Below, in pieces: positions 1 through 34,494 of a DNA stretch of 34,494 bases. How positions within the stretch are numbered: position 1 is the stretch's first letter; each line of letters opens with the position of its first letter. The stretch comes from Candidatus Nanoarchaeia archaeon (GTDB lineage: Archaea; Nanobdellota; Nanobdellia; Woesearchaeales; DATDTY01). Under the pieces are notes generated by a model that worked only from the letters and a program-made list of their open reading frames with translations, had not been told where the DNA came from and made no database searches. The stretch covers positions 1 through 34,494 of the forward strand of contig DATDTY010000028.1 in assembly GCA_035290625.1 (NCBI GenBank), given 5' to 3'. A program made the position numbers and the translations under genes.

Positions 1-1
1 T

Positions 2-472
2 TTAAGCGATGAGGAAGCATTGCGCATTTCCGGGCTGAGAGAAGAGGACTTTGAAAAGATCGGTCCATTCGCATTATCTGTGGATAATCTTATCACCCAA
101 CGCGCAGAGGAAGTTGGACTTGGCCCCCATTGGGATGGAAAGATTGAGTTGGTATGGTTCAATTGCCTGGTGCTTGCTGATGTTGCAGGAACATTGGATG
201 AGGACCGCTTCGGCCAGGATCTTAGCAAGGAATTCTTACGCCAATGGTACGACCAAAACCAGCCAGAATTCCACAAAGCTTGTGATGAATGGAAGAAAAT
301 AGGAGATGGCTGGCAGGGGCGCTGCCCTGTTAAACCAGTTCAGCTTCCTGAAGATATTGTAAAGTTAGTCAGCGATATGTACATGGCTGCTGCAAACGCA
401 TGGGTTGGGAGGGGGATATTCGAAGCTCCTGATTTAAGCGATGTAATACTCGCTATGCAGAATAGTGTTTAG
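2..472 (+). CDS. purC: SAICAR synthetase, C-terminal part (5' end outside window)
   Basis: Frame is open from nt 2. DGKIEL...LADVAGTLDEDRF and QDLSKEFLRQWY match PurC motifs. Directly upstream of purB. Confidence 0.85.
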   Translation, partial: LSDEEALRISGLREEDFEKIGPFALSVDNLITQRAEEVGLGPHWDGKIELVWFNCLVLADVAGTLDEDRFGQDLSKEFLRQWYDQNQPEFHKACDEWKKIGDGWQGRCPVKPVQLPEDIVKLVSDMYMAAANAWVGRGIFEAPDLSDVILAMQNSV

Positions 473-523
473 GAAACGAGCAGGTTGCGGCAGAGCTGCA
501 AAAATGGTTGAGAGAGGATAGAG

Positions 524-2002
524 ATGGAAGACGACCTTATCAAAAAAATTTTGGAAAATCTTGGAGCGCGGGGCATCCCTAAAAAATTCGACGTCCCTGA
601 GGTTGATTCTCAAGAATTGGCAGCAGGGAGGTATGGGACAGAGGAGATGTGCGGAGTTTTTAATTCAACTTCGACTGTTCAGGGGATACTTGATCAAGTT
701 GCTCTTTCTACAAAAGTAGTAAGCAAGAATTATCCAGAGATAACCCCTGAAGAGAATGCTCAAAGAATTGCAGAGAAAGCGACCATTGGGTTTGTTAGTC
801 CTGAAGCTGCGCATCAAGAGGAAGCAACGACGCATCATGATGTTATTGCAGTTACAAATATCCTGAGTAAACAGCTTTTGCCTGAAGATAAGCCTCATGT
901 AGGCAGGTTTAAGACCAGCGCCGATAGCACAGAAACCGCGAAGGGATCAAGTTTGAAGACAAGTTTGGATGTGTACATACCACGGCTCGAGGATCTCAGA
1001 GACATTTTGATTGAAAAGGCAGTTGAAGGGAGGGATATCATTACAATGGCGCAGAGCCATGAGCTTGATGCTGTTGCTGAGTCCTTTGGAAAGGTATTCG
1101 TACATTTTGCTGAGAGGATTCAGTTTAGGGTAGATACTTTGGCTTATCATTATAAAAATTCTTTATTTGGAAAGTGGTCTGATGCAACAGGCAGCTATCA
1201 CAACACCGTTGCCACAGGAGTTGATGGGAGGAAACTGGAATCAGACCTTATGGAGAGGTTAGGCCTTCGCAGTATGATTGCCGCAAGCCAAACCCCTCCT
1301 CGCGAAGCTTTGTGTGATATTGGCTCAGCTGTTGCTATATCAATGGCAACACTAGCTTCAATCGCAAGAGAGATTAAAAAACAAAAAAGCGACGATGTTG
1401 ATACGTTATGGGAAGTTGTTGATGAAGGAACAAAGGGCTCCAGCGCTATGCCCCACAAAGACATAAAGGGAGGGAATCCATCAATGGAAGAAAGAATCCG
1501 ATCGTTGAGTCATATGGCTTCTGGGTACACAGCAACTCTGTATGCGACAGCAGATATGGCTTATGCCAGGGACTTAGAGGGATCTGCTTCAGATAGGATT
1601 GTACTTGGCGATCTGTTTAAAATAGCTGATTATGCAGCTAAGCTCACAGCTAACATTTTGCTTCGATTAACACCTCATGAAGAAAGGATTCGTGAACGAA
1701 TAGAGAGAACGCAGGGGGTTACAACTGCTTCAAGAGTCGTTGCATATCTCACTGACCCCCGGCTTACAGAGAACCCTCTGAGCAGGAGAGAGGCGCATGA
1801 TCTTATTGGCAAGCTTGCAAAAAAGGCATATACTGACAAGGTACCATTTTACAATATTCTTCTCGCATCTGAAGATGCCCTCTCTCGACTTGGTCAAGAA
1901 ACCATAAAAGAGATTTCAAATCCCCTGGCATATATTGGAGAATCAAAACAGCAGGTTTTGGATGTTGCTAAGGCGTATTACGGTAAGAGGACATTAGGAT
2001 AA
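524..2002 (+). CDS. purB: Adenylosuccinate lyase
   Basis: Fumarate-lyase signature GSSAMPHK...NP, plus HHDVIA and ARDLEGSASDR; follows purC. Confidence 0.9.
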   Translation: MEDDLIKKILENLGARGIPKKFDVPEVDSQELAAGRYGTEEMCGVFNSTSTVQGILDQVALSTKVVSKNYPEITPEENAQRIAEKATIGFVSPEAAHQEEATTHHDVIAVTNILSKQLLPEDKPHVGRFKTSADSTETAKGSSLKTSLDVYIPRLEDLRDILIEKAVEGRDIITMAQSHELDAVAESFGKVFVHFAERIQFRVDTLAYHYKNSLFGKWSDATGSYHNTVATGVDGRKLESDLMERLGLRSMIAASQTPPREALCDIGSAVAISMATLASIAREIKKQKSDDVDTLWEVVDEGTKGSSAMPHKDIKGGNPSMEERIRSLSHMASGYTATLYATADMAYARDLEGSASDRIVLGDLFKIADYAAKLTANILLRLTPHEERIRERIERTQGVTTASRVVAYLTDPRLTENPLSRREAHDLIGKLAKKAYTDKVPFYNILLASEDALSRLGQETIKEISNPLAYIGESKQQVLDVAKAYYGKRTLG

Positions 2003-2007
2003 AATAG

Positions 2008-3546
2008 TTATTGAAGATTCACCCCCTCAAACCTCCTCTCAACCTTTTCCTTTCTCCCCTCTTCCAGTGTTTTCCTGACAACATCATCAAAGAAAGGGAT
2101 CTTTATCGGATATGCAAATGCTGCAAAGTTAGAGGAGACAATCGCCTCTCCTTTATCCAGGGAAGCTATGTTCCTGTCATCATCTGAAAGGTCCTGTGAT
2201 GCAGAATCAATGATAGCCTGCCTCTCAGGCTTCATCTCGGTGCCAAGGATAATCTTCGTGTTCATGTTTGCAAGGATGTCTCTCGGAATCAAAGAGGGAA
2301 GTTGTGTAATTGCTGTCAAGCCAACCTTGAATTTCCTTCCTTCCCTTGCAATCGTTGAGAATATGTTGTGGCCCTTTTCCAGGATCTCCTTTCCTAAAAC
2401 CCTTGGAGCCTCCTCCAGGACAACTGATACAACAGGTTTTTCATTTAATAGCCCATTCATTTTGTGCCATCTGTAAGCATTGAAGATCTCGGTCGCAGCA
2501 AGTGATCCAACCAGGAGCTCAACCTGGCCGGAAAAGCTGGAGGTGTCAATAATCACAGTCTTTCCTCTCTCGCATTCCCTGGCAATGTCAGCTATCGTTG
2601 TCTCTCCTGAAGATAATGAAAAGACCCCTTTGGTGAAGACTTGGTTATTTGCTATCTGGATGTCCAAGATCCAGAGAAGGGTTCTTCTGATGACTGCAAG
2701 GGTATCGTCCCGAAACTGGGCTTTTTCCAGTGGCTTCTCAAGGATGATGGACTCGATCCAAGCATCGCCATACTGTTTATGATAGAGGTTTAAAGCCTGG
2801 CGTTGGGGATCTGAGAAGTCAACAACTCCGTTGAAATGATGAGGCCTCAGAGTTTTCAGATTGACAATCAAAGACCTGCATCCCGGAGGGGGGTTCTTTG
2901 CGGTGTAGTAGACGACCCTCTCTTTTTGAGGATGATCCTTTAAGCCGAGCTTGTTTCTTCCATAGTATTCATCATGAGGGTCCAAGACAAGAAAGCCGCA
3001 GTATTCCTTGTCAACAGTGTTCCAGAGCATATTGGAGACAAAAACACTCTTTCCTCTTCCGGTCGTTCCGGGGATTAGGATATGGTGGGAAAACACCTGA
3101 TCTCCCGGAAGGAAGATATCTGCATCAATAATTTTTGATCCTGAGCGGAGCTTTCCGATGAATAATGGGTTTTGGGGTGTGTTGAGGAATGCGAGATCCT
3201 CTTTTTTTATGTCCCTTATGATGGAGAACATCGAAGGGATATTTTTTGACAATTGGGCTTTGCTTCCCTTCAAAGTTATGAGATTCTTCATCCTTGCAAT
3301 AGTGTAGTTTCTCAGCTCAGGCTCCATTAAATTGATGTCAATGTCCTGCTCAAGGTTCATGCCTGAGATCAGCTCCCTGTTTGCTTGGGAAATCTGAGAG
3401 CCATAGACAAGGTCAAAAGCCTGCATCAGAATCTTTGTTTCAGCAGATTCGGCAATCAAAAGCTCTCCAAGCTCAATCTCCTCTGTTGACTTCTTCCTCA
3501 CCAGAATGTTGCCGAACTCCCCTGCAATCACAAGCCCTTTGGTCAT
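2008..3546 (-). CDS. herA: HerA-family DNA helicase/ATPase
   Basis: N-terminal HAS-barrel-like region, Walker [16 protein letters not shown], Walker [14 protein letters not shown] arginine finger, ITQLPS. TATA-like TTTAAATA (minus strand, 3569-3576) upstream. Confidence 0.88.
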
Positions 3547-3718
3547 GAAAGGGGAGGTTGTTTGGAGTTATTTAAAGGTTGTTATGACATAATTTTAACA
3601 ACCGCGTCGTCGGTGAACGCCGAGGTTTCCCGATAAGTTTAGAAGAATTCCTTTCCAAAATCAGATTCGTAGGTGCTCACAGACTTTTGATGTTCATGCG
3701 CGTAGATTTTAGTAATAA

Positions 3719-3878
3719 CGAAAACCGCACTAATCCCCGACCTAAAGGTTGGGGTTTTTGATCGTGCGGTTTTCGGGACAGGAAAATTGAAAAGCAATTT
3801 TCCGTCCCAAAAATCCTCGGATTTTTGTGGATTGAAAATTCGGGCTAAAGCCCGCGTCTTAAACCCCGAATTTTCAAT
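3719..3878. repeat. Cluster of four adjacent inverted repeats (possible IS200/IS605-type miniature palindromic element)
   Basis: CGAAAACCGCAC(3719-30)/GTGCGGTTTTCG(3764-75) encloses CCCCGACC-TAAA-GGTTGGGG. GGGACAGGAAAATTG/CAATTTTCCGTCCC(3775-3808). CAAAAATCC/GGATTTTTG(3808-27). ATTGAAAATTCGGG(3831-44)/CCCGAATTTTCAAT(3865-78) with alternative CGGGC-TAAA-GCCCG. Confidence 0.85.
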
Positions 3879-3887
3879 AAATGTTTT

Positions 3888-4217
3888 CTAGCCAGGCGCC
3901 TTTTTAGGGATATGCTCCAGTAATTTATCTAGTCTTAATCTCCGGTACAAACTGGGATTTTTAGTCACTAATTGGCCTCTTGTTAGGCCAGGATAATGTT
4001 TTTGGTAATATGCAATAGGATCATCCCCAAATCTGCTGTTTGCAAGCGGAACATTGTCTAGTAACCCACGTATCCTCAAGGTTTCATATAAACTCTGATC
4101 GCGCAGCCGTACTTGGCCTCTTGTCAAGCCTTTGTAATGATCCATATAGAATTGGACTGGATCAATTGTTGCGGCAATGTGTTTGTTCCACTTTATTGTT
4201 TCTTCAAGGGATGCCAT
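3888..4217 (-). CDS. Small hypothetical protein with two tandem ~45-aa repeats
   Basis: DPVQFYMDHYKGLTRGQV...SLYETLR..GLLDNVP and DPIAYYQKHYPGLTRGQL...SLYRRLR..KLLEHIP. Start moved to MASLEE (4217) because TTTATAAATA lies about 21 nt upstream. Confidence 0.75.
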   Translation of the reverse strand: MASLEETIKWNKHIAATIDPVQFYMDHYKGLTRGQVRLRDQSLYETLRIRGLLDNVPLANSRFGDDPIAYYQKHYPGLTRGQLVTKNPSLYRRLRLDKLLEHIPKKAPG

Positions 4218-4358
4218 AGAAAGATGGAATTGAGATGTATTTATAAATAAAATGGTCAAAAAATTAAAACTGCCCATAAGCTGCGTTAAGATGGCCATGC
4301 CGAGCTTTGCCTGCCTTTGAAGCACTTCGTATTCTCGCATCCGGTCCGTTTTTTTGAC

Positions 4359-4392
4359 CGAAAGGTATTTAAATATAAGAATATTCTAATAT
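4359..4392 (+). promoter_or_regulatory. BRE/TATA promoter with overlapping ArsR-type operator
   Basis: CGAAAGG then TTTAAATA (4368-75), 23 nt before the ATG at 4399. Inverted repeat ATATAAGAAT|ATTCTAATAT (4373-4392, 1 mismatch). Confidence 0.75.
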
Positions 4393-4398
4393 GTTGTT

Positions 4399-4713
4399 AT
4401 GAGGGAATTGTATAGCATTCATGCTGAGATGTGCAAGGTTTTTTCAAATTCAACGAGATTGGAGATCCTGAACCTATTGAGAGATAAAGAACGTTCAGTC
4501 ACTGAGCTGATAGAAAAGACAAAGTTAAGCCAGGCAAATATTTCTCAGCATTTGTCTATTATGAAGTCTAAAGGCATTGTGGCATCAAGCAGGAAAGGCA
4601 AGAACATCTATTACAAACTTACAAATCCGAAAATCATTAAGGCATTTGATATCATAAGAGAAGTTTTGACTGAAAGGTTAAGGCAGAATGGAAAAATTGT
4701 TAGAGGTTTATAG
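4399..4713 (+). CDS. ArsR/SmtB-family transcriptional repressor
   Basis: CKVFSNSTRLEILNLL...SVTELIEKTKLSQANISQHLSIMKSKGIV...RKGKNIYY winged HTH. Confidence 0.93.
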   Translation: MRELYSIHAEMCKVFSNSTRLEILNLLRDKERSVTELIEKTKLSQANISQHLSIMKSKGIVASSRKGKNIYYKLTNPKIIKAFDIIREVLTERLRQNGKIVRGL

Positions 4714-4714
4714 G

Positions 4715-5215
4715 ATGAAAAAAATCAATGTAACGAAATTAGATAAGGTAACCAAGATATTGCTGATTTTATTAGTTGGCGTTGTTTTCTATTTTGCTGC
4801 ATTCTTTATAGTAACGCCATTTTTCGCTACAGGGCCTGCCCCAGCGATGGGCATGATGGGCCAAATGATGGGCTCTGGCATAATGAATTTCTCTAGTAGC
4901 AGCTCTGCTAGTATGAATTTAATTTCATTGATTGCTGCAATTGTTGCTGCGCTTGTTGTTTCTTTTTATTTATTTAAGCATGACGCTAAAGAGCAGGAGT
5001 ATAGTATCATAAAAAGGGCTTTATCTGAAGATGAAAACGCGATCTTAGACGTTATAAAAAAAGCAGGTGAAATAACCCAGGACTCGTTAAGGTTTAGATT
5101 AAATTGGAGCAAAGCAAAAGTTTCAACAATACTGACTAATCTGGACAAAATAGGGTTAATCCAAAGAGAACGGATAGGAAAAACGTACAAGGTATATTTA
5201 CAGAAGCAAGAATAA
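4715..5215 (+). CDS. Membrane-anchored winged-HTH regulator with Met-rich loop (COG2512-like)
   Basis: Two hydrophobic helices flank MGMMGQMMGSGIM. C-terminal LSEDENAILDVI..GEITQDSLRFRLNWSKAKVSTILTNLDKIGLIQRERIGKTYKV wHTH. Start taken at the ATG just after the arsR stop. Confidence 0.8.
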   Translation: MKKINVTKLDKVTKILLILLVGVVFYFAAFFIVTPFFATGPAPAMGMMGQMMGSGIMNFSSSSSASMNLISLIAAIVAALVVSFYLFKHDAKEQEYSIIKRALSEDENAILDVIKKAGEITQDSLRFRLNWSKAKVSTILTNLDKIGLIQRERIGKTYKVYLQKQE

Positions 5216-5216
5216 T

Positions 5217-5259
5217 GGTTTAAAACGGTTTAAGCGGCAAAGTAATTATAATTGCTTTG
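5217..5259 (+). promoter_or_regulatory. Internal promoter/operator: tandem direct repeat plus palindrome
   Basis: GGTTTAA at 5217 and 5227 (10-bp period). CAAAGTAATTA|TAATTGCTTTG (5238-5259, 1 mismatch) contains TATA-like AATTATAA. SD-like GGTGA precedes the ATG at 5284. Confidence 0.55.
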
Positions 5260-5283
5260 GTATCTAATTTATGGTGATACAAC

Positions 5284-5919
5284 ATGAAAACAGTAATATT
5301 AGCTTTGGGAATGCTGCTGCTGAGCATAGTCTTAGTATCAGCTGATGGAGATCATCAAAGTGAATTTGAAGAAGGGAAAAAACTTGTTGATAGTGGAATG
5401 AGTTGTGATAACTTAACAGATGAACAGCTTGAAGCTATTGGAGAGTATTACATGGAACAAATGCATCCTGGCGAAGCCCATGAGCTGATGGATGAGATGA
5501 TGGGTGGAGAAGGTTCTGAAAATTTAAAGCAGGTGCATATTCAAATGGCTAAAAGGCTTTATTGCAATGAAAATGCCGGCGGAATGATGGGCTCAGGGGG
5601 CATGATGGGAATGATGAATATGATGGGTGGCGGAATGATGGGCCAGGGAACGACGGGTTGGCAGAATCCGCAAACAAACATGATGCAGGGAATGATGGGT
5701 AATTGGGGGTATGGTCTTGGTTATTGGAATTTTTGGGGTATAATCGGGTTATTGGTTTGGATGGGAATAATGGTTTTGATAATCTGGTTTATCTATACAT
5801 TCATAATAAAAAGAGAAGCAGTCCCTGAAATTCCTATTAATGTCTTAAAGAAAAGGTATGCTAAAGGAGAGATAAACAAAAAACAATTTGAGGAAATGAA
5901 AAAGGAGCTAAAGGAGTGA
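5284..5919 (+). CDS. Exported Met/His-rich membrane protein with C-terminal SHOCT domain
   Basis: Signal peptide, MEQMHPGEAHELMDEMMGG, long Met/Gly tract, one TM helix, then LKKRYAKGEINKKQFEEMKKEL (SHOCT). Confidence 0.8.
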   Translation: MKTVILALGMLLLSIVLVSADGDHQSEFEEGKKLVDSGMSCDNLTDEQLEAIGEYYMEQMHPGEAHELMDEMMGGEGSENLKQVHIQMAKRLYCNENAGGMMGSGGMMGMMNMMGGGMMGQGTTGWQNPQTNMMQGMMGNWGYGLGYWNFWGIIGLLVWMGIMVLIIWFIYTFIIKREAVPEIPINVLKKRYAKGEINKKQFEEMKKELKE

Positions 5920-5924
5920 TAATC

Positions 5925-6221
5925 ATGGAAAAAGATAAAAACACATTGGTATGGATTTTCATTGCTGTGATTGTTATACTGTTCCTCATAGGAAGTCTTG
6001 GAATGGGCGGGTATGGGATGATGGGCTTTGGCATGGGTTTCGGATTCATCTTTATGCTGATTTTCTGGGGAGTGTTAATATGGCTGGTTGTTGCGCTTAT
6101 CAATGCTGGTCAGGCAGGCAGGAAAGAGGAAGATCCATCAGTCATACTTAAAAAAAGGTATGCTTCTGGGGAAATATCAAAAAAGCAGTATGGGGAAATG
6201 AAAAAAGAACTGTTGCCATGA
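5925..6221 (+). CDS. Small two-TM Met/Gly-loop protein with SHOCT domain
   Basis: Two TM helices around GMGGYGMMGFGMG; LKKRYASGEISKKQYGEMKKEL. SD GGAGTGA before the ATG at 5925. Confidence 0.8.
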   Translation: MEKDKNTLVWIFIAVIVILFLIGSLGMGGYGMMGFGMGFGFIFMLIFWGVLIWLVVALINAGQAGRKEEDPSVILKKRYASGEISKKQYGEMKKELLP

Positions 6222-6850
6222 ATAGAACTAGTAAAAGCAGAGAGAAGTATAATCGTCTGGCAAGATTCTATGATTCATATAATAAACTTGCTGAAAGATT
6301 ATGGTTCAGTAAATGGAGGGAAAAGTTTTTCGCTCCGCTAAAAGGAAAGATCCTTGAGGTAGGGATAGGAACAGGAGAAAATATTGGCTATTATGATAAG
6401 AACGCAGAAGTTATAGGAATTGATTTTTCAGAAAAGATGTTAGAGAAGGCCAGAGAAAAGTTAATTAAATCTGGCAAGAAAAACATCACTCTAAAGCAAA
6501 TGGATGCTGAGAATCTTAATTTTAAAGACGATTCGTTTGACTATGTTGTAACAAGCTGTGTTTTTTGCTCGGTTCCTGACCCCATACGAGGCTTAGAGGA
6601 AATAAGGAGAATTCTAAAACCAACAGGCAGACTGATCATGATTGAACATGTGTTAAGCAAAAACCCTGTACTAGCATTGATTGAACACATCCATAATCCC
6701 CTAACAAGGGTTATTATGGGCGTAAACATTAATAGGAACACGAAACAAAATATAATTAATGCTGATATGAAAATCGTAAAAGACCAAAATCTTGCGTTAC
6801 TCGACGTATTTAGGTTATTTATAGCAAGAAAATCATCTAAAGAGGCGTAA
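6218..6850 (+). CDS. Class I SAM-dependent methyltransferase
   Basis: ILEVGIGTG motif I, GIDFSEKML, MDAENL.FKDDSFD, VFCSVPDP, ILKPTG. Confidence 0.9.
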   Translation: MNRTSKSREKYNRLARFYDSYNKLAERLWFSKWREKFFAPLKGKILEVGIGTGENIGYYDKNAEVIGIDFSEKMLEKAREKLIKSGKKNITLKQMDAENLNFKDDSFDYVVTSCVFCSVPDPIRGLEEIRRILKPTGRLIMIEHVLSKNPVLALIEHIHNPLTRVIMGVNINRNTKQNIINADMKIVKDQNLALLDVFRLFIARKSSKEA

Positions 6851-6853
6851 AAT

Positions 6854-7243
6854 ATGAATCCAGAGGATTTTGCATATATTGTTGAAACAGAAAAGAGCTT
6901 TGATGAATCAACTGTTTCAGTTTTGAAAGCAGTTGAGCAGAAAGGTTGGGCTTTGTTTCAGATTTATGATGTAAAAGAGAGGTTAGCGGCAAAGGGGTTT
7001 AAACAAAAGCCATTGAAAATAATTGAGATATGCTCAGGCAAATATGCAAATCAGTTCCTGAATAAGAATAGGTTAATCTCTCTTTGTATGCCTTGCAAAA
7101 TCAATGTGATAGAAGAGAATGGAAAGGTAAAGATTATTGGAATGAAACCGACTATGATATCACAATTTTTCCCAGAAGTTAGCAAAAGAGAAGCTGAGGA
7201 GGTAGAAAGAGAGATTATTGAAATGGTGGATAATGCAAGGTAA
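6854..7243 (+). CDS. DUF302-family protein
   Basis: KSFDE...KGW...YDVKERL..KG....KIIEICSGKYA...LCMPCKINV.E pattern typical of DUF302. Confidence 0.8.
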   Translation: MNPEDFAYIVETEKSFDESTVSVLKAVEQKGWALFQIYDVKERLAAKGFKQKPLKIIEICSGKYANQFLNKNRLISLCMPCKINVIEENGKVKIIGMKPTMISQFFPEVSKREAEEVEREIIEMVDNAR

Positions 7244-7246
7244 AGT

Positions 7247-7573
7247 ATGAAAATAGGGGTAATTTTAAACACAAACGATGCAGAAACCTGCTGGAACTGC
7301 TTCAGATTTTGCAACGAAGCGCTCAAGAATAGCCATGCTGTAAAGATATTTTTGCTTGGTAAAGGCGTTGAAGTTGAGAATGTGAAAGATGACAGATTTC
7401 CTCTTCTTGAAGGTTCAATTAAAAAATTTGTGAAAAACAAAGGCAGCATTCTTGCATGCGGAACGTGCTTGCAGATACGGCAGAAAGAAGAAAGCAGGAT
7501 TTGCCCTGTTTCTACAATGGAAGAAATGTTACAAATAGTTGAAGAGTCTGCTAAGGTTTTGACGTTTGGCTAA
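7247..7573 (+). CDS. DsrE/DsrF-like sulfur-relay protein
   Basis: VKIFLLGKGVE, ILACGTCLQIR, CPVSTMEEM...KVLTFG. Confidence 0.88.
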   Translation: MKIGVILNTNDAETCWNCFRFCNEALKNSHAVKIFLLGKGVEVENVKDDRFPLLEGSIKKFVKNKGSILACGTCLQIRQKEESRICPVSTMEEMLQIVEESAKVLTFG

Positions 7574-7651
7574 CCCTACCTTTTGGGAAGCAGGCTATAT
7601 GCGGCAAAGCCACAGCAACCTTGAAAAGAGGTTCACCGGAGCCCAAACAAC

Positions 7652-7681
7652 CGAAAGATTTATAAGTAAGAAAATTCTTAC
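7652..7681 (+). promoter_or_regulatory. TA operon promoter with palindromic operator
   Basis: CGAAAGA, then TTTATAAG (7659-66), immediately followed by perfect GTAAGAA-AA-TTCTTAC (7666-7681). Confidence 0.7.
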
Positions 7682-7701
7682 AACTGCAAGAGGCATTAAA
7701 A

Positions 7702-7959
7702 ATGATGAAAACGATACGAGTGTCAGAGAAGGGACAGATAGCGATTCCTCAGCCAATGAGAGAGACTTTGGGAATTGAAAAAGGAGACGAATTGGTGGTT
7801 ATACAAATAGAGAATAAGATATTGCTGGAAAAGGCACAGAAGATGGAGCAAAAACTAAAGGATGAGTTTAAGGATATTATCAAGTTTAGCGAGAGGTCTC
7901 TAAAAGAGGTTTGGGATAATAAAAGCGATGATATGTGGAGCCAATATCTAAAGAGGTAA
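7702..7959 (+). CDS. AbrB/MazE-type antitoxin
   Basis: VSEKGQIAIPQPMRETLGIEKGDELV swapped-hairpin motif, acidic C-terminal tail, adjacent to the toxin. Confidence 0.88.
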   Translation: MMKTIRVSEKGQIAIPQPMRETLGIEKGDELVVIQIENKILLEKAQKMEQKLKDEFKDIIKFSERSLKEVWDNKSDDMWSQYLKR

Positions 7960-7960
7960 C

Positions 7961-8296
7961 ATGCACATAAATCAAAAGGAGCTGGTTTTGCTCCCGTATC
8001 CGTTTTCAGATTTGGAAGGAACAAAGGTTAGGCCTGCAATTGTTGTATCAAATAATTCTTTCAATAAAAAATCTGCCGATTGTATCATGGTTCCCTTAAC
8101 AACAGTCATCAAAAACGAGCCTTGTTCTGTGATTATAGATCAGCAAAATATGGCTTCAGGCAGGCTTATGAAGCAGAGCAGAGTAAGGGCGGACAAGATT
8201 TTCGCTGTTGAAAAGAGATTAGTTAGTATGAAGATAGGAACGATCACCGACAAAACCTTTGAGAAAATCAAAGCAGAGATTTTTAGGATGTTTTGA
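7961..8296 (+). CDS. mazF: PemK/MazF-family endoribonuclease toxin
   Basis: ELVLLPYPFSDLEGTKVRPAIVVSN...MVPLTT...SRVRADKIFAV. Confidence 0.9.
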   Translation: MHINQKELVLLPYPFSDLEGTKVRPAIVVSNNSFNKKSADCIMVPLTTVIKNEPCSVIIDQQNMASGRLMKQSRVRADKIFAVEKRLVSMKIGTITDKTFEKIKAEIFRMF

Positions 8297-8352
8297 TGAG
8301 CTGCGTTCTGAAACCGATAAGATATAAATAGTATCTCAAATTGCCATTCTCT

Positions 8353-8889
8353 ATGCTCATCAACGTAGGAACCCAGAACCCTTCAAAGCTCCAGGGGGTG
8401 AAGGAAGCAATTGCTCTTGTCCCTCAGCTCAAGGATGCTGAGATCAAGGCAATAGAGGTTGATTCAGGAGTCCACCACCAGCCCAAAAGCTTTGAGGAGA
8501 TTGTAAAAGGCGCAAAGACAAGGGCAAAGAATGCGTACAAAGACTGCGACCTCAGCATTGGCTTGGAATCAGGCATTGCGCAGATTCCAGGAACGATTAC
8601 TGGATGGATGGACTTCTCCTGCTGTGCGATATTTGACGGGAAACGCTATTTTCTCGGCCTCTCCCAAGCATTTGAGTTTCCGCCTGCTGCCATTAAGAAA
8701 GTTACCACCGAGGATAAAAACATTTCCCAAGCTTTTCGCGAATTAGGGTACACTCAAAAGAGCAATCTGGGCAATGAAGAGGGCGCAATCGGTCTTTTGA
8801 CAAAAGGAAGGGTGATGAGAAAAGATCTGAACAAGGAAGCAGTGCTGAGCGCAATTATCCCATGGGAGAACAAAGAGCTCTACGGGTAA
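8353..8889 (+). CDS. yjjX: Inosine/xanthosine triphosphatase (YjjX family)
   Basis: VGTQNPSK, SGVHHQP, GAKTRAKNA, IGLESG, GAIGLLTKG...R. TATA (GATATAAATA 8321-30) supports the ATG at 8353. Confidence 0.9.
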   Translation: MLINVGTQNPSKLQGVKEAIALVPQLKDAEIKAIEVDSGVHHQPKSFEEIVKGAKTRAKNAYKDCDLSIGLESGIAQIPGTITGWMDFSCCAIFDGKRYFLGLSQAFEFPPAAIKKVTTEDKNISQAFRELGYTQKSNLGNEEGAIGLLTKGRVMRKDLNKEAVLSAIIPWENKELYG

Positions 8890-9278
8890 ACCACGTCCTC
8901 TAATTCCAAGAGTTTATAGCCAGAATTCAGTATAAGCTGGTAGAGCAGATCCTCTAGATCCGTATCCGCTATGGCTTGGTCAACGTGTTTTATTTGTAAT
9001 GTAAGGCTGCTGTTTTTAATGTTAAACGATCCACTCATAACGGGATTGAAATAATCAGCCAAGGTTCTTATTGCCAGGCCATGGCGTTCAGCCAAGGTGT
9101 AAAAGTTATCTATCACATTGAAATGATTAGCATTTCCTGCCTGGCACGTAAGATAAAACTCAGGATACTGGGAATCCTGAAATAGGACAAAACAGCCATT
9201 TTGAGAGGTCTCGATATCTATAAGGTTAGTTAATTCTCCATTGCGCTGGGAGAGCAGAGTGAAGTACGGCAGGCTCAT
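8880..9278 (-). CDS. Hypothetical protein
   Basis: Fills the gap between yjjX and the GTPase. GAAAAGC-TTTAACTA promoter 22 nt upstream of the ATG at 9278. No family recognised. Confidence 0.6.
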   Translation of the reverse strand: MSLPYFTLLSQRNGELTNLIDIETSQNGCFVLFQDSQYPEFYLTCQAGNANHFNVIDNFYTLAERHGLAIRTLADYFNPVMSGSFNIKNSSLTLQIKHVDQAIADTDLEDLLYQLILNSGYKLLELEDVVYP

Positions 9279-9375
9279 AGACAAGAGTGTTTTCATGGAA
9301 TAGTTAAAGCTTTTCACAATACCGTATGCGAGAATAGAAAGCTAATTAAAGCCGAGACCTTCCACTCCTCGAAAG

Positions 9376-10005
9376 ATGAATTTCATAAAAAGGTTTATTC
9401 AGAAGGTATTCCAGAACATCTTCCGCAAGAAGAAGCATATCAAGCTAGGATTATACGGCCCCCCTAATGGAGGCAAGACAACCTTAGCCAATAGGATCTC
9501 CTTGGACTGGCTTGGAGAAGAGATGGGCTCGACTTCTTCAATAGCGCATGAGACGAGAGAGATCCAGATAAAGGAGAAGATAGACATCAAGAACAAAGGG
9601 AAAGAGCTGTCCTTCAATCTGGTGGATACACCAGGGATTGCGACTAAGATTGACTATGAGGAATTCATGAGGAAAGGGCTCGCAGAGAAGGATGCCAAGA
9701 AGCGTGCGAAAGAGGCCACAAGGGGGGTGATCGAGGCGATTAAATGGCTGGATGACATGGACGCAGTAGTGGTCATCATTGATGCCACCAAAGATCCGTA
9801 TTCCCAGGTTAATGTCACGATTATCGGCAACCTTCAGGCGAGGAACATACCGGTCATGATCGTTGCAAACAAAATAGATTTAAAAAGGTCAAGTATTAAG
9901 AAGATACAGGCAGCGTTCCCCCAGTACTCAGTCGTTGGGATTTCAGCGAAGTACGGGGACCATATGGATACCTTTTATGAGTCATTATTTGCATTAGTGG
10001 GGTAA
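9376..10005 (+). CDS. oapA: Era-like small GTPase OapA/ArvA
   Basis: GPPNGGKTT, HETRE, DTPG, ANKID, ISAK, AKEATRGVIEAIKWLD; first gene of the conserved archaeal triplet. Confidence 0.88.
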   Translation: MNFIKRFIQKVFQNIFRKKKHIKLGLYGPPNGGKTTLANRISLDWLGEEMGSTSSIAHETREIQIKEKIDIKNKGKELSFNLVDTPGIATKIDYEEFMRKGLAEKDAKKRAKEATRGVIEAIKWLDDMDAVVVIIDATKDPYSQVNVTIIGNLQARNIPVMIVANKIDLKRSSIKKIQAAFPQYSVVGISAKYGDHMDTFYESLFALVG

Positions 10006-10009
10006 GGAA

Positions 10010-10390
10010 ATGCTAACCATTCAATTTGTGCCGTATGGAGAAATGGAGCCGCTTCAGCCAGAGCAACGGATAAAAAAGGTTCTGGATGTTGCGAAGCAGG
10101 ACAAGATTGTGCTGCTCGAAGGAAGGTTGGCTAAGGAAGAGGAAGCTAACCTTATCTCCATGACCATGTCAGAGATCAACAACAAGTTCAAAGGCATTGA
10201 GCTGGCAGTGATTAACCCTGAAACCCTTGGCGCAGGCTTTGTCGGAAAGCTGAAGGGAACCATGGCTACGCTGCTTCTTGGCAACCGGGTAGGGTTCACC
10301 ATTATCGGGCCTGCGAGCATCGTGAAAGAGATCAAGAAGAACCCAAATAAGATTGAGATGTATATTAATGACCGCAAGAAGAGGAAATAA
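10010..10390 (+). CDS. oapB: DUF2073 protein OapB/ArvB
   Basis: IVLLEGRL..EEEA.LI..TM.EI...FKGIE...GFTIIGPA; operonic with the GTPase. Confidence 0.85.
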   Translation: MLTIQFVPYGEMEPLQPEQRIKKVLDVAKQDKIVLLEGRLAKEEEANLISMTMSEINNKFKGIELAVINPETLGAGFVGKLKGTMATLLLGNRVGFTIIGPASIVKEIKKNPNKIEMYINDRKKRK

Positions 10391-10392
10391 GC

Positions 10393-10773
10393 ATGCCTCA
10401 CCAATGTGTTAGGTGCAACACATTCTATGAAGACGGCGCTGACCAGATCCTGAAGGGTTGCCCCTGCGGTGCGCGGCTGTTTTTTTTTGTGAAAGCAGCG
10501 AAGCTGGAGGAAGCCAGGAAGAAAGCAGACGCATTGAACCTTACCGAAGATGACAAGCAGCAGATTGAGAGGGATATCCTGGATATTGTTGGGAGCAAGG
10601 TGGATGAAGACGAGCCGGTCTTCCTTGATATCGAGGCAATCAATGTTAAGCAGCCCGGGAAGTACGAGCTTGACTTAGTCCATCTATTCAAGAAGGATCC
10701 TCTCATCTTCAAGCTCGCTGAAGGGAAGTATGTGATTGATCTGGTTGAGAGCTTTGGCAGATTGAGGAAATAA
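10393..10773 (+). CDS. oapC: Zn-ribbon protein OapC/ArvC
   Basis: MPHQCVRC...ILKGCPCG..LF, PGKYELDL..LF, EGKYVIDL. Confidence 0.88.
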   Translation: MPHQCVRCNTFYEDGADQILKGCPCGARLFFFVKAAKLEEARKKADALNLTEDDKQQIERDILDIVGSKVDEDEPVFLDIEAINVKQPGKYELDLVHLFKKDPLIFKLAEGKYVIDLVESFGRLRK

Positions 10774-10778
10774 CGGAG

Positions 10779-11516
10779 TCAAGGAGCCGCAGCCTTCCAC
10801 ATCTCTTCGAAGAACTGCCGGTAGGACTGATAAACATCTTCTGATATTGTTTCTATTGCAATCAATCTTTGTGTGTAAAGAAAATTAACGATCCTGTTGT
10901 CGTATATAAGAATAAATGAATTGTTTTTTGTATCAATAAACCTATAGTTCATATGCTTGAAGTCCTTTGCGGCTTTTTTGACCTCTTTCTCGACATCTTT
11001 GTTGAACAATATTTTTGCTTTGATGCCTTGTTTTTCTCTCTGCTTATGAAAATTCAAGAACAGAAGATGCAGGGTTTCATTTGTGGGATCTCCTATCTGC
11101 CTGGCCCCAAAAACATAGTAGGTACCCCCTTTTTTCATTACCCTCAACAGTCTATCATAAACACCTTTGAATCCTTTATACCCTTCATACACATTAGTTT
11201 GTATTCTTTCTTCAGTCTCGTTTTGGATTGCCTTTAGCTCTGGAAGAATTGCCTCTACTTGTTTTTTCTTAGTATCTAACAATTGGACTAAGTGTTCTGG
11301 TGATGCTGCCTGAAAGTGCTTTTTATTTGCTATCATGATATAGCTGACCAAGCCTTTTTTGATGAGGTTATCAAGGCAGTAATATAACGCTGATACCTGG
11401 ATCCCTGTTTCTGCTGTAAGCTTCCATGAAGTGGATTTGCCCAGTTTTAATAGGGCGAGATATACCTTGATCTCATTTTTTGATAATCCAATCTCTTCCA
11501 GGATTCCTTTGAACAA
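10779..11516 (-). CDS. trmB: TrmB-family transcriptional regulator
   Basis: LEEIGLSKNEIKVYLALLKLG wHTH, VYEGYKGFK, C-terminal effector domain ending FFEEMWK. The start is a TTG with no obvious TATA. Confidence 0.85.
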   Translation of the reverse strand: MFKGILEEIGLSKNEIKVYLALLKLGKSTSWKLTAETGIQVSALYYCLDNLIKKGLVSYIMIANKKHFQAASPEHLVQLLDTKKKQVEAILPELKAIQNETEERIQTNVYEGYKGFKGVYDRLLRVMKKGGTYYVFGARQIGDPTNETLHLLFLNFHKQREKQGIKAKILFNKDVEKEVKKAAKDFKHMNYRFIDTKNNSFILIYDNRIVNFLYTQRLIAIETISEDVYQSYRQFFEEMWKAAAP

Positions 11517-11522
11517 AGTTGC

Positions 11523-11693
11523 TACATTGCGCTTGGCGGCGCGGCGTGGTTGGGTGCAACAACCCTTGAAAGCTTGCAGGGTACGCTATACAAGGGGATG
11601 AGAGATAGATACTTGGACATATTAAGCGACTTTAATCACTGGAGATACGCCAATGACGGGGAAGGGTATTGCAGAAAGCAACCAGAAGCTTAA
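11523..11693 (+). pseudogene. Possible orphan 3' gene fragment
   Basis: Open frame YIALGGAAWLGATTLESLQGTLYKGMRDRYLDILSDFNHWRYANDGEGYCRKQPEA*. There is no start codon between the in-frame stop at 11484 and the fragment, which abuts the trmB start. Confidence 0.3.
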
Positions 11694-11825
11694 GAATCTT
11701 TTTCATCTTAGAATTTTGTCCTCTCAAAAAGGAGGATTCATTCTCAATAGTATTCAAAAACAGGCTTAACAAGGTATTTAACAATGTATAAAACTTTATA
11801 AACTCCCATTCTCTGATAGGATTTC

Positions 11826-13721
11826 ATGATTTACAAGCCAAACCTCAAGAAGAAGCCTCTGATTAGTTCCAGGCAGTATACAAGGATGTATGATGAGTCC
11901 ATTCGAAACCCTTCGAGGTTCTGGAGAAAAATGGCTTCAGAGATTACATGGAAGAAGAAGTTCTCCGCCTCGTTCAGGAAAACGAGAGACGGAGCAGATT
12001 GGTTTATCGGAGGAAAATTAAACCTCAGCGTCAATTGCTTGGACAGGCATGCTGCAAAAAACCCATGGAAAACAGCATTATTCTGGGAAGGAGAGTTTGG
12101 AGAGCAGCTCAAATACACCTACCAGGAGCTTCTCATTGAAGTATGCAAGCTCGGAAATGTTCTGAAAAAAAGAGGTGTGAAGAAAGGAGATAAGGTATGC
12201 ATCTACATGCCTATGATTCCTGAAGCACTCATTGCAATGCTTGCCTGCGCAAGGATAGGGGCAGTTCATTCTGTCGTTTTTGCAGGCTTCAGCAGCCAGA
12301 GCCTTCGTGAGAGGATCGCAGACTCAAAGAGCAAGGTTGTAATCACAGCAGACGGAGGTTTCAGAAGAGGAAAGATCATTCCCTTGAAGGATATTGCGGA
12401 TAAGGCTGTTCATGGCTTAAGGTTTGTAAAGCATCTCCTTGTCGTTCAGCGTACCAACAGCAAAATTGCTTGGAAGCCGGAAAGGGATCTCTGGTGGGAG
12501 GAGGAGATGAAAGATGCTTCTGCTGTATGCGCTCCAGAATGGATGAGAAGCAATGATCCCCTCTTTATCCTCTACACCTCAGGCTCAACAGGCAAAGCAA
12601 GGGGAATCATGCATCTCAATGGAGGCTATGCAGTCTATGCTACAGCAACATTCAAATACATTTTTGATTACCAGGATGATGTCTACTGGTGCACAGCAGA
12701 TCTTGGATGGATCACAGGCCATACCTATCTTGTGTATGGCCCGCTATTGAACAATGCCACTCTCTTTATGTATGAGGGCGCTCCTGAGTATCCATCTCCG
12801 GATAGATGGTGGCAGCTCATAGAAAAGTATAGGGTGAATACGTTCTATACTTCGCCAACTGGCCTTCGTGCATTGCAGCGCTATGGAGATTCCTGGGTCG
12901 TGAAGCACGATCTCTCTTCCTTGCGGCTTCTAGGGAGCGTAGGCGAGACCATAGGCCCTGAAACCTGGAGATGGTTCTATACAGTTATTGGGAAGAAGAG
13001 ATGCCCTATTGTAGATACCTGGTGGCAGACTGAGACAGGAGGCATCATGATCTCTCCGCTTGCTTGTTTCTCCCTCAAGCCGGGATCTGCCATGAAGCCG
13101 TTTTTTGGAGTTGCTCCATTAATTGTTGACGAAAAAGGCAAGCCTGTAAAGCATGGAGAAAACGGACTCCTCACACTAACAAAGCCTTGGCCTGGCGCAG
13201 GAATAACCCTTGGAAAAGAAGGAGTCCACACCCATGAAAATTACCAGTTGAGCTTTAAGACTTTTTATCTGACTGGAGACCAGGCAAAGCAAGACAGAGA
13301 TGGAGATTACTGGCTGCTTGGCAGGATTGATAATGTGCTCAAGGTGGCCGGCCATCGCATAGGGGCAGCAGAGGTTGAAGCAAGCTTAGCTGCAGACAGC
13401 GCTGTTGCTGAGGCCGCAGTTGTGCCAGTTCCGCACAAAATCAAAGGCTCTGCTATAGCTGCATTTGTTGTGCTGAAGAAGGTCAAGAAAAGTGAAGCTC
13501 TAAAAAGCAGGCTGATTACGAGGGTAGCAGACTCTCTTGGCCATTTTGCAAAGCCAGACTCTGTCATTTTTGTAGATGAATTGCCGAAAAACAGGTCAGG
13601 CAAGATTGTGAGGGAAATCCTCAGGCAGATTGCTGCAGGAGAGAAGCCAGGAACATTTGAGACACTGGTGAATTCAGAGTGTGTAAAGAAGCTGATGCAT
13701 AAGCGCCTACGGATTGGATAA
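11826..13721 (+). CDS. acs: Acetate--CoA ligase (AMP-forming acetyl-CoA synthetase)
   Basis: NCLDRH, YTSGSTGK, ADLGWITGH, VDTWWQTETGG, GHRIG.AEVE, LPKNRSGKIVR. TTTATAAA promoter upstream. Confidence 0.95.
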   Translation: MIYKPNLKKKPLISSRQYTRMYDESIRNPSRFWRKMASEITWKKKFSASFRKTRDGADWFIGGKLNLSVNCLDRHAAKNPWKTALFWEGEFGEQLKYTYQELLIEVCKLGNVLKKRGVKKGDKVCIYMPMIPEALIAMLACARIGAVHSVVFAGFSSQSLRERIADSKSKVVITADGGFRRGKIIPLKDIADKAVHGLRFVKHLLVVQRTNSKIAWKPERDLWWEEEMKDASAVCAPEWMRSNDPLFILYTSGSTGKARGIMHLNGGYAVYATATFKYIFDYQDDVYWCTADLGWITGHTYLVYGPLLNNATLFMYEGAPEYPSPDRWWQLIEKYRVNTFYTSPTGLRALQRYGDSWVVKHDLSSLRLLGSVGETIGPETWRWFYTVIGKKRCPIVDTWWQTETGGIMISPLACFSLKPGSAMKPFFGVAPLIVDEKGKPVKHGENGLLTLTKPWPGAGITLGKEGVHTHENYQLSFKTFYLTGDQAKQDRDGDYWLLGRIDNVLKVAGHRIGAAEVEASLAADSAVAEAAVVPVPHKIKGSAIAAFVVLKKVKKSEALKSRLITRVADSLGHFAKPDSVIFVDELPKNRSGKIVREILRQIAAGEKPGTFETLVNSECVKKLMHKRLRIG

Positions 13722-14147
13722 TCCGTTAATTCTATCATTCCATGCTTCTACCCGAATGGAGTGAGACTCAGGAGCTGAAAGAGCGGCCTCAATGGACGAA
13801 AGCTCGTCAATTTCGTTCCTGAGCAGAGCAGCAAGGTCAGAATCGCTGCAGCTCTGAAGAACTGTCAGCTTATCCTTTTCAGTGTGATAAGGGAACAGGA
13901 TGGCAGCCTGGGCAATAGGGCCTTTCTTGAAAATGGTTACTCCATACCATCTACTTCCATCATCAGTATAAGTGTTGCACATGTGCGCATTGTCATCTGA
14001 TACAGTGAGCGCTGCCGCATGAAGCGCGTCATTATTGATTGAATGTGTTTGATAAAAAGTTCTGAGCTTGAGAATAACAGGAAAGGATGTCGTGTAGGAT
14101 TCATCAACTGGCCCAAGAGAGGGATATTGGACGAGGGTTTGCCCCAT
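13707..14147 (-). CDS. Hypothetical protein
   Basis: Long ORF downstream of tRNA-Pro. Start moved to MGQTLV so it does not run through the tRNA. No family recognised. Confidence 0.5.
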   Translation of the reverse strand: MGQTLVQYPSLGPVDESYTTSFPVILKLRTFYQTHSINNDALHAAALTVSDDNAHMCNTYTDDGSRWYGVTIFKKGPIAQAAILFPYHTEKDKLTVLQSCSDSDLAALLRNEIDELSSIEAALSAPESHSIRVEAWNDRINGLSNP

Positions 14148-14183
14148 AGAACCCAAAGGAGAAACTCCGGATATAAAAAGATA

Positions 14184-14256
14184 TGGGGTTGGGAGGATTC
14201 GAACCCCCATTGCCACCTCCCGAAGGTGGAGTGATACCAAGTTACACTACAACCCC
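14184..14256 (-). tRNA. tRNA-Pro (anticodon CGG), no intron, CCA not encoded
   Basis: GGGGTTG/CAACCCC-A acceptor stem, GTG/CAC D stem, CCACC-TTCGGGA-GGTGG anticodon arm, GGGGG-TTCGAAT-CCTCC T arm; 73 nt. Confidence 0.96.
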
Positions 14257-14771
14257 TTGATTTCGCTGAGCTGCTGCCTCTTTGTCCGGTTATTGAACGG
14301 CCCTACGACGTTTGCAATTACGCAACCATCGATCATATCGTCTTTTTTGGAGATATAGAGCTTCACCATATAAAACTTATCAGGATACCACTCAAAGCTG
14401 TCTGTCGGATTAACAAGCATATTCAATGCATTGTCAGGGGTATTTGCAGGAGCCCAGTTCGTTTCCTCAAGATTAAATCTTGCAAAGGTTGGAGATTCCA
14501 TCAAAGCTGTGAGAGTCTCCTTGGAATTCCATGTCAATGAATACGCTGTTGCTACCTCACATCCTTTCTGAGAGTGATAGGCAAGACCATGAATGCTCTC
14601 AGTTACTTGCGGGTCTTCAAGAAGCATATCAAGGAGTATCCTGCCTGCTTTCTTATGCTGCTTTGGGACTGGCTTGCCGTAAAAAGAAGTGATATAGCTG
14701 TCTTCTGATGAACACGCTGCCAGAGTCAGGAGCAGGAATGCTCTGCGATTGATATACTTTGACCGATCCAT
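14247..14771 (-). CDS. Hypothetical lipoprotein with twin-arginine-like signal
   Basis: N-terminus INRRAFLLLTLAAC (RRxFL plus lipobox LAAC). Own TATA-like box near 14791-14801. Stop codon lies inside the tRNA. Confidence 0.65.
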   Translation of the reverse strand: MDRSKYINRRAFLLLTLAACSSEDSYITSFYGKPVPKQHKKAGRILLDMLLEDPQVTESIHGLAYHSQKGCEVATAYSLTWNSKETLTALMESPTFARFNLEETNWAPANTPDNALNMLVNPTDSFEWYPDKFYMVKLYISKKDDMIDGCVIANVVGPFNNRTKRQQLSEIKGL

Positions 14772-14858
14772 GGAATGATGGATTGTTTTGTTTAATATAA
14801 ATGTATGGCAGGTTAAGCCAAGAACGGCGCCCTAGTGGAAAACTCAGCGCCACTACAA

Positions 14859-16658
14859 TCAAGCGCCACGACGCTCCCTAAGAGCATCCTCCATGATGTG
14901 CTGCTGTACCTTCCATCTGAGATTGTCAATCGCGCCCTCAACAAGGTTAGAGTAAACATGGTATCCAACAGCAATATCCTTATACGAATGCCGTATCTTA
15001 TGCTCATTCAAGCCAAAATGGAGCTTATACCAGTCCTTGTGCTGCTGCAAAGCTCTGACCCCATTCAATGCCTGCTCAAGCTGTTGTTCTGTAAAATGAA
15101 TCCTTCCATCAAACATGATTCCATTCTCCTTGAGGCTAGCCTGGACACGGAGCGTTCCTTTATTGATAGAGGATCGCGGAACATTATAAGAGGCAGCGAG
15201 CTCTGCATAGGTATGCTGTTTTCCGTCAACATACCCGTACTTATGAAAAAACATTTCAAGATAAGGCTGTGTGTTTTGATTTGCCTCCAAGATATGAGAA
15301 AGTTCATTTTTCATATGGAGTCTATACTGAATGTCAAGAGGACGATAATTAGCTTTCGCGCTTATCAGCCTAGAAATCGTTGTTTCAATTTGCCGGATTC
15401 TCTCCCTTGTTACTCCAAACTCATCACCAACCTCCTGCAAAGTGTGGCTGATGCCATCTTGAAGACCATAACGCATGCTAAAGACTGCTTTATCCCGCTC
15501 TGAGACCTGGCGTTTGTGTGTGAAGCGAAGATTGCCCAAAAGAGTTTCCAGCCTCTGCCTTTCTTCAGCATCTATGGCTGCTGCAGCAGGCGACGGAAGT
15601 TTTGTATCAGCGATAATTTCGTGGAAGGTATCATGCTCACCCTCCTTCAACAAATCATCCAAATGCATCGGCTCTTCATGAAAATTAAAATCAGGGCCAG
15701 AAGGAGTCCAGGTCATGTATTTGATATCACTCTTAATCTGGGAGAGCTTATATTGCGGCAATCCAGAGATGATCTGTTCTATGCTTGGCTCCACTCCACT
15801 CTCGTCTATAAACTTTAACACCCATTTTGCAATAGCATGCTGCCGCTCATAGACATGGACAGGAATCCGAATCGTAAACGCTTGATTGACGATTGCTCTC
15901 ATAATCGTCTGGTTGATCCACCATGTGGCGTAGGTGCTGAACTTCAATGGTGCTCCTGTCTCAGGATGGCGCTTCTCGGGGCTGTAATTGAATGCAGCGC
16001 GCTGCAACCCGAAGATTCCTTCCTGAAAAAGATCCATCGGCTCAAGGCTAGGGCAGTTTTTATAATTGGCAAGCACCTTCCCGTAAACAAGCCTAACATT
16101 AGCCTCTATGAGATCATCGATAGCTACTTCATCTCCCTCTCTCACTTGTTTCAGCAAAGCCTGTTCTTCCTCTCGGGTGAGCAGCGGCACTTGGCAAAGA
16201 TAGGTAAGAAAACGCTTCTCATGGCTTGGGCCATCTTCAGGAAAGAAAAGCTTCCGCTCTTTCCTTGCCATTTCAGACCGGAGATCTCTTCTTGGCTTTA
16301 TGCCTCCATTCTTAATCCTATCGGCAACTTTCTGTACGTCTCGAGGCGATAACCAGTAGGAATCTGAATTCGTTTCAGGCCTTATGGCAGCAAGCTCTCC
16401 TGCGAGAATCGCATCGTTGAGTTGTTCATAAGAAAGCCTATTCTTCTCCATTGCCTGAGGAATGGTGATATGCGTGCGATTCATCTTTGAAGAAGGCGCA
16501 AGCCGCTCTGAAGCATAGATAGGCTCATAGCCATACATGCGGAGAAGGGTAGCAACTGACTCTTCAGGAATCCCGGCTATTTCTGCAAGGTTATGAACCG
16601 GCAGATCCCTGTTGATTCGGATCAAATCCGCTGTGCTCAAGGCAATGCTTTCTGCCAT
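14859..16658 (-). CDS. RpoD-like sigma-70 family protein with extra HTH domains
   Basis: Region 1.2 YLCQVPLLTREEEQAL; region 2 LIEANVRLV, DLFQEG..GL, KFSTYATWWINQ; region 3 TIRIPVHVYE; region 4 MRYGLQDG..HTLQEVGDEFGVTRERIRQIE. Start at MAESIA (16658) inferred from TATA spacing. Confidence 0.93.
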   Translation of the reverse strand: MAESIALSTADLIRINRDLPVHNLAEIAGIPEESVATLLRMYGYEPIYASERLAPSSKMNRTHITIPQAMEKNRLSYEQLNDAILAGELAAIRPETNSDSYWLSPRDVQKVADRIKNGGIKPRRDLRSEMARKERKLFFPEDGPSHEKRFLTYLCQVPLLTREEEQALLKQVREGDEVAIDDLIEANVRLVYGKVLANYKNCPSLEPMDLFQEGIFGLQRAAFNYSPEKRHPETGAPLKFSTYATWWINQTIMRAIVNQAFTIRIPVHVYERQHAIAKWVLKFIDESGVEPSIEQIISGLPQYKLSQIKSDIKYMTWTPSGPDFNFHEEPMHLDDLLKEGEHDTFHEIIADTKLPSPAAAAIDAEERQRLETLLGNLRFTHKRQVSERDKAVFSMRYGLQDGISHTLQEVGDEFGVTRERIRQIETTISRLISAKANYRPLDIQYRLHMKNELSHILEANQNTQPYLEMFFHKYGYVDGKQHTYAELAASYNVPRSSINKGTLRVQASLKENGIMFDGRIHFTEQQLEQALNGVRALQQHKDWYKLHFGLNEHKIRHSYKDIAVGYHVYSNLVEGAIDNLRWKVQQHIMEDALRERRGA

Positions 16659-16732
16659 TCGCAGGAAGAGAACCTCTGTCTTATAAAAAGATTTCCGCAA
16701 CCTATAAATAGCCATTTCCCCTCAACCAGCAT
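16659..16732. promoter_or_regulatory. Divergent archaeal promoters for the sigma-like gene and polX
   Basis: Minus strand: CGGAAAT then TTTATAAG (16680-87), 21 nt from the ATG at 16658. Plus strand: TATAAATA (16703-10), 22 nt from the ATG at 16733. Confidence 0.7.
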
Positions 16733-18439
16733 ATGAAGAATCCAGAGATCGCATCCATCTTTTATAAGATGGCTGACTACCTTGAAATAAAAGAAGAGCA
16801 GTTCAAGCCTCAGGCATATCGAAAGGCAGCAATGACGATTGAAGAATTAGATGAGGATATTGCTGAACTAGCAAAGCAGGGAAAGCTTCAGGAGCTTCCG
16901 GGGATTGGAGAGTCGCTTGCAAAGAAGATTGTTGAATATATCGAAACAGGAAAGATCCAGGCATTTGAAAGATTACGAAAGGAGCTGCCAATCGATATTG
17001 AGGCCCTAGAGAAGATAGAGGGCATTGGACCAAAGAAAATCGCTTTTTTGTACAAGAAGTTCAGGGTGAGGAATCCAGAAGATTTGCAGAGGATCATTAA
17101 GAGGGGAAAGTTGAAAGGAGTAAAGGGATTTGGAGAGAAGAGCGAGCAGAGATTTCTTCAGGGAATCCAGTTCAGCCAGAAAAGCAAAGGAAGGGTTTTG
17201 CTCGGGGTTGCACTGCCTGAGGCTGAGGCCATTCAGGAGGTTCTGCGAAAACAGAGAGAAGTAAAGAAGGTTGAGATTGCAGGGTCTTTAGGGAGGAAGA
17301 AAGAGACCATCGGAGATATTGACATTCTTATCCAAAGCTCTGATGTGGAGAAGACCTTTGATTTTATTTCTCAGCTCGAATCTGTCAGAAGGGTTTTGGT
17401 GAAAGGGGAGACAAAAATATCCGTCATCCTGAAATCTGGAATACAGGTTGATGTGAGGAATGTTCCTGCTGCTTCATGGGGCTCTGGTCTGCAGTATTTC
17501 TATGGGTCAAAGGAGCACAGCATCCACCTCAGGCAGATTGCAATCAAGAAAGGGTATAAATTATCTGAGTACGGGCTGTTTAAGGGAAAGAAGATGATAG
17601 CCGGAAAGGACGAGAAAGGGATTTACAAGAGATTGGGCGTTGCATGGATGCCTCCTGAGCTGAGGGAGGATAGGGGGGAGATCGAAGCAGGGCAGAAGAG
17701 AAGCCTTCCTGATCTCGTTTCATTGCAGGACGTTCATGGAGACTTTCAGATGCATACAACATATAGTGATGGTGCTGATTCTGTTAAGCAGATGGCTGAA
17801 GCGTGCAATCGGTTGGGATACCACTTTATGGCAATTTCAGATCATATGGGACTGAAGATTGCAAAAGCAATGGACAAAAAGGCACTGTTGAAGCAGCATG
17901 AGGAGATCAGGCAAGCGCAGAAGAGATCATCAATTAACATATTCAGGGCGGCTGAGGTAGATATTAATGATAAAGGAAAGCTGAATATTGATAAGAGCCT
18001 GTTGGAGCATCTTGATATTGTGGTTGGATCTGTGCATATGGGACTGCAGCAGCCAAAGGAAAAGATTACCCAAAGGTACCTTTCTGCGATAGAGTCTGGA
18101 AACATGCATATCCTGGCGCATCCTACAGGAAGGCTGCTGCTTGAGCGAAAGGGAGCTGATGCTGACTGGAGCGAGGTGTTTAAGGCTGCGAAGAAGAATC
18201 ATGTGGCTTTGGAGATCAATGGCCAGCCGAAGAGGCTTGACCTAAATGACACCATGATCCAGGAAGCAAGGAAATATGGATGTGTCTTTTCGACGAACTC
18301 AGACAGCCATTCGGCGTTGCAGCTTCCTAACATGAGATATGCTGTGTTTACTGCAAGAAGAGGCTGGCTTGAGAAGGAGGATATTGTCAACTGCTGGAGC
18401 TTGAAGAAGGTTGAGAGGTGGATAAAGAGAAAAGAATGA
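16733..18439 (+). CDS. polX: DNA polymerase X with C-terminal PHP domain
   Basis: HhH motifs LPGIGESLA and IEGIGPKK, AGSLGRKKETIGDIDIL, QVDVR, LSEYGLF; PHP motifs MHTTYSDG, ISDH, AHPTGR, EIN, NSDSH. Confidence 0.95.
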   Translation: MKNPEIASIFYKMADYLEIKEEQFKPQAYRKAAMTIEELDEDIAELAKQGKLQELPGIGESLAKKIVEYIETGKIQAFERLRKELPIDIEALEKIEGIGPKKIAFLYKKFRVRNPEDLQRIIKRGKLKGVKGFGEKSEQRFLQGIQFSQKSKGRVLLGVALPEAEAIQEVLRKQREVKKVEIAGSLGRKKETIGDIDILIQSSDVEKTFDFISQLESVRRVLVKGETKISVILKSGIQVDVRNVPAASWGSGLQYFYGSKEHSIHLRQIAIKKGYKLSEYGLFKGKKMIAGKDEKGIYKRLGVAWMPPELREDRGEIEAGQKRSLPDLVSLQDVHGDFQMHTTYSDGADSVKQMAEACNRLGYHFMAISDHMGLKIAKAMDKKALLKQHEEIRQAQKRSSINIFRAAEVDINDKGKLNIDKSLLEHLDIVVGSVHMGLQQPKEKITQRYLSAIESGNMHILAHPTGRLLLERKGADADWSEVFKAAKKNHVALEINGQPKRLDLNDTMIQEARKYGCVFSTNSDSHSALQLPNMRYAVFTARRGWLEKEDIVNCWSLKKVERWIKRKE

Positions 18440-18514
18440 CGGCGTTAATACGAAATAACTTTTATTCTGTTGATTCTTTTAAAATGAGCAGCATTCTTCG
18501 TGATAATTGAGGAT

Positions 18515-18601
18515 ATGTTGGAAACAAGGATTTTGACAGCGATAAAACAATTAAGAGAGAGGAAGTGTGATATATCCGAGAGATCCTGCTTCTTTTGTTA
18601 A
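18515..18601 (+). CDS. Possible 28-aa Cys-tailed microprotein
   Basis: MLETRILTAIKQLRERKCDISERSCFFC*, preceded by GAGG and a TTTTAAAA box (18477-84). Ends 3 nt before the convergent gene. Confidence 0.25.
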   Translation: MLETRILTAIKQLRERKCDISERSCFFC

Positions 18602-18604
18602 ATC

Positions 18605-19156
18605 CTAGCTAAGAAATCTCTTCTTCACAACATCGGCAAGTTCATCCATTCTTTGCACATAGGTTAGCTCGTATAATTGCTCCTTAATCTCCTCGGGCAG
18701 TTTTCCGGAGAACGTATTTTCAAAAATAATAAGGGGGATCTTCTTGTCCAAGAACTTTGCATGGTATTTCATCATGCAGATTTCCACCAGGGATCCCGGA
18801 GAAAGCCCAATGCAGATGCAGAGGTCTCCAAAGGAAGCAATCTCTCCGTCTGCCTCATACCAGGTCTTAACATCTACAGTTTCGTCCAGGATGCCGATGA
18901 ATTCCCTGATATGCTCAACGCCGAATTTCTTGTCCAATAAAGGCACAATTCCTGTCACCTTATGGCCGCCTGCTTCTTTGTAAGCTTTTGCAATCTCGAA
19001 AGGGATGCCTTCATCCGGCACAATGATGAGCTCTGCAGCCAAGGATGCTGCGTACGTCCCTAATTGGCTGATTAATGCGTTGAGGTCCTCCTGGCTTATC
19101 TTGCTGTTCTTAAGGATGGTGTCTTTGCTTGAAGAGCCGATGATGGATAGTTTCAT
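18605..19156 (-). CDS. SLOG/LOG-like Rossmannoid nucleotide-binding protein
   Basis: KLSIIGSS start, GIPFEIAKAYKEAGG.KVTGIVP, DLCICIGLSPGSLVEI; resembles LOG/DprA-family motifs. Confidence 0.65.
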   Translation of the reverse strand: MKLSIIGSSSKDTILKNSKISQEDLNALISQLGTYAASLAAELIIVPDEGIPFEIAKAYKEAGGHKVTGIVPLLDKKFGVEHIREFIGILDETVDVKTWYEADGEIASFGDLCICIGLSPGSLVEICMMKYHAKFLDKKIPLIIFENTFSGKLPEEIKEQLYELTYVQRMDELADVVKKRFLS

Positions 19157-19193
19157 TAGAGGGCAGAAGGTTGTGGTGGCTTAAGTGACTTTG

Positions 19194-19233
19194 TAATTAC
19201 TTTATGATAGTAATTAATCGAAACATTTATAAG
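19194..19233 (+). promoter_or_regulatory. Palindromic site directly upstream of the glgC BRE/TATA
   Basis: TAATTACT-N7-AGTAATTA (19194-19216), then CGAAACA-TTTATAAG (TATA 19226-33) 22 nt before the ATG. Confidence 0.6.
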
Positions 19234-19255
19234 GTCTCTAAGATCTTTTTTTTGT

Positions 19256-20494
19256 ATGGAGGAAGTACTTTCAATTGTATTAGCTGGGGGCAGGGGAGAG
19301 CGGCTAGCCCCGTTCACAGATGAGATTCCCAAGCCGCTGGTTCCTTATATAGGGAGCATTCCGCTCATAAACTTTCCATTAAGCAACCTCGTCAATTCAA
19401 ATTTTAGGAGGATTCATGTGTACACACAACACAAGAGTAATGCATTAAACGAGTTTGTGTCTAAAAACTGGAGGCCGCTGGTTGGATCTATTGATGAGTT
19501 TATTGACCATCGAAATGCCCAGATTGAGGGAGGAGGGTATGCAGGAACGGCGCATGCAGTACTCGAAAATCTAGGTGAGATTAATCACCTTCGCCCATCG
19601 TATGTTATTGTTGCGAGCGCTGACCACATCTATAAGATGGATTTCAATCAAATGCTGAATGAGCATACGAAGCAAAACGCTGATGTTAGTATCGCTGCTC
19701 TACCCGTTCTGAAGAAAGATGCTGCCCGCTTGGGGGTCATGGAAACCAAGAAAGGCGGGAGAATAACAGGATTTCATGAGAAAGTGGAAGATCCACCGGA
19801 AATGCCGGATTTTCCTGGGTACTGTCTGGCAAATATGGGCATCTATATTTTTAAGACGTCGGCATTATCGTATATTGGTGAAGAGGATATAGATTTTGGA
19901 AAGAATGTGTTTCCGAGAATAGTAAACGACCGCCACTTGCATGCGTATACCTATACGACAAACAGGATTCCAACAGAGACCGGTGAAGAAGAAAAGTTAA
20001 ACTGGATCGATGTTGGGACGGTACGCGCATTATTTGATGCGTCAATGGATCAGGTGAAGGCATTACCCAAATCAATTGATTTATATAATAAAAAATGGAG
20101 GATATGGAATTTCCTTAATGGGCATACCCTGCCTGCAAAGATTTATGGGATTACTTCCAACGGCCGCTATTTGGCATCTCCGGGGTGTATTGTTGAGAAG
20201 TGCTCACTTGAGAATGTAATTTTAGGCCCGGGATCAGTAGCTGAAGACAGCACCCTTACAGACGTGATTACCCATAATGATGTAGTTATTCAGCCGGGAG
20301 CTTGCATAAAGGGAACCATCATTGACAGCGGAGCGCAGGTTGAGCAGGGCGTTCAGATAGGATTTGATGATGAGGCAGATATGCGAAGGGGATTTCTTCC
20401 AAAGAATGCCGCAGGAAAGCCCTACACTGAAGGGGTTCGTGTGATTCCAAGGAGAATGGCTGCGACAAAGGACGGTCTTGTTCAGATACGTTAA
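19256..20494 (+). CDS. glgC: Glucose-1-phosphate adenylyltransferase (bacterial-type ADP-glucose pyrophosphorylase)
   Basis: LAGGRGERL.P.T...KP.VP, INFPLSN..NS, GTAHAV, ADHIYKMDF, FHEK, ANMGIYIF, DFGKNVFP, WIDVGT, C-terminal beta-helix. Confidence 0.85.
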   Translation: MEEVLSIVLAGGRGERLAPFTDEIPKPLVPYIGSIPLINFPLSNLVNSNFRRIHVYTQHKSNALNEFVSKNWRPLVGSIDEFIDHRNAQIEGGGYAGTAHAVLENLGEINHLRPSYVIVASADHIYKMDFNQMLNEHTKQNADVSIAALPVLKKDAARLGVMETKKGGRITGFHEKVEDPPEMPDFPGYCLANMGIYIFKTSALSYIGEEDIDFGKNVFPRIVNDRHLHAYTYTTNRIPTETGEEEKLNWIDVGTVRALFDASMDQVKALPKSIDLYNKKWRIWNFLNGHTLPAKIYGITSNGRYLASPGCIVEKCSLENVILGPGSVAEDSTLTDVITHNDVVIQPGACIKGTIIDSGAQVEQGVQIGFDDEADMRRGFLPKNAAGKPYTEGVRVIPRRMAATKDGLVQIR

Positions 20495-20526
20495 TATTTA
20501 TATACTCATTCTGGGTCAAGCCTCCT

Positions 20527-21066
20527 ATGATCATCACCATCTCAGGCATGCCAGGAAGCGGAAAATCAACAGTCGCCGGGCTGGTTGCAAAAAAATTAGG
20601 GATCAAGCATTATTCTATTGGAGATCTCATGGGTGAGATTGCTGTTGAGAAAGGCATTTCTTTGCTGGAATTGAGCAGGATTGCTGAGAAGAGCAGGGAG
20701 ATTGATGAGCTTTTGGACAAGAAGCAGAGCAATCTTGGAAATGCTCAGGATAATTTTGTCATTGACTCCCGATTAGGCTGGCATTTTATTCCAGGATCAG
20801 TTAAGATATTTCTTGATGTTGACCTTGATACCGGAGCAAAACGAGTGTATCAGACGAAAAGGAAGGATGAGGCAGAGAATATCTCTTTGAAGAAAACCAA
20901 GGAGAATATTCTGAAGAGGATCGCCTCTGAGAAAAGGAGATATAAGAGATACTACCAGCTCGATTATTTTAAAAGGGCAAATTATGATTATGTTGTGGAT
21001 ACTTCACACATTTCTGCCGGGAAGGCTGCCGAAGACATCATTACCTTCATCAAAAGGTTTAAATAA
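20527..21066 (+). CDS. cmk: Cytidylate kinase, archaeal type
   Basis: MIITISGMPGSGKSTVA, VIDSRLGWHF, SEKRRYKRYY. Confidence 0.9.
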   Translation: MIITISGMPGSGKSTVAGLVAKKLGIKHYSIGDLMGEIAVEKGISLLELSRIAEKSREIDELLDKKQSNLGNAQDNFVIDSRLGWHFIPGSVKIFLDVDLDTGAKRVYQTKRKDEAENISLKKTKENILKRIASEKRRYKRYYQLDYFKRANYDYVVDTSHISAGKAAEDIITFIKRFK

Positions 21067-21087
21067 GCGCCTTCTTCCCTTTTGAGT

Positions 21088-21756
21088 ATGGTGTCTACCA
21101 AGAAAGGGGACTTTATCGAGGTTGAGTACACCGGAAGGGCTGGCGGAAGCGTCTTCGACACTACGCATGCCTCTGTTGCAAAGGACTCAGGATTGCAGCA
21201 TTCTCATTTTGAATTTAAGCCGCAGGTGATCTGCCTGGGAGAGAAGCATATGCTGCCTGGCCTTGAGGCAGAGCTTGCCGGAAAAGAGGTAGGAAAAGTC
21301 TACACGATTACTCTCCCGCCAGAAAGGGCATTTGGAAAGAAGAATCCCAAGCTGCTCAGAATGGTTCCAACGTCTTCATTCTCCAAGGAAAAGATTATGC
21401 CTGTTCCGGGGCTTACAGTAAATATTGATGGCATTGGCGGTATTATAAGGACAGTAACAGGAGGCAGGGTGATTGTTGACTTCAACCATCCCTTGGCAGG
21501 AAAAGAAGTAGTGTATGATATCAGAATCAACAGGATCGTTGATGATGAAAAGCTGAAGGTTGAATCCTTGATGAAAGCATTGCTTGGGATAAAGCCCAAG
21601 ATAGAGCTGAACGAGCAGAAGGCAATAGTTACAGTCCCAGCCGAAATCCCAAAAGAGATAGCAGAGGACATTTCCAAGAAGGTTGCAGGCCTCACAAAGA
21701 TAAAAGAGGTTGGGTTCGTTGTGGAGAAGGAAAAGGTTCAGACAGTGAAAGTTTAG
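21088..21756 (+). CDS. slyD: FKBP-type peptidyl-prolyl isomerase (SlyD-like, long archaeal type)
   Basis: KGDFIEVEYTG, VFDTT, PPERAFG, GGRVIVDFNHPLAGK. TTTAAATA upstream supports the ATG at 21088. Confidence 0.9.
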   Translation: MVSTKKGDFIEVEYTGRAGGSVFDTTHASVAKDSGLQHSHFEFKPQVICLGEKHMLPGLEAELAGKEVGKVYTITLPPERAFGKKNPKLLRMVPTSSFSKEKIMPVPGLTVNIDGIGGIIRTVTGGRVIVDFNHPLAGKEVVYDIRINRIVDDEKLKVESLMKALLGIKPKIELNEQKAIVTVPAEIPKEIAEDISKKVAGLTKIKEVGFVVEKEKVQTVKV

Positions 21757-21805
21757 TATTGGCCAATGAAAACATTTAAATAAGACCTGAGCATGCCGGA
21801 GTTCT

Positions 21806-22987
21806 ATGGATGAGGGGGAAAAGCCAACAGTTGAAGAGTACTTTGATTCAGGGGGAGCCGCTCCTCGTGAACCAGTACCTGCGCCAAAGCAGTATCAGAA
21901 GCCAGGGGTAAAGATTGACGCAAGCTCAGTAAAGCGGATTTCAAAGACGAATGAGATGGATGCTGAGCTTGAAAAGATCCTTCAGCAGCATCGTGCAACG
22001 ATAAAAGTTGTTGGCTGCGGCGGAAGCGGAAACAATACGATCAACAGGATCACTGAAGTAGGAGTGGCTGGCGCTGAGACTGTGGCAGTGAATACAGACG
22101 CCCAGGATCTGCTCTATACGTCAGCTGACAAGAAAGTCCTCATCGGGAAGGAGATCACGCGCGGCCTCGGAGCTGGCTCTGATCCAAAAATAGGCGAAGA
22201 GGCTGCCCGGGAGACAGAAGCTGAACTGAAAAAGCTGCTGCACGGCAGCGATATGATCTTCCTCACCTGCGGCCTTGGCGGAGGAACCGGAACCGGAAGT
22301 ATACCGGTAATTGCAGAGATTGCCAAGAAGGTCGGTGCACTGACCATAGCAATCGTCACCCTGCCCTTTTCCATGGAAGGCCATAGGAGATATGAAAATG
22401 CCATGATTGGCCTGGAGAAGCTGGAGCAGAGCGTGGATACGCTGATTGTGATTCCAAACGACAAGCTGCTTGAGCTTGCTCCGGATCTGCCCCTGCATAC
22501 AGCATTCAAAGTTGCTGATGAGATCCTCACAAACGCGGTCAAGGGGATCGCTGAGATGGTGACCAAAGCTGGATTGGTGAACCTTGACTTTGCTGATATC
22601 CGGGCAGTGATGGGAAAAGGAGGCATTGCCATGATTGGAGTGGGAGAGTCTGACACTGAAAACCGGGCAGTGGAAGCTGTTGAGAAGGCAATTGCCAACC
22701 CTCTTCTGGATGTGGATATCGCAGGGGCAAACGGCGCCCTGATTAATGTTGCTGGCGGCCCTGATATGACCCTGAATGAGGCAAGGAAGGTGGTAGAGAC
22801 AGTCTCAAGCAGCTTGGACCCTGATGCCAAGATTATCTGGGGTGCACAGATTTACGATGACCTCGAGAAGACAATCCGGGCAATGCTGATCGTGACCGGA
22901 GTGAAATCAACGCAGATTCTTGGAAACAAGCCTAAGCTCAAGCCGGAAAGCGTCAATGACGAGCTTGGGATTGAGTTTGTGGATTAA
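21806..22987 (+). CDS. ftsZ: Cell division protein FtsZ (archaeal FtsZ1 context)
   Basis: VVGCGGSGNN, NTDAQDL, GLGAG, GLGGGTGTG, NLDFAD, C-terminal LGIEFVD; upstream of secE-spt5-rpl11. Confidence 0.98.
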   Translation: MDEGEKPTVEEYFDSGGAAPREPVPAPKQYQKPGVKIDASSVKRISKTNEMDAELEKILQQHRATIKVVGCGGSGNNTINRITEVGVAGAETVAVNTDAQDLLYTSADKKVLIGKEITRGLGAGSDPKIGEEAARETEAELKKLLHGSDMIFLTCGLGGGTGTGSIPVIAEIAKKVGALTIAIVTLPFSMEGHRRYENAMIGLEKLEQSVDTLIVIPNDKLLELAPDLPLHTAFKVADEILTNAVKGIAEMVTKAGLVNLDFADIRAVMGKGGIAMIGVGESDTENRAVEAVEKAIANPLLDVDIAGANGALINVAGGPDMTLNEARKVVETVSSSLDPDAKIIWGAQIYDDLEKTIRAMLIVTGVKSTQILGNKPKLKPESVNDELGIEFVD

Positions 22988-22990
22988 AGA
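22963..22990 (+). repeat. Direct repeat copy 1 (ftsZ 3' end)
   Basis: GCTTGGGATTGAGTTTGTGGATT (23 bp) is identical to 23611-23633; 27/28 identity out to 22990. Confidence 0.95.
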
Positions 22991-23037
22991 GTGTGTATTG
23001 CCACAGAATGAGGAGGTTATTGAATGTTTCTTAGGGT

Positions 23038-23265
23038 TCATTGAATGCTTCTTATAAAATCTTCTCTTGTCATCCCTGCTTGTTTGATGATGCTAAGTAA
23101 CGTCCCCTTTTTGATTTCCCTTCTTCTGGGAACAACGACCAGGAGGGTTTTCCCTTGCTCCAGTTTATGGAACGACATGTGAGAGCCTTTCTGCCGGACC
23201 ATTGAGAATCCTCCTTTTTGAAGGACTTTTATTACTTCATCGCTAGAAACAACAGGCAGTTTCAT
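23038..23265 (-). CDS. hicA: HicA-family mRNA interferase toxin
   Basis: LPVVSSDEVIKVLQKGGF..VRQKGSH....VVVP...EIKKGTLLSIIKQAG. Confidence 0.92.
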   Translation of the reverse strand: MKLPVVSSDEVIKVLQKGGFSMVRQKGSHMSFHKLEQGKTLLVVVPRRREIKKGTLLSIIKQAGMTREDFIRSIQ

Positions 23266-23266
23266 C

Positions 23267-23545
23267 TTAAATTGTAATCTCTACAGGAACGCTTGCGGTA
23301 ACAATTTTTGGAACAATCTTGCCTTGCTTGAAATCTTTTTTTGAGATGCCCAATTGCTCAAGAACTTCATCCATAATTCCAAGCTCTTCTGCGCTTTCAA
23401 TGTAGAGCTCTACAGCTTCTTTGATATTAGCAATGCTTTCTTCAAAGGTTTCTCCCTGGCTTGCCACATTCAATTCAGGGCATACTACTGAATAGCCAGT
23501 ATCCTCCTGCTTTACGAGAACCGTTACTGTTATTTGTTTTGCCAT
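23267..23545 (-). CDS. hicB: HicB-family antitoxin (short, no DNA-binding domain)
   Basis: GYSVVCPELNVASQGETFEESIANIKEAVELY; upstream of hicA (hicBA order). Confidence 0.9.
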   Translation of the reverse strand: MAKQITVTVLVKQEDTGYSVVCPELNVASQGETFEESIANIKEAVELYIESAEELGIMDEVLEQLGISKKDFKQGKIVPKIVTASVPVEITI

Positions 23546-23610
23546 CGCAGGTTATAAAGCCGGAGAAGTTTAAATAGTTAACTGAAAGGGGTTGAGTGCC
23601 TGTGATGCGG

Positions 23611-23638
23611 GCTTGGGATTGAGTTTGTGGATTGAAGA
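23611..23638 (+). repeat. Direct repeat copy 2 (relic ftsZ 3' end, reads LGIEFVD-TGA)
   Basis: GCTTGGGATTGAGTTTGTGGATTGAAGA. Confidence 0.95.
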
Positions 23639-23640
23639 AA

Positions 23641-24555
23641 TCAAGAGACTTTATGCTTTAACGCTTCCTCATAAAGAGCGCCAAATCTTTCTCTGTTGTG
23701 GATGATAGATCCTAAGGCAGTATCTTCCAAGAGTGAGTTGACCTCTACCCCTGATCTCAGGAAGTCGCTCAGTTCTGCTGTCTTGACCATGATAGGCTTC
23801 TTCTTTCCAGAATCCTCTTGGTATCTTTTTTCAAGCTCAGCAGCATTAATCTCTGCAACGAGGAGCCCACCTGCATCAGCACTCCCCGGCATTAATGCAA
23901 GGCCAATATCTTGATATCCCTTCATCTGGGCTTCATCAAGCATTAGCGTGGTTGCTGCATCATACCTAATAGCTCTCCGGAACATCTCTGTCTCAAGACT
24001 TATTTCGTCAATCGCCTTGCCTTCTTTTTTAACTTGATGCGCTTCTATGCCCTGATTTGCAATAGATATTGCTCCTGCTTGCTGCTGACCGGTTTTCTTT
24101 TCTACAAGGAGGGCATAGGTTTGGTCAAAGTCCTTGTTTCCATCATAGCCAACAACCAGTGCAAACGTTGAGACATGCATGTAAGCCCCCTGGCTTAGCT
24201 TTGGAGAATATTTGAGTGCAAAAGTGTTGGGCATATGCATATCATATCTATCGAAGGCATCAAGGGGGTCCCCACGAGGATAAAGATTTCTTTGAGCCCA
24301 TTTATCATCCATGATAGTTATGCCCGGTGCTAATATCAAACCTATTCCAAGTCGAGATGCGTTCCCAGGATCAAAGGTATGAAAAGAGACAAGGCCTATT
24401 TTAGGATCGTTTGTTTTATATCCAAATTCTCTTTGCAGAACTTCTCTCTGCTGCTTGACGCTTTCAATAACCCTTATGGGTTCTGGTGCTTTAAAAGTAG
24501 TGATCGTTGTAGCTGCTCTATTCGCGGAAATCAACATCTGCTGGAATTTTGCCAT
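23641..24555 (-). CDS. Hypothetical protein, possible degenerate Nudix fold
   Basis: VSTFALVV...YALLVEKK....AGAISIANQGIE...AIRYDAATTLML has Nudix-like spacing but lacks the catalytic glutamates. ATG at 24555 supported by an upstream TATA-like box. Confidence 0.6.
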   Translation of the reverse strand: MAKFQQMLISANRAATTITTFKAPEPIRVIESVKQQREVLQREFGYKTNDPKIGLVSFHTFDPGNASRLGIGLILAPGITIMDDKWAQRNLYPRGDPLDAFDRYDMHMPNTFALKYSPKLSQGAYMHVSTFALVVGYDGNKDFDQTYALLVEKKTGQQQAGAISIANQGIEAHQVKKEGKAIDEISLETEMFRRAIRYDAATTLMLDEAQMKGYQDIGLALMPGSADAGGLLVAEINAAELEKRYQEDSGKKKPIMVKTAELSDFLRSGVEVNSLLEDTALGSIIHNRERFGALYEEALKHKVS

Positions 24556-24649
24556 GTTGGGGGGAAGCACGGTTTATTTATTAAGCTACCGATGAAATCT
24601 GTTTTCTGTCTCCAAAACCTTTAAAAACCCCTGTCTAATCCTGCTGAGA

Positions 24650-24847
24650 ATGGAAGGGTTTGCAGAGCCTACGAAGTGGCAGAGGTTCAAGGGGTTTGTG
24701 CTTGAATGCAGGAGAGTATTCCGGATTACAAAGAAGCCGTCAGGGTTTGAATTCAAGACTATAGTGAAGGTGTCTGCATTGGGGATGGTCATCATTGGAT
24801 TGGTTGGATTTTTGGTCCATCTGATTGACGCGCTATTATTTGGATGA
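24650..24847 (+). CDS. secE: Protein translocase subunit SecE/Sec61-gamma
   Basis: ECRRVFRITKKPS..EF..IVKVSALG..IIGLVGF; conserved context. Confidence 0.93.
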   Translation: MEGFAEPTKWQRFKGFVLECRRVFRITKKPSGFEFKTIVKVSALGMVIIGLVGFLVHLIDALLFG

Positions 24848-24854
24848 AGATTCT

Positions 24855-25403
24855 ATGGAAAAGGATCAAGTTGAAGTGGACGAGAAAGGAGCCAGTGAGA
24901 AAGCTGGGCTGGGCTCTCAGCTCTATGCGCTCCGGACTACAGCAAACCGGGAATCACAGGTCATGGACTTTGTGAGCTCGAATGCGCGGAAGAGGAAGCT
25001 TGGAGTCTATGCAGTTGTGCAGCCGCACGGCATGAGAGGGTACATCTTTGTTGAGGCTGCTTCCAGAAGTGATGCTGAGCAGGCTGCGTTTAATGTCCCT
25101 TATGCAAGGGGGGTATTGCCAAACAGTATCGACTTCAATGAGGTTGGCCATATGCTTGAGCAGGTCAAGAAGGAAGTGAATATCGAGAAGAATGATATCG
25201 TCGAGATCATCTCGGGGCCATTCAAGCGAGAGAAGGCAAAGATAAAAAGGATTGACAAGATCAAGGAAGACGTGGTGGTTGAATTGCTCGGAGCTGCGGT
25301 GCCAATTCCAATGACGATGAAGATGGACGCAGTCAAGGTTATTAGGAGAGATACCAAAGACGAGAGCTCCAGGATTCCTGAAGATGAGGATACTGAGATA
25401 TAA
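24855..25403 (+). CDS. spt5: Transcription elongation factor Spt5 (archaeal NusG)
   Basis: LYALRTTANRE, RGYIFVEA, KOW motif DIVEIISGPFKREKAKI, VELLGAAVPIP. Confidence 0.95.
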   Translation: MEKDQVEVDEKGASEKAGLGSQLYALRTTANRESQVMDFVSSNARKRKLGVYAVVQPHGMRGYIFVEAASRSDAEQAAFNVPYARGVLPNSIDFNEVGHMLEQVKKEVNIEKNDIVEIISGPFKREKAKIKRIDKIKEDVVVELLGAAVPIPMTMKMDAVKVIRRDTKDESSRIPEDEDTEI

Positions 25404-25414
25404 GTGAGATTCAA

Positions 25415-26245
25415 ATGGCAACACAATCAGTTCAGGCGCTTGTACCGGGCGGTAAAGCAACAGCGGCCCCTCCTCTCGGGCCTCAGCTCGGGCCTCTTGG
25501 AGTAAACATAGGCCAGGTGGTTTCTGAAATAAACAGGAAGACTGCAGATTTCAAAGGGATGCAGGTCCCAATCAAAGTTATAGTGGATTCAGGCACAAAG
25601 GAATTTGAGGTAACAGTTGGAACCCCTCCTTCATCTGCATTGATTTTTAAGGAAGCTGGTGTTGAAAAGGGAGCCAAGAACCCCTTAACAGACAAGGTTG
25701 CTGATTTGAGGATTGAGCAGATCATCAAGATAGCCAAGATGAAGCAAGACAGCCTCCTTGGCAAGACATTGAAGGAGAATGTGAAGGAGATTATTGGCAG
25801 CTGCAATTCAATGGGAATCCTTGTCCAGGGTGTTGACGCAAAGCAGGCAATCCGGCTGGTAAATGAAGGAAAGTTTAATGAGGAGATCAGGACTGAGAAG
25901 ACTGAACTCACAGCCCAGGAACTCAAACATCTTGAAGAAGAGCGAAAGCGGCTGGCTGAAGAGATCGAGAAGCGCAGAGAGGAGTTTGTTGCCAAGGGTA
26001 AGCTCATTATCTCAGAGATGCAGGGGAAAGTGCGTTCAGAGATCAAGAACCGCATGCTTGCGGAAGGCATACCTGTTGCGATTGTTACTGAATTGCTTCC
26101 TGTTGAGGTTGCAGCAGCTGAAGGGGCAAAAGCAGAAGGAGCCAAGGAAGGCGAGAAGAAAGAGGCTGGGGCAAAGAAGGAGGCTGCTCCAAAGAAAGAA
26201 GCTGCCCCTGAAAAGCAGAAGCAGGAAAAGAAAGGTAAGAGGTAG
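25415..26245 (+). CDS. rpl11: 50S ribosomal protein uL11 with long C-terminal extension
   Basis: VPGGKATAAPPLGPQLGPLGVNIGQVV.EIN.KT.DFKGM.VP, GTPPSSALI, EIIGSCNSMGI; about 115 extra residues. Confidence 0.95.
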   Translation: MATQSVQALVPGGKATAAPPLGPQLGPLGVNIGQVVSEINRKTADFKGMQVPIKVIVDSGTKEFEVTVGTPPSSALIFKEAGVEKGAKNPLTDKVADLRIEQIIKIAKMKQDSLLGKTLKENVKEIIGSCNSMGILVQGVDAKQAIRLVNEGKFNEEIRTEKTELTAQELKHLEEERKRLAEEIEKRREEFVAKGKLIISEMQGKVRSEIKNRMLAEGIPVAIVTELLPVEVAAAEGAKAEGAKEGEKKEAGAKKEAAPKKEAAPEKQKQEKKGKR

Positions 26246-26257
26246 GATCAGTAGTAT

Positions 26258-27061
26258 CTACTCTAGTGCTATCCTCTGCATTCGTTCATAGGGAAGGCTC
26301 ATTGTGTCAAGAAGATTGAGGATTCTCTGTTTCTCCTCTCCCATGCCCTTCCAATCCACGAGAATCACATCAATCCCTTCTGTTGTTTTTTCTATCGCCT
26401 GGCTGAGCAACGCCTTGCTGACATAAGGAAGGCTGTATTTCGGGCAGATATGGCCGATGGCTAAGCCGGAGTTTTTCTGTATTTTGTTTGCAGCATCATT
26501 GTAATGAAGCCCTCCGAGGAGCAATGCCGGCTTGTATTTCTTTGCCGGATTTTTTAATGTGTTCAGGATGGATTCTGCAATCTGCGCTCCATATTCCTTG
26601 TTGCTCCATTCCCTTTCTGTTGACCCTATTTCAACAAAAATGCTCGGAATCTCTGTATAAGGGCCATGGTGCGTAGGCTCCAGAGTTACCGGAAGCCCAG
26701 CAGTTTTTGACATCCCGATAAAGAGTGATTTGAGAGAGAATGCGCTGGTTGGGCAAAGTTTCCCCTCCTGCCCCCCAAACTCTGCTTTTCCCCAGTTTCC
26801 AGGAGCATGGATTGTGAAGTTTGGAGTGTTTTCCTTGCTGCGGTGCTTGGAGAGGAAGATCAGGAGATCTGCCTTTGGAAATACTGCCATAGAGAGCAGC
26901 TCATCCTCGACTGTGTAAAGCCTGAGCATGTGGGGTGAAAGGCGGTATTGATAGACAAGACATCCTTGAAACCTCTCCCTTGTTTCTTCAAAGAAGGCAA
27001 AGCCATGATTCATATTCACGCTTGCTGGATCTTTCAGTGAGCAGATCAAAGCAATATCCAT
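26258..27061 (-). CDS. dtdA: D-aminoacyl-tRNA deacylase (DTD2/GEK1 family)
   Basis: DPASVN, FLSKHRS, TIHAPGN, LEPTHHGP, FVEIGSTE.EW, GGLHY, GHICPKY, DWKG. Confidence 0.92.
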   Translation of the reverse strand: MDIALICSLKDPASVNMNHGFAFFEETRERFQGCLVYQYRLSPHMLRLYTVEDELLSMAVFPKADLLIFLSKHRSKENTPNFTIHAPGNWGKAEFGGQEGKLCPTSAFSLKSLFIGMSKTAGLPVTLEPTHHGPYTEIPSIFVEIGSTEREWSNKEYGAQIAESILNTLKNPAKKYKPALLLGGLHYNDAANKIQKNSGLAIGHICPKYSLPYVSKALLSQAIEKTTEGIDVILVDWKGMGEEKQRILNLLDTMSLPYERMQRIALE

Positions 27062-27264
27062 AGAAGTAGAAGCGCCATGTAGTGATTATAAGCTTTGCTC
27101 CTCAGGATTCCTGGATAACCAGCCTCAATTCTAATTACTTTCAATATAGTTAAACAAAGATTTCAGGCTATTTGATAAAAAATAAGTATAAAAGTACTAT
27201 TATTGATAAGTAAATTCACTCAGAAATAGATAAGTATATAAACTTCATTAGGCTAAAGTTGGCT

Positions 27265-27456
27265 ATGGCAACGATCCTCAGACGAAGGCTATATAAAAGG
27301 GGCTCAAGCTACGAGACGACAGTCCCTTCACCCTTGCTGTTTGCGCTTGACAAATCAAAGAGGTACTTTGTTGTCTTTTCATACGATCCTGAAGCAAATA
27401 AGTGGTATATCAAATTTGAGGCTTCTGGAGAGCCTTTGAAAGCTCCAGATAAATAA
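27265..27456 (+). CDS. Small AbrB/MazE-like DNA-binding protein
   Basis: RRRLYKRGSSYETTVP..L swapped-hairpin-like motif. TATATAAA upstream. The 3' end overlaps the ATPase 3' end by 47 nt. Confidence 0.6.
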   Translation: MATILRRRLYKRGSSYETTVPSPLLFALDKSKRYFVVFSYDPEANKWYIKFEASGEPLKAPDK

Positions 27457-30073
27457 AGCCGGCAGAAGAGACTGCAATAATTGAGCCGAATTCTATGAGT
27501 GTCAAAGGCGCTGTCTTGAATATAGGATTTAAGCTGGGGATAAATACAATTGCGGCAGCGAAAAGGAAGGAGGAAACAACTGCAAGATTCAAATAGCGGT
27601 TTTTGAAGATTCCAACCTTGAAGACAGGATAGCGGAGAGACCTGCAGGAGAAGGCTTGGTAGAGTTCAAAGAACGTGATCACAAGGAACACTGCAGTCTG
27701 GGCCTTGACAAGGCTTTGGCCTGTATTGATGAAATATAGGAATGTAGAGAGAGCCACAAGAGTCATAAGACAGGGGTAGTAGATGAGATAAGCATTCATC
27801 CTGCCATAGATCTTCTCCGCGGAGCTTACAGGTCTGCGCTTCATCGCCCTTGGCTCAAAAGGGTCTGCGCTCAAGGCAGTAGCAGGGAGCCCGTCAGTCA
27901 CGAGATTGATGACAAGAAGCTGGATGGCGGCAAGCGGCAGAGGCAGCCCTGAGATGATGGCAAAGAATATGATAAGGACTTCTGCGATATTCCCTGAAAG
28001 GAGGAATGCGATGAACTTTCTGAGGTTATCATACACTCCTCTTCCCTCCTCAATGGCATGCACAATCGATGCGAAATTGTCATCGGTAAGGATCATATGC
28101 GATGCCTCCTTTGCAACATCTGTCCCTGTGACACCCATCGCGATTCCAATATCCGAACGCTTGAGGCTGGGAGCATCATTGACGCCGTCTCCAGTCATTG
28201 CCACAACTTCTCCCTTTGATTTAAAGGCCTCCACAATCTTCATTTTGTCAGTAGGATTGACGCGTGCATAGACCCCGATACGCTCTACCTGGTCTTCCAG
28301 TTCCTTCTGGCTTATCTTTGCAAGCTCTGCTCCTTCCATGGCATTTCCTTCGATTGCAAGGTCTTTTGCAATTGCCTGGGCTGTGGCCAGATGGTCTCCA
28401 GTTATCATCACGACTTTAATTCCCGCTTCCTTGCACCTCTGGATAGAGCCCTTAACCTCTTCCCTTGCAGGGTCAATCATCGCCTGAAGGCCGATGAAAA
28501 CCAGCCCATTTTCCTCAAGAACCCGTGCGTGCTTGAAGGCAAAGCCAAGAACCCGTAATGCCTCAGAAGCAAATCTCTGGTTGATTGCCAGTATCTCCTT
28601 CCTTTTTTGAAGTGTAAGCTTGCTGATCCTTCCAGACTCGTAGATGTGGTTGCAGTACCCAAGGATGATATCAGGAGCTCCTTTTGTAAAGACATAGGTC
28701 TTTGCTCCAAGCCTATGCTGCGTGCTCATTCTCTTGCGCTCACTGGTGAATCCGATCTCGCCTAAGCGGGGTGAAGATTTCTCCAGGCTCTCTTTCAGAA
28801 GGCCTGCTTTTGCAGCAGAAACGAGCAGAGCCCCTTCTGTCGGATCCCCCAGCAGCTGGCCATCAATAAATCTTGCATCATTACAGAGGCTGCCGATCTT
28901 CAGGAGGAACTCAATGTCTTTTTTCCTGGCTTTCTTTCCATGCGAAAGGAATTCTCCTTCAATCGCATACCCGCTCCCTGTGACATCGATCTCATGCCCG
29001 TTGGTGTATATCTTCTTTACAGTCATCTCATTCTTTGTGAGGGTTCCGGTCTTATCAGAGCAGATGACCGTGGTCGACCCCAGCGTCTCCACACTTGGGA
29101 GCTTTCTGATAAGTACGTTTTTGGCAGCCATCCTTCTCACGCCCAAAGCCAGCCCGATGGTAACCACAACAGGCAATCCTTCAGGTATGGCTGCAACTGC
29201 CAGGCTGACTGCTATGAGAAAGAGGTCCCGGGCTGAATGAAGAAAACCTAAAAAATCTTTTGCGAAAAGAAGCCTGAGAATCTCCGGAGACTTGATGACC
29301 CCTGAAATAAACACAATGATGCAGACAGCGACGGTAATTGAGCCTAAGAGGGTTGCCAATTTCTTAAGCCTGACCTGGAGCGGAGTGGGTTCCGGCCTTT
29401 GCTGCTGGATAAGGGCCGCTATCTTTCCGATCTCGGTCTGCATTCCTGTTTGCGTCACGACTGCATTCCCATGTCCTGCAACAACAATAGTTGAGGAAAA
29501 AAGCATGTTGGTCCTGTCTGACGCACGCGCCTCAGCTGCAATCTCCCTGGCGTCTTTCAGGAGCGGCAATGACTCTCCTGTCAGCGAAGCTTCCTGGGTT
29601 TGAAGGTTAAAAGCCTCAAGTATCCTGCCATCTGCCGGCACCTTCTGTCCTGTTTCTACACGGATAACATCGCCAGGAACAAGCTGGCTTGCAGGAATTT
29701 CTGCCTCCTTGCCGTCTCTAAATACGATTGCTTTGAGAGAGGTAAGCTTCCTGAGCGCCTCAATTGTCTTTTCAGCGCGGTATTCCTGAAAGAAGCCGAG
29801 CATCCCGTTGAGGATGATAATGGCAAGGATAACAAATGCATCGAGAATCTCACCAAGGAGGAAAGAGATTGCTGTTGCTGCGATCAGAAGCCCAATCACA
29901 AAGCTCCTGAACTGGCCAAGAAAGATGGCGAGCGGCCTGACACTTTTTTTTTCCTTGATTTCATTGGGCCCAAACTGGACAAGCCGGCGCGCTGCCTCAG
30001 CCTGAGACAAGCCATGAGAAGATGTGCGGAGCTTTTCCAGAACCAGCTTGGCTGGAAGGCTATGGTGATCCAT
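27410..30073 (-). CDS. P-type ATPase, type IIA (Ca2+-translocating, SERCA-like)
   Basis: LTGES, AIPEGLP, CSDKTGTLT, KGAP, MITGD, TGDGVNDAP, TM5 SGNIAE, TM6 NLVTDGLPA. Confidence 0.93.
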   Translation of the reverse strand: MDHHSLPAKLVLEKLRTSSHGLSQAEAARRLVQFGPNEIKEKKSVRPLAIFLGQFRSFVIGLLIAATAISFLLGEILDAFVILAIIILNGMLGFFQEYRAEKTIEALRKLTSLKAIVFRDGKEAEIPASQLVPGDVIRVETGQKVPADGRILEAFNLQTQEASLTGESLPLLKDAREIAAEARASDRTNMLFSSTIVVAGHGNAVVTQTGMQTEIGKIAALIQQQRPEPTPLQVRLKKLATLLGSITVAVCIIVFISGVIKSPEILRLLFAKDFLGFLHSARDLFLIAVSLAVAAIPEGLPVVVTIGLALGVRRMAAKNVLIRKLPSVETLGSTTVICSDKTGTLTKNEMTVKKIYTNGHEIDVTGSGYAIEGEFLSHGKKARKKDIEFLLKIGSLCNDARFIDGQLLGDPTEGALLVSAAKAGLLKESLEKSSPRLGEIGFTSERKRMSTQHRLGAKTYVFTKGAPDIILGYCNHIYESGRISKLTLQKRKEILAINQRFASEALRVLGFAFKHARVLEENGLVFIGLQAMIDPAREEVKGSIQRCKEAGIKVVMITGDHLATAQAIAKDLAIEGNAMEGAELAKISQKELEDQVERIGVYARVNPTDKMKIVEAFKSKGEVVAMTGDGVNDAPSLKRSDIGIAMGVTGTDVAKEASHMILTDDNFASIVHAIEEGRGVYDNLRKFIAFLLSGNIAEVLIIFFAIISGLPLPLAAIQLLVINLVTDGLPATALSADPFEPRAMKRRPVSSAEKIYGRMNAYLIYYPCLMTLVALSTFLYFINTGQSLVKAQTAVFLVITFFELYQAFSCRSLRYPVFKVGIFKNRYLNLAVVSSFLFAAAIVFIPSLNPIFKTAPLTLIEFGSIIAVSSAGFIYLELSKALQKPQI

Positions 30074-30130
30074 AAGGCCTATGGCTTAAGTTGGATTTTA
30101 TAAGGATTGCGAAAAAAAGAAAATAAAAAG

Positions 30131-30349
30131 CTACTTCTTTGGCCTTCCTCTCCTCTTCGGTGCCGCTGAAGGAGTCATCGCAAGGCTGCTCATCCGGGGC
30201 TTGCAGCAGCTTGACGATTCATGCGCAAGGAGAACAATGCCCAGCACAAGAAAACCCCAGCTTGCCCACTTAAGCGGCACTGCGATATCCCAGATAGCTA
30301 ATACAAGAATAAGCACACCAACAATAGTTGTACAATACCCTTTCATCAT
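30131..30349 (-). CDS. Two-TM microprotein with C-terminal AT-hook-like motif
   Basis: Two hydrophobic helices, HESSSCC, terminal PKRRGRPKK. SD GAGGTGG (30351-57) upstream. Confidence 0.65.
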   Translation of the reverse strand: MMKGYCTTIVGVLILVLAIWDIAVPLKWASWGFLVLGIVLLAHESSSCCKPRMSSLAMTPSAAPKRRGRPKK

Positions 30350-30412
30350 ACCACCTCGTTTGTTAATAAAAGACCGTGCGGCTTTTTGAGGAGGATAGGT
30401 ATATAAATGTTG

Positions 30413-31873
30413 TTATTTGGATTTAGGGTATTTTGGAGGCACAAGAGAGGGGTTGGGTTTCCATCGCTCCCTTCTTCTTTTCATCTCGACGCCCTGTAAT
30501 GCTTTATACGCCTCGGCATTTCTCAAATCGATCAGCTGCTGGGTGGTGCGCGCAATTTCATCCAAATTTGAGAGGCTCTTTAGGCCTTTTAATTCACGCA
30601 GTTCGTCGTGAAGCAAAGATGCCTGATGCACCAGAGTAAGTGTCTGGCTGAGCTCAGCCTGGATTTCAGCTGGCCTGATTTTTCCGATAACCGCATTCTT
30701 CAAATCATCTAGGCGGGTGGGATCTATATCCTCGATGCCCTGCTCAGCAGCCAAGCTCCTGAGGGCGTAGAGGGTGCATCCAGGATTTTCCTTAAAGGCC
30801 TCATCAATGATTTGTTCAACGCCCTTATAGTTTGTTGTTATCTGATGATCGATATCGCCTAGCATACCGAATTTGATATGCAAGAGTGTAGGAACAAGGA
30901 GCGCCATCGAATCAATTGCAGGAAATTCAAAGATGATCTGATCAAGGCTGAGGTTCCTTTTTATTGCCTTGGATTCTATAATCTCCGGCGTCTTATGGAT
31001 ATCCCCCTTATAAACAACCTTATGGAGGGAAAAGTCCAGGGTTGTGGATCCGTGAGTAAGGGGTTTCCGGGTAACATAAAGCCCATCAGCCGTTTCATTA
31101 CTTTCCTTGCGCAGCCGCAATGGACCAAGCTCACGTGCCCTCGCCTTGCCCCTCTGATAAAGAGAAGGGTACAACAAGGGCAGATACGTATTGAGGTGCT
31201 TGAAAAGCTCAATAAGATCATCCGTCTTCTCAGGATTCCTGACACCATGCTCAGGCTCAACAGAAAATACCTTGTAGTCATAAGTGGACTGATACCCTAA
31301 CAGGATACCAAGAGGGATTCTAAATCGCCTGCGCAGCTTTTGTGTGTCGGCAAATGCGGCCTGGATAGGGTCATGATAATCGGGATGCTCTGCAGAATAG
31401 ACATTGTTCCAAAGGGAGCAGAGGGTGGAAAGCGTGGCATCAAGAGGATTGACTCGATTAAATCTGTCAAGTGCTTCTGAAGTAGTTCGATACGCACGGG
31501 CATTCTCGATCTCATCTCCAAAATAGGGAAAGCCAGATTCGTCAAATCCCAAGAAAGGCTTCCTGCCGACATCAAGCAGGTAATCTCCGTTGCCTCTGAG
31601 TGCTTTGCTAAAGCTGAGCACAGAAGCCTGTGTTTCTCCAGGGCAGAGCTGATAGAGCGTCGGCCCAAAATCAGAGGTCTTGTCAAAATAGTGGCGAAAG
31701 TAGGAGCGAAAACCAGGAAAATGGAATATCTTGGTAAGCGATTGCTGTTGCTTGGAATTCAGCGGGCTGTTCCCTCCATTGGCTATTGAAAAGATCTGCT
31801 CCTCATTGTCCATATACAGGATGCTCAGCAGCAATGATGCTGGCATATATGAAGGAAAAATATCAACATTCAT
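30413..31873 (-). CDS. Hypothetical protein, probable divergent RelA/SpoT N-terminal-half homolog
   Basis: Collinear RSH-like segments ALDRFNRVNPL, IPLGILLGY, LLYPSLY, HKTPEIIESKAIKRNLSLDQI, NYKGVE, PAEIQ. GAAACA-TTTATAAA promoter 23 nt upstream. The CDS is confident; the family call is moderate. Confidence 0.6.
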   Translation of the reverse strand: MNVDIFPSYMPASLLLSILYMDNEEQIFSIANGGNSPLNSKQQQSLTKIFHFPGFRSYFRHYFDKTSDFGPTLYQLCPGETQASVLSFSKALRGNGDYLLDVGRKPFLGFDESGFPYFGDEIENARAYRTTSEALDRFNRVNPLDATLSTLCSLWNNVYSAEHPDYHDPIQAAFADTQKLRRRFRIPLGILLGYQSTYDYKVFSVEPEHGVRNPEKTDDLIELFKHLNTYLPLLYPSLYQRGKARARELGPLRLRKESNETADGLYVTRKPLTHGSTTLDFSLHKVVYKGDIHKTPEIIESKAIKRNLSLDQIIFEFPAIDSMALLVPTLLHIKFGMLGDIDHQITTNYKGVEQIIDEAFKENPGCTLYALRSLAAEQGIEDIDPTRLDDLKNAVIGKIRPAEIQAELSQTLTLVHQASLLHDELRELKGLKSLSNLDEIARTTQQLIDLRNAEAYKALQGVEMKRRRERWKPNPSLVPPKYPKSK

Positions 31874-32002
31874 GGCAGACAGGCAAGACGTGTAGATTTA
31901 TAAATGTTTCTGATTTTATCACTTGATAGTTATAAAATAAAGGAGGGAGGTATGCGGAGAATAAAGAAAGGCATAAATAAACCAGTCCGAACTCTTTCTT
32001 GT

Positions 32003-32587
32003 ATGAAGTTGATGATATTTGACCTGTCAGGAGTCTTATTTTCAAATGAGGAGAATGAGTTCTTTCCGCAGTTCTGCAAAAAATATGGATTGAAGCTGGA
32101 TGAGGTTGTTCCGTATTATAACAAGCTGATAGAGATGGCTGAGAGAAATGAGGTGACGCTTGAGTATGTCTGGGCAAAGGTGTTCCGGAGGTTTAACCTC
32201 AACCTTGACGCACAGGCTACAACAAAGGAAGTCGTGCGGTTAAAACAGGCTAACAAGCCCATGCTTGAGGTTGTCAGGGAGCTTCGGAAAAAGGTCAAGA
32301 CTGCCTATCTCACGAATTATGCAAAGGAGTACTGGGAATTGATTAGCAAAGTTTTTCCTTTCCAGGATTATTTTGATGGAGGTGTTGTTTCCTACCAGGT
32401 TGGATCAAGGAAGCCTGAGAAGGGATGCTTTGAAGCAGTCTTGAAGAAGTTTGGAGTCGGAGTGTCTGAATGCCTGTACATAGATGACAGCCAGAAAAAT
32501 GTCAAAGCAGCGACAGCCTTTGGAATCAAGGGGTTGGTATTCCGAAGCAAAGATGAATTTTTGAGGGAGATTTCTGGGTTGCTATGA
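32003..32587 (+). CDS. HAD-superfamily hydrolase (YihX-like)
   Basis: MIFDLSGVL, LTN, RKPE, YIDDSQKNV.AA..FGIKG. An alternative in-frame ATG with a strong SD lies at 31952. Confidence 0.88.
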   Translation: MKLMIFDLSGVLFSNEENEFFPQFCKKYGLKLDEVVPYYNKLIEMAERNEVTLEYVWAKVFRRFNLNLDAQATTKEVVRLKQANKPMLEVVRELRKKVKTAYLTNYAKEYWELISKVFPFQDYFDGGVVSYQVGSRKPEKGCFEAVLKKFGVGVSECLYIDDSQKNVKAATAFGIKGLVFRSKDEFLREISGLL

Positions 32588-33204
32588 GGCTCGACCGCAA
32601 GAAGATTTCTAGCTTAAAGAAAGAATATTCGAAGAAGAAAGATGCTATAGAGCAGCGGCTGGCTGAATTCTCACGGATTCCTCCTGAGGAGTATTTCTAT
32701 GAAGGCTGCTTTTGCCTGCTGACTCCCCAGACAAGCGGAAAGAGGAGCTGGGAGGCTGTTATGGAGATGAAGAAGGCTGATTTTTGGAATTCAGGCATTG
32801 ATCCAAAACAATTTTTAGGGAGGATTCGGTTTCACCATACCAAGGCAAAAAGGCTTCTGGAGTTCAGGGAAATGTTTCCTGCAGTGCTTAAGGAATTGAC
32901 TTCAAGGAAGAGCCCAAAAGAGATTGCTTCTTATATTATCCATGATGTAAAAGGCATGGGCTTGAAGGAAGCCAGCCACTATCTGAGGAACATAGGCCAT
33001 AGGAATCTCGCAATACTCGATCGCCATATTTTAAAAAATCTGCAGGAGTATGGGGCATTGAAGGCGCTTCCAAGAACACTCACAAAGAAAAGATATTCCC
33101 TCATTGAGAAGAGATTCAGGCAATTTTCAGAAGAGATAAGAATTCCGATAGACCATTTGGATTTGCTTTTCTGGAGCAATGAGACGGGGGAGATATTCAA
33201 GTAG
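32584..33204 (+). CDS. ogg: 8-oxoguanine DNA glycosylase/AP lyase (Ogg2 type)
   Basis: FCLLTPQ, RFHHTKA, HhH VKGMGLKEASHYLRNIG, AILDRHIL, C-terminal LDLLFWS.ETGEIFK. Confidence 0.92.
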   Translation: MRLDRKKISSLKKEYSKKKDAIEQRLAEFSRIPPEEYFYEGCFCLLTPQTSGKRSWEAVMEMKKADFWNSGIDPKQFLGRIRFHHTKAKRLLEFREMFPAVLKELTSRKSPKEIASYIIHDVKGMGLKEASHYLRNIGHRNLAILDRHILKNLQEYGALKALPRTLTKKRYSLIEKRFRQFSEEIRIPIDHLDLLFWSNETGEIFK

Positions 33205-33216
33205 CTATTCGAGCTA

Positions 33217-34308
33217 CTACTTCCTTAAGATCTCCTTCTTGAAAATCTCTGTGAAGGTTATCAGGAAAGCCAGGATAACAGGCCCAAGAACAACTCCGAT
33301 AAAGCCAAAGACTCCAAGCCCACCCATAACTCCCAGCAGGACAATCACAGGATGCACATTTGCCCTGTCGCCGATAAGCTTCGGCCTCAGGATATTGTCA
33401 ATCATGCTTATAACCAGGGCTCCATAGAGGAGCAGTACAATCCCTGATATGATGACCCCGGTGTTGCCCTGAGAAAACCCTGTGGCAAGGAGATAGATGC
33501 CTGCCGGGCCCCAGATAAGAGAAGCTCCAACAAAGGGGATCAGCGCAAAGAAGGCAGCAAGAAATCCCCAAAGCAGAGGGGAGTGTATGCCGAAGAACCA
33601 GAATCCAAGAGAGGTAGCTAAGCCCTGAAGGCCAGCAGTCATGAGGTTTCCATAGACAATTGCATACGTGAGGTCATTAAACTGGGCAAAAATTCTTCGC
33701 CGGTCAGCAGCCGATAGGGGGAGGAGCGGCTCAAGGGACTTGGTAAATGCCTGGCCATCCCTGTAAATAAAGAACATTGCAAAAAAGACAATAAAGATAT
33801 TCAGGGCAAACCTTGCAATATGGAAAGCCGCTTCTTTGACATCTTGGGCGACTGGAGGGATCGCCTTGAGGGCAAATTCAAAATAGCCCCGGTATTTCTC
33901 ATTTGTGATAAAGGCCGCGATATCCTGGGAGGTGGCACAAAAAAGGCTTGTTTGGTCTGCGCAGCCCAAGGTCGGCTGGAGAGTATTCAGCCAGCCAGTG
34001 GATCCAATGAAAGATATGATTTCCTTTCCCAGTGTATTAGCAACAAAGATAAGCAAGAGTAAAGAAACAACAATAATTGAAAAAGTGACAATCAGTGCGC
34101 TCAGATTCCTCCTTCCTGTTCTCTGGTATAATGCTCTGTAGACTGGAAAAAAGAGATAGCTGAGGACCAGCGATGTGAGGAGTGCATTGATAAACGGCCT
34201 CAGTATGAAGAAGGAAAGGATAGCTATGGCTACAAAGAGCGTAATGAAAAGGAACTTGATGAATGTTACTGGCTTGATTTCAAGCTCCCTTGGGATGGAC
34301 TTCCTCAT
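33217..34308 (-). CDS. AI-2E (PerM/TqsA) family membrane transporter
   Basis: Multi-TM; ALIPFVGASLIWGP, IDNILRPKLIG....HP..VLLGVMGGL.VFGFIGVVLGP. Confidence 0.92.
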   Translation of the reverse strand: MRKSIPRELEIKPVTFIKFLFITLFVAIAILSFFILRPFINALLTSLVLSYLFFPVYRALYQRTGRRNLSALIVTFSIIVVSLLLLIFVANTLGKEIISFIGSTGWLNTLQPTLGCADQTSLFCATSQDIAAFITNEKYRGYFEFALKAIPPVAQDVKEAAFHIARFALNIFIVFFAMFFIYRDGQAFTKSLEPLLPLSAADRRRIFAQFNDLTYAIVYGNLMTAGLQGLATSLGFWFFGIHSPLLWGFLAAFFALIPFVGASLIWGPAGIYLLATGFSQGNTGVIISGIVLLLYGALVISMIDNILRPKLIGDRANVHPVIVLLGVMGGLGVFGFIGVVLGPVILAFLITFTEIFKKEILRK

Positions 34309-34373
34309 GGAGAGAGAATTGAAAATTGGCGTATATAAAGGTATTGATGGCGCGGGCTCTGTCCCGAAAGTCT

Positions 34374-34468
34374 GAAAAGCCAGCCAAATAGATTATGGCA
34401 GGCTAGTCTGCCATAGACTTCTGTTCGTATGGTTCTGGCTTTTCTGGAGCTTACGCTACTCCCGTAGC
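34374..34468. repeat. Long imperfect hairpin plus small hairpin in non-coding DNA
   Basis: GAAAAGCCAG(34374-83)/CTGGCTTTTC(34435-44) encloses AATAGA/TCTGTT and TATGGCAG(34394-401)/CTGCCATA(34408-15). GCTAC-TCCC-GTAGC follows, then a T run. Confidence 0.7.
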
Positions 34469-34494
34469 ACCTTTTTATACTGCTGTTGCCCGAT

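Follow-up and report, generated by a model that had tools for sequence, protein, structure and literature searches.

The window analysed here, a stretch of 34,494 nucleotides of archaeal metagenomic DNA, contains a sigma-70-like gene that is native to a Woesearchaeota-type (DPANN) archaeon. In its product, two small modules, predicted to be of the HTH type, stand in place of region 1.1, and region 4 is followed by one clear and one probable additional sigma-4 HTH copy. This architecture, seen only in this lineage and in a few metagenome proteins, is what is new here. Archaeal initiation, as it is taught, relies on TBP and TFB and never on sigma, and a selected sigma family in a whole class of archaea constitutes an unexplained exception, which has been on record since 2021. 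The presence of sigma-70 genes in Woesearchaeota is therefore an already known phenomenon, and the surprise that the initial annotation attached to a sigma gene in an archaeal chromosome was overstated (see the last paragraph of the section on distribution).

Genomic context and origin of the gene

The genome was binned from metagenomic contigs and comprises 84 of them. All 20 runs listed as matching the stretch are DNA metagenomes, labelled groundwater or soil, and 16 runs cover at least half of its length. Archaeal neighbors in the window include OapB/OapC, TrmB, Spt5, L11 and DtdA (no origin-like repeats were found in 7200-8400, near the OapB/OapC genes). The genome possesses one RNA polymerase operon, which is archaeal and located on contig C40, together with one TBP, one TFB and two TFE-like genes, and the closest named relatives of its Rpo1N are annotated "Candidatus Woesearchaeota archaeon" (72-78% identity). 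No bacterial rpoB or rpoC scores above cut-off in this 100%-complete genome, an absence that the initial annotation had asked to confirm; the best scores (178 and 276 bits, respectively, with cut-offs of 801 and 963) both fall within the archaeal C40 operon. The codon-usage distance of the sigma gene lies at the 16th percentile among 628 long ORFs, its GC3 (0.474) is within the interquartile range of the genome, and GC is even throughout the window.

The region is covered by contigs of four runs from four studies, none of them flagged as a possible source. Runs from other studies yielded contigs that bridge the junction between the sigma gene and polX (X6, 16490-17657, and X7, 16500-16831) and the junction with the downstream ORF (X7, 14207-14999, and X8, 14216-15083), so that continuity across the gene is supported by several contigs from independently sequenced samples. 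A contig identical over 13,854 bases, the sole return of a metagenome scan, was not counted as independent, as it probably represents the same assembly. That a bacterial gene was misjoined to archaeal DNA during assembly or binning is scarcely credible, and as far as contigs can show it is refuted: the genome is indeed a bin of 84 contigs, and in our tree one sigma, L014, which belongs to a different genome of the order with 6% contamination in its bin, falls within CPR bacterial RpoD, but both junctions are bridged, the GC is even, the codon usage native and the promoter archaeal, and instead of the near-identical bacterial homolog that a contaminant should have, the nearest bacterial proteins are ~38% identical, over the core alone. 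Together with the TATA position and the purifying selection described below, the archaeal neighbors, the exclusively archaeal polymerase, the TBP/TFB/TFE set, the codon usage and the bridging contigs uphold the initial view of a domesticated gene and not a contaminant, i.e. of a sigma-70-type protein encoded on a DPANN contig with archaeal markers and not placed there by mis-binning.

Gene model and promoter

The ORF extends over 14859..16715 on the minus strand and encodes 618 aa counted from the first ATG. This in-frame ATG at 16715 is unlikely to be the working start: a close relative encoded on contig C70 has Leu at the corresponding position, residue 2 of P0003 pairs with residue 21 of the query in the phmmer alignment (first-ATG numbering), and of the two candidate starts, only the second has a TATA box at the distance usual in this genome. 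On these comparisons the second ATG (M20, base 16658) is the likely start. With M20 as the start, the spacer to the divergent polX gene (16659-16732) has the 74 bp that had been given for a promoter region shared by the two genes. The sigma/polX pairing is kept on contig C70, and the relative encoded there has an identical TATA-like box at an equal distance from its ATG. The coordinates of the locus are listed in Table 1.

Genome-wide, TATA-like hexamers begin at -31..-28 in 410 of 800 ORFs of at least 200 aa; no other position accounts for more than 20 cases. The sigma gene, 4 of the 5 other sigma-like genes, polX and ORF174 match this pattern; with its box ~30 nt before the ATG, the sigma gene indeed has an archaeal promoter with the TATA-to-ATG spacing of its neighbors, as originally described.

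Table 1. Features of the sigma-70-like locus and its divergent neighbor (positions in the window)
Feature	Position	Strand	Remarks
Sigma-70-like gene	14859..16658	-	likely start at the second ATG (M20); 599 aa and stop codon
Predicted N-terminal module 1, three-helix HTH-like bundle	16527..16658	-	residues 1-44 from M20; AF2 model
Predicted N-terminal module 2, winged HTH of MerR/excisionase type	16299..16481	-	residues 60-120 from M20
Sigma regions 1.2 to 2.4	15840..16220	-	residues 166-292 from first ATG; FSTYATWW and group-specific NPxTG-type insertion
Sigma region 3 (3.0 with IPVHVYE, 3.1, 3.2)	15561..15839	-	divergent; 12-residue insertion; Pfam-silent
Sigma region 4 (4.1, 4.2) with VTRERIRQIE	15351..15560	-	
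Extra sigma-4-like module (rep2)	15114..15305	-	clear copy
Second extra sigma-4-like module (rep3)	14862..15071	-	probable copy; weaker evidence
TATA-like box TTTTTATAAG of the sigma gene	16680..16689	-	-31..-22 from the M20 ATG
TATA-like box CCTATAAATA of the divergent polX	16701..16710	+	-32..-23 from the ATG at 16733
PolX, DNA polymerase/3'-5' exonuclease	16733..18439	+	NF006375, 488.8 bits, cut-off 426

Domain architecture

The sigma-2 and sigma-4 domains both exceed the curated Pfam thresholds (Sigma70_r2, PF04542, residues 202-278, 32.9 bits, cut-off 24; Sigma70_r4, PF04545, residues 404-445, 55.9 bits, cut-off 24.1), a result that places the protein in the sigma-70 family at the superfamily level; TIGR02937 scores 74.2 bits with a cut-off of 42.9. 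The other Pfam models suggested for a check of the sigma regions gave less: Sigma70_r1_2 (PF00140, residues 175-196) remains slightly below its cut-off (20.2 vs. 22 bits), and neither region 3 (PF04539) nor region 1.1 (PF03979) shows a match in the protein. A phmmer search of the PDB, however, aligns residues 167-451 without a break to C. difficile SigA (7l7b_F residues 122-376, E 6e-38) and likewise to Thermus SigA. Since this continuous alignment traverses regions 1.2 and 3, as does the AF2/Foldseek match, regions 1.2, 2, 3 and 4 appear to be present in the order initially annotated. The motifs FSTYATWW, Q269, IPVHVYE and VTRERIRQIE can be read directly in the translation, as can the NQTIM substitution and the altered helix following RQIE; the insertion noticed before region 2.3 comprises 7 residues and is kept as NPxTG in close relatives.

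In the strict sense the protein is not the "complete primary sigma" it was first taken for, as it lacks region 1.1 (PF03979), which is carried by most of the bacterial homologs listed, and all RpoD/SigA equivalog models are missed, namely TIGR02393 (166 bits, cut-off 354), NF006666 (163.8 vs. 572) and NF004208 (159.9 vs. 555). The likeness to bacterial sigma factors of groups 1 and 2 (RpoD/SigA/RpoS; 7l7b_F, 4xln_F) consists in the continuous alignment over regions 1.2-4.2 and in a predicted fold similar to sigma chains in holoenzyme structures (Foldseek E 6e-16 to 9e-12). Unlike these proteins, the archaeal one has no region 1.1, has insertions in regions 2 and 3, ends region 4.2 without the usual RKLRHP, which is replaced, and comes nowhere near any RpoD/RpoS equivalog cut-off. 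It is encoded behind an archaeal promoter in a genome with no bacterial core RNAP that it could serve as initiation subunit in its own cell.

The predicted N-terminal module 1 superimposes on the DNA-binding domain of GcrA (VIA-align Z 6.8, rmsd 1.6 A over 44 residues) and on the HTH of the Tc3 transposase (Z 6.4); as these Z values are middling, the likeness would be at the level of the fold only. The model of module 2, which is followed by a conserved basic linker (NGGIKxRRxLRSE), matches the folds of CvkR (Z 7.5), SoxR (6.7) and Pukovnik Xis (6.7), the best Foldseek match being Xis 4j2n (TMt 0.72, rmsd 1.6 A over 50 columns, E 0.064). Over the set of MerR/excisionase winged HTHs (CvkR 7xn2, SoxR 2zhh, Pukovnik Xis 4j2n) the Z values of 6.5-7.5, with rmsd of 1.6-2.5 A over 50-60 residues, are within the range common for small helical folds; module 2 differs from these proteins in being fused to a sigma core and in having no Pfam match even at E 10. 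A Pfam search with the N-terminal 146 residues (20-165) identified no family at E up to 10, and PHROGs yielded nothing on either extension or on the two downstream ORFs.

Of the modules appended to region 4, rep2 is a clear copy of it: their Smith-Waterman alignment (score 54, z 8.6) was equalled in none of 500 shuffles, and hhalign places 44 columns in register with a probability of 92% (P 5.7e-7). This module also shows a weak Pfam match to Sigma70_r4 (E 0.092), and some of its atlas neighbors carry Sigma70_r4. For rep3, a probable copy, hhalign to region 4 places 37 columns in register (probability 34%, P 4.3e-4), the alignment with rep2 has z 3.5 (3 of 500 shuffles) and the Smith-Waterman alignment with region 4 has z 1.7 (37 of 500 shuffles); in the AF2 model, its predicted helices are laid out as in the other sigma-4 copies. 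The added domains are conserved across six sequences, and module 2 has invariant columns in the alignment. Members of the subfamily with this architecture were found only in this genome (three copies, counting the one on C70) and among metagenome proteins (P0002, P0004 and P0122). No description of tandem sigma-4 modules was found in the open-access literature searched.

Conservation and selection

Against 137 other sigma rows, in which 81 columns are at least 85% conserved, the protein retains 61 of these columns. Positions that touch DNA or beta-prime were assigned from the literature on E. coli and Thermus. Residues for contact with the -10, extended -10 and -35 DNA appear to be almost all kept, including the aromatics of -10 melting, the H/E of the extended -10 and the R-E-R-x-R-Q of the -35 helix. 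In pooled regions 2.3, 2.4, 3.0 and 4.2, 34 of 38 conserved columns are retained, compared with 17 of 27 in regions 2.1 and 2.2 (10 altered; Fisher p = 0.015, with region borders set by us). Judged by these alignments, the DNA-contact residues are preserved better than regions 2.1-2.2, and the presumed polymerase-contact face is partly replaced. The D, Q and E of DLxQEG in region 2.2 are retained; changes shared throughout the subfamily in regions 2.1-2.2 are Y, K, K and A for V, S, A and K, and a non-Asn residue in QEGN.

Rates of substitution were estimated against the syntenic relative on C70 (either the ortholog of a co-binned relative or a paralog), which is the sole counterpart comparable in context because the genomes compared include no other member of the family to which the window's genome belongs. 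For the sigma gene dN is 0.335 and dS 1.06, and constraint is strongest in region 2 (dN 0.20); for polX the values are 0.053 and 0.47. The resulting dN/dS values (about 0.3 for the whole gene, about 0.1 for region 2) are rough, since dS is near saturation between the two copies. The sigma gene evolves ~6x faster than the adjacent polX, with amino acid identities of 55% and 90%, and nucleotide identities ranging over 53-77% and 73-97%, respectively. These estimates indicate that the gene is under purifying selection; neutral evolution, named at the outset together with a lack of expression as an outcome that would speak against domestication, is not seen.

Paralogs and phylogenetic distribution

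The genome contains five or six sigma-like genes. The copy on C33 differs at the residues that read the -35 and -10 elements (VPEARVIKL, IPRKIYG) and retains 43 of the 81 conserved columns; three shorter paralogs (two on C31, one on C9) have a fully canonical DLIQEGN. With our protein as the query, matches are found in 35 of 101 genomes of the order, and in related genomes sigma genes occur in tandem arrays. Scans of the genome collection with the sigma protein revealed no relative, and with the N-terminal alignment no member of the family; a match in a Saprospiraceae MAG covers 31 residues of the wHTH only and was rejected. Among viral contigs (IMG/VR) this query found no relative or pattern match.

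In a quick-search tree of 80 rows the subfamily of the gene forms a clade (SH-aLRT 99). The archaeal sequences are scattered, the backbone is unresolved with 43 of 77 inner branches unsupported, and many branches are long. In this tree 36 rows are unlabelled representatives, and the named bacteria are best matches only (Bacillota, CPR).

Of 301 genomes of the phylum, 124 contain Pfam Sigma70_r2 (PF04542); among the control genomes, all 10 bacterial ones and none of the 4 archaeal ones gave a match. Sigma-70 genes in DPANN archaea were published in 2021 as "particularly prevalent in Woesearchaeota" (Castelle et al. 2021, Front Microbiol 12:660052, PMC8204110). The family described there, fam00359, is likewise a sigma-70-class protein among archaeal genes in a Woesearchaeota-type genome, and in both cases no anti-sigma factor is evident and TBP, TFB and TFE are encoded in the same genome, as far as the passage on this family goes. 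The present protein adds two predicted N-terminal HTH modules and one or two sigma-4-like modules, while that passage gives no architectures.

Possible functions

The reading that we favor, with as much doubt as conviction, is that of a native, formerly bacterial sigma-70 under selection, which, within the archaeal cell, would bind specific sequences through its several HTHs and serve as an accessory regulator of transcription. The gene belongs to a small, fast-evolving, lineage-restricted subfamily and is maintained by selection. Its ancestor would have been a bacterial group-1-like sigma-70 factor; its mRNA, read from the ordinary archaeal TATA promoter, would be leaderless, and the protein would work beside the single TBP and the single TFB and not replace them. 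The additional DNA-binding modules, as modelled, suggest autonomous DNA binding, and the differences between the DNA-reading residues of the paralogs point to different targets. The D, Q and E retained in region 2.2 hint at a polymerase-type partner, and their retention is unexplained under a purely RNAP-independent role. Co-folding of sigma residues 140-290 (from M20) with residues 1-430 of the genome's own Rpo1N, run without controls, gave 0.00 in both runs, the mark being 0.32, and counts neither for nor against such a contact. No functional study of an archaeal sigma was found in the open-access literature searched; for such tests the subfamily is useful, as it combines kept DNA-contact residues and a partly replaced presumed polymerase face with extra predicted DNA-binding modules and a syntenic allele pair of fast but constrained evolution.

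Bacterial sigma docks on the beta-prime clamp helices. We regard it as unlikely that the archaeal protein is a true alternative initiation factor, whose sigma-2 would sit on the archaeal Rpo1N, at its clamp coiled-coil, and help to recognise or melt a subset of promoters in a hybrid initiation. The core-binding D, Q and E and all melting aromatics of region 2.3 are retained, region 2 is the most constrained part, the subfamily-shared changes in regions 2.1-2.2 may mark an adaptation to a different partner surface, five or six sigma-like genes are accompanied by a single TBP and a single TFB, and the family persists across the class. However, no archaeal RNAP is known to rely on a sigma, the genome-wide pattern of TATA boxes at minus 30 is that of ordinary TBP/TFB promoters, the conserved 2.1-2.2 surface is altered at 10 of 27 positions, and the archaeal coiled-coil does not seem to keep the beta-prime arginine on which sigma-70 binding depends most. 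Slightly less probable still appears the more specific proposal that Woesearchaeota sigmas dock via re-fitted regions 2.1-2.2 on the clamp coiled-coil of the archaeal RNAP and open promoters of their own, the extra HTHs reading upstream DNA; if it were true, bacterial-type and archaeal-type initiation would share a single polymerase within the same cell.

A slowly decaying relic of horizontal transfer, devoid of present function, is an improbable and already disfavored reading. It would agree with the very fast divergence (55% identity vs. 90% for polX) and with the C33 paralog, stripped of many invariant residues (43 of 81 left), but not with a frame intact over 599 codons and over similar lengths in relatives, with the dN/dS given above (about 0.3, and about 0.1 for region 2), with the 61 of 81 family-invariant residues retained, with a promoter conserved between the window's contig (C28) and C70, or with added domains conserved in six sequences.

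Sigma factors of phages hijack or jam bacterial transcription, and an effector or decoy delivered or released against the RNA polymerase of a bacterial neighbor or host would do the same, a role that we consider very improbable here. The canonical sigma surfaces are retained, the gene evolves fast relative to its neighbor, as conflict genes do, and related genomes have tandem sigma arrays; against this stand five or six paralogs of cytoplasmic type with archaeal promoters, the translation and Pfam, which reveal no signal peptide or secretion-associated domain, and a Pfam search of the neighboring genes, which reveals no delivery system. Moreover, the known hosts of DPANN are archaea ("known episymbionts of other archaea", in the words of the abstract of PMC8204110).

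The chances are just as slim for a component of a defense system or mobile element, for which MzaA, the sigma-70-family member of the MZA anti-phage system, would be the model. MzaA (NCBIfam NF041931, PADLOC PDLC02203) is the sole PADLOC match (NCBIfam E 7e-43) and is likewise a long protein, in which a C-terminal sigma-70 core follows a non-sigma N-terminal region. But only the sigma core matches, over positions 430-653 of the 683 in the profile and with 147.4 bits against a cut-off of 800, and we rejected an identity with MzaA, since neither a full-length match nor partner genes were found: the two downstream ORFs here are PADLOC-negative and, like the one scanned near the C9 paralog, match no other MZA component, the only PADLOC match among these ORFs being a partial mad2 at C9. 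This query also has no relative in IMG/VR. The fast evolution of the gene, a tRNA-Pro gene 600 bp away and strain-variable DNA beyond it would suit this reading, but the tRNA lies between the sigma gene and this variable DNA.

Native status of the sigma-70 gene

The initial annotation described a bacterial-type sigma-70 gene in an archaeal genome, and this was confirmed: the encoded sigma-70-derived protein is native, intact, selectively maintained and placed under an archaeal promoter, in a genome without bacterial polymerase. That genome (1.37 Mb in 84 contigs, the window being contig C28; rated 100% complete and 1.14% contaminated) has its multisubunit RNA polymerase genes in a single archaeal operon on contig C40 (split Rpo2, Rpo1N and Rpo1C, then NusA-like, S12 and S7), and the named sequences closest to its Rpo1N come from 'Candidatus Woesearchaeota archaeon' and 'Nanoarchaeota archaeon' (72-78% identity). 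The absence of bacterial rpoB and rpoC, which was to be confirmed, was borne out, as the corresponding models, which exceed their cut-offs in 10/10 bacterial control genomes, score only 178 and 276 bits on the C40 operon (cut-offs 801 and 963). Among the general factors, TBP and TFB have a single gene each, and two genes are TFE-like.

The description of the gene as domesticated is likewise supported by its surroundings, promoter and composition. Its contig carries archaeal neighbors (the origin-associated OapB and OapC, TrmB, HerA, Spt5-NGN, L11, archaeal D-aminoacyl-tRNA deacylase and FtsZ), GC content is even across the region, and, compared with 628 long ORFs, its codon usage is nearer the genome mean than that of 84% of them and its GC3 (0.474) falls inside their interquartile range (0.461-0.570). 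Twenty DNA runs from 11 studies, labelled as groundwater and soil metagenomes, are listed as containing the stretch; short low-depth contigs cover it in four runs from four studies that are not flagged as possible sources. Contigs of other studies bridge both the sigma/polX junction (16490-17657 in run X6, 16500-16831 in X7) and the junction with the downstream ORF (14207-14999 in X7, 14216-15083 in X8), and no joint or rearrangement is reported in the contigs covering the gene region. Continuity, which had been singled out for checking, thus holds at the level of contigs, which are weaker evidence than read pairs; nothing indicates a chimera, and an assembly artefact is very unlikely. Over sigma region 2 (15832-16055) the summed contig depth reaches 46x, 19x and 15x in three runs versus ~5x on either side. 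Those samples must contain other sequences of higher abundance that are at least 95% similar to part of this segment. The best other match to it inside the window's genome is only 71% identical (contig C70).

Start codon and promoter

The sigma gene likely starts at its second ATG (M20, base 16658), because in the close relative on C70 a Leu occupies the first-ATG position, phmmer pairs residue 2 of the C70 protein with residue 21 of the sigma protein, and a TATA box at the right distance precedes M20 only. In the upstream regions of 800 ORFs of 200 aa or more, taken from the whole genome, the counts of TATA-like hexamers starting at -31, -30, -29 and -28 are 58, 149, 111 and 92, with at most 20 at each other position between -80 and -6; this peak is the signature of leaderless archaeal genes. 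By this check the TATA-to-ATG spacing is indeed that of the archaeal neighbors, and, given the two TATA boxes and the M20 start, the 74-bp divergent promoter shared with polX was correctly identified. TATA placement also fits the genome pattern in the sigma copies on C70 and C33, in both copies on C31 and in ORF174, the ORF downstream of the sigma gene, which has its own box at the usual distance; at the first ATG of the copy on C9 the pattern is not met. This C9 gene (4591-6716) carries instead of a usual-place TATA box a 14-base direct repeat, ataggtaatcaaca, twice, directly before the first ATG, and the 177-aa ORF downstream of it has a partial-length PADLOC match to mad2 (E 8e-8).

Features of the window
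Feature	Position	Strand	Remark
GTPase gene, then OapB and OapC	9376-10773		
Acetyl-CoA synthetase gene	11826-13721		
Mechanical 177-aa ORF	13707-14240		TTG start
tRNA-Pro(CGG)	14184-14256	minus	ARAGORN
ORF174	14247-14771	minus	174 aa
Sigma ORF	14859..16715	minus	618 aa from first ATG
TATA box of sigma gene	-31..-22 from M20 ATG		TTTTTATAAG
TATA box of polX	-32..-23		CCTATAAATA
polX	16733..18439	plus	

Domain architecture

In Pfam searches the protein matches Sigma70_r4 (55.9 bits, cut-off 24.1) and Sigma70_r2 (32.9, cut-off 24), with Sigma70_r1_2 marginally below threshold (20.2 vs 22) and no match for regions 3 and 1.1. Among NCBIfam models, TIGR02937 places it in the sigma-70 superfamily (74.2 bits vs 42.9), and the RpoD/SigA/RpoS equivalogs all remain far under cut-off (best TIGR02393, 166 vs 354). 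Residues 167-451 form one unbroken alignment to primary sigma factors among PDB sequences (7l7b_F, E 6e-38; Thermus SigA, E about 1e-36 to 1e-37), and the AlphaFold2 model (mean pLDDT 85.4, from 144 sequences) is matched by sigma chains of holoenzyme structures (E 6e-16 to 9e-12 among the first 50 Foldseek matches). All motifs listed initially were found, namely FSTYATWW, the region 2.4 Q, IPVHVYE and VTRERIRQIE, together with the insertion before region 2.3, NQTIM and the altered helix after RQIE.

The sigma core is extended on both sides, and the whole protein comprises five or six HTH-type modules. At the place of region 1.1 there are ~145 N-terminal residues conserved in six sequences, with invariant positions that include an NGG..R...RSE linker. 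Modelled alone (pLDDT 70), this part forms two modules: a three-helix HTH resembling the GcrA DNA-binding domain (Z 6.8, rmsd 1.6 A over 44 residues), and a MerR/excisionase-type winged helix (CvkR, Z 7.5; Xis, Z 6.7, with Foldseek TMt 0.72 and E 0.064). Since Z < 8 is common for small helical folds, as the tool itself warns, these matches are a fold-level lead and not a family assignment.

Another ~165 residues follow sigma region 4. Their first segment, rep2, clearly is a second copy of sigma-4 (Smith-Waterman score 54 with z 8.6, a score that none of 500 shuffles attained; hhalign probability 92%, P 5.7e-7, 44 columns in register); it also has a weak Pfam match to Sigma70_r4 (E 0.092), a domain carried by some of its atlas neighbors. 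The second segment, rep3, is probably a further copy, though the evidence for it is weaker (hhalign P 4.3e-4, probability 34%; z 3.5 vs rep2, z 1.7 vs sigma-4). The database relative P0004 combines the N-terminal modules with a canonical sigma C-terminus, so the C-terminal modules are the later addition.

Paralogues and phyletic distribution

The window's genome has six sigma-like loci: three long-form copies (the gene studied here, one on C70 cut by the contig end, and one of 609 aa on C33) and three more canonical copies (a tandem pair on C31 and one on C9). Contig C70 (2335 bases) aligns collinearly with window positions 15221-17479, a stretch that takes in the beginning of polX, and 74.6% of the nucleotides are identical; it may represent another locus of the genome or a piece of a related population that was binned with it. 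In a set of 5.8 billion clustered proteins the only close relatives are P0002 (53% identity, 594 aa), which is the C70 type at full length, P0003, the product of the C70 gene, and P0004 (42% identity); the next-best matches are bacterial RpoD proteins, ~38% identical over the core only. An exhaustive search of representatives adds P0122 and P0125, the latter a fragment with exactly the sequence with which the C33 copy begins. The same search returned P0121 (312 aa), which has the look of a chimera made in assembly: within the conserved VTRERIRQIE, region 3-4 of a bacterial-type rpoD passes into the exact C-terminal extension of the sigma gene. The subfamily forms a clade with a long stem (SH-aLRT 99) in a tree otherwise unresolved, and its extensions are absent from genomes of other families in the same order.

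Sigma-70 genes as such are an already published phenomenon in Woesearchaeota-type archaea. The section of Castelle et al. (2021, PMC8204110) on bacterial systems in DPANN archaea describes them (fam00359) in DPANN as 'particularly prevalent in Woesearchaeota', rules out mis-binning, and states that anti-sigma factors were not found and that the control mechanism is unclear. As far as our searches of the literature reach, the domain architecture and evolutionary pattern of this subfamily have no earlier description. The sigma protein has matches in 35/101 genomes of the same order, the window's own included, one of the 35 being a single-contig genome. PF04542 exceeds its cut-off in 124/301 genomes of the phylum, all labelled as the same order or class and including one flagged as unpublished (G296); controls were positive in 10/10 bacterial and 0/4 archaeal genomes. 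Tandem sigma-like genes are frequent: C31 (12297-15090) has two in succession, and several other genomes of the order have runs of three (G039 C3, 17307-20253; G215 C6; G072 C8). One sigma of another genome of the order (locus L014, G014:C67) groups in the tree, with a short branch, within CPR (Patescibacteria/Parcubacteria) RpoD; since its genome is rated 6% contaminated, it may come from a stray bacterial contig or from a recent transfer.

Conservation, selection and possible function

In an alignment with 137 other sigma rows, 81 columns show at least 85% conservation among those rows, and the protein keeps 61 of them: 10/11 in region 2.3, 4/4 in 2.4, 7/7 in 3.0, 13/16 in 4.2, 9/14 in 2.1 and 8/13 in 2.2. 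The DNA-contact regions (34/38) are better kept than regions 2.1-2.2 (17/27; Fisher p = 0.015, one test, made once the data had been inspected, with region borders that are our own approximations). Positions were assigned to DNA or beta-prime contacts following the E. coli and Thermus literature. The swapped positions in 2.1-2.2 are mostly identical across the subfamily, so that this face looks like a changed but constrained surface.

Divergence of the sigma gene from its C70 relative (Nei-Gojobori, 503 codons; dS close to saturation, ratios approximate)
Part	dN	dS
Sigma gene overall	0.335	1.06
N-terminal modules	0.38	0.90
Regions 1.2-2.4	0.20	1.89
Region 3	0.27	0.62
Region 4	0.41	1.31
C-terminal part	0.55	1.06
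polX (249 codons)	0.053	0.47

At replacement sites the sigma gene evolves about six times faster than polX, as judged from dN. Amino-acid identity to C70 is 55% for sigma and 90% for polX, and nucleotide identity in 120-base windows rises abruptly from 53-77% over sigma to 73-97% over polX. Replacement changes in sigma nevertheless stay well under synonymous ones, lowest in region 2, and the reading of the gene as a relic is less likely.

We give even chances to the protein being a putative sequence-specific DNA binder, an accessory regulator that would work alongside TBP and TFB while its paralogues serve different targets. DNA-reading residues vary among the paralogues: P0002 has VSKQRVHQV, and the C33 copy has lost the -35 R-E-R-Q set and the region 3.0 H/E. 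The three shorter paralogues keep the canonical DLIQEGN. A putative genuine initiation factor docking on the archaeal polymerase clamp would fit the retained core of region 2.2 (D, Q and E of DLxQEG) and is improbable in our estimate. An effector is also among the less likely readings, as is a role in defence: similarity to MzaA is confined to the shared sigma core, and the variable DNA next to the tRNA sits beyond it, on the side opposite the sigma gene.

Neighboring stretches of the window

The N-terminus of ORF174, which directly follows the sigma gene, is twin-arginine/lipobox-like, RRAFLLLTLAAC. Searches of Pfam, NCBIfam, PADLOC and PHROGs gave no match for this ORF, and its stop codon and the 5' end of tRNA-Pro overlap. 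The mechanical 177-aa ORF extends into this tRNA, and a shorter ORF from the ATG at 14146, with its own TATA box, TTTTTATAT, ~24 nt upstream, is more likely the gene. Precisely at the 3' end of tRNA-Pro, at 14182, contigs of two independent runs (X7 and X11) diverge from the window, hence the DNA past the tRNA differs between populations. Within the acetyl-CoA synthetase gene, contigs of X6, X7 and X8 match the window only to the right of ~13000 (12999-13001), with other sequence to the left, and that of X11 breaks at 13482; a structural variant could account for these breaks, as could a related organism that has part of the gene in common. No direct or inverted repeats of at least 14 bases were found in 7200-8400, a stretch poor in ORFs and lower in GC. 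The order of the GTPase gene followed by OapB and OapC suggests that a replication origin is possibly near.
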